This document shows positions 1 to 64,000 of a stretch of 64,000 nt of DNA, one piece after another (within the stretch, counting starts at the first letter, position 1; each line of letters begins with the position of its first letter). The stretch is from NCBI GenBank assembly GCA_963708105.1, contig OY970186.1, positions 751,790-815,789 on the forward strand, written 5' to 3'. The position numbers and the translations under genes are program-made. This DNA comes from an uncultured Actinomycetes bacterium (lineage in GTDB: Bacteria > Actinomycetota > Acidimicrobiia > IMCC26256 > PALSA-610). Under the pieces are notes generated by a model that searched no databases, was not told the DNA's origin, and saw only the letters and a program-made list of their open reading frames with translations.

Positions 1-38
1 GGGCGCCCGCGAATGCCCCAAGGAAATACGCCGCGAAA

Positions 39-2985
<2,947 letters not shown>

Positions 2986-3024
2986 ACGCGCCGAGGCTAC
3001 CGGCCGAGGGTCGCCGGACCGGGC

Positions 3025-3033
3025 TGGTATCTT
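3025..3033 (+). promoter_or_regulatory. Extended -10 element (TGGTATCTT) for tRNA-Ala
   Basis: TGn-TAnnnT about 11 nt before the tRNA 5' end. Confidence 0.55.
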
Positions 3034-3044
3034 GGCTGACCCAC

Positions 3045-3120
<76 letters not shown>

Positions 3121-3131
3121 TTTCGGTTCTT

Positions 3132-3172
3132 CAAACCCTGGCCCGACGACAGTCGGCCAGGGTTTGTTTTTT
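3132..3172 (+). terminator. Intrinsic terminator after tRNA-Ala
   Basis: CAAACCCTGGCCCGAC-GACA-GTCGGCCAGGGTTTG hairpin (one bulge) followed by TTTTTT. Confidence 0.9.
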
Positions 3173-3252
3173 GCCCGGTCCGCGTCGTCGGGCCGGACAA
3201 CGGGCCGCGAGCGCGACGGTGGGCGGGACCGGGGCGGATCTATCCTTTGGTC

Positions 3253-3612
3253 GTGCTCGGCCGGGTCCTCGCTCTCGTATGCGCAGGACTCGTCGTGTTC
3301 GTCTTCGTGAGCGGCGCGGGGTCGGCAACGGTAGCGGCGGCCGGCTGTGCCCATCCCTGCGGCGCCGGATCGCAAACGCTTGGCCAAACCGAACGACCGG
3401 CATCGAATCCATGCATCCGTGATGCCGGGTGTGGCGGAGGCGCGGCGCTGGGCTCGAGCATCAGTGTCGCGGCCGCGGTGCTGGTTGCCGTCGGTTCGGC
3501 GGCCTTGGGACTCGGCGTGTGGCGGCGGCGACGGGTGCTGACTCGCTCGTCGTTGGACCGTCTGCTCGCGGGCGGATTGTTCCGCCCACCGCGCGTTCTC
3601 TTCGACGTCTGA
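3253..3612 (+). CDS. Small Cys-rich membrane/secreted protein ending [11 protein letters not shown] (possible DUF2946-like leader)
   Basis: N-terminal hydrophobic segment, CAHPC and NPCIRDAGC, second hydrophobic segment; TATCCT 6 nt before GTG 3253. Confidence 0.6.
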
Positions 3613-3683
3613 TCGCCGCGCGCCGCGCGGCGTGAGAGCGGGTCGGCCGCGTGCCGGCTCCCGCGTCGAGGAGAGCGATCCCT

Positions 3684-4307
3684 TTGAGTACTGCCCAGGT
3701 CTCGGTGTTCTTCGCGCTGTTGGCGCTGGCCTGTTGGGGAGCAACGATCACCGTCGTCGGCCTCGCCGTCTTCAATCGCCGGCGGCGGGATCGAGCGATG
3801 TTGTCGCTGTTCGACGATGTCCGGCGGATCGGTTTGTGGCTGGCATGGCTCGTCGCGTTGGTGACGACGCTCGGCAGCCTCTACTACTCCGAGGTCGCGC
3901 ACTTCACCCCCTGCAAGTTGTGCTGGTACCAACGCATCGCGATGTACCCGCTCGTGATCGTCCTGTTGGTCGCGGCGTTGCGTCGTGATCGAGGGATCGC
4001 GTGGTACGTCGTGCCGGTCGCGACGATCGGGGCGCTTTTTGCGGTGTACCAAACCCAACTGCAGGCTTTTCCCCATCAACATTCTTCGTTCTGCACGCTG
4101 ACGGAACCCTGCACCGTTCGCTACGTGTGGGAGTTCGGTTTCGTCTCCCTGCCCTTCATGGCGCTGAGCGCGTTCGTGTTCATCATCACGATGACCATCG
4201 TCGCCGCGTCATCCGAGTCCTTCAGGAGCAATCGTGAACAAGCAACAGCAAGCATCCCGAACCCGCCCGCAACCGCGGCGCGCGACGCCGAGCCGGCGCG
4301 CGGGTAG
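3684..4307 (+). CDS. dsbB: Disulfide bond formation protein, DsbB/BdbC family
   Basis: [15 protein letters not shown] and second Cys pair [10 protein letters not shown] helices; GAGGAG before TTG 3684. Confidence 0.9.
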
Positions 4308-5130
4308 GCGGCGACGGGTCGAGAGAACGAGAACGCCTTGGATCGCCGCCGGACTGGTCATCGTGATCGGTATCGCCGCGATCGTGGCGTTCGGATCGGG
4401 GTCTCAAACCGCGGCGAGTGACCAACTCGCTCCCGCGGCGCTCGTGACGAAGACCATGTCGGTACCAACGCAAGCGTTCGCCGCCGTCGGTGCCGGGACC
4501 GCGAATCCGGCACCTTCGCCGATCACCGCGCCCGCGCTCACACAAAACGGCAAGCCCGAGATTCTGTACATCGGTGCCGAATACTGTCCGTACTCCGCGA
4601 CGGAACGTTGGCCGATGGTCATCGCGCTCTCCCGCTTCGGCACCTTCACCAATCTGAAGACGACCCATTCCTCCGGCACCGACGTGTTCCCGAACACGCA
4701 GACGTTCTCGTTTCACGGCGCGTCGTATCAGAGTCGATGGATCTCGTTCACCGGCGTCGAAACGCAGAGCAACCAACAGCAAGGCGACGGCTACGCAACC
4801 CTTGACACGCCGACCGGCGCGCAGCAACAGATACTTGCGACCTACGACCGAGCTCCGTATCTGGGCACCTCGGCGTCGAGCAGCGGCATTCCCTTCATCG
4901 ACTTCGGTGGCAAGTTCGTCTCCGGCGGCGCCACCTATGACCCGTCAGTACTGCAAGGCAAGACGGCGGACCAGATCGCGACCGCGCTCTCCGACCCGAC
5001 GAGTGCCATCGCCCAAGGTGCCCTCGGCGCGGCCAACACGTTCACCGCCACGATCTGTTCCCTGACCAACAACCAGCCCGCGGCCGTATGCGCGACTCCG
5101 ACGATCGCCAAGATCGAGGCGTCACGATGA
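4234..5130 (+). CDS. Membrane-anchored thioredoxin-like protein, DUF929 family
   Basis: GKPEILYIGAEYCPYSATERWP..ALSRFGTF, GIPFIDFGGK, C-terminal IC..TNNQPAAVC; N-terminal basic stretch plus TM. Confidence 0.8.
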   Translation: MNKQQQASRTRPQPRRATPSRRAGRRRRVERTRTPWIAAGLVIVIGIAAIVAFGSGSQTAASDQLAPAALVTKTMSVPTQAFAAVGAGTANPAPSPITAPALTQNGKPEILYIGAEYCPYSATERWPMVIALSRFGTFTNLKTTHSSGTDVFPNTQTFSFHGASYQSRWISFTGVETQSNQQQGDGYATLDTPTGAQQQILATYDRAPYLGTSASSSGIPFIDFGGKFVSGGATYDPSVLQGKTADQIATALSDPTSAIAQGALGAANTFTATICSLTNNQPAAVCATPTIAKIEASR

Positions 5131-5146
5131 ACCGGCGACGACAACC

Positions 5147-5821
5147 TCAGAGCGTCGGCAGGCGCGCCAGATGCACCGCGCCGTACGTGAGGAAGACCGC
5201 GGCCATGACGAGAACGGTCAGGCGCATCGGATACCACTTGAAGCGCATGGAGATCCCGGCGAAGAAGAGCACCGCCGCGAAGAACACTGTGCCGAAGATG
5301 TAGGAGTCGGCGTGCTCCGTTGCGTCCTTCGCCTCGTCGAACTTGACGTCGCCTTGCTTTTCGAGCTGGTCGGCCTTCTCGAGGTTCGCCAGCTTGTACT
5401 GCGGCATGAGCAGCGGGCTCGCAATCGCCTTCGGGTCGTTGATGGGATCGTTGGCCCGCCACGCCTCGAAGGCGGGAACGAACTCGGGACGGAAGCGACG
5501 CACATAGAGCTGGGCCAACTTCGTATTGCCGTCGGTTGTGACCTCGAGCCACCGATTGAAGTTCAGTAGGTCCTGGATGCGCTGTTGGCCGCCGAGGGTC
5601 GCGGCTTGATTCGCGAGCGCCCGCGCGGTGCTCGCCTCGCCGTAGTGGCGGGCCTGCTCTCCGCTCCACTTCGCCGCCTGATAGCCGCTCCAGGCGATGC
5701 ACACCGTCGCGATCGACAACAAGAGCACTGCGGCGAACTCCAGAGTGCGTTCGCGGCGCGAGACGGCGTGCGACTCTTCGGTGATCTCGTGCGGGGCGTG
5801 GATGTGAACCGATTCAGGCAT
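5147..5821 (-). CDS. Hypothetical membrane protein (3 predicted TM)
   Basis: 224-aa ORF with one N-terminal and two C-terminal hydrophobic helices. Confidence 0.7.
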   Translation of the reverse strand: MPESVHIHAPHEITEESHAVSRRERTLEFAAVLLLSIATVCIAWSGYQAAKWSGEQARHYGEASTARALANQAATLGGQQRIQDLLNFNRWLEVTTDGNTKLAQLYVRRFRPEFVPAFEAWRANDPINDPKAIASPLLMPQYKLANLEKADQLEKQGDVKFDEAKDATEHADSYIFGTVFFAAVLFFAGISMRFKWYPMRLTVLVMAAVFLTYGAVHLARLPTL

Positions 5822-5865
5822 AGTTCGGAAATGATGTCAGTTCGCGCACGAGTGTGTGGTGTTGA

Positions 5866-6885
5866 TCACGCGCGGTTCTCGGTCGCGCCTTCGCCCGCAA
5901 GCAGGCTCTTCTGGTCGAGTACGTACAGGAGCGCGAGCGCGGGAACGATCGTCACCGCGGCAAGCCCGAACACGACGAGCACCGCTTCGAGCGTCCCCGA
6001 CGGCCCCGCCGCCTGCGAAACCTTCAGCGATTCGGGGAGCATGTACGGCCATTGCGCTACTCCCCAGCCGATCACCACCGCCGCGACGGCTCCGATGGAA
6101 AAGAGTCGCGCCCAAGCGGCGGAGCCGCGCAGCAGCAGACCGAGGGAAGCGAGACCGCAGATCGCGGAGATGATCACGAGTGGTAGCGCACGCGACGTGA
6201 GGCCGTCGAAGAGGTATTTCGCGTCGGAGTGGAACACGAAGATCCCGACGAACGCGATGACACCGGATACGACCGCCGCCCCGATGGCGCGCCGACGGAA
6301 GTATTCGCTGAGGTCGTGATCGTCGAGGCGATGCGCGTCCCAGACGAGATACACCGCCGACAGGTACGCACACACGGCTATCGCGAGCAGTCCACCGACC
6401 ACCGACGTCGGGTTGATCCAACTGGACCAGAGGTCGCCGGCCTTCCCGCCCGACGGAACCCGCCCCGACACGATCGCGCCCGCGACTGCGCCCATGCAGA
6501 ACGGGACGATGACCGACGACAGCGCGAACGCGGCGCCGAAGTTGCGGCGATCACGGGTTCGGGTGACGGCCTTTCGGAACGCGAAGCTCGAACCCCGCAA
6601 CACGATCCCGAGCGCGGCGAGGGTCAACGGGACGAACAGCGTGAGCGTGATCGATGCGAACGCTTCGGAGAACGCGGTCCACAACACGACGAGGCAGAAG
6701 ATCAGCCACACGTGGTTCGCTTCCCACACCGGACCGATCGAATGATCGACGAGAGCGCGCGGCCGTTCGCCGCGCTCCGAACCGCCGGCCACGAGGTCCC
6801 AGATGCCGGCCCCGAAGTCGGCGCCGCCGAACAAGGCGTAGGCCGTGACCCCGAAGAACAACACCACCGCGGTTGCGTTGATCAT
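5866..6885 (-). CDS. cydB: Cytochrome bd ubiquinol oxidase subunit II
   Basis: GGADFGAGIWD, IGPVWEANHVWLI; ATGA overlap with cydA. Confidence 0.95.
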   Translation of the reverse strand: MINATAVVLFFGVTAYALFGGADFGAGIWDLVAGGSERGERPRALVDHSIGPVWEANHVWLIFCLVVLWTAFSEAFASITLTLFVPLTLAALGIVLRGSSFAFRKAVTRTRDRRNFGAAFALSSVIVPFCMGAVAGAIVSGRVPSGGKAGDLWSSWINPTSVVGGLLAIAVCAYLSAVYLVWDAHRLDDHDLSEYFRRRAIGAAVVSGVIAFVGIFVFHSDAKYLFDGLTSRALPLVIISAICGLASLGLLLRGSAAWARLFSIGAVAAVVIGWGVAQWPYMLPESLKVSQAAGPSGTLEAVLVVFGLAAVTIVPALALLYVLDQKSLLAGEGATENRA

Positions 6886-8336
6886 CCGACGGGCACCCGC
6901 GGCGACGCGTCGTCGGCGAGAATGCCGGGATCGCTCGGTCCGTACGGGACCTCCGACTCAGAGATGTCGCCGTCGCGCCAGCGCCGACTCATCCCGCGCA
7001 ACACGAGAATCGTTGTCGCCCCGACCACGGCGTAGATCCCGATGACGATGAGGAAGACGAGCCACACGCCTCCGTTCGTCGTCGCGGCGTCGGTGACCGT
7101 CATGTAGTTGTGCACGATCCAAGGCTGGCGGCCGACTTCGGTGACGACCCAACCGGCTTCCATCGTGATTACGGCGAGCACACCGGTACACGCCGCGATC
7201 CGCAAGAACCACTTCGTCTTCGGGTAATCGCGCTTGAACAGCCAGCTCAGTCCGTACCACGCCGACAGCAACGCGAGCAGTGTGCCGAGTCCGACCATGA
7301 TGTCCCAGGCGAGGTGGACGACATTGGCCTGCGCGATCGTCGGCCCATTCGCAACCGGACTCACTGCCGCGGCACCGTTCGCACCGAGCGCCGGGTTCGC
7401 CACCCGCCCCAGCACGATCGTGTTCTTTCCGGTCCTGGGGTCGGAGAGCCACGACGCGAGATCGGGGATCCGGATCCCGCCGGTCACGGTGCCGTTCGAG
7501 TTCATGTGGCCGAACAGCGTTTCCGGCACGTCGTTGCTCGTCTTCGGTACCAACTCGATCGCCGCGAATTTGGCCGGCTCTTCGTTGTAGACGAACCGGG
7601 CGAGCGAATCGCCGACACCCATCTGAATGGGCGTCATGATCGCCGCGACCGTGAAGGGGATGATGAAACCCAGGCGGTGATATCGATCGCGCCGGCCCCG
7701 CAACATGCCCATCGCGTAGACGGACGCGATCAGGAAGCCTCCCACCACGTACGCGGCCACGAGCATGTGCGCGGCCTCGTACGGGAAGGCCTTGTTGAAG
7801 ATCACCTTCCACGGATCGACGTTGACGATCTTCCCCGCACTGTTGAGAGTGAAGCCTTGCGGCTCGTTCATCCAGGCGTTGGCGGCGACGACGGATACCG
7901 CGCCGCCGATTCCGGCCACCACGATCGGCACGCCGGTCCAGAAATGCGCCCATGGCTTCAAGCGTCGCCAGCCGTAGATGTAGATCGCGACGAAGATCGC
8001 CTCCGTGAAGAAGAACAACCCCTCGATCGTGAACGGGATACCGAACGCCGCGCCAAAACGCCCCATGAACGTCGGCCACAGCAGCCCGAACTCGAACGTC
8101 AGCACCGTTCCCGTGACTGCGCCTACCGCGAAGGTCACGGCCATGTACTTCGACCAACGCTGCGCGAGCTGCAACGCCGCCGCGTCGTCGTGTTTCACCG
8201 CTCGATAGTTCGCAATCAGCGTCATGAACGCCCACGAAACGCCGAGCGGGACCAAGATGATGTGGAAGCCGAGCGTGAACGCCATCTGCGAACGCGCCCA
8301 CTTCACCGAGTCGACCGCGAGGATCGCCGAGTTCAT
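6882..8336 (-). CDS. cydA: Cytochrome bd ubiquinol oxidase subunit I
   Basis: AFTLGFHII, GTVLTFEFGLLWP, EGLFFFTE, PAKFAAIE, EAGWVVTEVGRQPW. Confidence 0.95.
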   Translation of the reverse strand: MNSAILAVDSVKWARSQMAFTLGFHIILVPLGVSWAFMTLIANYRAVKHDDAAALQLAQRWSKYMAVTFAVGAVTGTVLTFEFGLLWPTFMGRFGAAFGIPFTIEGLFFFTEAIFVAIYIYGWRRLKPWAHFWTGVPIVVAGIGGAVSVVAANAWMNEPQGFTLNSAGKIVNVDPWKVIFNKAFPYEAAHMLVAAYVVGGFLIASVYAMGMLRGRRDRYHRLGFIIPFTVAAIMTPIQMGVGDSLARFVYNEEPAKFAAIELVPKTSNDVPETLFGHMNSNGTVTGGIRIPDLASWLSDPRTGKNTIVLGRVANPALGANGAAAVSPVANGPTIAQANVVHLAWDIMVGLGTLLALLSAWYGLSWLFKRDYPKTKWFLRIAACTGVLAVITMEAGWVVTEVGRQPWIVHNYMTVTDAATTNGGVWLVFLIVIGIYAVVGATTILVLRGMSRRWRDGDISESEVPYGPSDPGILADDASPRVPVG

Positions 8337-8372
8337 CTGGTTCCAGTTCGCGTCACCCGGTGTCCACTCGAG

Positions 8373-10256
8373 TCAGTATTCGGCCACGAGCTCGGGGAGC
8401 ATGATGCGGGCCGCGGCCTCCAACAGTGCGAGATGTGAGAACGCTTGGGGGAAGTTTCCGAGATGCCGACCGGTGTCAGCGTCGAACTCCTCTGCGTACA
8501 GGCCGAGCGGCGACGCGATGCGTAACAGTTTCTCCATGAGGTCACGCGCCGACTGGAGGTCGCCGACAATCGCCAGGGCTGACACCAACCAGAACGAGCA
8601 GATCAGGAACGTGCCCTCCTTGCCCGAGAGGCCGTCGTCGGTTTCCCCGGTGCGATAGCGCAGAACGAAGCCGTTCTCCGTGAGATCGTTCGCGATCGCC
8701 GCGACAGTTGCGCGCAGTCGGGGATCGTCACCGGGCAAGAACCCGAAGATCGCGACGAGCAGCACGGACGCATCCAGCGAATCGGTTTCGTAGTGCTGGC
8801 GGAACACTCCGGCCTCGCTGACGCCGTGTTCCAGGATGTCGCTGCGGATCTCGTCGGCGACCGCGCGCCATTTTGCTGCGAGCGCGTCGTCGCCCCGGAG
8901 CCCGGCGAGCTTCTCCGCCCGGTCGAGCGCCACCCAACACATGAGCTTCGATGACACGTAATGCCGCGGGTCGCCGCGCGCCTCCCAAATGCCTTGGTCG
9001 GCGTCGCGCCACACCTTCGTCGCGCATTCGGCCTGTGATTCCACGATGGGCCACAGTCCGCGGGGTAGGCGTTTGGCGCGTTTCGTGTGCAGGTGGATCG
9101 AGTCGAGCACGGCGCCGAACACGTCGTTCTGGCGCTGGTCGAACGCGCCGTTGCCGATCCGGACCGGACGCGCGCCCGCGTAGCCCGAGAGGTCATCGCG
9201 CGTGCTCTCCGTGAGATCACGGCGACCGTCGATGCCGTACATGATCTGCAGCGAGCCGTCCTCGGTCGCCTCAACATCGGCGATGAACTGCATGAACTCG
9301 TCGGCTTCCCAATCGAGGTTGAGCCAGTGCAGCGCCTGGAGCGTGAACGTGGTGTCACGGATCCAGGTGTAGCGGTAGTCCCAGTTGCGCTCCCCGCCCG
9401 GCGTCTCGGGCAGCGAGGTGGTGAGCGCGGCGACAGTCGCGCCCGTGGGCATGTACGTGAGCCCTTTGATCACGAGCGCCGAACGTTGGATCGGGTCGCG
9501 GAAGCGATGGTCGGGTATCCGGGCGCGACCCAACCACGATCGCCAGAACCGCATGGTGTTGGCGATCCGCATCGCCGCGTCGTCAGCGTCGGTCGGGCCC
9601 GCGAATTCTTCCGCCCACGACAACGAGCAGAATCGCGCGTTCACCCGCCTCGAGCACGTGTCGCCCTCGCACCCGGCCGCCCTCGATGCCGAGCGCGAGA
9701 TCCGTGTGCAGCCGGATCGTCACGCCCGCGCCGGTCGCGTCGGCGGTGTGACGGTCACCGTCGACAAGGGTCCACTCGGCGGTCTCGCGTCCGTAGTCGA
9801 AGGCCGGCTCGCAGACGAGCTCCATCTCGACTCGACCTTCCACGCACTCGACGGTGCGCACGAGTGTGTGCTCGCCATCGTCGTCGGCCGGCGGGCGGGT
9901 GTGCGGCGTGATCTTGTCTTCGTGGTCCCAGGGCCCAAGCGTGAGCGCGTCGCGCACGACCACCCAACCGGACGGCACCTTCCACGTGGTCACGAGCACG
10001 TTCGTGCCCGGCTCGTAGCGCGCGCGGTGGGGTGGTTGATGCCGAACGGACCGAAGCGGAAGAAGCCGCCTTGGCGGTCAAGGAGCGCGCCGAAGACGCT
10101 CGGCGCGTCGAACCGCGGCACGCAGAGCCAGTCGATCGCGCCGTCGGGCGCCACGAGTGCGCCCGTGTGGCAGTCGGACAAGAACGCGTAGTCGGCGATA
10201 GGCGTGAACGGCGAGGGCGCCGCCGCGCTTTGGCCGTCGCCGGTAGCCGGCTCCAC
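8373..10256 (-). CDS. Glycoside hydrolase family 15 (trehalase/glucoamylase-like); two apparent frameshifts (~9640, ~10020)
   Basis: [54 protein letters not shown]; GGAGG before GTG 10256. Confidence 0.9.
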
Positions 10257-11663
10257 TACTTCCCCTCCGTTGTCGAATCGATCCACGGCTCGTGCCACCG
10301 GCCGTGCCCGGCGACGAGATGGTCGGCGGCCGGCGGCCCCCACGAACCCGGCGCGTACGGCTGCACCGGCGGCGGCGCGTCGAGCAGCGGCTGCATGATG
10401 CGCCAGGTCTCCTCCACGCCGTCCTGACGCGTGAAGCGCGTGCTCTGGCCGTTCATGGCCGCGTCGAGGAGCACTTCGTACGGCGTCGCGCCCTCACCGC
10501 CTTCCTCGGAGAACAACATGTCGAGGTGGATCTCCTCGGCCCGCACGCCACTGGCCTTCCGGGCCTCGAGCTGGAACTTGATGCCCGTCGACGGGTCGAG
10601 CCGCACCACGAGCTGGTTGGCATCGGCATCCGGGTCGCGTAGTTCGAAGCCGAGCCGCGGTGGCTTCTTGAACACGAGCCGCAGCTCGGTCTGGGTGACG
10701 GGCAGCAACTTGCCCGTGCGAATGAAGAACGGAACTCCGGACCAGCGGTAGTTGTCGATCTCGAGCCGAAGCGCGGCGTAGGTCTCGGTGGTCGAGTCGG
10801 GCGCGACACCCTTGATGTCGAGATAGCCCTCGTGTTGGCCGCGTACATAGTGCGCGGGGTCGGCTTCGAGCGTCGCGCGGAACGCCGCGGTCTGGGCGTC
10901 CTTGATCGTCGCGGGATCGCCCCCGGCGGGCGCTTCCATCGCCGCGGCCGACACGACCTGCATGAGATGGTTGACGACCACGTCTCGCAGCGCCCCGACC
11001 GGGTCGTAGAAGTGGCCGCGATCCGCGACACCGAAGCTCTCCGCCATCGTGATCTGCACGGACTCGATGTGGTTGCGGTTCCACACCGGCTCCAGCATCG
11101 TGTTCGCGAACCGAAGGTAGAGAATCTCCTCGAGCCCCATCTTGCCGAGGTAGTGGTCGATGCGGAACAGCTGCGACTCGTCGATGTACTGGTGTAGCTC
11201 GTCGGCCAGCGCATGCGCCGACTCGCGGTCGTGGCCGAACGGCTTCTCCACGACCACCGCGCGGTCTTCGTGAGCCCGGCGTCGAACAACCCCTTCACCA
11301 CCGTGCCGAAAAGGAACGGCGGTACCTCGAGGTAGAACACCGGACGCTCGGCGTCTTTGATCTCGGTGGCGATGCGTTCGTAGGTACCGGCATCGGCGAA
11401 GTCGCCCTGCACATACGACAACCGCGCCGCGAACCGATCGAAGACGGCCGGATCCAGTTGCTCGCCGGTCGCGATGATCGACCCCGCGAGCTCGTTCGAC
11501 GAGCTGCTCGACGGTCCAGTCGTCGACGGCCACACCCACGATCGCGCGTGTCGAGGAGTTTGCGGCGCTCGAGACGGTACAACGACCTGAAGGTCATGAC
11601 TCGGGCGAGGTCGCCCGTGATCCCGAAGATCACGAACACGTCGCCGCGTTGGGGAGCGTCCAT
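10256..11663 (-). CDS. zwf: Glucose-6-phosphate 1-dehydrogenase; apparent frameshifts near 11260-11550
   Basis: [34 protein letters not shown]; TGATG-coupled to GMC gene. Confidence 0.92.
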
Positions 11664-13246
11664 CAGGATCCCAATCGTTCGAGGATGCGGTCACCGACGC
11701 GCAGCGCGTTGGCGATGATCGTGAGGGTTGGATTGACGGCGCCGATCGACACGAAGAATCCCGAGTCGACGACGTAGAGGTTGTCGAGCTCGTGGGCGCG
11801 GCAGTCGAGGTCGAGCACCGATGTCGCGGGGTCGGAGCCGAAGCGCACGGTGCCGGCTTGATGCGCGGTCGCGGCGATGTCCATACCCATGTAGAGGTAC
11901 ACGTTGCGGTGATGGGTCTGTTCGTGCATCCCGAGGTCACTGAGCATCGAATCGAACCGCTTGCGCAGGCGCTTCAGTCCTTCGATGTTGTTGTTCGGGT
12001 CGAGCGTCAGCCGCACCTGGCCGTTGTCGATCGTCACCCGGTTCTCGGGACGCGGCAGGTCCTCGGAGCTGAGCCAGAAGTCGACCGCGTGGAGCGCAAC
12101 CATCTCGAGCGACGCGCCCGGCGTGAGCTTCGCCCCCCACTTGGCCCAGTGCGGCGCCTTACCCCGCAGCATCTCGCCGTCGCTCTTGCCGAGCATCTGG
12201 ATCGCACCCATCGGGAACTCCCAGTCGTCACTCGCGTGGTACCAGTCGCTGAGTGCGAGCGTCTTCTGCAGACGCGTGGGATTCGGCTCCTTCGAGAGGG
12301 CCATGAGTGCCAGGTTGTTGTGCCGCACGTAGTTGCGACCTACCTGGTCGGAGCCGTTGGCGAGTCCGTTCGGGTGCCGTTCGTTGGCGGAACGCAGCAG
12401 GAGCAGCGCGGAGTTGAGTGCTCCGCACGCCACCACGACCACATCGCCCGACACGCGCTGCTCGGTGCCGTCGCTCATCGTGATGACCACAGCATTGATC
12501 TGCCGTCCCGATGCGTCGGTTTCGAGGCGCTCGACATGTGCGTTCGTGATGAGGTCGACGTTCGAGTGTTCGAGCGCCGGGTCCACGCACACGGTCTGCG
12601 CGTCGGCCTTGCCTCCGACCAGACACGGAAAACCGTCGACCCGATCGCAGCGGATGCACGCGCTCGAGTGAAGCGCGTCGCCGTTCGCGTCCTGATCGAG
12701 CATCACGCCGAGCGGGAGGTGCGAAGGGTGGTGCCCGAGCTTGTCGAGATCGTCGTGCAGCTGCTGGATGCGCGGCTCGTGTTGCACTTCGGGATAGGGA
12801 TACGGGCCGCTGCGCGCGCCTTCGGTCGGATCCTCCCCCGCTTTCCCGTGGACGTGATACAGGGCCTCGGCCTGTGCATACCAGGGCTCGAAATCGTCGT
12901 ACGTCAGCGGCCACGCGGGCGAGATGCCACCGTGATGACGGACTTCACCGAAGTCCTCGGGCCGCAACCGGAACAGCGCCGCGCCGTAGAACTTCGTGTT
13001 GCCGCCGACGTAGTAGTTCTGCTCGGGAGTGAACTCCTTGTCGTCGCCGTCGACCCACTGCTCGGTGGTCGTGTACTTCGCGCGCGTGAACACCGAGACG
13101 GTGTCCCAGTTGTCGCGCTCCCACGGCAGATAGTCCCCGCGCTCCAGGAGCAGTATCCGCTTCCCCGACGGTGCCAGCTTCCACGCCAGCGTGCCGCCGC
13201 CCGCTCCACTCCCGATGATCACAACGTCGTAGTGCTGTTCGGGCAT
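11663..13246 (-). CDS. GMC family FAD oxidoreductase
   Basis: DVVIIGSGAGGG, YYVGGNTKFYGA, CIRCDRVDGFPC, AHQAGT, NPTLTIIANALRV. Confidence 0.92.
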   Translation of the reverse strand: MPEQHYDVVIIGSGAGGGTLAWKLAPSGKRILLLERGDYLPWERDNWDTVSVFTRAKYTTTEQWVDGDDKEFTPEQNYYVGGNTKFYGAALFRLRPEDFGEVRHHGGISPAWPLTYDDFEPWYAQAEALYHVHGKAGEDPTEGARSGPYPYPEVQHEPRIQQLHDDLDKLGHHPSHLPLGVMLDQDANGDALHSSACIRCDRVDGFPCLVGGKADAQTVCVDPALEHSNVDLITNAHVERLETDASGRQINAVVITMSDGTEQRVSGDVVVVACGALNSALLLLRSANERHPNGLANGSDQVGRNYVRHNNLALMALSKEPNPTRLQKTLALSDWYHASDDWEFPMGAIQMLGKSDGEMLRGKAPHWAKWGAKLTPGASLEMVALHAVDFWLSSEDLPRPENRVTIDNGQVRLTLDPNNNIEGLKRLRKRFDSMLSDLGMHEQTHHRNVYLYMGMDIAATAHQAGTVRFGSDPATSVLDLDCRAHELDNLYVVDSGFFVSIGAVNPTLTIIANALRVGDRILERLGS

Positions 13247-13281
13247 ATCAACGATCGTCTGGGAGTGGCGTTCGGTCCGCA

Positions 13282-13298
13282 TCACCTGGCCGGGGTGA
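13282..13298. promoter_or_regulatory. Palindromic site TCACCT-GGCCG-GGGTGA between divergent GMC and ndh promoters
   Basis: Inverted repeat with -10-like hexamers 22 nt away on both sides. Confidence 0.7.
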
Positions 13299-13362
13299 TC
13301 ACAAAGGCGGAACCTCCAAATACCCTCGCAACTGGTAGAAGCCCTGCTAGCCGGCGGTTCCA

Positions 13363-14764
13363 GTGACGTCACCAAGCGCAGCTCATGAGGGACCGTCGGC
13401 GCGGCACCGGGTCGTGGTGGTCGGCGGCGGTTTCGGCGGCCTACCCGCCTGCCGGTTCCTCGGCCGACAGCCGGTCGACGTCGTCCTGCTCGACCGACGC
13501 AACCATCATCTGTTCCAACCACTCCTCTACCACGTGGCCACCGCCGTTCTCTCGGAGGGTCATATCGCGGTTCCGCTGCGCGACTCGCTGCAGCGCTACA
13601 AGAACATCCGCGTCGAGCTGGCCGAGGTCACCGGTTTCGATCTCGACCGGCGGGTCGTCTTCGCAACCAGCCCGCTCCACGATCCGGTCGAAGTGCCGTA
13701 CGACAGCCTGATCGTGGCGGCCGGCGTGCGGCAGTCGTACTTCGGTCACGATGAGCTCGCGCTGTACGCACCCGGCATGAAGACGCTCGACGACGCGCTC
13801 GAGATCCGCCGCCGCATCTTCGGCGCGTTCGAGATGGCCGAGGTGACAGCCGACCCGATCGAGAAAAAGAAGTGGTTGACCTTCGCGATAGTCGGCGCCG
13901 GACCGACCGGCGTAGAGATCGCGGGTCAGATACGCGAGCTCGCGACCCGAAGCCTGCGCGGAAACTTCCGTACATTCGACCCCGCGACCGTGCGCGTCCT
14001 GCTCATGGACGGCGGCACGCAACCACTCGCCACATTCGGCAACAAACTCTCCGCGTCCGCGGCGGCCACGCTCGAGAAGCTCGGAGTCGAACTCCACATG
14101 GAGTCGCGGCGTGACCGGCATCGACGCCACAGGAATCGACGTCGAGACCAGCACGGGAACCCAGCACGTCGACGCGCGCGTCGTCGTCTGGGCAGCAGGC
14201 GTCGAGGCATCGCCCCTCGCGGCGCTGCTCGCCGAAGCATCCGGCGCGAAGACCGATCGCAGCGGGCGGATCGCGACGTTGCCCGACCTGACACTCCCCG
14301 GTCACCCCGAGGTGTTCGCGGTCGGCGACATGGTCACGCTCAACGGTCTGCCCGGCGTCGCCGAAGTCGCGATGCAGGGAAGTCTGCACGCCGCCAACAC
14401 CATCGTGCGCCGACTCCGCGGCCAGGAGACGAAGCCGTACACCTATCGCGATGTCGGCAGCGTCGCCGCCATCGGCCGATTTCGAGCAATCTGCAGCTTC
14501 CGGGGCCTGCGCCTGAGTGGATTCGCGGCGTGGATCGTCTGGCTGTTCGTCCATCTGACGTTTCTCAACGGATTCGGGAACCGCGTCGGCGCACTGACGA
14601 GATGGTTCTGGGCGATGGTCGGTCGCAAGCGACACGAACGCATCTTCAGCGTCGGCCACGTCGGCGGCGACCTCAGCGCGCCCGAAGCGGTGCGCGCCCG
14701 GATCACTCCCAACCCCTTTCCCGTGCTGCAGCCGAACGACCCGAAAGCGGAGCCGACTCCGTAA
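13363..14764 (+). CDS. ndh: Type II NADH:quinone oxidoreductase; apparent frameshift ~14108
   Basis: VVVVGGGFGG, HHLFQPLLY, AIVGAGPTGVEIAG, WAAGV, VFAVGD. Confidence 0.9.
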
Positions 14765-14787
14765 GCGCTCGCGTCGGAGCGAGGGCC

Positions 14788-14804
14788 TCACCCGAATCGA
14801 GTGA
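14788..14804. promoter_or_regulatory. Palindromic site TCACCC-GAATC-GAGTGA upstream of antiporter
   Basis: Second copy of the 17-bp motif; the inverted repeat extends to GGCCTCAC/GTGAGGCC. Confidence 0.65.
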
Positions 14805-14871
14805 GGCCACGGTCAGGCACGAATGCGAGGTTGTATCCCGTAGCAAACGCTCGGCGAAGGCGGCGCCCACA

Positions 14872-16153
14872 ATGGAACACGGCCTCGATGCCGAGGCACT
14901 CGCCGTCGTCGCCGGTTGTTTCGTGTTGTGGGGCCTCTTCTCGGCGCGATTGGAGCAGCTGAACATCAGCGCCCCGATCGCGTTCCTCGTGTTGGGTCTC
15001 GCGGTGGCCCACGAACCACTTGCTCTGCTCGAGGTCCACTTGAGCACGGCGACCTTGCGGAGCACCGCAGAGATCACCCTGGCGCTGGTCCTGTTCGGCG
15101 ACGCATCGCGGGTGAACGTCCGGGCCCTGCGCGCCGACCTCGCGGTGCCGACTCGCCTGCTCGCCATCGGGTTGCCGCTGACGATCCTGTTCGGCGGCGG
15201 TTGCGCAGCCCTGCTCTTCGGAAAGGCCGGCTTGTGGGTCGCGGCGCTCATCGGTGCGATAGTCGCTCCAACCGACGCCGCGCTCGGCGCGTCGATCATG
15301 CAAGACGAACGAGTGCCGGCCCGCATCCGCCGCGTGCTCAACGTCGAGAGCGGACTGAACGACGGCATCGCCACGCCGTTCGTGAACCTCTTCGTCGCGG
15401 GCGCGGTCGCGGCCGAGTTCGCGCACACCGAAGGTGTCGGCGGCGCCGCGCTCGACCTACTTGTCGGTGCCGGCATCGGCATCGCGGTCGGGATCATCGG
15501 CGCCCTGCTCATGCACGTGACGAACAAACGGGGTTGGAGTGCGCCCGCGTTTCGCCAGTTCGCGGTGCTTGGCCTCGCCGTGGTCGCGTATGCATTGACC
15601 ATCGAGGCGAGCGGCAACGGATTCGTCGCAGCATTCGTCGGTGGGCTCGCGTTCGGCAGTATCACACCCGCGGCCGACGAACACGTTCTCGCCTTCAGCG
15701 ACGACGTCGGCGAGCTGCTCTCGCTGCTCGTGTGGTTCGTGTTCGGCGCGGCGATGATCGTGCCCGCGTTCAAACATCTCGAGTGGCAAGACGTCGTGTT
15801 CGCGGTTCTCGCACTCACCGTCGTGCGGATGGTGCCCGTCGCGATCGCCCTGGCGGGGGTAGGGCTCGATCGAGCGACCATCGCGTTCATCGGTTGGTTC
15901 GGGCCGCGCGGGTCTCGCGTCGGTGGTGTTCGCGCTCATCGCCTTCGACAGCCTCGATCCGGCCGACGCCAATCGGGTGATCGCCGCGGTCTCGGCCACC
16001 GTTGTGCTGAGCGTCGTCGCGCACGGTGTGACCGGCGGCCCGCTGGCGGAGATCTACGGAAACCACGCCTCCGGTCTGCACCCCGACCAACCCGAGCATG
16101 GAAGCGCGGCCACGCTCCGAACGCGGTCGCACCGGGGTCGGCGTACGAGTTGA
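14872..16153 (+). CDS. Cation:proton antiporter (CPA1/NhaP-like); apparent frameshift ~15912
   Basis: APTDAALG, LNVESGLNDG, GWFGPRG(L)AS. Confidence 0.88.
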
Positions 16154-16222
16154 GGACGTAACGCGGACGCGACGCGCGCTGACCTTGCATGAAGCTTTCC
16201 GACTCGGGACGCGCGCGCAACA

Positions 16223-16239
16223 TCACCCGGCGCGGGTCT
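16223..16239. promoter_or_regulatory. Palindromic site TCACCC-GGCGC-GGGTCT upstream of hydrolase pair
   Basis: Third, more degenerate copy of the 17-bp motif. Confidence 0.5.
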
Positions 16240-16330
16240 TGTACGCCAGGGCTTTCAGGGCCAAGATGCAACCGCCAATTGCGCGACCACTCTGCCCGGC
16301 GGAGAGCGGTCCCGAACGCCGGAGGACCAC

Positions 16331-17230
16331 ATGCTCGAAGACTTGCGGCAGATCAACGCGGGAACCCTCGATGTGGGCTACGTCGACGCGGGGCCAAGCA
16401 ACGGTCAAGCGGTCGTCCTGTTGCACGGATGGCCCTACGACATTCACAGCTTTGCCGACGTCACACCGATACTCACCGCCGCGGGTTACCACGTCATCGT
16501 CCCGTACCTCCGCGGCTACGGGACGACGCGTTTTCTTTCGGACGACACGCCGCGCAACGGTCAGCAGGCAGTTGTCGCGGCCGACGCCGTGGCGCTGATG
16601 GATGCGCTGAACATCGACTCCGCGATCCTCGCGGGCTTCGACTGGGGCGCACGCACCGCCAACGTCGTCGCCGCGCTCTGGCCCGAACGATGCAAGGCCA
16701 CGGTCTCGGTGAGCGGCTACCTGATCGGCAGCCAAGAGGCGAACATGGCACCACTGCCGCCGCAAGCGGAGTTGGCGTGGTGGTACCAGTTCTATTTCGC
16801 GACCGAACGCGGCAAAGCCGGCTACGACAAGAACCGCCGCGACTTTGCCAAGCTCATCTGGACGACCGCGTCGCCCAAGTGGAACTTCGACAGCGCGACC
16901 TTCGATCGGAGCGCGGCCGCCTTCGACAATCCGGACCACGTCGACGTCGTGATTCACAACTACCGTTGGCGGCTCGGCCTGGCCGAAGGCGAAGCGCAAT
17001 ACGACGAACTCGAAACGCGCCTCGCGGAGGCACCAGTGGTCACCGTGCCGACCATCACCCTCGAGGGCGACGCCAACGGCGCGCCGCATCCCGACCCGAG
17101 CGTCTACGCCCCGAAGTTCTCGGGCAAGTACGCGCACCGGAACATCACCGGTGGCGTCGGGCACAACCTCCCGCAGGAAGCTCCACAACCTTTCGCCGAT
17201 GCGGTCATGGAGGTCGACCGCTACGCCTGA
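16331..17230 (+). CDS. Alpha/beta hydrolase (epoxide hydrolase-like)
   Basis: LLHGWP, PYLRGYG, GFDWGA nucleophile elbow, GHNLPQE; GGAGG RBS. Confidence 0.9.
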   Translation: MLEDLRQINAGTLDVGYVDAGPSNGQAVVLLHGWPYDIHSFADVTPILTAAGYHVIVPYLRGYGTTRFLSDDTPRNGQQAVVAADAVALMDALNIDSAILAGFDWGARTANVVAALWPERCKATVSVSGYLIGSQEANMAPLPPQAELAWWYQFYFATERGKAGYDKNRRDFAKLIWTTASPKWNFDSATFDRSAAAFDNPDHVDVVIHNYRWRLGLAEGEAQYDELETRLAEAPVVTVPTITLEGDANGAPHPDPSVYAPKFSGKYAHRNITGGVGHNLPQEAPQPFADAVMEVDRYA

Positions 17231-17263
17231 ACCATCCATCTCAGTGAAAGGGGACAGCTGCTC

Positions 17264-18475
17264 ATGAGTCAAGGCACACAACCGACGACCGGCGCCAAGA
17301 CCGCGATTCGCGCGTTCCAGGTGCTGGACGTCCCGGAAGAGAAGCTCACCGACCTGCGCCGGCGCATCAACGCCATGGTGTGGCCGGACCGCGAACTGGT
17401 CGCGGATCGATCACAGGGCGTGAACCTCGAAACGATGCAAGCGCTCGCGCGTTACTGGGCGAACGATTACGACTGGCGCAAGTGCGAAGCCAAGTTGCAG
17501 AGCCTCCCCCAGTTCGTGACCGAGATCGACGGCGTCGACATCCACTTCATTCATGTTCGTTCGGAACATGCGGGTGCGCTGCCGATGATCATCACGCACG
17601 GTTGGCCGGGCTCGATCATCGAACAGCTCAAGGTCATCGAGCCGCTCACCAACCCGACCGCGTTCGGCGGTACCGCGGCCGACGCGTTCGACGTCGTGAT
17701 TCCGTCGCTGCCCGGTCACGGGTATTCAGGGATCCCGAGAGAGCTGGGTTGGGATCCGATCCGCATCGCGCGCGCGTGGAGCGTGCTGATGACGCGCCTG
17801 GGCTACGACAAGTACGTCGCGCAAGGCGGCGATTGGGGCAACGCGGTAACCGAGCAACTGGCCCTGCAGCTCCCGGCCGGATTGGTCGGCATCCACACGA
17901 ACATGCCGGCCGCCGTTCCCGAAGACATCGGGAAGCTCATCGATGCCCACGGACCCGAACCGACAGGGCTCTCGGCCGACGAGAAGTACGCGTGGGATCA
18001 GCTCGACTTCTTCTTCAAGAAGGGAACCGGCTACGCGGGAGAGATGGCACTGCGTCCGCAGACGCTGTACGCACTCATGGACTCTCCTATCGGGCTCGCG
18101 GCATGGATGCTCGACCACGACGACGCGAGCTACGCGCTCATTGCTCGCGTCTTCGACGGCGCCCAGGAGGGCCTGACCCGCGACGACATCCTCGACAACG
18201 TCACCCTCTACTGGTTGACGGAGACGGCGGTGTCGTCGGCTCGCCTCTACTGGGAGAGCAAGCTCGCGTTCTTCGCACCCAAGGGTGTGACGCTTCCGAC
18301 GGCCGTGAGCGTGTTCCCGAACGAGATCTACACCGCGCCGCGCAGCTGGACCGAGAAGGCGTATCCCAACCTGATCCACTACAACCGGCTCGACAAAGGC
18401 ACGCACTTCGCGGCCTGGGAACAGCCGGAGCTGTTCACCTCGGAGATGCGGGCGTCGTTCGCGTCACTCCGCTGA
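17264..18475 (+). CDS. Epoxide hydrolase (microsomal-type, EHN domain)
   Basis: YWANDYDWR, THGWPGS, PSLPGHGYS, QGGDWG, HFAAWEQP. Confidence 0.92.
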   Translation: MSQGTQPTTGAKTAIRAFQVLDVPEEKLTDLRRRINAMVWPDRELVADRSQGVNLETMQALARYWANDYDWRKCEAKLQSLPQFVTEIDGVDIHFIHVRSEHAGALPMIITHGWPGSIIEQLKVIEPLTNPTAFGGTAADAFDVVIPSLPGHGYSGIPRELGWDPIRIARAWSVLMTRLGYDKYVAQGGDWGNAVTEQLALQLPAGLVGIHTNMPAAVPEDIGKLIDAHGPEPTGLSADEKYAWDQLDFFFKKGTGYAGEMALRPQTLYALMDSPIGLAAWMLDHDDASYALIARVFDGAQEGLTRDDILDNVTLYWLTETAVSSARLYWESKLAFFAPKGVTLPTAVSVFPNEIYTAPRSWTEKAYPNLIHYNRLDKGTHFAAWEQPELFTSEMRASFASLR

Positions 18476-18486
18476 GTTGCATTGCG

Positions 18487-18514
18487 AGGGCGGCGCACGA
18501 AAGTGCGCCGCCCT
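18487..18514. terminator. Hairpin between convergent genes (likely bidirectional terminator)
   Basis: AGGGCGGCGCAC-GAAA-GTGCGCCGCCCT perfect 12-bp stem. Confidence 0.8.
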
Positions 18515-18518
18515 GGTG

Positions 18519-18815
18519 CTAGTAGTCGCGATCCTCGACGACGTCGAGGTTGACGAACGTCGCGGGCGCCGTGCACGCGGCCGCGAGCTTCTCGGCGAAC
18601 TCGGCCGTGACCGGGAGCTCGGAGTTCTTCATCGCCGACTCGTGCGAGTCGAAGAACACGATCTCGAGGTATCGGCCCGGTTGGTCGCGGTCGGCGCAGA
18701 GAATGCCCCGCCGAGCCGTCGTGTCACCGGTCCCCTGCGCGGCCCACTCGTTTTCCAGCCTGCGGATCTCGTCGATGTTGTCGGTCCGGAACTCGATCAT
18801 CTGAACGAATGCCAT
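18519..18815 (-). CDS. Small hypothetical protein (dimeric alpha-beta barrel-like)
   Basis: MAFVQMIEFRTD..DRDQPGRY..F.SHESAMKNSELP..FVNLDV; AGGAG RBS. Confidence 0.75.
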   Translation of the reverse strand: MAFVQMIEFRTDNIDEIRRLENEWAAQGTGDTTARRGILCADRDQPGRYLEIVFFDSHESAMKNSELPVTAEFAEKLAAACTAPATFVNLDVVEDRDY

Positions 18816-18850
18816 CTCGGCCCCTCTCCTCAACGGGTACTCAGCCGACG

Positions 18851-19366
18851 CTAAGCCGCCGCGCGACGACCGGCAAGGGTCCGAAACGACTGCTGTGGCG
18901 CGACATCTCGCCTCGCTACACGCGGCGCGACTGATCGGCGCGACTTCCGCCGCGGCATGCCGCGGCCGGTCTCGGCGTAGACACGCAAGCTCTCGATGAA
19001 GTGGTCCCAGCCGCGCGTGCACATGTCGATGCAGTCCAACTCCGAGGTAAGACCGTGATGGCGGAAATACAGCTCCGACCCGCCGCCATCGACCGGCGTG
19101 ATCATGAAGGTCGGATGCGTGCCCACCCAGTCGGGAAGAAAGCTGCATTCGTCGACGGTCCACTGCACGAACGTCGGCCGGGTGGCCCGATCGACATGAA
19201 TCAACAGCGGTTCCGGCGGGTCGAACGAGAACCGGAGCTCACCGCCGGTGTCACCCGATCCGTCGACCTCCGTCCACCACGCGGCGAGACCTGAGGGGGT
19301 CGTGAGTGCGGCGAAGAGCGCTTCCGGATCGGCGTTCACATGCATCGTCTTGCGATAGTCCGTCAT
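18851..19366 (-). CDS. SRPBCC/Aha1 domain protein (true stop possibly TAG 18916-18918 if an indel near 18950 is an error)
   Basis: ALTTPSGLAAWWT, DWVGTHPTF, FRHHGL..C..GWDHF. Confidence 0.82.
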   Translation of the reverse strand: MTDYRKTMHVNADPEALFAALTTPSGLAAWWTEVDGSGDTGGELRFSFDPPEPLLIHVDRATRPTFVQWTVDECSFLPDWVGTHPTFMITPVDGGGSELYFRHHGLTSELDCIDMCTRGWDHFIESLRVYAETGRGMPRRKSRRSVAPRVARRDVAPQQSFRTLAGRRAAA

Positions 19367-19374
19367 CTCGCACC

Positions 19375-20079
19375 TCAATAGTCGAGCGACGAGTACCAGT
19401 CGCCACGGCCCTGTGGGGTCAGGTCGAGCACGTGCCATGTCGCGCACAGCAGGTCGATGCCCCGCTCGCGAATCTCGGACGAGAACCACGGTCGCATCGA
19501 GTACGTGTGACGCACATTGCCGTCGGCATCGCGGACGAACACGGACACCATCGAGTCCTGGACGCCGTCGGCCTCCTCACTCAGCAGGTCGTATTTGAAC
19601 GTATTGTCGCCGCAGCTGAGCAGACGCGGCCGATCCCACCCGCGATCGCGGGCGAAGGCGCGCAGCGGTTCGGGATCCGCCGCCGCGACAACGACGAAAT
19701 CGACGTTCTGGGCCAGGTGCCGCGCCACACCGTTGAAACCGTCGACCCATTGGGTGCACATCGGGCAGGGTTCCGTCTGCGCCTTGCCGTACATCAGGTG
19801 GTACACGACAAGCGCGCGGTCGGGCGCCGTGAACAGTTCACTGAGCCGCACCGTCGCCACCGGCGCGTCGCCACGTCGAGGCCGCGCGGCCCTTCGACGA
19901 ACGCGTAGTCGTCGACCACCGGACCGGCCGGCAAGGCCCGCCGCATCTGCGCAACGCGCTCGCCGTGTTGCATCAATTCGATCTCGGCGTGCAGAAGTTC
20001 CGCCGCGCGCCTCGACGTAAGCCGCCGACTCGTTCGGCAAACGGGTCAGCGGTACCTCATTGTCTTGGTCCATCCGCAT
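19375..20079 (-). CDS. DUF899 family thioredoxin-like protein; two compensating frameshifts (~19870, ~20005)
   Basis: NES.AY, alternate frame AEIELMQHGERVAQMRRALPAGP, PCPMCT.WVDG, LDLTPQGR. Confidence 0.85.
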   Translation of the reverse strand: MRMDQDNEVPLTRLPNESAAYVEARGGTSARRDRIDATRRARCADAAGLAGRSGGRRLRVRRRAARPRRGDAPVATVRLSELFTAPDRALVVYHLMYGKAQTEPCPMCTQWVDGFNGVARHLAQNVDFVVVAAADPEPLRAFARDRGWDRPRLLSCGDNTFKYDLLSEEADGVQDSMVSVFVRDADGNVRHTYSMRPWFSSEIRERGIDLLCATWHVLDLTPQGRGDWYSSLDY

Positions 20080-20497
20080 ACGGCGTTCCCTCTCCTGTCG
20101 TGCAGAACTGGCGCAGGCTGTTCAGGTAGTAGCCCCAACGAAAGTTGTACGAGCCGTACGCGTCGTCATCGACCTCGACCGCGTAGTCCTGCCAGAACCG
20201 CAGGCGCACCTGACCGTCGCCGAGCAGCGAGAGCTGGAACCGGAAGGTGTTGTCGCGCCACGGTTCGTGCCCGCCGACGCACTTCCAGACGAGCTCGGAG
20301 TCTTCGTCGGCGCGGACGATCTCCATCACGGGACTGAAGGCGGCGGTGAACGTGAACTCGAGGCGGTCCCCCACCTCGGCCGACGGCGCTTTCACACGCG
20401 GGCTCCACCAGCCGGCCAAACCTTGTTCCTCGGTGATCGCCGACCACACCGCGGTCACCGGAACGTCGAGATCGACGACGTGATGTACGACTTTCAT
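20057..20497 (-). CDS. SRPBCC/Aha1 domain protein
   Basis: VWSAIT.EQGLAGWW, LVWKCVGG, NFRWGYYLNSLR. Confidence 0.85.
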   Translation of the reverse strand: MKVVHHVVDLDVPVTAVWSAITEEQGLAGWWSPRVKAPSAEVGDRLEFTFTAAFSPVMEIVRADEDSELVWKCVGGHEPWRDNTFRFQLSLLGDGQVRLRFWQDYAVEVDDDAYGSYNFRWGYYLNSLRQFCTTGEGTPYADGPRQ

Positions 20498-20892
20498 GAG
20501 CTCTCCCTCAACGTTGCGGTCAACGCGTCGAGCTTCTCGGCCCAGCCCGCGTCGAAGGACGGACGCGGGTCGTTCGGCAACGCGCGGTGCACGAGATTCA
20601 GGACGGTTGCCGCGCCGTCCGGGCGCAACGTGATCGTGACGAATGTCGGCGTGTCGTCGAGGTCCCAGCGCATCCGGAGGCGCCGCGGCGGATCCAGCTC
20701 GAGCACCTCGACCGGGATGAAGCCGCGTCCGGGACGACTGTCGAAGTGAAAGCGATGACCGACGCGCGGCTCGAAGTCGTTCGGCATCAGCCACTGCGCG
20801 AGCGCGTCGCGCTCGGAGATTGCCGCCCAGACCCGTTCCACCGGATGTTCGAAGCGCACTTCGTGCACGATGCTTCCGTCGGCCTCGATCAC
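20494..20892 (-). CDS. SRPBCC/Aha1 domain protein
   Basis: HPVERVWAAIS..LAQWLMPNDFEPRVGHRF, GW..L. Confidence 0.88.
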   Translation of the reverse strand: MIEADGSIVHEVRFEHPVERVWAAISERDALAQWLMPNDFEPRVGHRFHFDSRPGRGFIPVEVLELDPPRRLRMRWDLDDTPTFVTITLRPDGAATVLNLVHRALPNDPRPSFDAGWAEKLDALTATLRESS

Positions 20893-21218
20893 GATTCACC
20901 GTCGAGGTGTTCGCGGAGGCGCTGCAGCGAAGCCGCCCAGAAATCGTCGAGGCCGGCGAGCCAGTCGTCGACCGCGGCCAGTCCCTCTCGGCGCAACGAG
21001 TAGTAGCGCTCCCGCCCGTCCCGGCGTTCGGCCACCACCCCGACGTCGAGCATGAGCCGGAGGTGTTGCGACACCGCGGAGCGACTCACCGGGAGGCGAT
21101 CGGCGAGGTCACCGGCCCGGCCTTCGTGGTGTGCGAGCCGTTGCAGCAGCTCGCGGCGAATCGGGTGGGCCAGCACGCCGAACGCATCTTCCACAACGGG
21201 TGCCCCGGCGGTTCCCAT
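20889..21218 (-). CDS. ArsR/SmtB family transcriptional regulator
   Basis: F.VLAHPIRRELL, SRSAVSQHLR.M, GRERYYSL. Confidence 0.92.
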   Translation of the reverse strand: MGTAGAPVVEDAFGVLAHPIRRELLQRLAHHEGRAGDLADRLPVSRSAVSQHLRLMLDVGVVAERRDGRERYYSLRREGLAAVDDWLAGLDDFWAASLQRLREHLDGES

Positions 21219-21224
21219 GCCGTC

Positions 21225-21254
21225 ATAATACGACAGGAGAATCTAACGAGTCAA
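21225..21254 (-). promoter_or_regulatory. Sigma-70 promoter of ArsR operon (TTGACT-N18-TATTAT, leaderless)
   Basis: ATG 6 nt after -10; imperfect inverted repeat GTTAG-N6-CTGTC in the spacer. Confidence 0.65.
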
Positions 21255-22546
21255 GGCGACGGCTCGTCGGGCGACTCACCGGGCGACTCGCCGGGCAACT
21301 CACTGGAGCGCGAGTGCTTGCGGGTGCCGACCCGTTGGCTCGAGTAGATACCCCGATGCGAGCTGGCGATATACGAGATCACACACGCGATCGCGAACAG
21401 CACCACATTGCCCGCGCCGAAGAGCTCTACGGCCATGACCGTGCACGCGATCGGTGTGTTGGCCGCGCCCGCGAACACGGCGACGAAACCCATCGCCGCG
21501 AGCAGAGGGATCGGCATGCCGAGCAACCGGCCGAGGGTTGCGCCGAGCGTTGCACCGATGACGAACAGCGGCGTCACTTCGCCGCCCACGAAGCCGGAGC
21601 CGAGCGTGACCGACGTGAACAACAGCTTCAGCGCGAACGCGAACAAGACAACGCCCGCACCGCCCGCCAACGCCTTCGAGACGAGCGGGAGCGAGAGACC
21701 GAGGTAGTCGCGGTTTCCGACCGCGTACGTGAGCCCGATGATCAGGAGACCGCCGATGAGCGGACGCGCCGGCGCCCAGTGCACGGTCTTCGCAAAGATC
21801 CCGTGCACGCGGTGCGTCACTTCCGCGAACAAGAACGCGACGACGCCGAAGACGAGACCGGCGAGCACGACCTTCGCGAACAACGGCGCGGTCATGTCGA
21901 CCTTCGCCAACTGCGGTGTCGCCTCGTGATGCACTCCCAGCCCGCGCACCACAATGTCGCCGACGATGCTCGCCGACAGCGCGGCGACGAGCGCGTCGTA
22001 ACGAATCCGTCCGATCGACTGCACTTCAAGCGCGAAGATGCATCCCGCGATCGGGACACCGAACACCGAACCGAAACCGCCTGCGATCGCCGCGATCAAC
22101 AGCAGTCGGCGATCGGCGGGCGAGATCCGGTGCGACCGGAACACGGTGTCGGTGATGCTCCCCGCCATCTGAATCGCCGTGCCCTCGCGCCCCGCAGATC
22201 CGCCGAACAGATGGGTGATGATCGTTCCGACGAAGATCAGCGGCGCCATGCGGCGCGGTACCCACGCCTTCGGTTCGTGGATCTCGTCGAGGATGAGGTT
22301 GTTGCCCTCGCTCGACCGTCCACCGCCGTAGTGATACGCGAGCCCCACGACGAAACCGGCCAACGGCAGCACGAACAGCAACCAACCGTGCGCCTCGCGC
22401 GTACGCGTGGCCCAGTCGAGGGCTTTCAGGAACACTGCCGACGCGACTCCGGCAAGCACTCCGACGATCGCGCCGAGCACGATCCACTTGACGAGATAGA
22501 CGACCCGCGCGAACGGTTCCTCGGCGCTCAACCCCTCGGCACTCAC
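21251..22546 (-). CDS. CLC-F fluoride/H+ antiporter (EriC-F)
   Basis: Clade signatures GNNLI, GREGT, GEVTP. Confidence 0.92.
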   Translation of the reverse strand: MSAEGLSAEEPFARVVYLVKWIVLGAIVGVLAGVASAVFLKALDWATRTREAHGWLLFVLPLAGFVVGLAYHYGGGRSSEGNNLILDEIHEPKAWVPRRMAPLIFVGTIITHLFGGSAGREGTAIQMAGSITDTVFRSHRISPADRRLLLIAAIAGGFGSVFGVPIAGCIFALEVQSIGRIRYDALVAALSASIVGDIVVRGLGVHHEATPQLAKVDMTAPLFAKVVLAGLVFGVVAFLFAEVTHRVHGIFAKTVHWAPARPLIGGLLIIGLTYAVGNRDYLGLSLPLVSKALAGGAGVVLFAFALKLLFTSVTLGSGFVGGEVTPLFVIGATLGATLGRLLGMPIPLLAAMGFVAVFAGAANTPIACTVMAVELFGAGNVVLFAIACVISYIASSHRGIYSSQRVGTRKHSRSSELPGESPGESPDEPSP

Positions 22547-22639
22547 CGTTGTCTCCTCGCCGGATTCGAAACAACATCCGTCGAGGGCACCGCAGCCGGC
22601 ATACGAACGGTTCCCTACACGATTGACGTTTGTCGATCA

Positions 22640-22688
22640 GTAGGGACCATCAGCCGATGAAGGCGGTTAAAGGCGAGTCCCATCGCCG
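22640..22688 (-). ncRNA. Fluoride riboswitch (crcB motif)
   Basis: Minus strand GGCGATGGGACTCGCC-TTTAACCGCC-TTCATCGG-CTGATGGTCCCTAC; TAAACT -10 at 22695-22700; upstream of CLC-F. Confidence 0.93.
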
Positions 22689-22717
22689 AACAGCAGTTTA
22701 CTACGGCGATTCGTGGG

Positions 22718-23885
22718 CTACGGCGAGTGGGTCACCGTGACCGTGGCACCGAGTCCGGCGACGGCTTCCGTGCTGAGCCCGACGGGCTGCGGATCGATGT
22801 GCAGAGCCCACCGGAAGAACCCGACGCTCAGCTGGTTGATGGCCGGGAACGCCGTCTCGGGATGCGGGTGATCGGCCGTGCAACCGTCGGAGCCGAGCTT
22901 CAACAAGGCCGGCGGGATGGGCAGGTTGATGGCCTTCACGATGCCGATGACGCCGCCCTCGCTGCGCCCGATCAGACAGATGTCGGAGAAGACGAGGTGG
23001 CCCGCCTTGGCGATCTGCACGAGGTACTTCGGGTCGTTCATTCCGTCGTAGACCTTGACAGTCTGCGCCGGCGGGATGACGCCGTCGGTCGTGCCGAGCA
23101 TCACCATCCCGGGCTTCGTCGGCGGCTCGGGCGCGCGGATCGGTCTGCCCGCCGAATCCGACCGAGTAGGAGATCCATGCCTTCACGCGCGGATCGACGG
23201 ACGCGAACTCGTACGCGGCGCCCGCACCGGCGGAGTGGCCCGCGGCGACGACGCGCTGCGGGTCGACCAGACCGTGCAACACGCCGGCGCTCATCGACGC
23301 CTTCTCCACGAGCGCGAGCGTGGCCTGCAGTACTGCAACGTCGGTCGACTTCGGAACTCCGGCGGACGCGGTACCGAGTAGGCCGTCGAGTGATCGTTCG
23401 ACGTGATCCGGCGCGGCAACGACAAACCCCCACGACGCGAGATGCGTCGTCAGCGACACCGACTGTTCCGGATAGCCCGCGTAGCCGTGACTGAACACGA
23501 CCAACGGATAGTTGCCCGGCGTGGTGGCCGGCGGCGCGTCCTGGAACGCATCGCTCTTGTAGAGCACGCGATCCTTGGCCGGGATCTTCGCCTGCAGCGC
23601 GGGCGACAAGAGACTGGCGAGGTCGATCGTCTCCTGCGGGTGTCCGGCCGTGGTCGACGGATCGGCGGGGTACCAGACGACGACGCGTCGTCCGCCCGCG
23701 AGATGCAACGTGGTGAAGCCGACCCCGAATGATCCCTTCACCGCGTAGGGCGCGGGATTCGCCGGAGCGGCGGTTGTCGTCGGACCGGCCGGATTCGCCG
23801 TCGACTTCGACGAACTACTGCACGCCGACGCGACGAGCGCGATGGCAACGGTGGCGACGGCGAGAATGCGACTCGGGGTTTTCAC
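22718..23885 (-). CDS. Lipoprotein alpha/beta hydrolase; apparent frameshift ~23135
   Basis: Lipobox VASAC, PLVVFSHG, LASWGFVVAAPDH, GHSAG, GHLVFSDIC. Confidence 0.82.
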
Positions 23886-23930
23886 CGAGGGAGTCTGTCA
23901 CGCGCTGACGGTCGTCTGTCGATCGCACGA

Positions 23931-23958
23931 ATCAGACCGACTTAGACCGACTCAGACG
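23931..23958. repeat. 10-bp tandem repeat x3 at rsfS stop
   Basis: ATCAGACCGA CTTAGACCGA CTCAGACG. Confidence 0.7.
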
Positions 23959-24343
23959 GCAGCCGCGCCGTTCCAGACGATCCGGGCCGCGTCGGCCCAC
24001 AATCGCTCGAGCCCGTAGAACTCGCGCGTCTCTTCCAAGAACACATGCACGACGAGGTCGCCGTAGTCGAGCAGCACCCACGTGAGATCGTCGAGACCCT
24101 CGATGGCGCGGGGCTTCACGCCCGCCGCTCGAGGAGTTGCGCCTTCACCTCGTCGACGATCGCGCGCACGAGGCGCGGGTTGGAGGCGTGCGTGATCACG
24201 AACGCGTCGATGATCCCCATGATGTCGGCGACGTCGAGGACGAGGATGTCCTCGCCCTTCTTGTCGTCGGCCGCGCGCGCAGCCAGGCGCGCCCGTTCGG
24301 TGCTGGTCGTGCTGGGAACATCGGTGCGGGAAGCTTCGGTCAC
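23952..24343 (-). CDS. rsfS: Ribosome silencing factor; apparent frameshift ~24125; may start at 24544
   Basis: [39 protein letters not shown]. Confidence 0.92.
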
Positions 24344-24543
24344 GGAATCCTCTGCGGGTCGACGAATGGAACCGACGATGCGGCCGTGCTCGGCGAGGAC
24401 GCGGTGCGTGTTCTCCCACGCGCGTCGCGTACCGAAGTGCGCCGCTACCAGTCCCAAGATCGCGGCAACCAGCACGACCGCCAACTCGGCCAGTCGTTCG
24501 CGCTTACGACGACGCTTGGGGGTCGTCGCAGGCGCTCGGGTCA

Positions 24544-25123
24544 TCAGACGCCAGTGTAGAGACCGCGGGACCGAATACCGCGCCGCCGGGGGTGGAACGA
24601 GGAAGTCGACGGATTCGCCGGCCACGATACGGCGCCGCAAATCGGTCGAAGAAACGTCGAGCCTGGGCATGTGGACCCGAACGGTGCGCCAGCCCGGAGG
24701 CGGGGTCGACGGCGCGACGTCCTCCCGATCGACGAGCGCGAGCGTCACCGCGCCCCGGAGCTCGTCGGCCCGGTGCCAGCCGTCGATCGACGCCGCGACA
24801 TCACTGCCCACAATGAGGAACAGTTCACTTTCGGGCATCTGGGCGCGCAGGGTGTCGACCGTGTCGACGGTGTACGTCGGGCCCGCGCGATCGATCTCGA
24901 GCCGACAGGGTTCGAGGCGTTCGACGCCTTCGATCGCGCCGACAACCATGTCGAACCGGCTTTCGGCCGGGGCGCAGACCCGGCCCTTCTTCTGCCAGGG
25001 ATCACCGGCCACCACTACCAGGACCCGGGCGAGTTCCAGCTGGTCGCGGGCGGCGGCCGCGGCGGCGAGGTGTGCGACGTGAACCGGGTCGAACGTGCCG
25101 CCGAGGATCCCGAGGCGCTCCAC
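24544..25123 (-). CDS. nadD: Nicotinate-nucleotide adenylyltransferase; apparent frameshift ~24577 (true end IRSRGLYTGV*)
   Basis: GILGGTFDPVHVAH, GPTYTVDT, LIVGSD, VSSTDLRRR. Confidence 0.93.
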
Positions 25124-25203
25124 CGGGCGAGTGTACGAGAAGGCCCTGTGAACGGCGTGTTGCGTACGCTCCTCCGGCCGTCAGCGCGTCGTAACCTTTC
25201 GGG

Positions 25204-25839
25204 GTGCCGAGTCTTGTCGTGCGCGTCTGGCTTCCTGATCGACCGGGTGCACTCGGTCTCGTCGCGTCACGTATCGGCGCGATCGGCGGAGACATCGTCG
25301 GTATCGACGTGCTGGAACGCAGCGAACACGTCGCCGTCGACGAGTTCGCCGTGCTGCTCCCCGATCGCGATCTCGTCTCGTTGCTCGTCCGCGAGATCGA
25401 GGAGGTCGACGGCGCATCGGTCGAGGAATGGCGTGAGGTGGCCACGTTCCCCGACCCGCGTCTCGACGCGCTCGAATCGGTCGAACACCTCTCCGGCGCG
25501 ACATCGCGCAACGAGCTCACGCAACGCCTCGTCGACAGTGTGCGCGAGGAGTTTTCCGCCGACTGGGCGGTGATGTTGCACGGCAACGTCGCGCTCGCGA
25601 CATCGGGCGCCGAGGTCCCCGATCCGTCGGTACTGGAAGCACTCGCCGCGGGAACCGCCGCGTCGCCGATCGTCGCCGCGGGCGACGCCGGCCCCGACGA
25701 TCTTGCGGTCGCGCCCCTCCCGAACGGCGATGTCGTGTTGCTCGTCGGCCGCGACGGACACCCGTTCCGCCGCCGCGAACGTCGCCAACTCCTCGCCCTC
25801 GCCCGCATCGCCGACCGCGTCGGCACAATCCTGGGCTAG
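25204..25839 (+). CDS. ACT domain-containing protein
   Basis: LPDRPGALGLVASRIGAIGGDI; TAACCT 6 nt before GTG. Confidence 0.8.
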   Translation: MPSLVVRVWLPDRPGALGLVASRIGAIGGDIVGIDVLERSEHVAVDEFAVLLPDRDLVSLLVREIEEVDGASVEEWREVATFPDPRLDALESVEHLSGATSRNELTQRLVDSVREEFSADWAVMLHGNVALATSGAEVPDPSVLEALAAGTAASPIVAAGDAGPDDLAVAPLPNGDVVLLVGRDGHPFRRRERRQLLALARIADRVGTILG

Positions 25840-25880
25840 ACAGCGGCATCGCCGATCGCGTCGGCCCAATCCTGGGCTAA
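25805..25880 (+). repeat. 35-bp tandem duplication of the ACT gene 3' end
   Basis: 25805-25839 vs 25846-25880, 32/35 identical. Confidence 0.9.
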
Positions 25881-25948
25881 AGGAGCGACAGCGGAGCCTG
25901 TGCCAATACTCGCGAAGCCGCTCTGGCACAGGCGCAGCGCGAGCGACC
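25881..25948. repeat. 68-nt structured dispersed repeat, copy A
   Basis: 54/68 identical to reverse complement of 60831-60898; 10-bp stem GCCTGTGCCA/TGGCACAGGC. Confidence 0.85.
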
Positions 25949-25953
25949 AATTT

Positions 25954-26931
25954 TCATCTTGCGTTTTCGTCGAGCTCTTTGTCGAGGCGTTGGTAGTGCT
26001 CGTAGCGCGCGGGGTCGAGCGCGCCGGAGGCGATCGCGGCTTGTACCGCGCAGTCGGGCTCGGGTCCGTGTGAGCAGTTCTTGAACCGGCACTGCGCGGC
26101 GAGGGCTTCGATGTCGGAGAACACGCGGCTCAGGCCGTCGTCGGCATCCCACAGCGCGACCGAACGCAGACCGGGCGTGTCGACGAGCCAGCCGCCGCCC
26201 GGCAGCGCGACCAACTCGCGCGCGGTGGTGGTGTGGCGGCCGCGCTGATCGTTCGTGCGCACCTCCCCGACCGCCTGCACCGTGTCGCCGACGAGCCCGT
26301 TCACGAGCCGCGACTTCCCCACTCCGGACGCACCGATGAGCGCGATGGTCCGATCGGGATGCGCAAATCCGCGCAGCCGCTCGAGCCCGGCGCCGGTGAC
26401 CGCGCTCGTCGCCACGACCTCCACTCCGGCGGCCGCACCGCGCGCCAACTCGACCGCGCGCTCTACTGCGTCGGCATCGACCAGATCGGCCTTGGAAAGC
26501 ACCACGATCGGCACGGCACCGCTCTCGAATGCGAGGACGAGCTCGCGTTCGAGCCGCCGCATGTTCGGGCCGTTGTTCAACGCCTGCACCACGAATACGA
26601 GGTCGACGTTGGCGGCCACGACCTGCGGGCGACGCGCCCGGCCTTCCCCTGCGTCGCCGCGGACGAACGCCGAACGACGCGGTAACGCGGCCGCCACCTT
26701 GCCGTCCGCGACGAGGATCCAGTCGCCCGTTGCGACGGTGTGTCCCGCGAGCTGGGCGCGCACGGTACCGGCCGCGGTCAGCACCGTGGCCCACCCGCGG
26801 TCGACGCGCGCGACGCGTCCGGGAACCGCGTCGGGACGGGACAACGCCGCGGCTGCCGCCGCGAAATCCGCGTCCCAGCCCAGGCTGGTCAGGGCGACGG
26901 GTGCCGTCGCCGGGTCTTCCGTCGCCGGCAT
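25954..26931 (-). CDS. rsgA: Ribosome small subunit-dependent GTPase A
   Basis: AANVD, SKAD, GASGVGKS, GRHTT, DTPG, CRFKNCSHGPEPDCAV. Confidence 0.93.
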   Translation of the reverse strand: MPATEDPATAPVALTSLGWDADFAAAAAALSRPDAVPGRVARVDRGWATVLTAAGTVRAQLAGHTVATGDWILVADGKVAAALPRRSAFVRGDAGEGRARRPQVVAANVDLVFVVQALNNGPNMRRLERELVLAFESGAVPIVVLSKADLVDADAVERAVELARGAAAGVEVVATSAVTGAGLERLRGFAHPDRTIALIGASGVGKSRLVNGLVGDTVQAVGEVRTNDQRGRHTTTARELVALPGGGWLVDTPGLRSVALWDADDGLSRVFSDIEALAAQCRFKNCSHGPEPDCAVQAAIASGALDPARYEHYQRLDKELDENAR

Positions 26932-26937
26932 CGATCC

Positions 26938-26947
26938 AGCGTACGCT
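26938..26947. promoter_or_regulatory. Symmetric bidirectional -10 (AGCGTACGCT) for rsgA and GNAT gene
   Basis: TACGCT on each strand, each exactly 6 nt before an ATG. Confidence 0.75.
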
Positions 26948-26953
26948 CGCACC

Positions 26954-27583
26954 ATGGCCGCCCGAACCTTCGACGTGGACCGCCTGAATCCCGCCGACAA
27001 CTCGGCGGTCATCGCCGCGCTGGCGCGCGCGTTCTACGACGACCCGCTGTTCGGCTACTTCCTGCCCGACCTCGTCGCGCAGAGCAAAGGCCTGCTCTCG
27101 TACATGCACGCCGCGCTCGCCGACGCGGCTCCCTTCGGCGACGTGTGGGTCGCACGCACCGACGGCAAGATCGCGGCGACCGCCGCGTGGCTACCGCCCG
27201 GCACCTACCCGCGTTCGGTCCGGCGCGAGCTCATGACCAACCTGCGTGGCGCGCCCGCGTTCGTCGCGCACCGGCCGGCGGCTCGGGGGCGCATTCCGTC
27301 TGCTCGCCGCGCTCGACGGCGTGCACCACGAGGTGAAGGAACCGCACTACTACCTGAGCCTGCTCGGTACCGACCCGCTCTACCAGCGGAGCGGCGCGGG
27401 GAGCGCGGCCATCCAGCCCGTCCTCGACGCATGCGACGCGCAAGGACTCACCGCGTACCTCGAGACGCAGAAGGAAGCGAACCTCGCGTACTACCGCGCC
27501 ACGCCTTCGAGCTCATGCGCAAGACGGAAGTCACGGGAGTCCCGCCGGTGTGGACGATGATCCGCCGACCCAAATCCGCCTGA
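26954..27583 (+). CDS. GNAT family N-acetyltransferase; apparent frameshifts ~27268 and ~27497
   Basis: LARAFYDDP, HYYLSLLGTDP..QRSGAGSA, AYLET..NLAYY. Confidence 0.85.
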   Translation: MAARTFDVDRLNPADNSAVIAALARAFYDDPLFGYFLPDLVAQSKGLLSYMHAALADAAPFGDVWVARTDGKIAATAAWLPPGTYPRSVRRELMTNLRGAPAFVAHRPAARGRIPSARRARRRAPRGEGTALLPEPARYRPALPAERRGERGHPARPRRMRRARTHRVPRDAEGSEPRVLPRHAFELMRKTEVTGVPPVWTMIRRPKSA

Positions 27584-27608
27584 CCGGGAGCGACCGGCCG
27601 CGACCGGC

Positions 27609-29067
27609 TCAGGCTTCGACCACGTCGGCGACGAACTTCTGCAGCTGGCGCAGGTTGCGGACCTCGTACACGCCATCGCAGTACGGCGCGTATTCCGACA
27701 CGATGGAGTCGCCGGTGTCCCAGTAGCCGCGCGGCTCGGGATCGAGCCAGAACACCTTGCGGGCGCGCTTCTGCATCTCGGCCACGGTCCAGGCCTGCGA
27801 CACGTGGTAGTTGTTGCGCGCGTCGCCGAGCAGGATCACTGACGACTTCTTCGTCACCTCACGGATGTGTCGCTCGTGCCACACCTCGAACGCGTGCCCG
27901 TAGTCGCTGTGACCGTCGACCCACACGACATCGGCTTCGGTGTTGACACGATGGATCGCCTCGCTCAACTCCTGCGACTCGTCGAAGAAGCGGGTCACCT
28001 CGTCGACACCGTCGATGAAGACCCATGAGCGCACCTTGGAGAACTCGCTCTGCATGGCGTAGACGAACTGCAACGTGAACCGCGCGAACGATGCGACCGA
28101 ACCCGAGATGTCGGCGACGACCATGATCTCGGGCTTCGACGGTCGGGGGCGCTTGAACTTCGGTTCGACGGGAACGCCACCGAACGACATGGAGTGCCGA
28201 ACCGTCTGACGGAAGTCGAGCTGCCCGCGCCGACGATGGCGGCGGCGTTGTGCGAGGCGCGCGGCCAGGGCCCGAGTGAGCGGGTAGATCGCCTTCTGCA
28301 GCATCTGCATCTCTTCGCGCGACGCGTGCATGAAGTCGACGTCTTCCGGCAACGGCTTGCGCAGCGTGCGTGCCATCGCCTCGACCCCGCGGTCGGCGAC
28401 GAGGCGCTTGCGGATCTCGGCCTCGATCATCTCCTTCAAGACCTTGAGCCGGCCCTCGAAGTCTTCCTTGGCGAGCCGTTCGTCGAACGCTCCTTCGCCG
28501 ATCTGCTCACCCTCTTGCGCCTTGGCCATCATCTTCGTGACGAGACCGTCGGCGTCGAGCTGTCGGAGCGTGCGATAGAGGTAATACGCGCCGCCGACCG
28601 GTCGGCCCGGCTCCATGCCCGCGTAACCGCGCGACCGCGGCTCCCGCGAGCAGACGCATCTCGTTCTGGTCCATGCGCATCAGGGCGTCGAGGAGCATCT
28701 GCGCGAGCTCCTCGTTCGACACCTGACTCATCGCGCCGCCCTGATCCATCGCGGCGCGCAGCTCTTCGAAGTTGGCCTGGGTCTCGGCGTCGAAATCCGC
28801 CTCGCCCTCCGCGTTCACGCCCGGCGAGAACATCGAGAAGAACACCTCGAACACCGTGTCGAACACGCGGTAGTGGCCGGCGTTCTTCACCAACGTCGCC
28901 CCGAGCGCGGCCTTGAACGACGCGCGGTCGTCGAGCGGCACGTACTCGATGGCGCGCATCGCGTCGAGGTTCTCGGTCATCGAGACGGGCAGGCCCGCGG
29001 TGCGCAGCTCGTGCACGAAACCCTGCAACACGTCGAGCATGTGCGGCTCGGCGGGCAGAGCCGTCAT
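27609..29067 (-). CDS. VWA domain CoxE-like protein; apparent frameshift ~28627
   Basis: F..ELR.AGLPVS, MIDAS DISGS, GHSDYG, LGDARNNY, W.DPEP. Confidence 0.88.
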
Positions 29068-29951
29068 TTCTTGATGACCGCGGGCGCGTCGACGCCGAGC
29101 TCCTTGCGGGCCTTGGCGATGTCGCTCTGGTACTTGAGCAACACGTGCAGCGTGTCGCCGAGCACCTCGGGCGTGATCTCGTTGCGGCCGAGGAACACCA
29201 ACGTGCGGGCCCAGTCGATCGTCTCGGAGATCGACGGCGACTTCTTCAAGTCGATGTTGCGAATCGAGTTGACGACCTTGGCGATCTGTTGCGCCAGCGC
29301 GTCGTCGACCTCGGGCACGCGCACCCGCACGATCTCCTTCTCGCGGTCGATGTCCGGGTAGTCGATGTGCAAGAACAGGCAGCGGCGCTTCAACGCCTCC
29401 GACAGCTCACGGGTGTTGTTCGAAGTGAGGAACACCATCGGGATCTGCTTGCCGGTGATGGTGCCGAGCTCCGGGATCGAGACCTGGAAGTCGGAGAGCA
29501 CCTCGAGCAGCAAGGCCTCGGTCTCGATCTCGACGCGGTCGACTTCGTCGATGAGCAACACCACGGGCTCGTCGGCCCGGATCGCTTCGAGGAGCGGGCG
29601 GGTCAACAGGAACTGCTCGGAGAAGATGTCGGACTCGACGGTCTCCCAGTCGCGCTCGTGCTCACGATCGGCCTGGATGCGCAGCAGCTGCTTCTTGTAG
29701 TTCCACTCGTAGATGGCCTTCGACTCGTCGAGACCCTCGTAGCACTGCAAGCGAATCAAGCGCGCGCCGAGCGTTTCGGCCACGGCCTTGGCGAGCTCGG
29801 TCTTGCCGACGCCCGCGGGCCCTTCGACGAGCACGGGCTTGCCGAGCCGGTCGGCGAGGAACACCACGCCGGCAATGCTCGAGTCGGACAGATAATTGAC
29901 TTCCCGCAGCCGCGTGGCTGTCGCGTCGACGGATGCGAACCGTTCGCCCAT
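29064..29951 (-). CDS. MoxR family AAA+ ATPase (CoxD-like)
   Basis: EGPAGVGKTE, RLQCYEGLD, LLIDEVD, LSEALKRRC. Confidence 0.92.
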   Translation of the reverse strand: MGERFASVDATATRLREVNYLSDSSIAGVVFLADRLGKPVLVEGPAGVGKTELAKAVAETLGARLIRLQCYEGLDESKAIYEWNYKKQLLRIQADREHERDWETVESDIFSEQFLLTRPLLEAIRADEPVVLLIDEVDRVEIETEALLLEVLSDFQVSIPELGTITGKQIPMVFLTSNNTRELSEALKRRCLFLHIDYPDIDREKEIVRVRVPEVDDALAQQIAKVVNSIRNIDLKKSPSISETIDWARTLVFLGRNEITPEVLGDTLHVLLKYQSDIAKARKELGVDAPAVIKK

Positions 29952-31198
29952 TACTCCCGTACCTGCCCTTCACCCCAGATGACATATTTGTATGTGGTCA
30001 GTTCCCGCAGGCCCATCGGGCCGCGGGCGTGCAACTTCTGCGTCGAGATACCGATCTCGGCGCCGAAGCCGAACTCTTCGCCGTCGGTGAAACGCGTACT
30101 CGCGTTCACCACGACCGCCGCCGCGTCGACCTCGTGCGTGAAGCGGCGCGCCGCGTCGAGATCGCGGGTCAGGATCGCTTCGGTGTGCCCCGTGCCGTAT
30201 CGAGTGACGTGCGCGATCGCGCCGTCGAGATCGGGCGTGACGACCACCGACATCTTCAGGTCGGAGAACTCGCGGCCGAAGTCGTCGTCGGCCGCGACGC
30301 CGATGTGCGCCGAACGGCGCTGGGCTTCGGCATCACCGACGAGCTCGACTCCCTGCGCGTGCAGCGCGTCGGCGACGCGCGGCACGAACGCGTCGGCCAC
30401 CGCCGCGTGCACGACGAGTGACTCCGCCGCGTTGCACACGCTGGGTCGCTGCGTCTTCGCGTTGACGACGATCTTGAGCGCGGCGTCGAGGTCGGCGGCC
30501 GCGTCGACGTACACGTGGCAGTTGCCGTCGCCGTCGATGATCACGGGGACCTTGGCATTGTCGCGAATGCTCTGGATGAGCGCGGGCCCGCCGCGCGGAA
30601 TGAGGCAGTCGACGTACTCCGTGAGCTGCATCACTTCGGTCGCCGTCGCGTAGGCGGTGTCCTCCACGAGGATCACCGCGTCGTCGGGCAGACCGTGCTT
30701 GACGAGCGCGTCGCGCAGCACTTGCGCCACCACGATGTTCGAACGCAACGCCGACGACGAACCGCGCAGGAGAGCGGCATTGCCCGCCTTCACGCACAGT
30801 CCCGCGGCATCGCTGGTGACGTTCGGACGGTTCTCGTAGATGATCGCCACAACCCCGAGCGGCACCCGCGTGCGCACGATCTCGAGCCCGTTGGGCCGGC
30901 GCCAACCGTCGAGCACCTCGCCGATCGGATCGGGCAACGCCGCGACCGTGCGCAGTCCGTTCGCCATCCCCTCGAGCCGCGTATCGGTGAGCCGGAGCCG
31001 GTCGAGCGGGCCTTCGCCCATGCCGGCTGCCTCGGCCGCGGCGAGGTCTGCTTCGTTGGCCGTGCGGATCTCGGCCGCCCGCTCGAGCAGCAGATCGGCC
31101 GCGGTGATCAGGGCCCCGTTCTTGGCCGGGGTCGGCGCCCCCGCGAGCAGCCGGCTGGCGGCCTTGGCCCGGCGACCGAGCTCCATGACGGGGGTCAT
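29951..31198 (-). CDS. proA: Gamma-glutamyl phosphate reductase
   Basis: VPLGVVAIIYENRPNVT, VCNAAE, NASTRFTDG, GISTQKLHARGPMGL. Confidence 0.96.
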   Translation of the reverse strand: MTPVMELGRRAKAASRLLAGAPTPAKNGALITAADLLLERAAEIRTANEADLAAAEAAGMGEGPLDRLRLTDTRLEGMANGLRTVAALPDPIGEVLDGWRRPNGLEIVRTRVPLGVVAIIYENRPNVTSDAAGLCVKAGNAALLRGSSSALRSNIVVAQVLRDALVKHGLPDDAVILVEDTAYATATEVMQLTEYVDCLIPRGGPALIQSIRDNAKVPVIIDGDGNCHVYVDAAADLDAALKIVVNAKTQRPSVCNAAESLVVHAAVADAFVPRVADALHAQGVELVGDAEAQRRSAHIGVAADDDFGREFSDLKMSVVVTPDLDGAIAHVTRYGTGHTEAILTRDLDAARRFTHEVDAAAVVVNASTRFTDGEEFGFGAEIGISTQKLHARGPMGLRELTTYKYVIWGEGQVRE

Positions 31199-31352
31199 CC
31201 GCCCAGGTTACCCCTTGACCGAACGGTCAAGTCTTGGCCTTTTCGTCCGGTAGCTCCCGGATACGAGGCCGCGGAACAGACGACGCAAGACTCTGGCGCG
31301 GCGGTGCAAGAGCCCGGGGCGCGTACCCGGCCCATCGCCCGGAGGAGGCGTC

Positions 31353-32039
31353 ATGCTCGCATCCGTCCACATCGCCGACCTCGGTCCGCGGCGCACGCTG
31401 GCGACCGTTACGCAGCGCAAGTCGCAGCTCACCGCGCCGGGTCTGCGCAACGCGCAGCTCGCGTTCGGGGCGCGCCTCGGCGGTTCGCTGTTGACCAAAC
31501 CCATCTTCGGCCGCGCCGCGTTGATCGCGTTCTGGGACGACGACGCGGCGATCGATCGATTTCTCGCCGAGTCACCAATCGCGCAGACGTTCGCCGGCGG
31601 CTGGCATGTCCGCCTCGAACCGTTGCGCACGTGGGGTTCGTGGCCCGGCCTACCCGAAGACGTACCGAAGGCGCGCAACGTCGAGCACGAGGGACCGGTC
31701 GCGGTGCTGACCATGGGCCGCACGCGCGTGAACCGGCTACCGGCCTTCCTGCGCGCCAGTGGAAAGGCCGAAGCCGCGTTCGCCGACGCGTCCGGACTCA
31801 AGTGGGCGAGCGCGCTCGTGCGCCCGCCGTTCGTCGCGACTTGCTCGCTGTGGGAGTCGTCCGACGCGAGCCGCGCCTACGCGTTCAGCGCCGGCCACGC
31901 GCACAACGACGCCATCGCCAAGGGTCGGGCCAAACCGTTCCACCACCAGGAGGCGTTCATCCGTTTCCGCCCGTACGGATCGGTGGGTCACCTCGACGGC
32001 CGCAACCCGCTCCCCGATTCGGTGGTCGCGGGTATCTAA
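31353..32039 (+). CDS. Spheroidene monooxygenase (CrtA)-like protein
   Basis: LEPLRTWGSWPG, GPVAVLT, HNDAI, FRPYGSVGHLDGRNPL resemble CrtA-like family (by recall); GGAGG RBS. Confidence 0.6.
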   Translation: MLASVHIADLGPRRTLATVTQRKSQLTAPGLRNAQLAFGARLGGSLLTKPIFGRAALIAFWDDDAAIDRFLAESPIAQTFAGGWHVRLEPLRTWGSWPGLPEDVPKARNVEHEGPVAVLTMGRTRVNRLPAFLRASGKAEAAFADASGLKWASALVRPPFVATCSLWESSDASRAYAFSAGHAHNDAIAKGRAKPFHHQEAFIRFRPYGSVGHLDGRNPLPDSVVAGI

Positions 32040-33126
32040 GGCAGCACGACGAGGTCGTCGCGGTGCACGACCTCCTCGGGTGATCCCGGCGGCAGGTCGG
32101 TCGTCCGCTTGCCCACGACGTCGCGCAACTGCTCGGCGCTGTAGCGACACAGGCCCTTGGCAAACACGCGCCCGTCGTCACCGATGATCTCGACGGGCGC
32201 ATCAGGCTCGAACGCACCGTCGACCACGCGTACGCCCGCCGCGAGGAGCGACTTCCCGCCGTCGACCAGCGCGCGCCGGGCGCCCGCGTCGACCGAGATG
32301 CGTCCGACCGAACCCTGCGCGAACGCGATCCAGAGCTTGCGCGACGACAGCCGCGTGCTGCGCGGCGCGAACGATGTGCCGACCGCGCGCCCGGCCAGTG
32401 CATCGGCGATCACTTCGGGCACACTCGCCGACGCGATCACCGCACGCACACCCGACCACGACGCGATCTTCGCCGCGGCCAACTTGCTCGCCATGCCACC
32501 GCTGCCGCGCTCGGTCCCGGCACCACCCGCGGCGCGTTCAACGCGTCGTCGACCTCGACGATCTCCTCGATGAGCGATGCATCGGAGTCGAGCCGGGGAT
32601 CGGCGGTGAACACCCCGCCCATGTCGGTGAGCAACAGGAGCGTGTCGGCGTAGACGAGATGCGAGACGAGCGCCGCGAGCCGATCGTTGTCGCCGTAGCG
32701 GATCTCGTCGTCGGCGACGGTGTCGTTCTCGTTGACGATCGCGAGCACACCCAACTCGCGCAGGCGCTGCAACGTGGCCCGCGCGTGCAGATACTGGTTG
32801 CGGTGCGCGAAGTCGTAGGGCGTGAGCAACACCTGCCCCGCGACGATTCCGTGCGCACCGAGCAGCGCGTTCATCCGTTCGAACAACAACGGTTGTCCGA
32901 CCGCCGCGATCGCCTGCAGCGTTCCGATATCGGTCGGGCGCCGTTCGAGACCCAGCGCGGGCATGCCGGTGGCGATCGCCCCCGACATCACGAGCACGAT
33001 GTCGAAGCCCGCGGCGCGCGCGGTCGCGAGATCGCCGGCCAGCTTCGCCAACGCGTCGCCGTCGAGCTCGCCCGACTCCTTCGCGATCGACGACGTGCCG
33101 ATCTTCACGACGGCAACCGAGCCCAC
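32036..33126 (-). CDS. proB: Glutamate 5-kinase; apparent frameshift ~32530
   Basis: VVKIGTSS, SGAI, NENDTV, GDNDRL, GGMASKL, PUA domain ending VHRDDL. Confidence 0.94.
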
Positions 33127-34365
33127 TAGGCCGGCTCCTCGTAGATCAGCTCGTGGTCGCCGATGTGCACGACATCTCCGTCGGCCGCGCCGGCCTTGGC
33201 CAAAGCCTTCTCGACGCCCATCCGTTGCAGCTTCTGTTGGATGTAGGCCATTGCTTCGGGGTTCGTGAGGTCGGCGAGCGCGACCGGCGCGTTCGGCCGG
33301 ACGGCCCTGTACCCGCCACTGCCGCGGGCCCTCACTCAGCACGGAGAAACCCTGTTCTTCGGGCCGGAACACCACGTACGGCTCGTTTTTGCCTTCGGCC
33401 TCGCGCGCATCCTCGATCAGCGTGGCCAGTTGGCCGCGGAACTCGTCGAGCCCGGCCCGGGTCACGCTCGCGATACGCATGCCGTCGAACGCGATGTCGG
33501 GGGCGGCGACGTCGGCCTTGCTGCCCACGACGATGCGCGGCCGTTCCAACAACTCGGGCCGGTACCGACCCAACTCGTCGAGCAGCACCCGTTCCTGTTC
33601 GGCGGGCGAACGACCGTCGACCGGCGCTAGGTCGATGAGGATCACCAACACGCGCGCCCGTTCGATGTGGCGCAGGAACTGGTGGCCGAGACCGCGACCC
33701 TCGGCCGCGCCTTCGATGAGGCCGGGGATGTCGGCGAGCACGAACTCGTGGTCTTGCCAACGCACGACGCCGAGATGCGGTTCGAGCGTGGTGAACGGAT
33801 AGTCGGCGATCTTGGGCTTGGCCGCGCTGACCACGGAGATGAGCGTCGACTTCCCCGCATTGGGAAAGCCGACCAGCGCGGCGTCGGCGAGCAGCTTGAG
33901 CTCGAGCTTCAGCCAACGTTCTTCGCCGTACTCGCCCTGCTCGGCGAAGCTCGGCGCGCGCCGTGCGTTCGAGAGGAACCGCGCGTTGCCGCGGCCACCT
34001 TGTCCGCCGCGCGCGGCCAGCCACGTGTCGCCGTGATTGAGGAGGTCGGCGAGGAGCTCCCCGTCCATCGAACGCACGACGGTTCCTTCGGGCACATCGA
34101 CGACGAGATCGCCGCCGCCCTTGCCGTGCAACTTCTGGCCCTTGCCGTGCGTACCCGAGCCCGCTTTGCGATGCGGATGGTCGCGGAACGCGAGCAACGA
34201 GGCGACGTTGCGATTGGCGCGCAGCCAAACGTCGCCACCCCGCCCACCGTCGCCGCCGTCGGGGCCACCTTTCGGCACGTGCGACTCGCGCCGGAACCCG
34301 ACACAGCCCGCGCCGCCGTCGCCACCCTTCACGTTGCTCTGTGCGATATCGACGAAGCCGGCCAT
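33126..34365 (-). CDS. obgE: GTPase Obg; apparent frameshift ~33285
   Basis: GGPDGGDGG, GFPNAGKS, YPFTTL, DIPGLIEGA, C-terminal GV..AL..AGA.DGD. Confidence 0.95.
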
Positions 34366-34408
34366 GCAATGACCAGGATACGGAGCCCGGGGGCCATATC
34401 CTCCGTTT

Positions 34409-34906
34409 GTGGGTCGCTTCGGTCTGGTTCTCGCCCCTGCCCTCGTTCTCATTGCGCTCACGGGCTGCAGCAGCGGACACAAGAAGACGGATCCGACCAC
34501 GAGCACCGAGTCGTCCTCGGTGTCGTCGTCGGTCCCGGAGATCACGATCGGGACCGAACCCCCGACGACCACCGCGTCGGCGTCGACGTCGCTGCCGGCG
34601 GTGACGATCGGCACCGAACCTCCGACGACGACGAGGAGCCGCGTCACGATCGGCTCGTTCGTGATCAGCCCGTCGACGCCGGTCTGCAACTCGCCGACCG
34701 AGATTCAACTCTCGTGGATCGCGACCGGGGCCACCTCGGTCGATCTCCTGATCGACGGCGCGAAGTTCTCGAGCTTCCCGAGTGGTCAGCAGACGCATCT
34801 CGAATACTTCGCCTGCGACGGGCACACGCACATCTACAAGCTCGTCGCCCGCGCCGGTTCGAGCACCGCCAGCGTCGCGAAATCCGTGAGCTCGGTCTCG
34901 CCCTAA
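34409..34906 (+). CDS. Ser/Thr-rich lipoprotein
   Basis: Lipobox LTGC; duplicated TIGTEPPTTT; TATCCT 6 nt before GTG. Confidence 0.7.
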   Translation: MGRFGLVLAPALVLIALTGCSSGHKKTDPTTSTESSSVSSSVPEITIGTEPPTTTASASTSLPAVTIGTEPPTTTRSRVTIGSFVISPSTPVCNSPTEIQLSWIATGATSVDLLIDGAKFSSFPSGQQTHLEYFACDGHTHIYKLVARAGSSTASVAKSVSSVSP

Positions 34907-35475
34907 GCCTTCTTCGCCGCGGCTTTCATCGCCTGCTTCTTGCGGCGGATCTCGAGTACGCGCTCGAACGAGTCGACATCGGCGATCGACGGCCAGTCGG
35001 CGGCCACCACTTCCCAACCGGGCGGGCGCACGCCGAGGCGCTTGCCGAGCAGCCCGACGAAGATGCGCGCCTTCGCCGTACCGAAGCCGGGCAACGCGAC
35101 CACCCGCGCGAACAGCTCGTCGCCGTTCGCCGCGCCTTCCCACACGCCCTCGGCTCGACCGCCGTGGTTGTCGACCAGGAACGCGCACAGGGCATGGGTG
35201 CGCTTGGCCATCGAGCCGGGATAGCGATGCAGCGCCGGGCGTTCCCGGAAGATCGCCTCGAGATCGTCGGGATCCATGCGGGCGATCGCGGCCGCGTCGA
35301 GCGGCTGCCCGCCGAGGCGCCGCTTCAAGAGCAGCGGGGCGTTGAAGGCCCATTCCATCGGAACCTGCTGGTCAAGGAGCATGCCGATCATCGCGGCCAG
35401 GGGTTCGGCGGCCAGCAACCGGTTCGCTTCGGCGTCGGGCGTGAAGTGCAACGCCTCGGGTACGGCTCCAGGCAT
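34903..35475 (-). CDS. HhH-GPD-type base excision repair protein
   Basis: GMLLDQQVPMEWAF, PALHRYPGSMA, LPGFG..KA.IF, SIADVD. Confidence 0.9.
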   Translation of the reverse strand: MPGAVPEALHFTPDAEANRLLAAEPLAAMIGMLLDQQVPMEWAFNAPLLLKRRLGGQPLDAAAIARMDPDDLEAIFRERPALHRYPGSMAKRTHALCAFLVDNHGGRAEGVWEGAANGDELFARVVALPGFGTAKARIFVGLLGKRLGVRPPGWEVVAADWPSIADVDSFERVLEIRRKKQAMKAAAKKA

Positions 35476-35580
35476 GGCCAAAGCCTAGGACGCGGGCCCC
35501 GGGCCCGATCCGGGCGCCCAGCCTCAACGACTAAGCTGACCCATCCTGAAATCTCGTCTCGACGATTCCAGGGGAGCGAT

Positions 35581-37946
35581 TTGCAAGACCAAGCGGACCC
35601 CCAAACGGACCCGGAGCTGGCGGCCGAACAGGCCTATGTGACGGCGGCCTATGCGCGGCTCGAGGCGATGCGGGCGGCGGCCGAACGGGTCCGGACCGCG
35701 TACGCCGACGTGCGCGCAGGCGGGACCCACCAGGCCCGCCTGGAGCGGGATATCGCCTGGGACGTGACCCAGCGCCGGCTGGCCGAGCTCGAGATCGGCG
35801 ACTCGCCCCTGGTGTTCGGCCGCCTCGACCTGGAGCGGGGCGTGCGCTGGTACGTCGGGCGCCTGGCCGTGGAAGACGACGCCCACACTCCCCTCGTCGT
35901 CGACTGGCGCGCCCCCGTGGCCGAGCCGTTCTACCGGGCGACCGCGGTCGAGCCGATGTCGGTCGTCCGGCGCCGCCACCTCATCACCCGCAAGGGCCGC
36001 GAGGTCACCGCCCTCGACGACGAGGTCTTCGACCAGGATGCCGTGGAAGACGAAGGCCTCGGGGTCTCGGGCGAGGGCGCGTTGCTCGCCGCGCTGGAGC
36101 GCAACCGCACCGGCCGCATGGGCGACATCGTCGCCACGATCCAAGCCGAACAAGACGAAGCGATCCGCGCCGACGTGCACGGCGTGCTGGTCGTCGGCGG
36201 CGGGCCGGGAACGGGCAAGACCGCGGTCGCCCTGCACCGCGCCGCGTACCTGCTCTACACGCACCGGCGCCGGCTCGCGAATCAAGGTGTGCTGCTGATC
36301 GGGCCCAGCCCGGTGTTCCTGCGGTACATCGAGCAGGTACTGCCGTCGCTCGGCGAACAAGACGTGCAGCTCTCGACCATCTCCGGGTTGAAGCCGCGCA
36401 TGCGGGTGGTCGCCACCGACACCGCGCGCCGCGGCCGAGCTCAAGGGCGACGCGCGCATGGCCCGCGTCATCCAACGCGCGGTCACCGACCGCGAACGCC
36501 CGCTGGCGCGCGATCTCTTCGTCCTGATCGACGGTTTGCGCGTGCGCGTGTCGCGCACCGACACCGCCCGCGTCATCGAAGGAACCCGCCGGCGGCGCAA
36601 CACGCACAACGAGAACCGCCAGTACGTGGCGCGGCGGCTCTCCGACCTGTTGGTCGCGCGCTACAAGAACGCGGCGATCCGCGCGTACCGCGAGCGCGGC
36701 ATCGGTTCCGGGCCTGCCGACAACGTCACGAGCCTCTTCGACCGCGACTCCGAGCTCGACGTCAGCGTCGCGGGAACACTCGCGCGCGGCGAACAGCCGC
36801 CCGAAGGGTTGGGAACAGGAATTGCGCGTGCGGCTGCGCGGGCGCCCGGAAGTGAAGGAGGCGCTCGAACGCATGTGGCCGGTGCTCTCCGGCGCGGAGC
36901 TCGTGAACGACCTCTTCGGTTTCCGGGCGCTGGTTCGGTCGGCCTCGGGCACGATGTTGAACGACGACGAGCAGGAGTTGCTGCACCGCCGCCGCGACCC
37001 CGACGTCTCGCGCGCTCCCTGGACCGAAGCCGACCTCGCCCTCGTCGACGAAGCCGACTCGCTGCTCGGTCCGGTCGAGGCGGCCCGGCCCGCCGTCCGG
37101 CGCCGCAACGGTCGGGGCGGCGACGCGTACGACACCGCGGAACGGGTCCTCGACGATCTCGGCCTGCGGGGCTACGCCGACGCGGCGACCCTCGCGAACC
37201 GTTTCGGCGACGGCTCCGATCCGGGCGCGGTCGTCGAGGCGTCGTTCGAACCCCGCACCTTCGGCCACGTCCTGGTCGACGAGGCGCAGGACCTCACCGC
37301 GATGCAGTGGCGGATGCTGGCTCGGCGCTGCCCGTCGGGCTCGATGACGCTGGTCGGCGATCCCGGGCAAGCCAGCAAGCCCGGCGCGGTCGCGAACTGG
37401 GACGACGTGCTCTCGCACCTCCCGACCCACAACGCCACGCGCGTACGTGTCGCTCAGCATCAACTACCGCACGCCGTCGGAAGTCATGGACGTTGCCTCA
37501 CGGCTGCTCGCGGTCGCGGCTCCCACCGTCGCGCCGTCGCGGTCGGTGCGCAGCACGGGCGAGTATCCCAACTTCGTCGACACCACGCGCGCCGATCTCG
37601 TGGCCACCACCGCCGAGCACACGCGCGGCCGCGCTCGGCGCGCACCGGCGCAGTCGCGGTCATCGCGCCGCCGGCGCTGCACCCGGCGATCGTCGCCGCC
37701 CTGGCCGATGTCGGTGCAGTGTCGACCGCGTCCGAGGCGCTCGACGCGCCCATCGCCGTGATCGACCCCACCAGCGCCAAAGGCCTCGAGTTCGACCACG
37801 TGATCGTGGTGGAGCCCGCGGAACTCGTCAACGCGGACCGAGCCGGGCTCCGACTCCTCTACGTCACCATCACGCGCACGACCAAGACCCTCACGGTCGT
37901 GCACGCCGAAGCGTTGCCCGAAGGCCTCGCCCCCCGCCTCGACTAG
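35581..37946 (+). CDS. HelD/HelR-like SF1 ATPase (RNA polymerase recycling); several apparent frameshifts
   Basis: [45 protein letters not shown]; GGGGAG before TTG. Confidence 0.88.
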
Positions 37947-38212
37947 ACGGCGACGGGTGCGTCGTGGAGAACGATGTCGACGAGCTTGCGGCCGCGCCGG
38001 GTACCGAACTTCACGACGCCGTTCGCCTTGGCGAACAACGTGTCGTCCTTGCCCAGCCCGACGTTGTAGCCGGGGTGGAAGCGCGTGCCGCGCTGGCGCA
38101 CGATGATCGTGCCCGCCGTGACGACTTCGCCGCTGTAACGCTTGACGCCGAGCCGCTGCGAGTTCGAGTCACGACCGTTACGGGAAGAGGCTGCACCCTT
38201 TTTCTTCGACAT
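37943..38212 (-). CDS. rpmA: 50S ribosomal protein L27
   Basis: [26 protein letters not shown]. Confidence 0.98.
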
Positions 38213-38223
38213 GGTCTTCTCCC

Positions 38224-38526
38224 CTAGCCCTTCGTGATTCCGGTGATCTCGATCGTCGAGTAGTGCTGACGATGACCCCAGTGCTTGCGCTCGTTCGACT
38301 TGTTCTTGTACGTGAAGCCCTTGATCTTGGGGCCCTTGGCCTCGCCGACGATCCGGGCGGTCACCGTGGCGGCGCCCAGTTCGGCCGGAGTGGCCAGCAC
38401 GCTCGCACCGTCGACCAGCATCACGGGCCGCAGCGTGACCTCGTCGCCATCGAGGCGCTCGACGTCGAGCCGATCGCCCTCGGTGACGCGGTATTGCTTA
38501 CCGCCGGTGTGGATGACTGCGTACAT
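38224..38526 (-). CDS. rplU: 50S ribosomal protein L21
   Basis: [18 protein letters not shown]. Confidence 0.97.
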
Positions 38527-38623
38527 GCGCGATGCCTCTTCAGGGTGCTTCTCGGAACCGGGAAAGGATAGCGGACGGCCTGGTAAGGCCACCCACGGGC
38601 CGCTTGGAGCCGATCGGAAGGTG

Positions 38624-40809
38624 CTATTCGAGGAGTGACTCGTCGACCACGAACCCGCGGCCGTTGCAGTGCGGGCAGGTCGACGAGAACGCCTCGACCA
38701 GGCCTTCGGAGACCCGCTTGCGCGTCATCTCGACCAGGCCGAGCTCGGAGATCGGGAAGACCTGGGTGCGGGTCTTGTCCCGGGCCAGGGCCTGGCGGAA
38801 TGCCTCTTCCACCGCCTCGCGGTTGTGGCGGATCTCCATGTCGATGAAGTCGATGACGATGATGCCGCCGATGTCGCGGAGGCGCAGCTCCCGGGCCACG
38901 ACCTCCGCGGCCTCGAGGTTGTTGCGGTACACGGTCTCTTCGAGGTTCGACGTGCCGACGTTCTTGCCGGTGTTGACGTCGATGACCGTCAGCGCCTCGG
39001 TGCGCTCGATGATCAACGATCCACCCGACGGCAACCAGACCTTGCGGTCGAGCGCCTTGTGCAGCTGCTCGTGGACGTGGAACTTCTCGAACACCGGGAG
39101 GTTCTCCGCCGCGGCGTCGTAGAACTCGACGCGTTCCGCGAGCTCGGGCGCGATCGCCTCGATGTAGGAGTTGACCTCTTCGTACATGGTGCGATCGTCG
39201 ATGACGACCCCGCGGAATTCCTTCGTGAACTCCTCGCGGATCAGCCGGATCGCGAGCTGCGGCTCCTTGTAGAGCAGGCTGCCGGTCTTGGCCTTCTTGG
39301 CGATGGTCGAGATCTGCTGCCACTGCGCGTTGAGGCGCAGCATGTCGCGCTCGAGCTCTTCCTCGGTCGCGCCTTCGGCCGCGGTCCGCACGATCAGACC
39401 GGCGTCGGCCGGGCGCAGCCGGTCGAGGACGCGCCGCAGACGCTTGCGCTCGTCGTCGGGCAGGCGCTTCGAGATGCCGTAGGTCTGGGGCTGGCCCGGA
39501 ACCATCACAACGAAGCGCCCGGCCAGGCTGACCTCTTGGGTCAGGCGCGCGCCCTTGTGCGCGATGGGGTTCTTGGTCACCTGCACGGTGATGGCCTGGC
39601 CGTTGTGCAGCACCCGCTCGATGCGCGGCTTCTCGCCCTTCTCGCCGCCCTCGACATCGCCGGCGTCGTACGCGACGTCGCCGCGGTACAGCACACCGTT
39701 CTTGGGGGTACCGATGTCGATGAACGCGGCCTCCATGCCCGGCAACACGTTCTGGACGCGGCCGAGGTAGATGTTGCCGTCGATCGAGGTGTTCTCGTCG
39801 GTGGGCGTGGAGATGTAGTGCTCGATCAGCTGGCGGCCTTCGAGCACGCCGATGTGCGCGAATCCGTCGGGGCGCACGTGCACGACCATGAGGTACCGAC
39901 CCGCGGGGCGGCCCTTGCGACTGGTGCCCCGGCGCCGGGAAAGCGTTTCCTCGTCGAGCGAGTCGAGCAGCGCGGTGCCGTCGACATCGACATCGCCGAG
40001 CTCACCGGCGTCGACGTACTGGACCGCACCCCGGCCCGAACCGCCTCCGCCCCGACCCTGGCCACCGCTGCCGACTGGGTGGGCGCCGCAGCCCGGCGCT
40101 GGCCGGTCTGTTCGGGATCCTGGGCTTGGGTGCCCTGACCGCCTTGGCCGCCGCCCTTGCTCCGGCCCCGACCACCGCGGCGCCGGCGCCGCTTCTTGGG
40201 TTGGCCGTCGGGCCCGAGCGCGGGTCCGTCGTCGGCGTTGCGACTGCCGGAGCTCGCGCCGTCGGCTTCGTCACCATTGGCGGTCCCCGCCGCGGGCGCG
40301 GGACGGCTGTCGCCGATCTTCGGGCGCAGAGCCGGCGCGGGCCGGGTCAGGCCGGCGTCCTCCCGGGCCTGTTCGCCGATGTCGTCGTCGGTCAGCCCGC
40401 GATCGGCACTCTCCGCGGTCCAGTCCTCGCTGCCAACGAGTGAGTCACCGGCGTCGTCGTCGGCATCGTCGTCATCATCGGTTTCGCCATCGGAATCGCG
40501 AGCCGTGCCCGCGCCGCCGGTCCGGGCGGCTCCGCCCGCGGTGCTGCCCGGCTTCTTGCGGCCTTGCCCACCCCGGGTTCCGCGGCGGCGCTTCTTGCGC
40601 GGCGCTTCACCGTCGGGCCGGGCTTCGCCATCGGCTCGGGTAGCGCCTGCAGCGCTTGCTTCGGGCGCGCTTGCTTCAGTTGCGTTTCCGTCGGTTGTGT
40701 CCGCGGTCGGCGCGGCGGCGCGGCCGGCGTCAGCCGACGCGCTCGGCGCGTCGGCCTCCACACGCGGCTCGCCGTGCGTCTCGTCCTGCAGACGATTCAG
40801 GTCGGTCAT
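38624..40809 (-). CDS. rne: Ribonuclease E/G with disordered N-terminal extension; apparent frameshift ~40090
   Basis: GNIYLGRVQNVLPGMEAAF, IDVNTG, GGIIVIDFIDM, CPHCNGRG; N-terminal KKRRRGTRGG and acidic tracts. Confidence 0.92.
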
Positions 40810-40821
40810 CGATGCCTTCTC

Positions 40822-41562
40822 TCATGACGCGTATGCCTCAGGCACACGCGGGCGCGTGTCGGCGTCGAGCGGCATCTGCCGCGCGCCGTCGCGCTCGATC
40901 CATTGGTGTGTACGCCGCGCCCGGGTCTCGGTGAAGTCGCCAATTGCTGCGAGCACCTCACCCGGCTTCGCGCCGCGCGGTTGCGTTGTGAGTTCCATCT
41001 CGACAGCAGTCGGAAGACCGGCCGCCGAGCTTTCGTCGCACACGATGATGCGACGGATAACGGGCCGCACGTCTTCGATCACGTCGCGGCCCTTGCGCCG
41101 CTTCGTCGTGGGCAGTGCGGGCATTGCCAGAGCGGTATCGATCCGGTCGCGCAGTTGCGCCGGGTCGACCTCCGTCAAGTCGGTGTGGGCGACGTCGACG
41201 CGCCACTCCACCGCGGTCACCGCTTCTTGCAGAGCGGGGGCCCGATCGGCGAGCGCGCGCACACCCACGACCGCGATGCCCTCGGGCAACGCAGGAGTGA
41301 GCCTCGCGGGCAACGTCTCGAGCTCGACCTCTTCGGCGAACACGAGGTCGACGTACTCCGCGTCGCTCTCGTGCCCGGTCGACAACGCCAACCCGAAGCT
41401 CACCTTCGGCCGGGGCGAAAAGCCCTCGGAGAACGCGAGCGGGAGTTGGGCGACGCGAAAGGCGCGTTCCAGCGCCCGGGCCACGTCGCGGTGGCTGATC
41501 CAGCGGACCTTGCCGAGCTTCGTGTACTGAAGCCGGACGGGGTTCGCAGCGCCGCCCCTCAT
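40822..41562 (-). CDS. Radical SAM-linked protein (TIGR03936/DUF2344)
   Basis: K.GKVRWISHRD, FSEGFSPRPKVSF..ALSTG.ES.AEY. Confidence 0.9.
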   Translation of the reverse strand: MRGGAANPVRLQYTKLGKVRWISHRDVARALERAFRVAQLPLAFSEGFSPRPKVSFGLALSTGHESDAEYVDLVFAEEVELETLPARLTPALPEGIAVVGVRALADRAPALQEAVTAVEWRVDVAHTDLTEVDPAQLRDRIDTALAMPALPTTKRRKGRDVIEDVRPVIRRIIVCDESSAAGLPTAVEMELTTQPRGAKPGEVLAAIGDFTETRARRTHQWIERDGARQMPLDADTRPRVPEAYAS

Positions 41563-43538
41563 GACGGCACCTTCGCGGTCACGGTCGGGGACACCTTCGT
41601 GCCCAGGAAGCGCACGGGAACGTCGGCGCCCGACCCGCTCAGGTCCTGGCCCGTGCCCTGCGATCCGCCCGCGGGCGCCAGCGGTGAAGCCACCACGTGC
41701 TCGAGGGCGTAGTCGGTGCACACCCCGCAGTCGTAGCACGGCGTCCACCGGCAATCGGGGAGCCCATGCTCGGCCAGGGCGTTCTGCCACTCGTCCCAGA
41801 GGAAGTCGTGGTGCAGGCCGGCGGCGATGTGCGCCCACGGCAGGATCTCGTCGCGGGTGCGGTGGCGGGTGACGAACCAGTCGGGATCGAGGCCTTCGGC
41901 GTGCATCGCGTCGATCCAGCGCTCGAGCGAGAAGCCCTCGCTCCACTCCTGGAACGTTCCGCCCGCGCGCCATACCCGTTCGATGACCCGGCCGATCCGC
42001 CGGTCGCCACGCGACGCGATGCCCTCCGCGAAGGTGGCTTGCGGGTCGTGCCACTTCACCTGCGCCTTGGTGCCGCGCACCGCGTTGCGCAACAACGTGA
42101 TCTTGCGCTGCAACTCGTCGACACCGTTCTGCCCGAACCACTGGAACGGCGTGTGCGGCTTGGGCACGAACCCGCCGACCGACACCGTGCAGCTCGCCTG
42201 CTTGGTGTACTTGCGCCCGATGTCGGTGACGTTCTTGGCGAGGTTCGCGATGCCGAGGGTGTCCTCGTCCATCTCGGTGGGCAAGCCGGTGAGGAAGTAG
42301 AGCTTCACCCGCCGCCAACCCTGCGAGTACGCGGCGTCGACCGCGGAGTAGAGATCGTCTTCGATGATCAACTTGTTGATCACCTGGCGGAGCCGCCACG
42401 TTCCCGCTTCGGGCGCGAACGTGAGCCCACTCCGGCGCACCTTCTGCAGCTCGCTCGCGATACCGACGGTGAACGCGTCGACGCGCAGGCTCGGCATCGA
42501 CACACTGACGCCGCCGGTGCCTTCCTGGTTCGTGACGAGATCGGCGACGACGCCTTCGATGCCGGAGAAGTCGGCGCTCGACAACGAGGTGAGCGCGACT
42601 TCGTCGTAGCCCGTACGGCGCAGGCCGTCCTTCACCATCGTGCGGACCTGCTCGGCGGGGCGTTCCCGGACCGGGCGCGTGATCATCCCGGCCTGACAGA
42701 ACCGGCACCCGCGGGTGCAGCCCCGGAAGATCTCGACGTTCAGGCGGTCGTGCACGACCTCGACCAGCGGGACGAGCTGCTGTTTGGGATACGGCCACTC
42801 GGCCAGGTCGGCGACGGTGCGCTTGTCGATGACCGCGGGAACGTCGGGATAGCGGGGCGTGATCGAACGGACGACCGGCCCCTCGTACTCGACGTCGTAC
42901 AGCGACGGGACGTAGACGCCGGGGATCGTGGCGAGATCGCGCAACACGGCTTCGCGGCTCGCGCGCCCGCCGCGCTTCCACGCACCGATGACCTCGGCCA
43001 ACTCGGAGATGACTTCCTCACCGTCGCCGATGACGAAGGCGTCGACGTACTCCGCGAGCGGCTCGGGGTTGTACGTGCAGTGACCGCCGGCGATCACGAC
43101 CGGGTGCGACGGCGCCCGATCCTCGTTGCGGACGGGCACGCCCGCGAGATCGACGAGGTTCAACAGGTTCGTGTAGACGAGCTCGGCCGACAGGTTGAAG
43201 GCCAGCACGTCGAAATCGGCCGCGGCCCGGTGCGTGTCGACGCTGAAGAGCGGCACCTTGGCCGCCCGCATCGACGACTCCATGTCGGTCCAGGGCGCGT
43301 AGGCCCGCTCCGCCACCGAGTCTTCGCGCTCGTTGAGCAACTCGTAGAGGATCTGAAGCCCCTGGTTGGGGAGCCCGATCTCGTAGGTGTCGGGATAGAT
43401 CAGGAGAAAGGCCGCCCGGCCGCTCCCATGGCGGGGCGCCAGGTTGCCCGGCTCCGTCCCCATCTCCATACCGATGTAGCGAGCGGGCTTCTCAACCCGG
43501 GCCAGCAGCGGTTCTATCCGCGGCCACAGGTCTGACAT
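41559..43538 (-). CDS. B12-binding radical SAM protein (TIGR03960)
   Basis: VEKPARYIG, YPDTYEIGLPNQG, RGCTRGCRFC, C-terminal CYDCGVC. Confidence 0.93.
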   Translation of the reverse strand: MSDLWPRIEPLLARVEKPARYIGMEMGTEPGNLAPRHGSGRAAFLLIYPDTYEIGLPNQGLQILYELLNEREDSVAERAYAPWTDMESSMRAAKVPLFSVDTHRAAADFDVLAFNLSAELVYTNLLNLVDLAGVPVRNEDRAPSHPVVIAGGHCTYNPEPLAEYVDAFVIGDGEEVISELAEVIGAWKRGGRASREAVLRDLATIPGVYVPSLYDVEYEGPVVRSITPRYPDVPAVIDKRTVADLAEWPYPKQQLVPLVEVVHDRLNVEIFRGCTRGCRFCQAGMITRPVRERPAEQVRTMVKDGLRRTGYDEVALTSLSSADFSGIEGVVADLVTNQEGTGGVSVSMPSLRVDAFTVGIASELQKVRRSGLTFAPEAGTWRLRQVINKLIIEDDLYSAVDAAYSQGWRRVKLYFLTGLPTEMDEDTLGIANLAKNVTDIGRKYTKQASCTVSVGGFVPKPHTPFQWFGQNGVDELQRKITLLRNAVRGTKAQVKWHDPQATFAEGIASRGDRRIGRVIERVWRAGGTFQEWSEGFSLERWIDAMHAEGLDPDWFVTRHRTRDEILPWAHIAAGLHHDFLWDEWQNALAEHGLPDCRWTPCYDCGVCTDYALEHVVASPLAPAGGSQGTGQDLSGSGADVPVRFLGTKVSPTVTAKVPS

Positions 43539-43600
43539 CTCCGAGCAGTGTAGCCCGGGGCGCGCCCCGAGCACGGGTCACCACTGTGCGCGGTCGAGGC

Positions 43601-44764
43601 TTACGAGAATCTGCGCATATGGATGTTCAAGACCAGACCGATGGCGACGAACGACGCGATGACGGCGGAGCCGCCGTACGACATGAACGGCAATGGGATG
43701 CCGGTGATGGGCATGATCCCCATCGTCATCCCGACGTTCTCGAAGATCTGGATCGCGAACATCGCCAGCACACCGATGGCCACGAGGGTGCCGAAGAAGT
43801 CGGACGACAACAGGGCTATTCGCCAGAGGCGCCAGGCCAGGAGTGCATACAGCAACAACAGGACCGCCCCGCCCACGAAGCCGAGGTCTTCACCGACCGC
43901 AGTGAAGATGAAGTCGGTGTGCTGCTCGGGCACGAAGCCGTTCTTGGTGCGCAGGCCTTTCCCGAAGCCCGCGCCCTCGAGCCCACCCGAGGCGATGGCC
44001 GCCTTCGAGACGCTGAGGTTCAGCTGGGTCGGGCTCAACTGCGCGGCCGACTTGTTTCCGGTCGACTGGTCGGCGAAGTTCGTCAGCCGGTCGAGTTGAT
44101 ACGCCTGCACCTTGCCCGTCACCACGGCTGCGCCGACGAGTGACCCCCCGAGTAAGAGCAGTACGACGATGTGCACCGGCTTGAGGCCGGCGATGACCAG
44201 CACCGCGGCGGCACACACCATGATCACGAGCATCGTGCCGAGGTCGTGCTGGGCGTAGACGAGCGCCATGACGAATCCGGCCAATCCGATCGCCACCGCT
44301 ACGCGCCACGCGTCGAGATCGCCGCGGTGTTGATGGCAGTAGCCCGCGATCGCCACGATGATCACGACCTTGGCGAGCTCCGACGGCTGGAACTGGAACG
44401 GCCCGACCTGGAACCACGCTTGCGCGCCGCCGTGGTTGCGGCCGAGCACCACCACGCCCGCGAGCAACGGCAGAACACCGAGATAGAAGACCGGCCACGC
44501 GTCGCGGATGCGGCGGTAGTCGATCGACATCACGACTCCCATCGCGATCAGCCCGAGCACGACGGCGACACCTTGGCGCTCGACGTAGTACAGCCGCGAG
44601 AGTCCGGCGCGCGCGGTCTCGAAACGAGACGCGTCGTAGATCATGAGCAGACCGAGCACGCTGATCGCGATCGGCAACGTGAGCAGTGCGAGATCGAGAT
44701 GCGCGAAGAGCCCGGTGACGGATTCGCCGCGGCGGCGCGTGGTGGAGGCGGCGATGGTAGCCAT
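43601..44764 (-). CDS. rodA: Rod shape-determining protein RodA (SEDS)
   Basis: QPSELAK, PEQHTDFIF..GE, PITGIPLPFMSYGGS. Confidence 0.93.
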   Translation of the reverse strand: MATIAASTTRRRGESVTGLFAHLDLALLTLPIAISVLGLLMIYDASRFETARAGLSRLYYVERQGVAVVLGLIAMGVVMSIDYRRIRDAWPVFYLGVLPLLAGVVVLGRNHGGAQAWFQVGPFQFQPSELAKVVIIVAIAGYCHQHRGDLDAWRVAVAIGLAGFVMALVYAQHDLGTMLVIMVCAAAVLVIAGLKPVHIVVLLLLGGSLVGAAVVTGKVQAYQLDRLTNFADQSTGNKSAAQLSPTQLNLSVSKAAIASGGLEGAGFGKGLRTKNGFVPEQHTDFIFTAVGEDLGFVGGAVLLLLYALLAWRLWRIALLSSDFFGTLVAIGVLAMFAIQIFENVGMTMGIMPITGIPLPFMSYGGSAVIASFVAIGLVLNIHMRRFS

Positions 44765-46743
44765 CAGTCTTTCCCCGGCGCGGCGGTGCCGATCGGCGTG
44801 ACGGGAAGGCCGTTCATCGCCTCGATGACTTGACGCACGATCGGCGCCGCGGTCTCTGCGCCGTGCCCACCCTGTTCCACGACCGCGACGGTCGCGTACT
44901 CCTGGCCGTCGGCCGGGAAGTAGGAAGCGAACAACGACGTGGGCGCGGTCCCCGTGATCTGCGCGGTACCCGTCTTGCCGGAGACGATCCCGCCGCCGGG
45001 CAGCGCCAGACCCTGGAACGCCGCGTATGCGGTACCGAGCGGGTTCGACACGACGCCCGCGAACCCGGCCGCCATCTGTCCGTACACGAAGCTGGGGATC
45101 GTGATCGTGCCCTGCGCGTGCGCACCCATGATCTGCACGACCTGCTTCGTGTTCGGGTTCGTCACGAGCTGGCCGACGTGCGGGGTCCACACCGTTCCGG
45201 TGTTTCCGGTCGGGCCCGGGTTCGATCCCGCGTTGGCGAAGGTCGCGTACGCGTTCGCGAGTTGCAGCGGCGTGACGAAGTCGGCGCCCTGGCCGACGGC
45301 GGCGAGGATGTTGTCGCCCGGCGTCCACTTGCCGTTCTCGATCTTGGCCGCCTTGGTCTTGTTGATGGCGTTCGAGAACTCCTGCTTCCACGTGGGGTTC
45401 GGGATCGTCCCCGACGCCTCGTTGAGCTCGATACCGGTGGGCTTCCCGAACCCGAGTTGGCCCGCCACGGTTTGTATCCCGAGGCCTGTGGTCGTGTTGC
45501 CGAGGTGCCAGTAATTCCAGAACCTGTCGCCCGCGTTGTAGAAGTACACGTCGCTCGACACCGTGAGCGCCTTCGAGAGATTGACCTCGCCGTTGGCCTC
45601 GAGGTTGTCGTTCTGGAAGAACGTGTTCTCGAACGTGGCGTGCCCCTGGTCGTCGTAGAACGACGACGCGGGGAACACGTTGTACTGGTTGAGCGCGATC
45701 GACGGGACGAGCTTGAACGTGGAGCCCGGCGCGTACTGGCCTTCGGTGACCCGGTTCAGCAACGGGTTGTGCGCCCCCGGCGCACTCAACAGCGCGAAGT
45801 GATCGGTGGAGATACCGCCCTTCCACCACGACAACGGATACGTCGGGTTGCTCGCCATGGCCACGACCGAACCGTCGTGCACGTTCAACACCACCACCGC
45901 GCCGCCAGTGGGGTGCAGTGTTGTGTAGGTCGGGAGTAAGCGCGGGTCCTTGTCGTGCGTCGCGTTGTCGATGCCTTGCTTCAGTGCGTTCTCGGCCGCG
46001 GCTTGCACGTTGATGTCGATGGTGAGCTTGACGGTGTCGCCGACCCGTCCCGGATCGACACTGATCGGCGGGCCGACCTGCTTACCCGTCGGGTCGACCT
46101 GCACCGTCTCGGTGGTCGGCTTGCCGCGCAGCACGGATTCGTACGCGGCCTCCACCCCGTCGCGGCCGATCAGGTCGGCGGGTTGGTAGCCCTTGGCCTC
46201 GAGCTGCTTCACCTGCTTGGGCGGCAGCGAGTCGACCTCGCCGAGATACCCGAGCAGTTGCGTCGCGAGCTCGCCGTACGGGTATTCACGAACCGTCAGC
46301 TCCGTGACGTTGACCCCCGGGTAGTCCTCGCTGTGCTCGCGGATCGCGAGCTGCTGTGCGAGCGGGACCTCGAGATCGACGACCGCCGGTTCGAGCGGCG
46401 ACTGGCGCACGCTGTCGTAGTTGGAGCGCAGTGTCTTCTCCGGGACCTGCAGAATCTCCGCGAGCTGGCCGAGCACCTGATCGACCGTCTTCGACGGCAT
46501 GTTGCGATCGACGGTCACCGCCCACGCCGCGACATCCTGGGCGAGGATCTTGCCGTTCCGATCGAGGATCTCGCCGCGGGGCGACTCGGTCTGGATCGTG
46601 CGCGTCGCGAGCGTGCTCACCGCGGCACCCAGCTTCTGGTCAGGGCCCATCTCGAGGAACCACAGGCGCGCGAAAAGCGACGCGAACAAGGCGACGATTA
46701 CGACGCCAACGATGCTCACTCGGACGCGGCTGTTATCGCTCAT
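44764..46743 (-). CDS. mrdA: Penicillin-binding protein 2
   Basis: PRGEILDRNG, PGSTFK (SxxK), SSDVYFY, GKTGTAQ. Confidence 0.93.
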   Translation of the reverse strand: MSDNSRVRVSIVGVVIVALFASLFARLWFLEMGPDQKLGAAVSTLATRTIQTESPRGEILDRNGKILAQDVAAWAVTVDRNMPSKTVDQVLGQLAEILQVPEKTLRSNYDSVRQSPLEPAVVDLEVPLAQQLAIREHSEDYPGVNVTELTVREYPYGELATQLLGYLGEVDSLPPKQVKQLEAKGYQPADLIGRDGVEAAYESVLRGKPTTETVQVDPTGKQVGPPISVDPGRVGDTVKLTIDINVQAAAENALKQGIDNATHDKDPRLLPTYTTLHPTGGAVVVLNVHDGSVVAMASNPTYPLSWWKGGISTDHFALLSAPGAHNPLLNRVTEGQYAPGSTFKLVPSIALNQYNVFPASSFYDDQGHATFENTFFQNDNLEANGEVNLSKALTVSSDVYFYNAGDRFWNYWHLGNTTTGLGIQTVAGQLGFGKPTGIELNEASGTIPNPTWKQEFSNAINKTKAAKIENGKWTPGDNILAAVGQGADFVTPLQLANAYATFANAGSNPGPTGNTGTVWTPHVGQLVTNPNTKQVVQIMGAHAQGTITIPSFVYGQMAAGFAGVVSNPLGTAYAAFQGLALPGGGIVSGKTGTAQITGTAPTSLFASYFPADGQEYATVAVVEQGGHGAETAAPIVRQVIEAMNGLPVTPIGTAAPGKD

Positions 46744-46813
46744 GCAGTCGGATGGCTCATCGAGACGGCAGTAACGCTAGTGGGGGCACTGCCCGAATTC
46801 CCGGTCGGCCCCT

Positions 46814-47326
46814 TCACCGCATCGACCAGGCGTCGCGCACGCGGTCGCCGGTCCCGAGCACGCGCCTGACCAGCAGGAACACGAACGGGGCGAGGATCGC
46901 GTCGTAGACGGCGGCCCACGAGATGGTCACGACGCCGTGCACACCCTTGACGGAGTCGACGCCGACGAGCACGCCCACTCCGATGAATATGAGGCCCCCG
47001 GCCAGGCCCCCGACCGCACCCAGGAACGACGGCAGCCAACGCGGCGACCGGAACAGCCCGGCCTCGAGCACTCCGATGCCGTAGCCGACGATCGCGTACG
47101 TCAGCGCGTTGAGGCCGAGGGGGGTCGCGAGAAAGAGATCGAAACCGAAGCCGGCCGCGAAACCGACGACGGCGCCCGCTTCCGGCCCGTCGTAGTAACC
47201 GACGGCCAGCGCGAGGAGCAGACCGAGATCGGGAACCACACCGAACAACCGCATGTGCGGGAAAACCGAAACCTGGATCACGACGATGACGAAGACGAGC
47301 GCGGCCAACCGAGCGACGCGCGTCAT
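46814..47326 (-). CDS. mreD: Rod shape-determining protein MreD
   Basis: PDL, GF.AG..FDL, PLGLNAL; position after mreC. Confidence 0.9.
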   Translation of the reverse strand: MTRVARLAALVFVIVVIQVSVFPHMRLFGVVPDLGLLLALAVGYYDGPEAGAVVGFAAGFGFDLFLATPLGLNALTYAIVGYGIGVLEAGLFRSPRWLPSFLGAVGGLAGGLIFIGVGVLVGVDSVKGVHGVVTISWAAVYDAILAPFVFLLVRRVLGTGDRVRDAWSMR

Positions 47327-48277
47327 GGGTGCGTGGTCGTCGAGGTAGTGCTGCTCGATGTCGACGTCGAGCCGGGCAGGGTCGTGGTTGTCGTCGCGGT
47401 TGTCGTCGTGGTGGGCAACACCGGACCGGGCGTACCGGGCGTCCACAACAGAACGGTGACGTGTTGCAACTCGCTGATGTTGACGTACGGCTTGATCGTC
47501 GCGTTCACGCCGGTGTTACCCGGTTGGATCGTCACGCTCGTGATCGTTCCAACGGGTAAGCCCGCGGGGAACAACGTCGACTGCGCGGACGTGACGATCG
47601 GATCGCCGATGCGCACCTTCGTGCCCGCCGCGAACTCGACGGTGAGGTCGTGCGTACCGGCCGAGCCCGATGCGATGCCGGTCGTCGCGGGCGAACCGGG
47701 ATGACCCGGCGTCTGCACACCGACCGCGAAGTCGGGATCGCTGAACACCTGAACGTTCGCGCCGCCGTTCCACACCTCGGTCACCTGACCGACGATGCCT
47801 TCCGGCGCGATCACCGGCATCGTCGATCGCGATCCCCGACTCCGAACCCTTGTCGATGGTGAGCACCGGATCGAAGTTGCCCGAACCCGACGTAGTGCCG
47901 ACGATCGACGCCGACACGTGGTCGACGAGCAACAAGTTCGACAACTTCAACAGCCGCTTCAGGTCGGCGTTCTCGCGAATGGCCTCCGCGGCCGCGGCCT
48001 GTTGACCCTTCAACTCGGCGACCTGCTGCTCGAGCGCGCGGTTCTTCTTCTTCAGGCTGCCCGAGTTCGTGACGCTGTCCCACCAGTCGCCGACGGGCCG
48101 GGCCACGCTGTCGACCGCACCCTGTACGGGCGACACGATCCGGTGCGCGAGACCGCCCACGGAGCCGAGCGCGCCGGAGCGACCATTGCGACTGTCGAGG
48201 GTGATGAGCGTCAGGCACGTGAGCACGATCACGAGCAGGACGTAGCGTCGTCGGCTCGCGCGTCGAGCACCGGGCAT
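47323..48277 (-). CDS. mreC: Rod shape-determining protein MreC; apparent frameshift ~47822
   Basis: TM, coiled coil EN.DLK.LL, IDKGS..G, FPAGLPVG. Confidence 0.9.
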
Positions 48278-48295
48278 CTTCGAGAACCGGTCCGG

Positions 48296-49333
<1,038 letters not shown>

Positions 49334-49452
49334 CGAGGTCAGCTTCCGACGGCGGGACGACTCTCCCAGGCTAGGAGTCCGCCGGTTGGATTGCCACCCC
49401 CCGCGACCCGCGGGGTAACCGGCCCGACTCTGTTGCCAACCGTCGCGGGAAC

Positions 49453-49866
49453 TCACCCGGTGAGACCGGGAAAGAACAGCGCGATCTCGCGCGCAGCCGA
49501 CTCCGGACCGTCGCTTCCGTGCACGAGGTTCTCCGTCAGCTCGATGGCGAGATCGCCGCGGATCGTGCCCGGCGCGGCCTCACGCGGATTCGTCGTTCCC
49601 ATGAGCGTCCGCACGACCTTGTACGCATCGGGACCCTCGGCCACGATGGCGACGAGGGGCGACCGGGTGATGAACGCGACCAGGTCGCCGAAGAACGGCT
49701 TGCCGTCGTGCTCGGCGTAGTGCTGCTTGGCAGTGCCCTCGTCGAGCGTTCGTAACTCGAGGGCGACGATCTTCAGTTGCTTGCGCTCCAGGCGGCCGAT
49801 GATCTCGCCGACGAGGCCGCGCTCGACACAATCGGGCTTACAGAGAACGAGGGTGCGGTCAGCCAT
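49453..49866 (-). CDS. ndk: Nucleoside diphosphate kinase
   Basis: KPD, PGTIRGD, NLVHGSD. Confidence 0.97.
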
Positions 49867-49934
49867 AAGAGGTGAAGCCTAGGACCGAGCCCCCCACCCT
49901 GGACAAACGGGGTCGCGAAACGGTTGTACCGAGG

Positions 49935-51252
49935 TCAGGGAACGAGCACGGAGCGGGCCGCGCCTACGACGTACAGCGAACCCGTTATCACGATCTGGCC
50001 GTCGGTGGGTGTCGCGAGCAGCGCCGCGCTCACCGCGTCCTCGACCCGGTCCTCGACCTCGATCCGATCCTCGCGGAGTCCGAGATCGATCGCCGCCTTG
50101 ACGATGAATGACGTCTCCATCGCGCGTGGCGTCGGTGGCCGGCAAACCACGAGCCGACCCTCGAGGTCGGCGACGCCGAGCGCGGCGAGCATCTCGCGCG
50201 GATCCTTCTCGCGCAGCAGACCGACGACGAGCGTGCGTACGCCTTCACTGAATTCCTCGTCGAGCGCGCGCGAGCAACGCTTCTGCACCCGCGACGTTGT
50301 GCGCGCCGTCGAGCAACACCAACGGCTGGCGGCGCACGACTTCGAGCCGACCGGGCGACTGCACCCGCGCGAACGCGTCGGCCACGACATCGAACGGCAG
50401 CGGCGCGGTGACGAAGCTCTCCGCGGCGGCCAACGCGATCGCGGCGTTGTCGGCCTGATGCGCGCCGTGCAACGGCAGGAACACGTCGGGATACTCCGCA
50501 CCCGGACTGCGGAGGTCGACGAGCCGACCGCCGATCGCCAACACGTTGCGCGACACACCGAAGTCGACGTCGCGCCGGAACACGCGGCCGTTCGCGCGCG
50601 CTTCGAAGATCGCCTGGATGGCCGGGTCGGTCTCCCCGAGGACGAGGGTAGAGTCGGCCTTGACGATTCCCGACTTCTCCTGTGCGATCTGTTCGCGCGT
50701 GGGGCCGAGATAGTCGACGTGATCGAGGCTCACGTTCGTGACGACCGCGACGCGGCCGTCGATGATGTTGGTTGCGTCCCAGGTGCCGCCCATCCCGACC
50801 TCGACGACCGCAACGTCGACGGCTTCGTCGGCGAACCACCGGAACGCGGCCGCAGTCACGACGTCGAAGTACGACGGGTCGACACCGACCGACTGCTCGA
50901 CGAGCGAGACCGCGTAGAGCATCTCGTCGAACGTGTCGTCGTCGATGGGTACGCCGTCGATCGACATGCGTTCGTTGACGTGCACGAGGTGCGGGCTCGT
51001 GTACGCGCCGACCTTCATGCCGAGCGCGCCGAGCAGCTCGGTCAACACGCGCACCGTCGTGGTCTTGCCGTTCGTACCGGTGATGTGGATGGCCGGGAAC
51101 TCGACCTCGGGCGAGCCCAGGTACTGCATCAGCGTGGAGATGCGCTCCAGCGTGGGCGGGCCCCGGCGGCTGCCCGCGGGCACGTTGAGGCTCTCGAGGT
51201 TGACGTGCGAGCTCAGCCAAGCCGGGCCGTCGAAACCGGCGGGATTGCTCAC
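49935..51252 (-). CDS. folC: Folylpolyglutamate synthase/dihydrofolate synthase; apparent frameshift ~50268
   Basis: HITGTNGK, YTSPHL, EVGMGGTWDATN, LDGAHN, TGSLYVVG. Confidence 0.94.
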
Positions 51253-53831
51253 GACTGCGGCTCCGCCAGATCGACACGGACCGAGAAGGCCGCGCCGACC
51301 TCGGTCTCGAGCGCGCCGATCTTGCCCGCGTCGCGCACGTCGTCGGCCGCGGCGAGCAGGGCGGCGATCCGTTCCGCGCTGTCGACGACGCACACGCGCG
51401 CCACCGGCGCCGCGAGCGACACCTTCTGGGTGGACTTCACCTTCCGGACCTCGGTGAGCACATCGGCCGCGACCTCGTAGACGAGCGGGTCGCCGCCCGC
51501 GCCGTCGCCGTCGGCACCACCGTCACTGCGGCTGCCGCGCAGCTCGGCGCCGCTCGGCCACGACGCGCGATGCACGGAACCCTCGCGCCACCACGACCAG
51601 ACCTCCTCGGTGACGTACGGCATGACCGGCGCGAACAGTCGCAGAAGACACGACAACGCGACCCGCAATGTGACCGCGGCCGAACGAACCTTGGCGTCGC
51701 CCGCGTCGCCGTACGCGCGGCTCTTGACCAGCTCGACGTAGTCGTCGCAGAACGACCAGAAGAATCGTTCGGAGCGTTCGAGCGAACGCGCGTAATCGAA
51801 AGAGTCGAACGCGACCGTTGCGTCGTCGACGAGATCGGCCAGCGCGGCGAGCAGTGAACGGTCGAGGGGGGTGACGACCTCGTTCACGTCCTCGGCCGCT
51901 TCGCCCGATACGCCGAGCACGAACTTCGACGCGTTCAACACTTTGATCGCGAGCTTGCGCCCGACCTTCATCACACCGAAGTCGACCGCGGTGTCGACAC
52001 CCGGCCGGCCGTTGCACGCCCAGTACCGCAGCGCGTCGGCGCCGTGTTCCTCGAGCAACGGCATCGGCGTGACGACGTTGCCTTTCGACTTCGACATCTT
52101 CTTGCGATCGGGGTCGAGAACCCAGCCGTTGATGCTCGTGTCGGCCCACGGAAGCGCGTCGTGTTCGAGCCGGGCGCGCACGATCGTGTCGAACAACCAG
52201 GTGCGGATGATCTCCGGGCCCTGCGGCCGCAGGTCCATCGGAAATGTGCGCTCGAAGAGGTCGGGGTCGTCGACCCAACCCGTCGCGATCTGGGGGGTCA
52301 ATGACGACGTGGCCCACGTGTCCATGACGTCCGGGTCGGCCGCGAATCCGCCGGGCTGGTCGCGCTGGTCGGCGGTGAACCCGGGCGGGCAGTCGGTCGA
52401 GGGGTCGACGGGCAGCGCGTCTTCGGTCGGCAGGAGCGGGTTCTCGAAGTCGGTGGGGTTGCCGTCGGCATCGACCCGGTACCAGACCGGGAACGGCACC
52501 CCGAAGTAACGCTGCCGGCTTACGAGCCAGTCGGCGTTCAGACCCTCGAGCCAGGTGTCGTAGCGGATCCGCATCGTCGGCGGGTGCCAACGCAGCTTCG
52601 TCCCGAGCGCGAGGAGCTCGGCCCGCAGGTCGAGATCGCGGCCGCCGTTGCGCAGGTACCACTGGCGCGAGGTGACGATCTCGAGCGGGCGTTCTCCCTT
52701 CTCGAAGAACTTCACCGGGTGCGTGATCGGCCGGGGTTCGCCCCGGAGCTCGCCCGACTCCTGCAGTTGCTCGACGACGATCTTCTGCGCCTGCTTGGCG
52801 TTACGCCCCGCGATCGCGGCGTACGCGGCCGCGCCGGCCGCGGGCAGCACGTCGGGCGGCTCCGCTTTGAACCGCCCGTCGACACCGAGGACCGCGCGCG
52901 TCGGCAGCTGCAGCTCCCGCCACCACACGACGTCGGTGGTGTCGCCGAACGTGCAGATCATCGCGATGCCGGTTCCCTTCTCGGGATCGGCGAGGTGGTG
53001 CGCGACGATCGGGACGCGCACGCCGTACAGCGGAGTGATCACCTCGGAGCCGAACAACGGCTGGAAGCGCGCGTCGTCGGGATGGGCCACCACGGCCACG
53101 CACGCGGCGAGCAGCTCGGGCCGCGTGGTGTCGATGACGACATCGCCGGAACCGTCAGCCTTGTGGAACAACAGCGCGTGATACGCGCCCGGCATCTCGC
53201 GATCTTCGAGCTCGGCCTGCGCGACCGCGGTCCGGAAGTCGACGTCCCAGAGGGTCGGCGCTTCCGCTTGATACGCCTCGCCCCGCGCCAGGTTGCGGAG
53301 GAACGCGCGCTGGCTCGTGCGCCGCGCCGCATGCCCGACGGTCGTGTAGGTGAGGCTCCAGTCGACCGACAGCCCGAGCCGGCGCCACAGCTCTTCGAAC
53401 GCGGCTTCGTCCTCGGCGACCAACCGCTCGCACAGCTCCAGGAAGTTCGGGCGCGAGACCGGCACGACGTCTTTGCCCGGCTTCTCCGGCGGCGTGAACT
53501 CGGGGTCGTACGGCAGGTGCGGTTCGCAGCGCACGCCGAAATAGTTCTGCACGCGCCGCTCGGTGGGCAGGCCGTTATCGTCCCAGCCCATTGGATAGAA
53601 CACGTGCCGGCCGCGCATGCGCTGGTAGCGCGCGATGGAGTCGGTCTGCACGTAGCCGAACGCCGATCCCATGTGCAGCGAGCCGCTGACCGTCGGCGGC
53701 GGCGTGTCGATCGAGAAGATCTCGGCCCGGTTATGGCGGCGATCGAAGCGGTACGTCCCGTCGTTCTCCCAGACCTCGGACCAGCGCGCTTCGAGGCCCT
53801 CCAACGACGGCTTCTCGGGGATCTGGGCCAT
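51249..53831 (-). CDS. valS: Valine--tRNA ligase
   Basis: DTPPPTVSGSLHMG, DVMDTWATSS, KMSKS. Confidence 0.97.
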   Translation of the reverse strand: MAQIPEKPSLEGLEARWSEVWENDGTYRFDRRHNRAEIFSIDTPPPTVSGSLHMGSAFGYVQTDSIARYQRMRGRHVFYPMGWDDNGLPTERRVQNYFGVRCEPHLPYDPEFTPPEKPGKDVVPVSRPNFLELCERLVAEDEAAFEELWRRLGLSVDWSLTYTTVGHAARRTSQRAFLRNLARGEAYQAEAPTLWDVDFRTAVAQAELEDREMPGAYHALLFHKADGSGDVVIDTTRPELLAACVAVVAHPDDARFQPLFGSEVITPLYGVRVPIVAHHLADPEKGTGIAMICTFGDTTDVVWWRELQLPTRAVLGVDGRFKAEPPDVLPAAGAAAYAAIAGRNAKQAQKIVVEQLQESGELRGEPRPITHPVKFFEKGERPLEIVTSRQWYLRNGGRDLDLRAELLALGTKLRWHPPTMRIRYDTWLEGLNADWLVSRQRYFGVPFPVWYRVDADGNPTDFENPLLPTEDALPVDPSTDCPPGFTADQRDQPGGFAADPDVMDTWATSSLTPQIATGWVDDPDLFERTFPMDLRPQGPEIIRTWLFDTIVRARLEHDALPWADTSINGWVLDPDRKKMSKSKGNVVTPMPLLEEHGADALRYWACNGRPGVDTAVDFGVMKVGRKLAIKVLNASKFVLGVSGEAAEDVNEVVTPLDRSLLAALADLVDDATVAFDSFDYARSLERSERFFWSFCDDYVELVKSRAYGDAGDAKVRSAAVTLRVALSCLLRLFAPVMPYVTEEVWSWWREGSVHRASWPSGAELRGSRSDGGADGDGAGGDPLVYEVAADVLTEVRKVKSTQKVSLAAPVARVCVVDSAERIAALLAAADDVRDAGKIGALETEVGAAFSVRVDLAEPQS

Positions 53832-53858
53832 GCGCCCGATTGTAGGAGGCACCTACCG

Positions 53859-55259
53859 TCACTCCGCCGGTTGAGCGACGGGTTCGGCGACTGGTTGGGT
53901 GAGGGGCGGGGCGACAGGTAGACCAATTCGTTGAGTGGTCTCACCCCCGTCGATCGATTCGGCGCCGCCCCGCACGCGCCGCCACGCGGCGTGCAACGCA
54001 ACCGCCGCGAGAACGACGAGCATCGGCTCCGCGGTTGTGCGAAAGCGTGTGCTCGCGTACGTGACGAGCACGGTGATGAGCACGACCCCGATCGGAACCA
54101 GCAGCGGCCACAGCGGAACCCGGCGCGCTCGCCGCACCACGAACGCCCCCGCGATCGACAACAGCGCGAGCACGTAGAAGCTGTACGTACCCCAACGCGA
54201 GACCCACGGGCTGCGGCCCTCGAGGAAACTGTCCTCCGCGATGTACTGCTGCGGGTGATACAGCCCGACGATGCGCAGGAGCCGGACCCCCTCGACCGAC
54301 GGCAACTTCGCGAGGTGCCCGCGGATATAAGCGAACGCGACGCCGCGCGCCGCAATGTCCTCGACCGACTCGTCGCCCGACGGGGTGACGCCCGCTTTTC
54401 GATCCGCCGCGAGGTAGCACTGCCGATCGAAGTATCCCTGAAGCGGCCCGTAGTAGTACGTCGAATCGCAGTTCGCCGACGCCATCAGCGTCCCGAACTG
54501 CGCGCTCAGGACGACCGGATGGCGAAAACGCGTCTGGTTGTAGGCGGCCCACGGCGTGATCACGATCGCGGCCGCCGCGAGTGCGGCGCCGAACGCCACC
54601 AGCCGATCGCGCATCGATTGGTCGCGCGTCGCGAGCGCGAGCGGGAGCACGAGCAGTGGGATGAAGAGAATGATCTCGGAGCGCGCCATCGCGCCGAGTG
54701 AGCACGCGAGGCCGACGAGCGCCAGCCGTCGCCAACTCGGACGGTCGCGGTACCAATACGCGAGCAGGATCGCGAGCGTGACGAAGAACATGCTGACGGT
54801 CTCCGCGAGCAATCCGACGTCGGGCGCCCACATGTTCGGGTACAGCGCGCCGATGAGTGCGGCGATGACGCCCACGACGTTGCCCCCGACCCGGCGCCCC
54901 AGCAACCCGAGCAGTACGACGGTTCCCGTGCCCAGCACCGACGACATCAACAAGTGCGCGGTCACACTGCGCAGGCCGAGCAGCGAGCCGAACGCGAGGT
55001 AGAGGAGATAGAGCGGCGGATGATCGGCGGCGGCCACGTGCGCGGAGACGTAGAAGGGCGAGATGAATCCCTTTCCGTCCGCGAGGAGGTTCGCGCCGGC
55101 GTGGTAGAAGTACGCGTCGCCGCCGGGATGGAAGTTGCGGCGCGCCGTGAGCACGTACTCGACGCGCAGCGCCAGGGCCAACAGCGCCACACTTGCGAGC
55201 GCCCACCCGAAGCGTCGGTCGGCGCGTGTGGAGTCGTCGGTTGTCGAGTCTTCGGTCAT
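53859..55259 (-). CDS. GT-C fold membrane glycosyltransferase (ArnT/PMT-like)
   Basis: GDAYFY, HPPLY, multiple TM, RFR. Confidence 0.78.
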   Translation of the reverse strand: MTEDSTTDDSTRADRRFGWALASVALLALALRVEYVLTARRNFHPGGDAYFYHAGANLLADGKGFISPFYVSAHVAAADHPPLYLLYLAFGSLLGLRSVTAHLLMSSVLGTGTVVLLGLLGRRVGGNVVGVIAALIGALYPNMWAPDVGLLAETVSMFFVTLAILLAYWYRDRPSWRRLALVGLACSLGAMARSEIILFIPLLVLPLALATRDQSMRDRLVAFGAALAAAAIVITPWAAYNQTRFRHPVVLSAQFGTLMASANCDSTYYYGPLQGYFDRQCYLAADRKAGVTPSGDESVEDIAARGVAFAYIRGHLAKLPSVEGVRLLRIVGLYHPQQYIAEDSFLEGRSPWVSRWGTYSFYVLALLSIAGAFVVRRARRVPLWPLLVPIGVVLITVLVTYASTRFRTTAEPMLVVLAAVALHAAWRRVRGGAESIDGGETTQRIGLPVAPPLTQPVAEPVAQPAE

Positions 55260-56463
55260 GGAGTCGTTGCCGCGCGCCGGCCCGGCGCGTTCGGGCGCTT
55301 CGGCCGGCGAGACCCGGGCGCGACCCGATGCGCGAGGCGGAGCACGGGTCGTTCGAGCGCGAACCAACTCACACTCGCGGCGACGATCACGATCGGCAGC
55401 GCGACTACGAAGCACGACGAACCAGTTTCCGTGGAAGAGCGGCCAGCCGAACCAGTCGGCGACGATACGCAGGATGTACCAGTGCCAAAGATAGATGCCG
55501 TAGCTGACGAGGCCGAGATACACCGCGGGCCGCGACCGTAAGACCTTGCGGATGAGCCCGTGATCCTGCGGTCCGAGCACCACCGGCACGACGATGCAGA
55601 TGCCCACGATCATCTGCGCAACATTCATCCCGACCGCCTGGACCGCGTTCGGCGCGGCGAGCGGATCGAGCCGTAGCCCGACCGGGATCGCGACGAGCGC
55701 GGCCAGCGCGCCCGTCCACCAGATCCACGCCGGGCGGCCGATGCGATCGAGACGGGCGGTGGTGCGTTCGTCGAAACGTTGCGAGCTGAGCACCGCGAGC
55801 AGCATGCCCAGCGCGAACGCGCCGAGGTGTTGGGGCAGGACGGTCACCCACGGCGCGTCGAGCCCGACGCGCGATCGCGGTGATGGCGATCATGCCGATC
55901 ACGAACAGCGCGGCCAAGCCGACGAGCTCGACCGCGAGCGGCCGCCACTTGCGCACCAGCACACCGATCAGCGCCGCGTAGAACGGAAGGAACAGGTAGA
56001 AGGAGATCTCGACGACCAGGCTCCATGCGGGGGGCAAGCCGTCGACGAACGGGTTGATGTGCACGTAGGTCTGGGTGAGCGACGCGTGCAACAGAAAACC
56101 GTGCAGGCCGTAGATGTTGATCCGGGGCACGATGAACGTGAAGAAGGCGAGCACCAACCAGTACGCGGGGTACACACGGGCGACGCGGCGGGTCGCGTAC
56201 CCACCCGGGTCGACGGGCGGCGCGCCCGCGAGGTGCGACGCCGCGAAGGGCAGATAGAGCAGGCAGCCCGACGTGACGAAGAAGATCCACACGCCCGCGT
56301 TGAGCGTGCCGAGGAATGCGCCGCCCCGGGTCAAGAACGCGGAGTTGAAGAAGACCGCGTGGTACACGACGACCATGAGCGCGGCGAGCGCGCGCACCCC
56401 GTCGAAGCACGGAAACCGGTTGTGTGGTCGTGCCGGCTGTACGACCGCGTCATCGAGGGCCAT
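55256..56463 (-). CDS. Acyltransferase family 3 (OafA-like); apparent frameshifts ~55870 and ~55400
   Basis: FDGVRALAA, FFVTSG, WSLVVEISFY, SYGIYLWH; ATGA overlap with GT gene. Confidence 0.85.
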
Positions 56464-56535
56464 CGATGCGACCTTGACACGAAGCGGCCGCTACAGCAAG
56501 CAACCCGTCATTACCCATCACCTAGTCTCGCCGCC

Positions 56536-57324
56536 GTGAGCGGGAGTCCGGTGTTGGAGTGCGCGGGCGTCGGACTCGTCATCGAGGACACGACGATCCT
56601 GACGGATATCGATTGGGCGGTGCTGCCGTCGGAACGCTGGGTGATCCTCGGCGCGAACGGCGCGGGCAAGACCTCTCTGCTGCGGATTGTGTCGCTGTAC
56701 CAGCACCCGTCGCACGGCACCGTCGAGGTGCTCGGACAACGGCTCGGCCGCACCGACGTGCGCACGCTGCGCGAACGGATCGCGTTCTCGTCGCCCGCGC
56801 TCGCGGCCAAGCTCGAACCGTCGATGACCGCGGTCGAGGTCGTGATGACCGCGCGCTACGCCGCGCTCGCACCCTGGTGGCACCAGTACACCGACGCCGA
56901 TCGGGCCCGGGCCCACGCCCTCCTCGACGAGTGGCGCTGCGACGCCCTCGCCGCGCACCGCTTCCCCACTCTCTCGGCGGGCGAGCGTCAGCGGGTGCTC
57001 TTGGCCCGGATGCTCATGAACGAACCTGGGGTCGCGCTGCTCGACGAGCCGACCGCGGGCCTCGACATCGGCGGCCGCGAGGAGCTGGTGGCCGATCTCT
57101 CGGTCTGGGCGCGCGATCCGGATCGGCCCGCGATGGTGCTCGTCACCCATCACCTCGAGGAGATCCCGCCCGCGTTCACGCACGCGCTCGTACTGAAGAA
57201 CGGACGCACGCTCGCGAACGGGCCGCTCGCCGAGATCGTCAACAGTGAAACGCTCAGCGAGGCGTACGAGTTGAACCTGATCGTGGAAGAGCGTGCCGGC
57301 CGCTACACCGCCCGGCTCGCGTAA
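56536..57324 (+). CDS. ABC transporter ATP-binding protein (orphan)
   Basis: [30 protein letters not shown]. Confidence 0.9.
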
Positions 57325-57337
57325 CCGGGGTTACGCG
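57318..57337. terminator. Hairpin built from the ends of two convergent genes
   Basis: CGCGTAACC-GG-GGTTACGCG. Confidence 0.5.
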
Positions 57338-58588
57338 CTGCCGGCGAGACTCGTCCTCGGTCACCAACGTGGGCGTGACCTTGCGCAGCACGACCTCTTT
57401 GTCGACGACGCACTTCACGACGTCGGTACGAGAGGGCAGGTCGTACATGACCTCGAGCAACACCTCTTCGAGGATCGCACGCAGGCCTCGCGCTCCGGTT
57501 CCACGCTTCAACGCTTCGTCGGCGATGGCATCGAGTGCATCGTCGCCGAAGACGAGATCGACGTCGTCGAAGTGGAAGAACTTCTGGTACTGCTTCACCA
57601 GCGCGTTCTTCGGCTCGATCAGGATGCGCATCAGCGCGTCCTTGTCGAGGTTGTGCACCACGCCCACAACGGGCAGACGACCGACGAACTCGGGGATGAG
57701 GCCGAACTTCAGGAGGTCTTCGGGGAGAACATCGGCCAAGAAGCGGCCGGTCTCTTCGAGATCGTTCTTCTTGCGCACGTCGGCGCCGAAGCCGATGCCG
57801 CGGTTGCCGATACGGGCTTCCACGATCCGGTCGAGGCCGGCGAACGCACCACCACAGATGAACAGGATGTTCGTGGTGTCGATCTGGATGAACTCTTGGT
57901 GCGGGTGTTTACGCCCACCTTGGGGCGGGACCGACGCGGTGGTTCCTTCGAGGATCTTCAACAGCGCCTGTTGCACACCCTCGCCGGACACGTCGCGCGT
58001 GATCGACGGGTTCTCGGCCTTGCGGGCGATCTTGTCGATCTCGTCGATGTAGATGATGCCCGTCTCGGCCTTCTTGACGTCGTAGTCGGCGGCCTGGATG
58101 AGCTTCAACAAGATGTTCTCGACGTCTTCGCCGACGTAGCCCGCTTCGGTGAGCGCAGTGGCGTCGGCGATCGCGAACGGCACCTTCAACATGCGGGCCA
58201 ACGTTTGCGCGAGGAGCGTCTTGCCGCAGCCGGTCGGGCCGATCAACAAGATGTTCGACTTCTGCAACTCGACGTCGGGGTCGCCGTACGCGCCGACCTG
58301 CACGCGCTTGTAGTGGTTGTACACCGCGACGGACAGGATCTTCTTCGCCTGCTCCTGGCCGATGATGTAGTCGTTCAGGTACTCGTAGATCTCACGCGGC
58401 TTCGGCAGCTCATCGAAGTGCACCTCGGTGCTCTGCGACAGCTCTTCTTCGATGATCTCGTTACAGAGATCGATGCACTCGTCGCAGATGTAGACACCTG
58501 GACCCGCGATGAGCTTCTTGACCTGCTTTTGGCTCTTCCCGCAGAAGGAACACTTCAGCAGGTCGCCACCGTCACCGAACTTTGCCAC
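57331..58588 (-). CDS. clpX: ATP-dependent Clp protease ATP-binding subunit ClpX (ORF as read runs to 57254; likely true stop TAA 57331-57333)
   Basis: CSFCGK zinc finger, [24 protein letters not shown]. Confidence 0.96.
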
Positions 58589-58623
58589 CGGAAGAGCCCC
58601 TTTCCCCCTGGGTCCTCGAGTAC

Positions 58624-59259
58624 CTAGCTCGTGCCTTCGGCCGACGGTACCGCGGCGAGCTCACGATTGGTGAGGATCTCGTCGACGATGCCGTACTCCT
58701 TGGCCTCGATGCCGCTCATGATGAAGTCACGGTCGGTGTCCTTCGACACCCGATCGAGCGCCTGACCGGTGTGGAAGGCGAGGATCTCGTCGAGGAGCTC
58801 GCGCATGCGCACGATCTCCTTGGCCTGGATCTCGATGTCGACCGCTTGACCCGACGCACCACCGTGCGGCTGGTGGATGAGCACCCGGGCGTGCGGGAGG
58901 ATGAACCGCTTGCCCGGCGCACCCGATGCGAGCAGCACCGCAGCGGCCGACGCAGCCTGACCGATGCAGCACGTCTGCACGTCGGGCTTGATGTACTGCA
59001 TCGTGTCGTAGATCGCGAACAGACCCGTGATCTCGCCGCCGGGCGAGTTGATGTACATGATGATGTCTTTTTCCGGGTCCTCGGACTCGAGGATGAGCAG
59101 CTGCGCGATCAACAAGTTCGCGACGCTGTCGTCGACCGGCGTACCCAAGAAGATGATGCGATCGTTCGCGAGCCGCGAGTAGGGATCCCACTCCATCCGG
59201 CCGCGGGGGGTGTCTTGGATGAATCGCGGCACCGGGACGTATTCGTTGCGGATACTCAC
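58624..59259 (-). CDS. clpP: Clp protease proteolytic subunit
   Basis: YINSPGG, GQAASAA, IHQP, DRD. Confidence 0.96.
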
Positions 59260-60752
59260 GCCTCGGACTCCTTCTCGTCGTGATCGTGGGGGTGTTCGTG
59301 ATCGTGCGGGTGATCGTGATCGTGGTCGTGGTCGTGGTCGTGCGCTTCGGCGTGCAGTTCGTCGTTTCCAAGTTCGTCGTCTGACACGGTCAGGTCGATC
59401 TCGTTACCTTCCTCGTCGACCACGGTTGCGTGATCCACGAGGAACTCGAGCGCTTTTCCACGGGCAACGTCAGAGCGTACCGCCTCCAGCGCACCACTCC
59501 GTTCGAGCTCGCGTCGGACCTTGGCCGGCTTCTGCTCGGTGCGCTCGGCGAGCTGATTCACCTCGGCGTCGACCTCTTCGTCGCTCGTAGTGATGCCTTC
59601 TTGGGTCACGACCGCGCGCAGCGCGAGATCGGCGAGCACGGCACGCGCCGCACCCACCCTGAGCTCGTCGATGAACGCCTGCGGTTCGGTACCCGTCATC
59701 TCGAGGTACTGCTCGAGGCTCGCGCCCTGATGCGAAAGGCGGTGGGCCAGGTCTTCGACGCGGCGCCGCGTCTCGGTGTCGATCAGCGTGGGCGGCGCCT
59801 CGATCGGTACGAGATCCGCGGCCGCTTCGAGCACTTTGTCGCGCAACGCCATCTGGGCCTGCAGGCGCCGCATGGTCTCGACACGCTTGCGGATGTCGGC
59901 GCGCAGTTCCTGGACGGTCTCGAACTCGCTCGCTTCCGCGGCCCACGCGTCGGTGAGATCCGGCAACACCTTCTGCTTGGCTTCCTTCACGATGACGCGG
60001 AACTTCGCGTCTTGGCCCGCGTACTCGGCGAACCGCTCGGGCAACGAGCTCGTGAACTCGAGGATGGCGCCGGGCTTGGTGCCGCGCAGTTGATCGTCGA
60101 GCTCGTCGACAACCATTCCCGAACCGACCCGGTACAAGAAATCGCTGGCCGTGAGGCCCTCGACTTCGTCGCCGTCGATCGAGCCCGCAATGTCGATGGT
60201 TGCGTAGGCATCGTCGACGAGGGGGAAATCGGAGTCGGCGAGGTCGGCGAACCGATCCCGCAACGCGTCGACCTGCGAGTCGACGTCGGCTTCGGAGATC
60301 GACTGGAACGGCACCTCGACGCGCAGCTCGTCGTAGCCGAGCAACTTCACCTGCGGACGGATCTCGACGACCGCATCGAACTCGACGTCGCCGTCTTGCT
60401 GGCCGGCCGTGATCTCGATCTCGGGCGGCGCGATGACGTCGACGTCGTGCTCGGTGACAGCCTCGACGTAGTACTCCGGCAACGAATCCTGCAGCGCCTG
60501 TTCGCGCGCCATGTCGGAGCCGAGCCGCGCCTCGAGCAGCTTGCGGGGCGCCTTCCCCGGGCGGAAGCCGGGGATGCGGACCTCGCGGGCGAGTTTGCGG
60601 AAGGCCGCGTCGATCGCCTGCTCGAACTCGGTCGCGGGCACGACGATGTGAAGCTTGACCTTGTTCGCGACGCCGGCCGGAGAGTCGTCCGGAGCTGCGT
60701 TTTCCTCGTCGTCGCCAACGGGGGTTTCGACGGGTTCGACGGTGCTCTGCAT
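59256..60752 (-). CDS. tig: Trigger factor with His/Asp-rich C-terminal tail
   Basis: [10 protein letters not shown] ribosome-binding motif; position before clpP. Confidence 0.95.
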
Positions 60753-60784
60753 AAGGAGGAAGAAGTGTACCGGTGGAGGTCAGG

Positions 60785-60843
60785 TACGGTCGTTCTCGCG
60801 GTCCGTATGGGTCGCTCGCGCTTTTCTATGGGTCGCTCGCGCT
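60785..60843. repeat. 21-bp-period tandem repeat (TATGGGTCGCTCGCGCT x2 plus one degenerate copy)
   Basis: 60806-60822 identical to 60827-60843; degenerate copy from 60785. Confidence 0.85.
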
Positions 60844-60898
60844 GCGTCTCGGGCAGAGCGGCTGCGCGGGTCGTGCCCGAGGCTCCGATGCCACTCCT
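60831..60898. repeat. 68-nt structured dispersed repeat, copy B
   Basis: Reverse complement aligns ungapped with 25881-25948; stem GTCTCGGGCA/TGCCCGAGGC. Confidence 0.85.
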
Positions 60899-60946
60899 AT
60901 CGTTCGGGTACGGGTATGGCCCGGATTTGGTGCTGAAAGGACTCGG

Positions 60947-61897
60947 GTGATCGATCTGACGGATCGGGTCGCGATCGTGACCGGCGCGGGGCGCGGGATC
61001 GGGCGGGCCTATGCCCTGCGACTCGCGGCGTACGGCGCGCGGGTCGTGGTGAACGATGCCGGGGTCGCGACCGACGGCACCGCCACCGACGAGGATCCCG
61101 CGGCCGAGGTGGTCGCGGAGATCGCGCTCGGGGGTGGTGCGGGCATGGCACATCGGGGCGACATCGGTGACGCGGCCGTCGCCGACGCGCTCGTCGCGCG
61201 GGCCCTCGACACGTGGGGCCGGCTCGACATCGTCATCAACAACGCCGGTTTCGGCCGGCCGCGCATGGTGTTCAACCTCAGTGACGAGGAATGGGACGAC
61301 GTGATCCGTGTGCACCTGCGCGGCACGTTCGTGGTGTCGCGCGCTGCGTGCCGGCATTGGCGCACCGAGTCCAAGGCGAACAACGGCAGCTACGGCCGCC
61401 TGATCAACACGGCAACCGGGTTGCTTCTCTACGGCGGCGCCGGTCAGTCGAACTACGTCGCGGCCAAGGCCGGAATCCAGGCGTTCACCGAAGCGATCGC
61501 GACCGAGATGGCGCCGCACGGTGTGACTGCGAACACGATCATGCCCGGCGCGAACACGCGCCTCGCGCAGATCGGTTGGCGCATGGCCCGCCGCGCCGAC
61601 GCCGACACCGACGCCGACACCGACACCGACACCGACGCCGGCTTCGATCCGCGCGACCCCATACACGTCGGCGAGTTCGGTGCGTACCTCGCGTCACCCG
61701 ACGCGGGCTGGATCTCGGGCCAGACCTTCCAGGTGCGGGGCGGAACCGTCGAACACGTCGAGACGTGGACGGTGCGCGACACGGCCCGCGCCGAGAACGG
61801 ATTCACCGCCGCCGACTATCAGCGCGAGATTCCGCGCCTGTTCGGTGCAGCGGCGAAACGCGCCGATCCACCGCCCGCCGGCTGGAAAGCGAAATAG
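60947..61897 (+). CDS. SDR family oxidoreductase
   Basis: TGAGRGIG, NNAG, YVAAK; GAAAGG RBS. Confidence 0.92.
   Translation: MIDLTDRVAIVTGAGRGIGRAYALRLAAYGARVVVNDAGVATDGTATDEDPAAEVVAEIALGGGAGMAHRGDIGDAAVADALVARALDTWGRLDIVINNAGFGRPRMVFNLSDEEWDDVIRVHLRGTFVVSRAACRHWRTESKANNGSYGRLINTATGLLLYGGAGQSNYVAAKAGIQAFTEAIATEMAPHGVTANTIMPGANTRLAQIGWRMARRADADTDADTDTDTDAGFDPRDPIHVGEFGAYLASPDAGWISGQTFQVRGGTVEHVETWTVRDTARAENGFTAADYQREIPRLFGAAAKRADPPPAGWKAK
61595..61636 (+). repeat. (RCCGAC)7 in-frame hexamer repeat in SDR gene
   Basis: Encodes ADADTDADTDTDTD. Confidence 0.9.
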
Positions 61898-61934
61898 ATC
61901 GCCGCCGGTCGGAAGTGTCAGTCGGTCGCGAAAT

Positions 61935-61955
61935 GCGAGCGGTACGACCGCTCGC
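61935..61955. terminator. Hairpin between convergent SDR and tatA
   Basis: GCGAGCGGT-ACG-ACCGCTCGC. Confidence 0.65.
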
Positions 61956-62147
61956 TCAGTCGGACTTTGACTTCTCGGATTTCTTGGAGTCGTCCTCGTC
62001 GGTGTGACCCTCTTCGAGACCCTTCTTGAACTCCTTCTGCGCCGAGCCGAGACCACGCGCGAGCTTCGGGAGCTGCGAGCCACCGAAGAGCACGAGGATG
62101 ACGACCAACACGATCAGGATGTCGGGCCCGATGATTTCGCCAAGCAT
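61956..62147 (-). CDS. tatA: Twin-arginine translocase TatA/TatE subunit
   Basis: TM then FGGSQLPKLARGLG..KEFKKG; TACACT 6 nt before ATG. Confidence 0.92.
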   Translation of the reverse strand: MLGEIIGPDILIVLVVILVLFGGSQLPKLARGLGSAQKEFKKGLEEGHTDEDDSKKSEKSKSD

Positions 62148-62220
62148 GAGGTCAGTGTAACCCCGCTTATGCAGCCCGGCGTCAGCGGCTCAGGTGCGAA
62201 TCGTTCGCACGAGAGTCCGT

Positions 62221-63504
62221 TCAGACCCGAGGTCGGTTGGTCAGGCGTTGCCAGGTGGCGAGGTCGCGTTCGTCGGCCCGGCGCCCGGTCCGGGTCACCG
62301 GGTCGACATCGGGCGCCTCGGCCCGCAGTGCCCCGGCCGTACAGCGCTCGGGCGGGCGGAGGGCGAACGGATCGAACTGGTAGTGCCGCATCGCGTTCTG
62401 ATGGGTGATGCGGCCGACCACGTCCGGCTCGAGCTCGGCGAAGAGCTCGGCGCAGCGCTCGGGTGCGCCCGGCCACGAACTGTCGGAGTGCGGGTAGTCA
62501 CTCTCCCAACAGACATTGTCGATGTTGAACTCGTCGAGCAGCTTCACCCCGACCGGATCCGTGATGAAGCAGCACAGGATCCGCTCGCGGAAAAGCTCCG
62601 TCGGCGACAAACCTTGAGGCATGTCGTGGCCCATCCAGCCGTTGTGCCGGGCGAGCGTGTGCTCGGCGCGCCACAGGAAATACGGGATCCAACCGATGTC
62701 GCCTTCGGTCAGCGCGAAGCGCAGCTGCGGGAACCGGTGCCAGAAGTCGGCCCACAAGAGATCGCCGAGCGTGTAGATCGCCATCACCGAGGAGAGGTTC
62801 ATCGGGACCGGCGGCGGCGCGTCCGGTGATGTCGACGCGCTCTTCGACGACGAACCGACGTGACAACACAACACCGTTGCCGTTTCGCTGCACGCCGCGA
62901 ACAACGGGTCCCACTCGTCGGTGTGGATGCTCGGCATGCCGAGGCCGGCCGGGTTCTCCGAGAACGTCACCGCGTGGCAACCCTTCGCCGCGAGACGATG
63001 CACTTCGCGTGCCGCCTCGTGCACGTCGAACAGCGGGAGGATGCCACAGGGGATGAAGCGCTCCGGATACGCGCCGCACCACTCGTCGACGTGCCAGTCG
63101 TTGTACGCCTTGATCATGACGAGGTTGGTGTCGCGGTCGGGACCCTGGTTGAGCACCTGCCCGGAGAAGCCGGTCCAGTTCGGGAAGTTGAGTCCCGCGA
63201 GCTGGCCGCCCGCCGACATGTCGCGGACCCGCTCGTGCACGTCGTAGCAACCGGGGCGCATGTGCTCGTAGCGCAGCGGATCGACGTTGAAGAACTCGGG
63301 CGCCTTGCCCGCGACCGCGTTGAGCCCGAGGTTCCGGCCCCTGATGTCGCCGTAGAACCACTGTTGCGATCCGTCGGCTTCGTCGACGACGCGCGGCGCG
63401 CGGTCGCGGTAGCGCTCGGGAACGTGCGCGTCGAACATTCCGGCCGGCTCGCAGATGTGATCGTCGACCGACACGAGGATGAGATCCTCGGCCGCGACGC
63501 TCAT
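62221..63504 (-). CDS. Amidohydrolase family 2 protein
   Basis: SVDDHICEP, AYNDW, CCHVG, EGDIGW, WESDYPHSD. Confidence 0.9.
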   Translation of the reverse strand: MSVAAEDLILVSVDDHICEPAGMFDAHVPERYRDRAPRVVDEADGSQQWFYGDIRGRNLGLNAVAGKAPEFFNVDPLRYEHMRPGCYDVHERVRDMSAGGQLAGLNFPNWTGFSGQVLNQGPDRDTNLVMIKAYNDWHVDEWCGAYPERFIPCGILPLFDVHEAAREVHRLAAKGCHAVTFSENPAGLGMPSIHTDEWDPLFAACSETATVLCCHVGSSSKSASTSPDAPPPVPMNLSSVMAIYTLGDLLWADFWHRFPQLRFALTEGDIGWIPYFLWRAEHTLARHNGWMGHDMPQGLSPTELFRERILCCFITDPVGVKLLDEFNIDNVCWESDYPHSDSSWPGAPERCAELFAELEPDVVGRITHQNAMRHYQFDPFALRPPERCTAGALRAEAPDVDPVTRTGRRADERDLATWQRLTNRPRV

Positions 63505-63514
63505 CGAACCCAGC

Positions 63515-64000
63515 TCACCGGACGACATCTCCGTCGATCTGCGGCGTGGGCACGACGATCAACGGCATCTCCTCGGGTGCGCCGAATGCCACGGATGCCT
63601 TCGAGAACGCGATCGCGGTTGCGATCGTCGCGGTCAGCTCGACGATCTCTTCGTCGGTGAACTCCGCGAGCAGCGCGGCGCGCAGGTCGGCGTCGACGCG
63701 GGCGTCGGCGATCAGCGCGTCGGCGAGACGGGCCGCGAGCTTCCAGCGCGGCGGCAACGCGCTGTCGGCGTAGCCGTCGTCGATCAGCTCAACGTATTCC
63801 TCTTCCAAGCCCTGCTCGCGCGCGGTGGCGAAGCGCAGGTTCTTGCAGATTCCGCAACCGGTGACGCCGCGCATTGCGCAGCCGACCGACCTCTTTGGTG
63901 GGATCGTCGACCACGCCGTCGGACCAGAGCGTGCCGTAGTAACGGTTGAACGCGTCCCACGACTCGGGATGGTGGTCGAACGGGGTGAGCCCGCCCTTGG
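63515..64000 (-). CDS. Carboxymuconolactone decarboxylase/AhpD-like protein (5' partial; apparent frameshift ~63880)
   Basis: TGCGICKNLRF CxxC, F.DEEIVEL; upstream frame LWSDGVVD..TKE. Confidence 0.72.
   Translation of the reverse strand, partial: PRAGSPRSTTIPSRGTRSTVTTARSGPTAWSTIPPKRSVGCAMRGVTGCGICKNLRFATAREQGLEEEYVELIDDGYADSALPPRWKLAARLADALIADARVDADLRAALLAEFTDEEIVELTATIATAIAFSKASVAFGAPEEMPLIVVPTPQIDGDVVR

What the first reader, a model, noticed from the sequence alone, without database searches (positions are those of the whole stretch)
13254..16267. Undescribed activator regulon: 17-bp palindrome at a fixed 22-bp distance from four -10 elements
Seen: TCACCT-N5-GGGTGA (13282-13298), TCACCC-N5-GAGTGA (14788-14804) and TCACCC-N5-GGGTCT (16223-16239) occupy three consecutive intergenic regions. 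Exactly 22 nt from the site there is an nAnnnT hexamer in all four gene-facing directions: GACGAT (minus, 13259-13254, 7 nt before the GMC ATG), TACCCT (13321, ndh), TGC-GAGGTT (14827, antiporter) and CAAGAT (16262, hydrolases). The centre falls near -43/-44, a class II activator position, and the first site serves two divergent promoters symmetrically. It does not match the CRP (TGTGA-N6-TCACA) or Rex consensus. Inference: one dimeric activator encoded outside the window controls GMC-zwf-GH15-cydAB, ndh, the antiporter and the epoxide hydrolases. The spacing was noticed post hoc.
Basis: partly seen in the sequence, partly recalled or inferred. Interest (0 to 1): 0.8.

Follow-up and report, generated by a model that had tools for sequence, protein, structure and literature searches.

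The report
Conserved activator-site regulon in Actinomycetota
A 17-base palindrome between two divergent genes is a real regulatory site: it sits a fixed 22-23 bases upstream of promoter -10 elements at some thirty genes of this genome and in distant actinomycetes, and is probably read by large MalT-like LuxR-family activators.

Summary
Inside the window they are not above chance. Genome-wide, TCACCC-N5-GGGTGA occurs 8 times against 0.27 expected, with a sharp preference for the 5-base spacer. An nAnnnT hexamer lies 22 or 23 bases from the site in 30 of 74 orientations, against about 2 per other offset. This holds without the window's own sites.

Downstream genes recur: DUF1269, DUF6325, PLDc_N-SHOCT, BrkB, sulfatases, USP, MIP, DUF2252, GMC. 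The same families carry the same site in distant Streptosporangiaceae-type, Trebonia and Marmoricola genomes.

The half-sites equal those of Streptomyces BldM, whose spacer is 4. Kitasatospora has only the 4-spacer form. MalT-like LAL regulators fill the motif-dense islands, follow the motif's phyletic pattern, and carry the site upstream of themselves.

Verdicts per site:
- Site 1 (GMC and ndh): solid.
- Site 2 (antiporter): probable, but not conserved and inside a hairpin.
- Site 3 (hydrolases): doubtful, because it breaks the invariant GA.

This is a new variant of a known kind, a LuxR-HTH activator acting from about -44.

The parts
13282..13298 (.). Site 1: TCACCTGGCCGGGGTGA, a shared operator of the divergent GMC and ndh promoters. 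The extended form is GCA-TCACCT...GGGTGA-TCA.
   Evidence: Identical in G014 within an intergenic region that otherwise carries an indel. One of 14 genome copies of TCACCY-N5-RGGTGA. The same architecture is seen upstream of distant GMC orthologues.
13254..13259 (-). -10-like hexamer GACGAT of the GMC promoter. It lies 22 nt from site 1 and 7 nt before the ATG, a leaderless layout.
   Evidence: Distant GMC orthologues have the hexamer 6 nt before the start codon.
11663..13246 (-). GMC oxidoreductase gene, first gene of a tightly packed co-directional cluster.
   Evidence: Pfam GMC_oxred_N/C.
5866..11539 (-). zwf (10256-11539 plus a shifted N-terminal part), GH15 (8373-9999, two frames), cydA (6882-8336) and cydB (5866-6885). 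Inferred to be co-transcribed with GMC from spacing only.
   Evidence: Pfam G6PD, Glyco_hydro_15, Cyt_bd_oxida_I/II. ORF layout. No further site with up to 2 mismatches in this stretch. The operon is inferred, not shown.
13321..13326 (+). -10-like hexamer TACCCT of the ndh promoter, 22 nt from site 1.
   Evidence: G014 has TAGGTT at 23 nt.
13363..14764 (+). NDH-2-type NADH dehydrogenase gene, with the reading frame broken near 14110.
   Evidence: Pyr_redox_2 on both pieces. Frames read.
14788..14804 (.). Site 2: TCACCCGAATCGAGTGA (1 mismatch), followed by GGC. Probable operator of the antiporter promoter in this genome.
   Evidence: Not present in G014, where an extra ORF lies between ndh and the antiporter.
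14765..14826 (+). Long imperfect hairpin directly after the ndh stop, with site 2 at its tip. Possible 3'-end hairpin of ndh with no U tract.
   Evidence: Fold of -33.9 kcal/mol, z -3.19. No terminator-like site with a T run.
14827..14832 (+). -10-like hexamer GAGGTT, 22 nt from site 2.
14872..16152 (+). Na+/H+ exchanger gene, with the frame broken near 15910.
   Evidence: Na_H_Exchanger. Frames read.
16223..16239 (.). Site 3: TCACCCGGCGCGGGTCT, 2 mismatches, both in the invariant GA of the promoter-proximal half. Doubtful member.
   Evidence: G014 has the same GGGTCT and a left half one base shorter.
16262..16267 (+). Hexamer CAAGAT, 22 nt from site 3 and upstream of the hydrolase genes at 16331-17230 and 17264-18475.
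   Evidence: G014 has CAAGCT.

Best explanation
Site 1, and probably site 2, are operators of a conserved regulon. A dimer of a LuxR-type (GerE helix-turn-helix) activator binds TCACCC-N5-GGGTGA. The promoter-side flank K-G-C is also conserved. The palindrome ends 22-23 nt upstream of an nAnnnT -10 hexamer, so it covers about -52 to -36 (centre -43/-44). That is where a -35 element would begin, and none is present. The bound protein would recruit RNA polymerase in place of the -35 contact. Several targets, GMC among them, would be leaderless, with the start codon 5-9 nt after the hexamer. Site 1 drives two divergent promoters: GMC(-zwf-GH15-cydAB) and ndh.

The most likely regulators are MalT-like LAL proteins (STAND NTPase, MalT-type TPR, GerE). 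Several paralogues share the recognition helix S-x-N-T-V/I-K-T-H, and some have the site upstream of their own gene.

Shown: the motif, its spacing, its phase with the -10, the recurrence of target families, cross-lineage conservation, and the co-occurrence with LALs. Inferred: binding, activation, transcription starts, the operon, and the signal.

My odds:
- Real protein-binding promoter element: about 0.85.
- It acts as an activator site: about 0.75.
- The regulator is a LAL: about 0.6.
For: Over-representation with a fixed spacer:
- 8 perfect sites against 0.27 expected.
- 29 one-mismatch sites against 11.3 expected.

Phase with the -10:
- nAnnnT at offset 22 in 18 of 74 orientations and at offset 23 in 12 of 74, against 2.1 elsewhere.
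- 15 and 12 of 70 outside the window.
- In four distant islands, 50 of 100 orientations have it at 21-23.
- In the Marmoricola MAG, 7 of 7 sites have it.
- No sigma-70-type promoter match in 13000-16500, and no T-T-G-A-C-like preference after the site.

Location: 22 of 37 site centres fall outside crude ORF calls that leave 29.9% of the genome uncovered (P = 1.8e-4).

Target coherence in G000:
- DUF1269 x2, plus a third without a canonical hexamer.
- DUF6325 x2, PLDc_N-SHOCT x2, BrkB x2, sulfatase x3.
- USP, MIP, PAP2, MFS, GMC, and the divergent DUF2252/SfLAP pair.

Same families behind the same site in distant genomes: 18 of 46 downstream ORFs hit a G000 regulon protein. They are GMC x3, DUF2252 x3, SHOCT x3, DUF6325 x3, SulP x2, sulfatase x2, MIP and zwf.

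Footprint at GMC:
- G014 keeps site 1 identical, with 22 nt to GAGGAT, although its leader is about 51 nt longer.
- 13 of 80 GMC orthologue loci have the motif at -57/-58 from the start.

LAL link:
- LAL 4567904-4570534 has AAA_16, TPR_MalT and GerE, and a site 23 nt from TAGCGT upstream of it.
- It has full-length orthologues of 41-43% identity in all 5 distant motif-rich genomes, and LAL paralogues lie on the motif-dense contigs.
- 10 of 10 GerE ORFs in those islands are LALs sharing the NT(V/I)KTH helix.
- The query finds nothing in the motif-poor G003, G008 and G042.
- Its single hit in the Marmoricola MAG is preceded by a perfect site, then 22 nt, CACGGT, 8 nt and the start codon.
Against: - No transcription start, binding or expression data exist. 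No RNA run was listed.
- Gene calls are crude (GC3-based), and the assembly has many frame breaks, so distances to start codons are approximate.
- LAL co-occurrence could reflect shared island membership rather than binding.
- One LAL next to two sites (2185419-2188667) has a different recognition helix.
- A NarL-type response regulator also lies in the G000 island. It occurs at 70% identity or more only in G014, G016 and G017, the genus members with most sites.
- The one characterised protein with these half-sites, BldM, is a response regulator, not a LAL.
- Three perfect sites lack nAnnnT at 22/23: 1040223 and 4549504 in both orientations, and 1407485 has one but no gene behind it.
- About 11 of the 29 one-mismatch sites are expected by chance.
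Confidence: 0.6

Rival explanations
1. The same promoter architecture, but the protein is a NarL/FixJ-type response regulator related to BldM. An example is the one encoded at genome 1404038-1404762, inside the motif-dense island. The LALs would be targets or co-residents only.
For: - BldM, a NarL/FixJ response regulator, binds TCACcCgnncGgGTGA, which has the same half-sites.
- The G000 island encodes a Response_reg plus GerE protein.
- Orthologues of 70% identity or more occur only in G014, G016 and G017, the genus members with 11, 7 and 5 sites.
- Its helix S-L-A-T-V-K-T-H resembles the LAL helix.
Against: - In five distant motif-rich genomes it has only paralogue-level hits (about 50% identity or less, many per genome), and none on the densest contigs.
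- 0 of 10 GerE ORFs in the distant islands is a response regulator.
- No site with a canonical hexamer lies upstream of it.
Confidence: 0.2
2. The palindrome is a repressor operator that blocks the -35 region, not an activator site.
For: A site covering -52 to -36 could hinder polymerase. Nothing here measures the direction of control.
Against: - The promoters have no recognisable -35 element. The site keeps a one-base-precise phase with the -10 in about 30 promoters and across orders. This is the pattern of activators that replace the -35 contact.
- BldM activates from the same half-sites (abstract and passages).
Confidence: 0.1
3. The palindromes are RNA hairpins (3'-end or terminator hairpins) or a REP-like repeat, not protein-binding DNA. 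For site 2 alone, it is the ndh 3' hairpin and matches the motif by accident.
For: - Site 2 is the tip of a 62-nt hairpin starting right after the ndh stop (-33.9 kcal/mol, z -3.19).
- Several sites overlap or follow stop codons of upstream genes.
Against: - The sequence, not just the pairing, is conserved, and the loop length is fixed at 5.
- Site 1 folds no better than shuffles (z -0.51).
- There are no T tracts and no Rfam match.
- The phase with a downstream -10 and start codon has no meaning for a terminator.
- Stop-codon overlaps follow from short gaps between tandem genes.
Confidence: 0.04
4. Chance. This applies to site 3 only: TCACCC-N5-GGGTCT with CAAGAT at 22 nt would be a coincidental near-match in a GC-rich intergenic region.
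For: - There are 128 two-mismatch sites in the genome. About 15 orientations would be expected to have nAnnnT at 22/23 by chance, against 23 rows (22 promoters) seen.
- Site 3's two mismatches hit G5 and A6, which are 30 of 30 in G000 and 45 and 43 of 45 in distant promoters.
Against: - It lies upstream of a gene at a suitable distance (63 nt to the ATG).
- The distal half is perfect.
- BldM-WhiI shows that one consensus half plus a different half can be a functional heterodimer site.
Confidence: 0.75

Closest known systems
BldM Group I operator of Streptomyces venezuelae (Al-Bassam et al. 2014, PMC4125116; abstract and passages read)
   Same: - Identical half-sites TCACCC / GGGTGA in inverted orientation.
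- Bound by a dimer of a GerE-HTH (NarL/FixJ) activator.
- A heterodimer variant keeps one half-site.
   Different: - The spacer is 4 (16 bp) there and 5 (17 bp) here.
- The two forms segregate by lineage. Kitasatospora has 7 of 7 and 4 of 4 with spacer 4. The Marmoricola MAG has 7 of 7 with spacer 5. Streptacidiphilus has 4 with spacer 4 and 3 with spacer 5.
- BldM is an orphan response regulator controlling sporulation genes. Here the targets are membrane, stress and respiratory genes, and the co-occurring regulators are LALs.
- The BldM target tables are supplements that I could not see.
MalT of E. coli and its MalT boxes (LAL founder)
   Same: - The candidate regulators have the same domain set: STAND NTPase, MalT-like TPR (PF17874) and GerE.
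- The MalT box core GGA[TG]GA, as quoted in PMC9628970, differs from GGGTGA at one base. GGATGA / TCATCC variants occur among the sites.
- MalT also activates promoters lacking a -35 from a box next to that position. The -37.5/-38.5 position is recalled, not from a call.
   Different: - MalT boxes are asymmetric and used as repeats bound by an oligomer (recalled). Here there is a strict 17-bp palindrome.
- No sequence-level match of the C-terminal domain to a solved MalT chain was returned.
lux-box / tra-box type promoters of LuxR and TraR (class II-type activation)
   Same: A palindromic operator of 18-20 bp centred near -42 to -45 overlaps the -35 region and replaces it (recalled). The regulators carry a GerE-family HTH.
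   Different: - Different sequence and acyl-homoserine-lactone receptors.
- Proteobacterial.
- No STAND or TPR domains.
Streptomyces LAL SCO6993 (PMC9628970; passages read)
   Same: An actinobacterial LAL shown to bind short palindromes, including two in its own promoter (-54 to -37 and -144 to -131).
   Different: - It acts as a repressor.
- The footprinted sequences share no consensus and do not resemble TCACCC-N5-GGGTGA.

Membership tests
LuxR/GerE-HTH activator operator overlapping the -35 (class II-type) | Palindromic operator of about 16-20 bp with fixed half-site spacing | tested here: met
   The spacer-5 peak is 14 against 0-4 at other spacers. Perfect sites number 8 against 0-3.
LuxR/GerE-HTH activator operator overlapping the -35 (class II-type) | Fixed position next to or overlapping the -35 region, at promoters without their own -35 | tested here: met
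   nAnnnT lies at 22/23 nt in 30 of 74 orientations. There is no -35-like preference after the site and no sigma-70 match. The positions rest on inferred starts, not mapped ones.
LuxR/GerE-HTH activator operator overlapping the -35 (class II-type) | Bound by a GerE-domain protein that activates transcription | not testable with these tools
   Only co-occurrence evidence is available.
BldM Group I operator | Half-sites TCACCC and GGGTGA inverted | tested here: met
   Searches compared with the consensus quoted.
BldM Group I operator | 16-bp palindrome, i.e. a 4-bp spacer | tested here: not met
   G000 has 8 perfect sites with spacer 5 and 1 with spacer 4. Streptomycetaceae genomes show the spacer-4 form.
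BldM Group I operator | Regulator is the orphan NarL/FixJ response regulator BldM | tested here: inconclusive
   A NarL-type regulator lies in the G000 island, but it has no clear orthologue in distant motif-rich genomes. No BldM reference sequence was available for comparison.
LAL / MalT-type regulon | Regulator with STAND NTPase, MalT-like TPR and C-terminal GerE | tested here: met
   AAA_16, TPR_MalT and GerE on 4567904-4570534. TPR_MalT plus GerE on 1405870-1407501, and AAA_16 plus TPR plus GerE on 2185419-2188667.
LAL / MalT-type regulon | Operator built from the MalT-box core GGA[TG]GA | tested here: inconclusive
   GGGTGA matches 5 of 6 bases. GGATGA variants occur at 704234, 1476783 and 1486079. 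The core is taken from PMC9628970.
LAL / MalT-type regulon | The regulator's presence follows the presence of the operator | tested here: met
   There are 8-11 matches in each of 5 motif-rich genomes. There are 0 in G003, G008 and G042, 1 weak match in Kitasatospora, and 1 next to a perfect site in the Marmoricola MAG. Only 10 genomes were tested.
CRP/FNR-type site | TGTGA-N6-TCACA | tested here: not met
The sites read TCACC-N7-GGTGA, with different half-sites and an everted order.
Intrinsic terminator | GC-rich stem followed by a T run | tested here: not met
   0 terminator-like sites in 13000-16500. Site 2 has a long stem but no T run.
Known RNA family | Match to an Rfam covariance model | tested here: not met
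   0 matches at E up to 1 in 12500-17000.

The most novel reading that the evidence does not exclude
A patchily distributed, island-borne regulon in which several paralogous STAND (LAL) sensors share one operator and one promoter geometry. The geometry is the palindrome at -44, no -35 element, and often leaderless transcripts. Different signals would thereby converge on one set of membrane, stress and respiratory genes: DUF1269, DUF6325, SHOCT, BrkB, USP, cytochrome bd, NDH-2, GMC-zwf-GH15. The regulators, operator and targets would move together between distant Actinomycetota. The operator differs from BldM's by a single spacer base, which would be what keeps the two regulons apart where both exist (Streptacidiphilus).
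Probability: 0.3. Interest if true: 0.75.

Novelty: new variant of a known kind. Interest (0 to 1): 0.62.

Why it matters
LAL regulators are among the most numerous and least understood regulators of actinomycetes, and few have a defined DNA site. This work gives a precise 17-bp operator, a one-base-precise promoter geometry, a target list and named candidate regulators. All of it is testable in cultured carriers such as Trebonia kvetii.

It assigns a common control to a set of domains of unknown function (DUF1269, DUF6325, DUF2252, PLDc_N-SHOCT). It links them to alternative respiration (cytochrome bd, NDH-2) and sugar oxidation.

The contrast between the 4-base and 5-base spacer, on identical half-sites, is a clean natural case of how spacer length can separate two regulons.

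Tried and rejected
- **Chance within the window.** The window alone cannot show significance. Only the genome could.
- **Mononucleotide expectations for palindromes.** These were useless, because codon-derived hexamers dominate. I used half-site counts and other spacers as controls instead.
- **Generic hairpin or terminator and Rfam RNA.** Rejected, except as a second reading of site 2.
- **SigB/SigF-type promoter (GTTT...GGGTAT, recalled consensus).** I considered it for GGGTGAT and for the Trebonia-type upstream regions. I dropped it because the distance to the nearest GTTT is too short and the motif is a palindrome.
- **Response regulator as the conserved factor.** Weakened.
- **Regulators next to GMC in 80 loci.** Only 5 loci had a GerE ORF within 3 kb, so that was not decisive.
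- **PDB search with the LAL C-terminal 83 residues.** It returned only generic NarL-family domains: ChrA, GerE, VraR, DevR.
- **RNA evidence.** No RNA holder was listed.
- **Literature.**
  - Motif-string searches found only the BldM paper among relevant hits.
  - The LAL binding-site search gave SCO6993, which has unrelated sites.
  - The MalT-box search gave no positions.
  - The DUF-family regulon search gave nothing relevant.
  - My statement that the 5-spacer motif is not in print rests only. Supplements, including the BldM target tables, were closed.
- **Conserved copy at 2294172.** An Rfam scan of locus L009, run to explain this copy, found nothing.
- **Correction to my notebook.** Entry 4 says 8 of 13 f26 genomes and DUF2252 x4. 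The outputs give 7 of 13 and x3.


Full report
**What is in the window**

Pfam confirms the genes. On the minus strand lie a GMC oxidoreductase, G6PD, GH15 and cytochrome bd subunits I and II. On the plus strand lie an NDH-2-type dehydrogenase, a Na+/H+ exchanger, an alpha/beta hydrolase and an epoxide hydrolase.

Several genes (ndh near 14110, the exchanger near 15910, zwf, GH15) change frame in mid-gene. The genome is a single 4.70-Mb contig of 68.3% G+C, yet it scores only 51.5% complete. I therefore read these frame changes as indel errors of the assembly rather than as decay. One-base differences in spacing should be treated with that in mind.

**Is it more than chance?**

Inside the window, no. 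There are 3 near-matches against 2.18 expected.

In the whole genome, yes.
- TCACCY-N5-RGGTGA occurs 14 times against 0.98 expected from the half-site counts. Spacers 0-15 other than 5 give 0-4.
- Perfect TCACCC-N5-GGGTGA occurs 8 times against 0.27 expected. One-mismatch sites number 29 against 11.3 expected, and other spacers give 3-19.
- A fixed spacer argues for a protein of fixed geometry, not for a generic hairpin.
- 22 of 37 site centres lie outside my crude GC3-based ORF calls, which leave 29.9% of the genome uncovered (P = 1.8e-4).

**The spacing**

I took the 37 sites with at most one mismatch, in both orientations (74 in all).
- nAnnnT begins 22 nt after the site in 18 orientations and 23 nt after it in 12.
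- The other 58 offsets average 2.1.
- Leaving out the window's own sites, the counts are 15 and 12 of 70 (P = 1.4e-9 for 22, and 6.7e-16 for 22 or 23).
- This gives 30 oriented promoters at 27 sites. In 25 of them an ORF of 50 aa or more starts within 250 nt.
- In five of them the start codon is 5-9 nt from the hexamer, which is a leaderless layout.

Within these promoters, G5 and A6 of the promoter-side half are invariant (30 of 30). The three bases after it prefer K-G-C. Nothing resembling TTGACA follows, and the sigma-70 scan finds nothing in 13000-16500.

If the hexamer sits at -12/-13 to -7/-8, the palindrome covers about -52 to -36, centred at -43/-44.

**Targets**

Pfam on the downstream ORFs shows recurring families:
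- DUF1269 at two canonical promoters, plus a third with a site but no canonical hexamer.
- DUF6325 x2, PLDc_N-SHOCT x2, BrkB/YihY x2, sulfatase x3.
- DUF11 x2, one of them at a two-mismatch site.
- USP, MIP, PAP2, MFS.
- A divergent DUF2252/SfLAP pair sharing one site, as GMC and ndh do.
- The GMC cluster, and LAL regulators.

The sites crowd into two islands, at 1.402-1.426 Mb and 1.476-1.486 Mb of the genome.

**Relatives**

Within the genus, the motif is frequent only in G014, G016 and G017 (11, 7 and 5 copies). The others have 0-4.

G014 keeps site 1 letter for letter, with 22 nt to GAGGAT on the GMC side. Its GMC leader is nevertheless about 51 nt longer and carries a Shine-Dalgarno sequence. 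On the ndh side G014 has TAGGTT at 23 nt.

Among the 80 GMC orthologue loci from named records:
- 31 have CACCY-N5-RGGTG (up to 1 mismatch) within 500 nt upstream.
- 13 have it at -57/-58 from the start.
- Read by eye, the layout there is site, 22 nt, GATAGT-like hexamer, 6-7 nt, start codon.

Five such genomes hold 8-23 copies per strand of TCACCC-N5-GGGKGA, against 0-1 for the control pattern, and the copies are clustered on a few contigs. The genomes are Trebonia kvetii, two Streptosporangiaceae MAGs and two uncultured Actinomycetes MAGs.

In 172.7 kb of four of these islands:
- 50 of 100 orientations have a hexamer at 21-23 nt.
- 18 of the 46 downstream ORFs are homologues of G000 regulon proteins: GMC x3, DUF2252 x3, SHOCT x3, DUF6325 x3, SulP x2, sulfatase x2, MIP and zwf.

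A Marmoricola MAG has 7 perfect sites, all with a hexamer at 22/23. Among the ORFs behind them are DUF1269, a sulfatase and a LAL. A second DUF1269 follows one site on the side that lacks a hexamer.

In a phylum-wide draw of 201 genomes, 4 or more perfect sites occur only in G000 and in 7 of the 13 genomes of one family (f26). The large-genome families that probably include the model genera have 0-3.

**Which protein?**

The half-sites are those of the BldM Group I operator, TCACcCgnncGgGTGA, which has a spacer of 4. The two spacings segregate by lineage:
- Two Kitasatospora genomes have only spacer 4 (7 of 7 and 4 of 4).
- Streptacidiphilus has 4 sites with spacer 4 and 3 with spacer 5.
- The Marmoricola MAG has only spacer 5.

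So this is a sister system with the same base recognition and a different dimer geometry.

G000 has 33 GerE-domain matches, none inside the window. The evidence points to MalT-like LALs.
- A subset of the G000 GerE proteins shares the helix S-x-N-T-V-K-T-H. It comprises three LALs and one broken LAL.
- LAL 4567904-4570534 (AAA_16, TPR_MalT, GerE) has a site upstream of it.
- It has full-length orthologues (41-43% identity) in all five distant motif-rich genomes, and LAL paralogues lie on the dense contigs.
- All 10 GerE ORFs of the distant islands are LALs with that helix.
- The query finds nothing in the motif-poor G003, G008 and G042. It finds one weak hit in Kitasatospora.
- In the Marmoricola MAG it finds one hit, directly behind a perfect site with canonical geometry.
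- The MalT-box core, quoted as GGA[TG]GA, is one base from GGGTGA, and GGATGA variants occur among the sites.

Evidence pointing the other way:
- The island's NarL-type regulator tracks the motif within the genus. It has no clear orthologue further away.
- One site-flanked LAL has a different helix.

**The three sites**

- **Site 1** is as well supported as sequence analysis allows, in both directions.
- **Site 2** has one tolerated mismatch (GAGTGA), the GGC flank and GAGGTT at 22 nt. Only about 1.5 such one-mismatch hits are expected by chance in the genome, against 24 seen. However, G014 has an extra ORF and no site there. The site also crowns a long hairpin after the ndh stop. I put it at about 0.65.
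- **Site 3** breaks both invariant bases. Two-mismatch sites are mostly chance: about 15 expected with a hexamer against 23 rows seen. I put it at about 0.2.

The co-transcription of zwf, GH15 and cydAB with GMC is inferred from gene packing only.

**Novelty**

No paper in the searched library gives the 5-spacer motif or this regulon. Supplements were not visible.

The kind of system is known: a GerE-HTH dimer acting from about -44. What is new:
- the operator;
- its one-base distinction from BldM's;
- the probable LAL readers;
- the target set;
- the patchy, island-like distribution.

Noticed in passing
window 13363-14764, 14872-16152, 8373-11940: ndh, the Na+/H+ exchanger, zwf and GH15 each continue in another frame in mid-gene. 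The genome is one 4.7-Mb contig but scores 51.5% complete. This looks like indel errors of the assembly rather than pseudogenes.
   Followed up: partly
window 13247-13259 versus L033 (G014) and L034 (G016): G000 lacks about 51 nt of GMC leader that G014, G016 and a third close relative have, including a Shine-Dalgarno sequence. G000 therefore has the leaderless layout of distant orthologues, while the site-to--10 module is unchanged.
   Followed up: partly
L113 (G014:C2:934000-941700), between ndh and the antiporter: G014 has an extra ORF of about 400-500 nt between ndh and the antiporter, SnoaL/NTF2-like by eye and not scanned. G000 has only the 107-nt gap that holds site 2.
   Followed up: no
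G000:C1:1407485-1407501 (L001:7485-7501): A perfect palindrome overlaps the stop codon of LAL 1405870-1407501. It lies between two convergent LAL genes. It has CACGCT at 22 nt but no ORF behind it. It may be an antisense promoter or may be non-functional. Unexplained.
   Followed up: no
G000:C1:1040223-1040239 and 4549504-4549520: Two perfect palindromes in divergent intergenic regions have no nAnnnT at 22/23 in either direction. One lies between a thioredoxin-like/AhpC gene and a cupin gene. The other lies between a small ORF and a LAL. Only TAGGAA and TACAGC are present at the first.
   Followed up: no
G000:C1:2294172-2294188 (L009) and contig edges in G003, G004, G007, G008, G013: TCACCTTCACCGGGTGA is conserved letter for letter in several genus members, mostly 230-510 nt from a contig end. 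In G000 it lies at what reads as the start of an ORF on the minus strand. There is no Rfam match. It is probably a repeated or conserved gene and not part of the regulon.
   Followed up: partly
G020, G022, G023, G025, G027, G028, G030 and others: TCACCTTGCCAAGGTGA is identical in many genomes of the order but is not among G000's 14 copies. It is presumably inside a conserved gene or RNA.
   Followed up: no
G000:C1:1413673 to 1407805, and 2184690 to 2189302: The order site, PLDc_N-SHOCT gene, (other genes), LAL gene appears twice. At the second locus another site and a DUF1269 gene follow the LAL. The small SHOCT membrane protein may be functionally tied to the LAL.
   Followed up: no
G000:C1:1476783-1476799: One site serves divergent DUF2252 and SfLAP genes, with hexamers at 22 and 23 nt and start codons 5 and 9 nt further on. 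This is a second leaderless divergent pair, like GMC/ndh.
   Followed up: partly
family f26: In a phylum-wide draw, all 13 genomes of one unnamed family have the 5-spacer palindrome, 7 of them 4-19 times. Most other families have 0-2 copies. The distribution is patchy, which would fit lateral spread of the island.
   Followed up: no

Follow-up and report, generated by a model that had tools for sequence, protein, structure and literature searches.

What is the short structured sequence that lies twice, on opposite strands, within one stretch of an uncultured Actinomycetes genome, and how does a sequence of this kind come to occupy such different places? We analyse the whole 64,000-nucleotide stretch, called the window throughout, together with its source genome (G000; 4,695,024 bases, 68.3% G+C) and the genomes of related species. 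A preliminary description, made from the letters alone, had quoted the two sequences at window positions 25881-25948 (+) and 60831-60898 (-), where we find both, and had read them as a mobile hairpin family of REP or MITE type or as a motif under selection for structure. Among the components of bacterial genomes, small structured repeats rank with the least understood, and to our knowledge few such families have been defined outside proteobacteria and mycobacteria.

Two copies of one element in the window

Aligned without gaps, copy 1 and the reverse-complemented 60831-60898 share 54 of 68 bases, as had been reported; over all window 68-mers of both strands identity to copy 1 averages 19.2 (sd 3.7), and the best value after copy 2 is 37. 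The three double changes described for the stem (G-C to C-G, T-A to G-C and C-G to G-C) are all present, AGCCGCTC and the terminal 15 nt are the same in both copies, and the stem of copy 2 carries one additional C.A mismatch that had gone unmentioned. The surroundings are also as stated: copy 1 lies between convergent neighbours, a weak ACT-domain ORF (+) and rsgA (-), copy 2 between a divergent pair, trigger factor (-) and a short-chain dehydrogenase (+), and each copy is flanked by a tandem duplication (a 34-nt repeat and a 21-nt array). With the purine that precedes GGAGCG and a MATAR tail the element extends a little beyond the 68 nt first given, to about 72-73 nt.

We resolve both copies with a covariance model, R1 (72 positions and 12 pairs, from 32 copies, two of the window and 30 of related genomes), and a plain MAFFT alignment of 32 sequences, A1. 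Copy 1 comprises the purine, a 67-nt core and the 5-nt tail AATTT (25881-25953, +), and matches R1 with 94.2 bits (E 1.5e-16) at G000:777671-777742, that is, window 25882-25953. It opens with a conserved 5' block, GGAGCGACAGCGGA (25882-25895), in the invariant or near-invariant columns of A1. The 5' arm of the main stem, GCCTGTGCCA (25896-25905), forms an inverted repeat with the 3' arm, TGGCACAGGC (25924-25933), supported by A1 pairing (pairs 15-25/50-59) and by RNAalifold. Between them sits an apical mini-hairpin, GCGAAGC, closed as a C-GNA-G triloop (25912-25918; A1 pairs 33-39 and 34-38, and RNAalifold), and the conserved 3' block GCAGCGCGAGCGACC, the same in both copies, follows at 25934-25948. 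The tandem duplication that adjoins copy 1 (25805-25879, +) repeats 34 nt at 41-nt spacing (25805-25838 and 25846-25879, 94% identical) and duplicates the upstream ORF's 3' terminus, stop codon included. Its joint with copy 1, GACAGCG, resembles the element's own 5' part, and a shorter version of the duplication is found in the closest relative, G014.

Copy 2 has the same layout on the other strand, with the purine, a 67-nt core and the tail CATAG (60826-60898, -), and scores 82.2 bits against R1 (E 5.5e-14) at G000:812615-812686, or window 60826-60897. Its main stem pairs GCCTCGGGCA (60874-60883, -; A1 pairing) with TGCCCGAGAC (60846-60855, -; A1 pairing), the latter involved in the C.A mismatch, and its mini-hairpin is GCGCAGC (60861-60867, -; A1 and RNAalifold). 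The flanking array, 2.6 units of the 21-nt repeat GCGCGAGCGACCCATA... (60788-60842, -), overlaps the 3' end of copy 2 and repeats the element's 3' end plus tail; the ortholog alignment gives G014 one unit fewer. In the same spacer, directly before the trigger factor ATG (60752, -), the pyrimidine-rich sequence CCGGTACACTTCTTCCTCCTT (about 60753-60775), which is not Shine-Dalgarno-like, is conserved in all nine aligned congeners. Its reverse complement reads AAGGAGG followed by GTG, opening a 374-codon ORF that runs through copy 2 into the dehydrogenase gene.

A dispersed family with conserved ends and a free stem

The claim of a dispersed family is borne out on a larger scale than two copies could suggest. 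Two rounds of nhmmer, after BLAST, find 48 copies in the whole of G000 at E<0.1, and R1 gives 52 matches at E<=0.01 among 150 candidates scored, four of them shortened forms, with hundreds more in congeners. Within the window R1 matches only the two given copies.

The unit measures about 72-79 nt, the nhmmer copies in G000 spanning 66-77 nt. It begins with a base that is mostly a purine, followed by GGAGCGRCAGCGGA, a stem of 10-11 bp around an internal loop, GCAGCGCGAGCGACC, and a tail M-R-T-A-R that often runs on purine-rich to ..RTGG. The stem is G+C-rich, free in sequence and kept in pairing. The internal loop, of about 18-25 nt, holds the conserved core CYC-GCGNAGC-CGCWC, replaced by CGGCGAAGCCCGC in a second subfamily and by GCCGAAGGC in a third. 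At the apex, C-GNA-G is found in 106 of 113 unique centres and the full GCGNAGC in 89 of them, while N is free (A 47, C 30, G 24, T 5). The ends repeat each other imperfectly and in direct orientation (GAGCGRC ... GAGCGAC), not as inverted repeats. A reading of the unit as a small ORF was rejected, because the lengths observed (66-77 nt) do not keep to multiples of three.

Shorter architectures accompany this form. In several congeners the prevailing unit replaces the long stem by a short central hairpin that contains tandem G.A mismatches, and a 22-nt module, GGAGCGGCAGCGGAGCCGACCG, stands one to three times ahead of the 3' block; two to three internal tandem modules occur at L008, L009, L012, L024, L034, L039, L051, L054, L055, L057, L062 and L066. 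Minimal units of 25-33 nt consist of the two ends alone and are also found in tandem. A scan of G000 identifies its solo ends as short or deleted forms and not as the ends of a longer element.

A covarying hairpin kept on one strand

Support for the stem comes from comparison among copies. On A1, stem and triloop are paired in 94.5% of cells versus 70.5% in shuffles, none of 500 reaching the observed value; sliding the partner by 1-3 columns reduces pairing to 21-45%, and nine of ten stem pairs show changes on both sides. The larger alignment A2 (144 model-aligned matches, 135 distinct), which is fitted to R1 and so biased towards its pairing, gives 92.1% versus 67.2%, with both-side changes in all ten stem pairs; one pair of the mini-hairpin also flips there (G-C 78, C-G 15). 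The model-aligned matches hold 77 distinct stem sequences, and RNAalifold, applied unprompted to A1, recovers this stem together with the two-pair triloop hairpin. The covariation first noticed between two copies is thus strong by all three routes, with the qualification that counts made on related paralogous copies overstate the number of independent events. An outer helix between the conserved ends, predicted by folding, was rejected, since all its pairs are invariant and show no covariation; the purine (A/G) at position 7 has no compensating partner in it.

Folded singly, the two window copies have energies that are not unusual against shuffles (RNA z -1.66 and +0.28; DNA z -1.23 and -0.53). 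As single copies fold no better than shuffled sequence, the case for structure is the covariation across copies.

The mismatches that remain in the stem carry a further signal. Read in the orientation GGAGCG...GACC, the model alignment contains 51 G:T and 12 A:C mismatches, and a model-independent count, pairing the arms ungapped from the conserved ends in 86 of the 113 unique centres (the others are bulged or of the short-hairpin type), contains 28 and 10. The two classes are expected to be equal where no strand-specific constraint acts, so the excess of G:T indicates that one particular strand, as single-stranded DNA or RNA, matters. The hairpin is kept on that one strand. GCGNAGC has itself been named an extraordinarily stable DNA mini-hairpin in one published account (PMC13037366); that motif is a physico-chemical observation and, unlike the repeat family, no genetic element, yet its sequence is that of the element's apex and hints at folding as single-stranded DNA.

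Gain, loss and local rearrangement

Copies are gained and lost between species. Both window copies are common only to G000 and G014, its closest relative at about 90% identity; locus 1 is empty in eight other congeners and locus 2, which aligns poorly, in seven, with a short unrelated spacer in place of the element. We mapped the flanks of 35 G014 copies onto G000 and aligned 13 of these loci: 11 are without an element in G000 and two hold hairpin-less short forms. In the hairpin-less forms of G000 at 2764661 and 561258, the hairpin has been deleted between short direct repeats. No target duplication is evident in 11 comparisons of filled and empty sites, whose flanks are only about 88-94% identical, so that the junctions are blurred. 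A TA target duplication was rejected because TA precedes GGAGCG in a minority of copies only.

Arrays also grow and shrink locally. G000 has arrays of three copies at period 82 and of two copies at period 77, relatives have arrays of up to 4-5 units, and orthologous loci of G000 and G014 differ in array size (1 versus 3, and 3 versus 1). Spacers are identical inside one array and different between arrays, a pattern that favours local duplication over repeated insertion as the origin of arrays. Partial units stand beside full ones in G000 at 812620, 1967102, 2706612 and 4277901, and these, with the deletions between short direct repeats, fit slippage at the hairpin. Two head-to-head doublets in G000, 1967097-1967293 and 2111077-2111313, have their members 47 and 89 nt apart and are REPIN-like; the first abuts the 3' end of an apparent tRNA gene on the other strand, and the second is conserved in G014 (L027).

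Comparison of orthologous copies raises a question about the covariation itself. In 14 ortholog pairs of G000 and G014 the ends are almost constant and the centres diverge (overall identity 0.87), some pairs differing by two double changes in the stem. Metagenome contigs with flanks 80-90% identical indicate that one site can carry another hairpin subfamily, or a full unit where G000 has ends alone or a solo 3' end. The compensatory pattern could accordingly stem from replacement of whole centres, by gene conversion or re-insertion by way of the invariant ends, or from template-switch correction of quasi-palindromes at replication, instead of selection acting on each copy. Differing centres at orthologous sites (G000 2903075 versus L134, 412547 versus L143), a hairpin-less form facing a full unit (3640980 versus L145), a solo end likewise facing a full unit (1691110 versus L138), and short forms in G000 where G014 has full copies are all as expected from replacement, and so is a non-orthologous copy that is closer than the ortholog in seven of 12 pairs. 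The ortholog nevertheless remains closest in four of the 12, with one tie. Because the closest paralog is usually one consensus-like copy (1401207), fast divergence from a consensus-like ancestor fits equally well, and pair closeness leaves the two undecided. Correction of palindromes, for its part, would give no one-strand excess of G:T over A:C. We regard this origin of the pattern as unlikely on balance, though it deserves serious weight.

Placement at stop codons and between genes

The element has multiplied to intergenic sites. Gene calls made with a crude codon-bias caller put 55 of the 57 arrays in relatives between genes, and they place the 52 G000 copies in divergent-type (18; upstream gene facing away, downstream gene co-oriented), convergent (14), co-directional sense (13) and co-directional antisense (7) settings; the corresponding figures for the 57 arrays are 8, 18, 17 and 14. 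Of 121 unique 5' junctions, 47 have a stop triplet between -6 and +1, versus 6.6% of random genomic 7-mers; the stop is often a TAG that shares the element's first G. Where the upstream gene of relatives is co-oriented, its stop lies no more than 5 nt from the element in 18 of 35 cases, and between convergent genes the unit often spans the entire gap from stop to stop. Such placement could reflect a target preference or the survival of harmless insertions only.

Along the G000 sequence, 24 of 52 matches lie in 2.0-3.0 Mb, a fifth of the genome, beside the cumulative GC-skew minimum (1.96 Mb), and none in 3.0-3.5 Mb; orientation shows no clear bias with respect to the replication arms that GC skew defines in G000. 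One copy, G000:2553308-2553380 (L084), lies inside a long, strongly coding open frame (2553025-2555199, +), for which Pfam gives only a sub-threshold SLATT_2 match downstream of the copy; either the copy inserted in frame or the gene caller fused two genes. The completeness of G000 is 51.5%, its median called gene piece is 519 nt, and the crude caller leaves 675 adjacent same-strand gene pieces in different frames. Marker completeness is 51-72% in the few-contig assemblies (G000, G001, G002, G006 and G014) versus 86-99% in many-contig congeners, which suggests, with the crudeness of the gene caller kept in mind, that the few-contig assemblies contain many indel errors that break reading frames.

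Position at gene ends invites the idea that the element is mainly a cis-acting structured RNA, a co-transcribed hairpin that guards the mRNA 3' end or stops transcription, its spread being secondary. Protection of mRNA 3' ends or a stop to transcription has been shown for some REP and ERIC copies. For other small repeats, co-transcription and effects on mRNA stability are reported in a published overview (PMC3184786). The wobble asymmetry, by which one particular strand folds, agrees with such a role, and so do the 18 of 35 copies that begin within 5 nt of a co-oriented gene's stop and the many that fill convergent gaps. The mixed orientation speaks against it in both samples (18/14/13/7 of 52 and 8/18/17/14 of 57), since transcription of many copies would have to be antisense or separate from a gene. 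No T-run follows the stem, GCAGCGCGAGCGACC standing there instead, and a search of 25600-26200 for intrinsic terminators returns no terminator-like site; the patchy occurrence within the genus, at 0-68 copies per genome, is unlike that of a conserved regulatory RNA. We consider a mainly cis-acting RNA rather improbable. A host-level role in transcripts is, as the main reason for upkeep of the hairpin, about equally doubtful, and it would be compatible with a repeat family of REP or MIRU kind.

A lineage-restricted distribution

Of the 20 other species in the GTDB genus, 14 have R1 matches (a tally that includes G015, an unpublished genome). Counts span 0-68 per genome, with 48-68 in G000, G016 and G014 and none in the six congeners G002, G006, G008, G010, G011 and G020. 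Beyond the genus, weak matches, one to five each, occur in four of 42 genomes and three of 19 genera of the same family, and 24 genomes from 22 other families of the order give no match. The exact two-end pattern, searched in one genome per species across 185,579 species, is found at 70 loci, all in ten MAG assemblies labelled Actinomycetes, Actinomycetota or Acidimicrobiia; metagenome contigs of soil type add 30 loci, none closer than about 93% to G000, and hence no filled and empty site to compare at strain level. IMG/VR viral contigs hold no match to the exact pattern, and BLAST finds none in plasmid and phage collections.

Comparison with Rfam, on which the novelty of the element had been made to hinge, returns no family matching it. 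At gathering score the window yields only a tRNA (3045-3117, +) and a fluoride riboswitch (22634-22696, -; 48.2 bits, threshold 34), and in E-value mode the best match around copy 1 has E 3.4 and 16.5 bits versus a threshold of 45.5 bits. The end strings GGAGCGGCAGCGGAG, GCAGCGCGAGCGACC and GAGCGACAGCGGAGC are absent from the literature searched.

A search of sequencing runs lists no RNA run, and the DNA runs contain at most 0.08 of the sampled words. Four runs give short contigs of relatives only, at about 88-95% likeness, and no junction of a fresh insertion. In runs X1, X6 and X8, contigs join an element 3' end to an element 5' end across 3-9 other letters; these are tandem arrays in other organisms.

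Candidate mobilizing genes

None of the genus's 21 genomes, G000 included, encodes the HUH/RAYT partner envisaged in the preliminary description, as judged by the Y1_Tnp profile (PF01797), for which the control is positive in six of 14 known genomes. TnpB is likewise found in none of five genomes. A reverse transcriptase occurs in one of the 21 (G007:C60:19642-20283, L131; E 1.3e-41), which rules out routine retro-mobilization. IS110 is absent from G000 and present in the element-free G006 and G008; G016 has 14 IS110-type transposase matches. A Y2 search had a control that was positive nowhere, so its result says nothing.

Conservation of the ends far beyond that of the centre, and the existence of minimal two-end units of 25-33 nt, singly and in tandem, would also be expected of a repeated protein-binding DNA site, with a regulator or nucleoid protein bound to GAGCG-rich ends and the element neither mobile nor an RNA. 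We hold this to be very unlikely, given that neighbouring genes share no common class, distances to gene starts are not fixed, some congeners have zero copies, and the conserved pairing of the centre would be useless for duplex binding. A classical REP/REPIN moved by a RAYT (a Y1 HUH enzyme), or a miniature IS200/IS605 derivative, would share the G+C-rich extragenic hairpin, the many copies, the strand-specific folding and the three head-to-head doublets of G000 (1967097/1967219, 2111077/2111241 and 2504895/2504987), yet with no Y1 or TnpB gene in the genomes named above, mostly singletons or head-to-tail arrays in place of inverted doublets, and no conserved GTAG-type head before the stem, it is largely refuted.

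Relation to known repeat families

The element nonetheless shares much with the REP, BIME and REPIN sequences of proteobacteria. Like them it is a short, G+C-rich extragenic hairpin in tens to hundreds of copies, specific to a species or genus, often placed after gene ends, occurring singly, as doublets or in clusters, and retaining pairing while its sequence drifts. It is an extragenic imperfect palindrome in many copies (52 matches, a 10-bp covarying stem, 55 of 57 arrays intergenic). It differs in being accompanied by no RAYT gene (0 of 21 genomes), in having GCGGA and not GTAG before the stem, and in the rarity of inverted doublets (three, head-to-head, among 52 G000 matches), which head-to-tail arrays outnumber across the family. 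Its conserved parts are long, asymmetric flanks of direct-repeat kind and not the palindrome, and its hosts belong to another phylum.

MIRUs form tandem arrays of variable copy number, as does the element, with units of about 72 nt, some 50 copies and arrays of 2-5 units; its intergenic units fall within the MIRU range of 40-100 bp. That range is taken from an overview which describes MIRUs as intergenic and numbering about 40-50 in a genome; they contain G+C-rich inverted repeats and may be present or absent at homologous sites (PMC3184786). The same overview places MIRUs inside operons, co-oriented, with small ORFs overlapping the neighbouring genes and tetranucleotide direct repeats at filled sites (PMC3184786). 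The element, in contrast, has mixed orientation, lengths of 66-77 nt that are not multiples of three, and no flanking repeat that we can see; the comparison is with MIRUs as described.

With ERIC/IRU and other MITEs (Correia, RUP, Nezha) the element has in common that it is a small, non-coding, structured intergenic repeat, polymorphic between relatives. Terminal inverted repeats and TA or other target duplications are given for ERIC/IRU and other MITEs in the overview (PMC3184786). The ends of the element, GGAGCGRC... and ...GAGCGACC, are direct, and its internal stem is the only inverted repeat; by the usual criteria the element is not a MITE. It probably forms a family not described before, akin in its general character to REP, MIRU and ERIC.

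A proposed mode of spread

We propose, with a probability of roughly 70%, that the element represents a new, lineage-restricted family of REP/MIRU-like repeats, spread by a putative trans-acting activity dependent on both the ends and the folded strand. This activity would colonize new sites by recognizing the invariant ends together with the hairpin of one strand, presented as single-stranded DNA or as a transcript, and it appears to favour sites right at stop codons. Arrays and deletions would then arise by slippage or by unequal recombination between short direct repeats. The hairpin may be kept for spread, for a host-level role at 3' ends or in intergenic regions, or for both.

Several observations weigh against this proposal and are limitations of the study. 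No mobilizing gene accompanies the family in the genomes searched (Y1/RAYT 0 of 21, TnpB 0 of five, reverse transcriptase one of 21, IS110 not associated), and the element is without terminal inverted repeats and, at flanks about 88-94% identical, without a consistent target duplication. A lagging-strand mechanism acting on single-stranded DNA might predict an orientation bias between replication arms, and none is seen. Single copies fold no better than shuffled ones, the covariation counts come from kin copies, and the gene calls are crude. Of the initial reading as a REP/MITE-like or structure-selected hairpin, the dispersed copies and the covariation stand; inverted ends, a target duplication and an HUH/RAYT partner were not found, and the compensatory changes may owe as much to copy replacement or palindrome-correcting repair as to selection on structure.

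Asymmetric ends, no inverted repeats or target duplication, a hairpin and strand-specific folding are traits usual for single-strand (HUH) transposition. The element has asymmetric conserved ends, a hairpin that folds on one strand, no inverted ends and no evident target duplication. One might go further and picture a non-autonomous mobile element of a new type that uses neither HUH enzymes nor reverse transcription; the activity moving it would read the folded strand and the direct-repeat ends, target stop codons and perhaps exchange the central hairpin as a 'cassette' among resident copies. We put this forward as a speculative and improbable version.

Implications for genome biology of the genus

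To specialists a family of this kind will come as no surprise, because many lineages have private repeat families. Its copies are a source of annotation error: lying against stop codons, they can lengthen gene ends or double them, as happens at copy 1. The family is clean and easily modelled, with invariant ends and a covarying stem, and it turns over quickly within one uncultured soil genus. It may serve as a strain-typing marker and as a check on assembly for these MAGs, comparable to MIRU-VNTR in mycobacteria, and as a model for the spread of hairpin repeats where no RAYT is present. A new mobilizing activity, if true, would be of wider interest.
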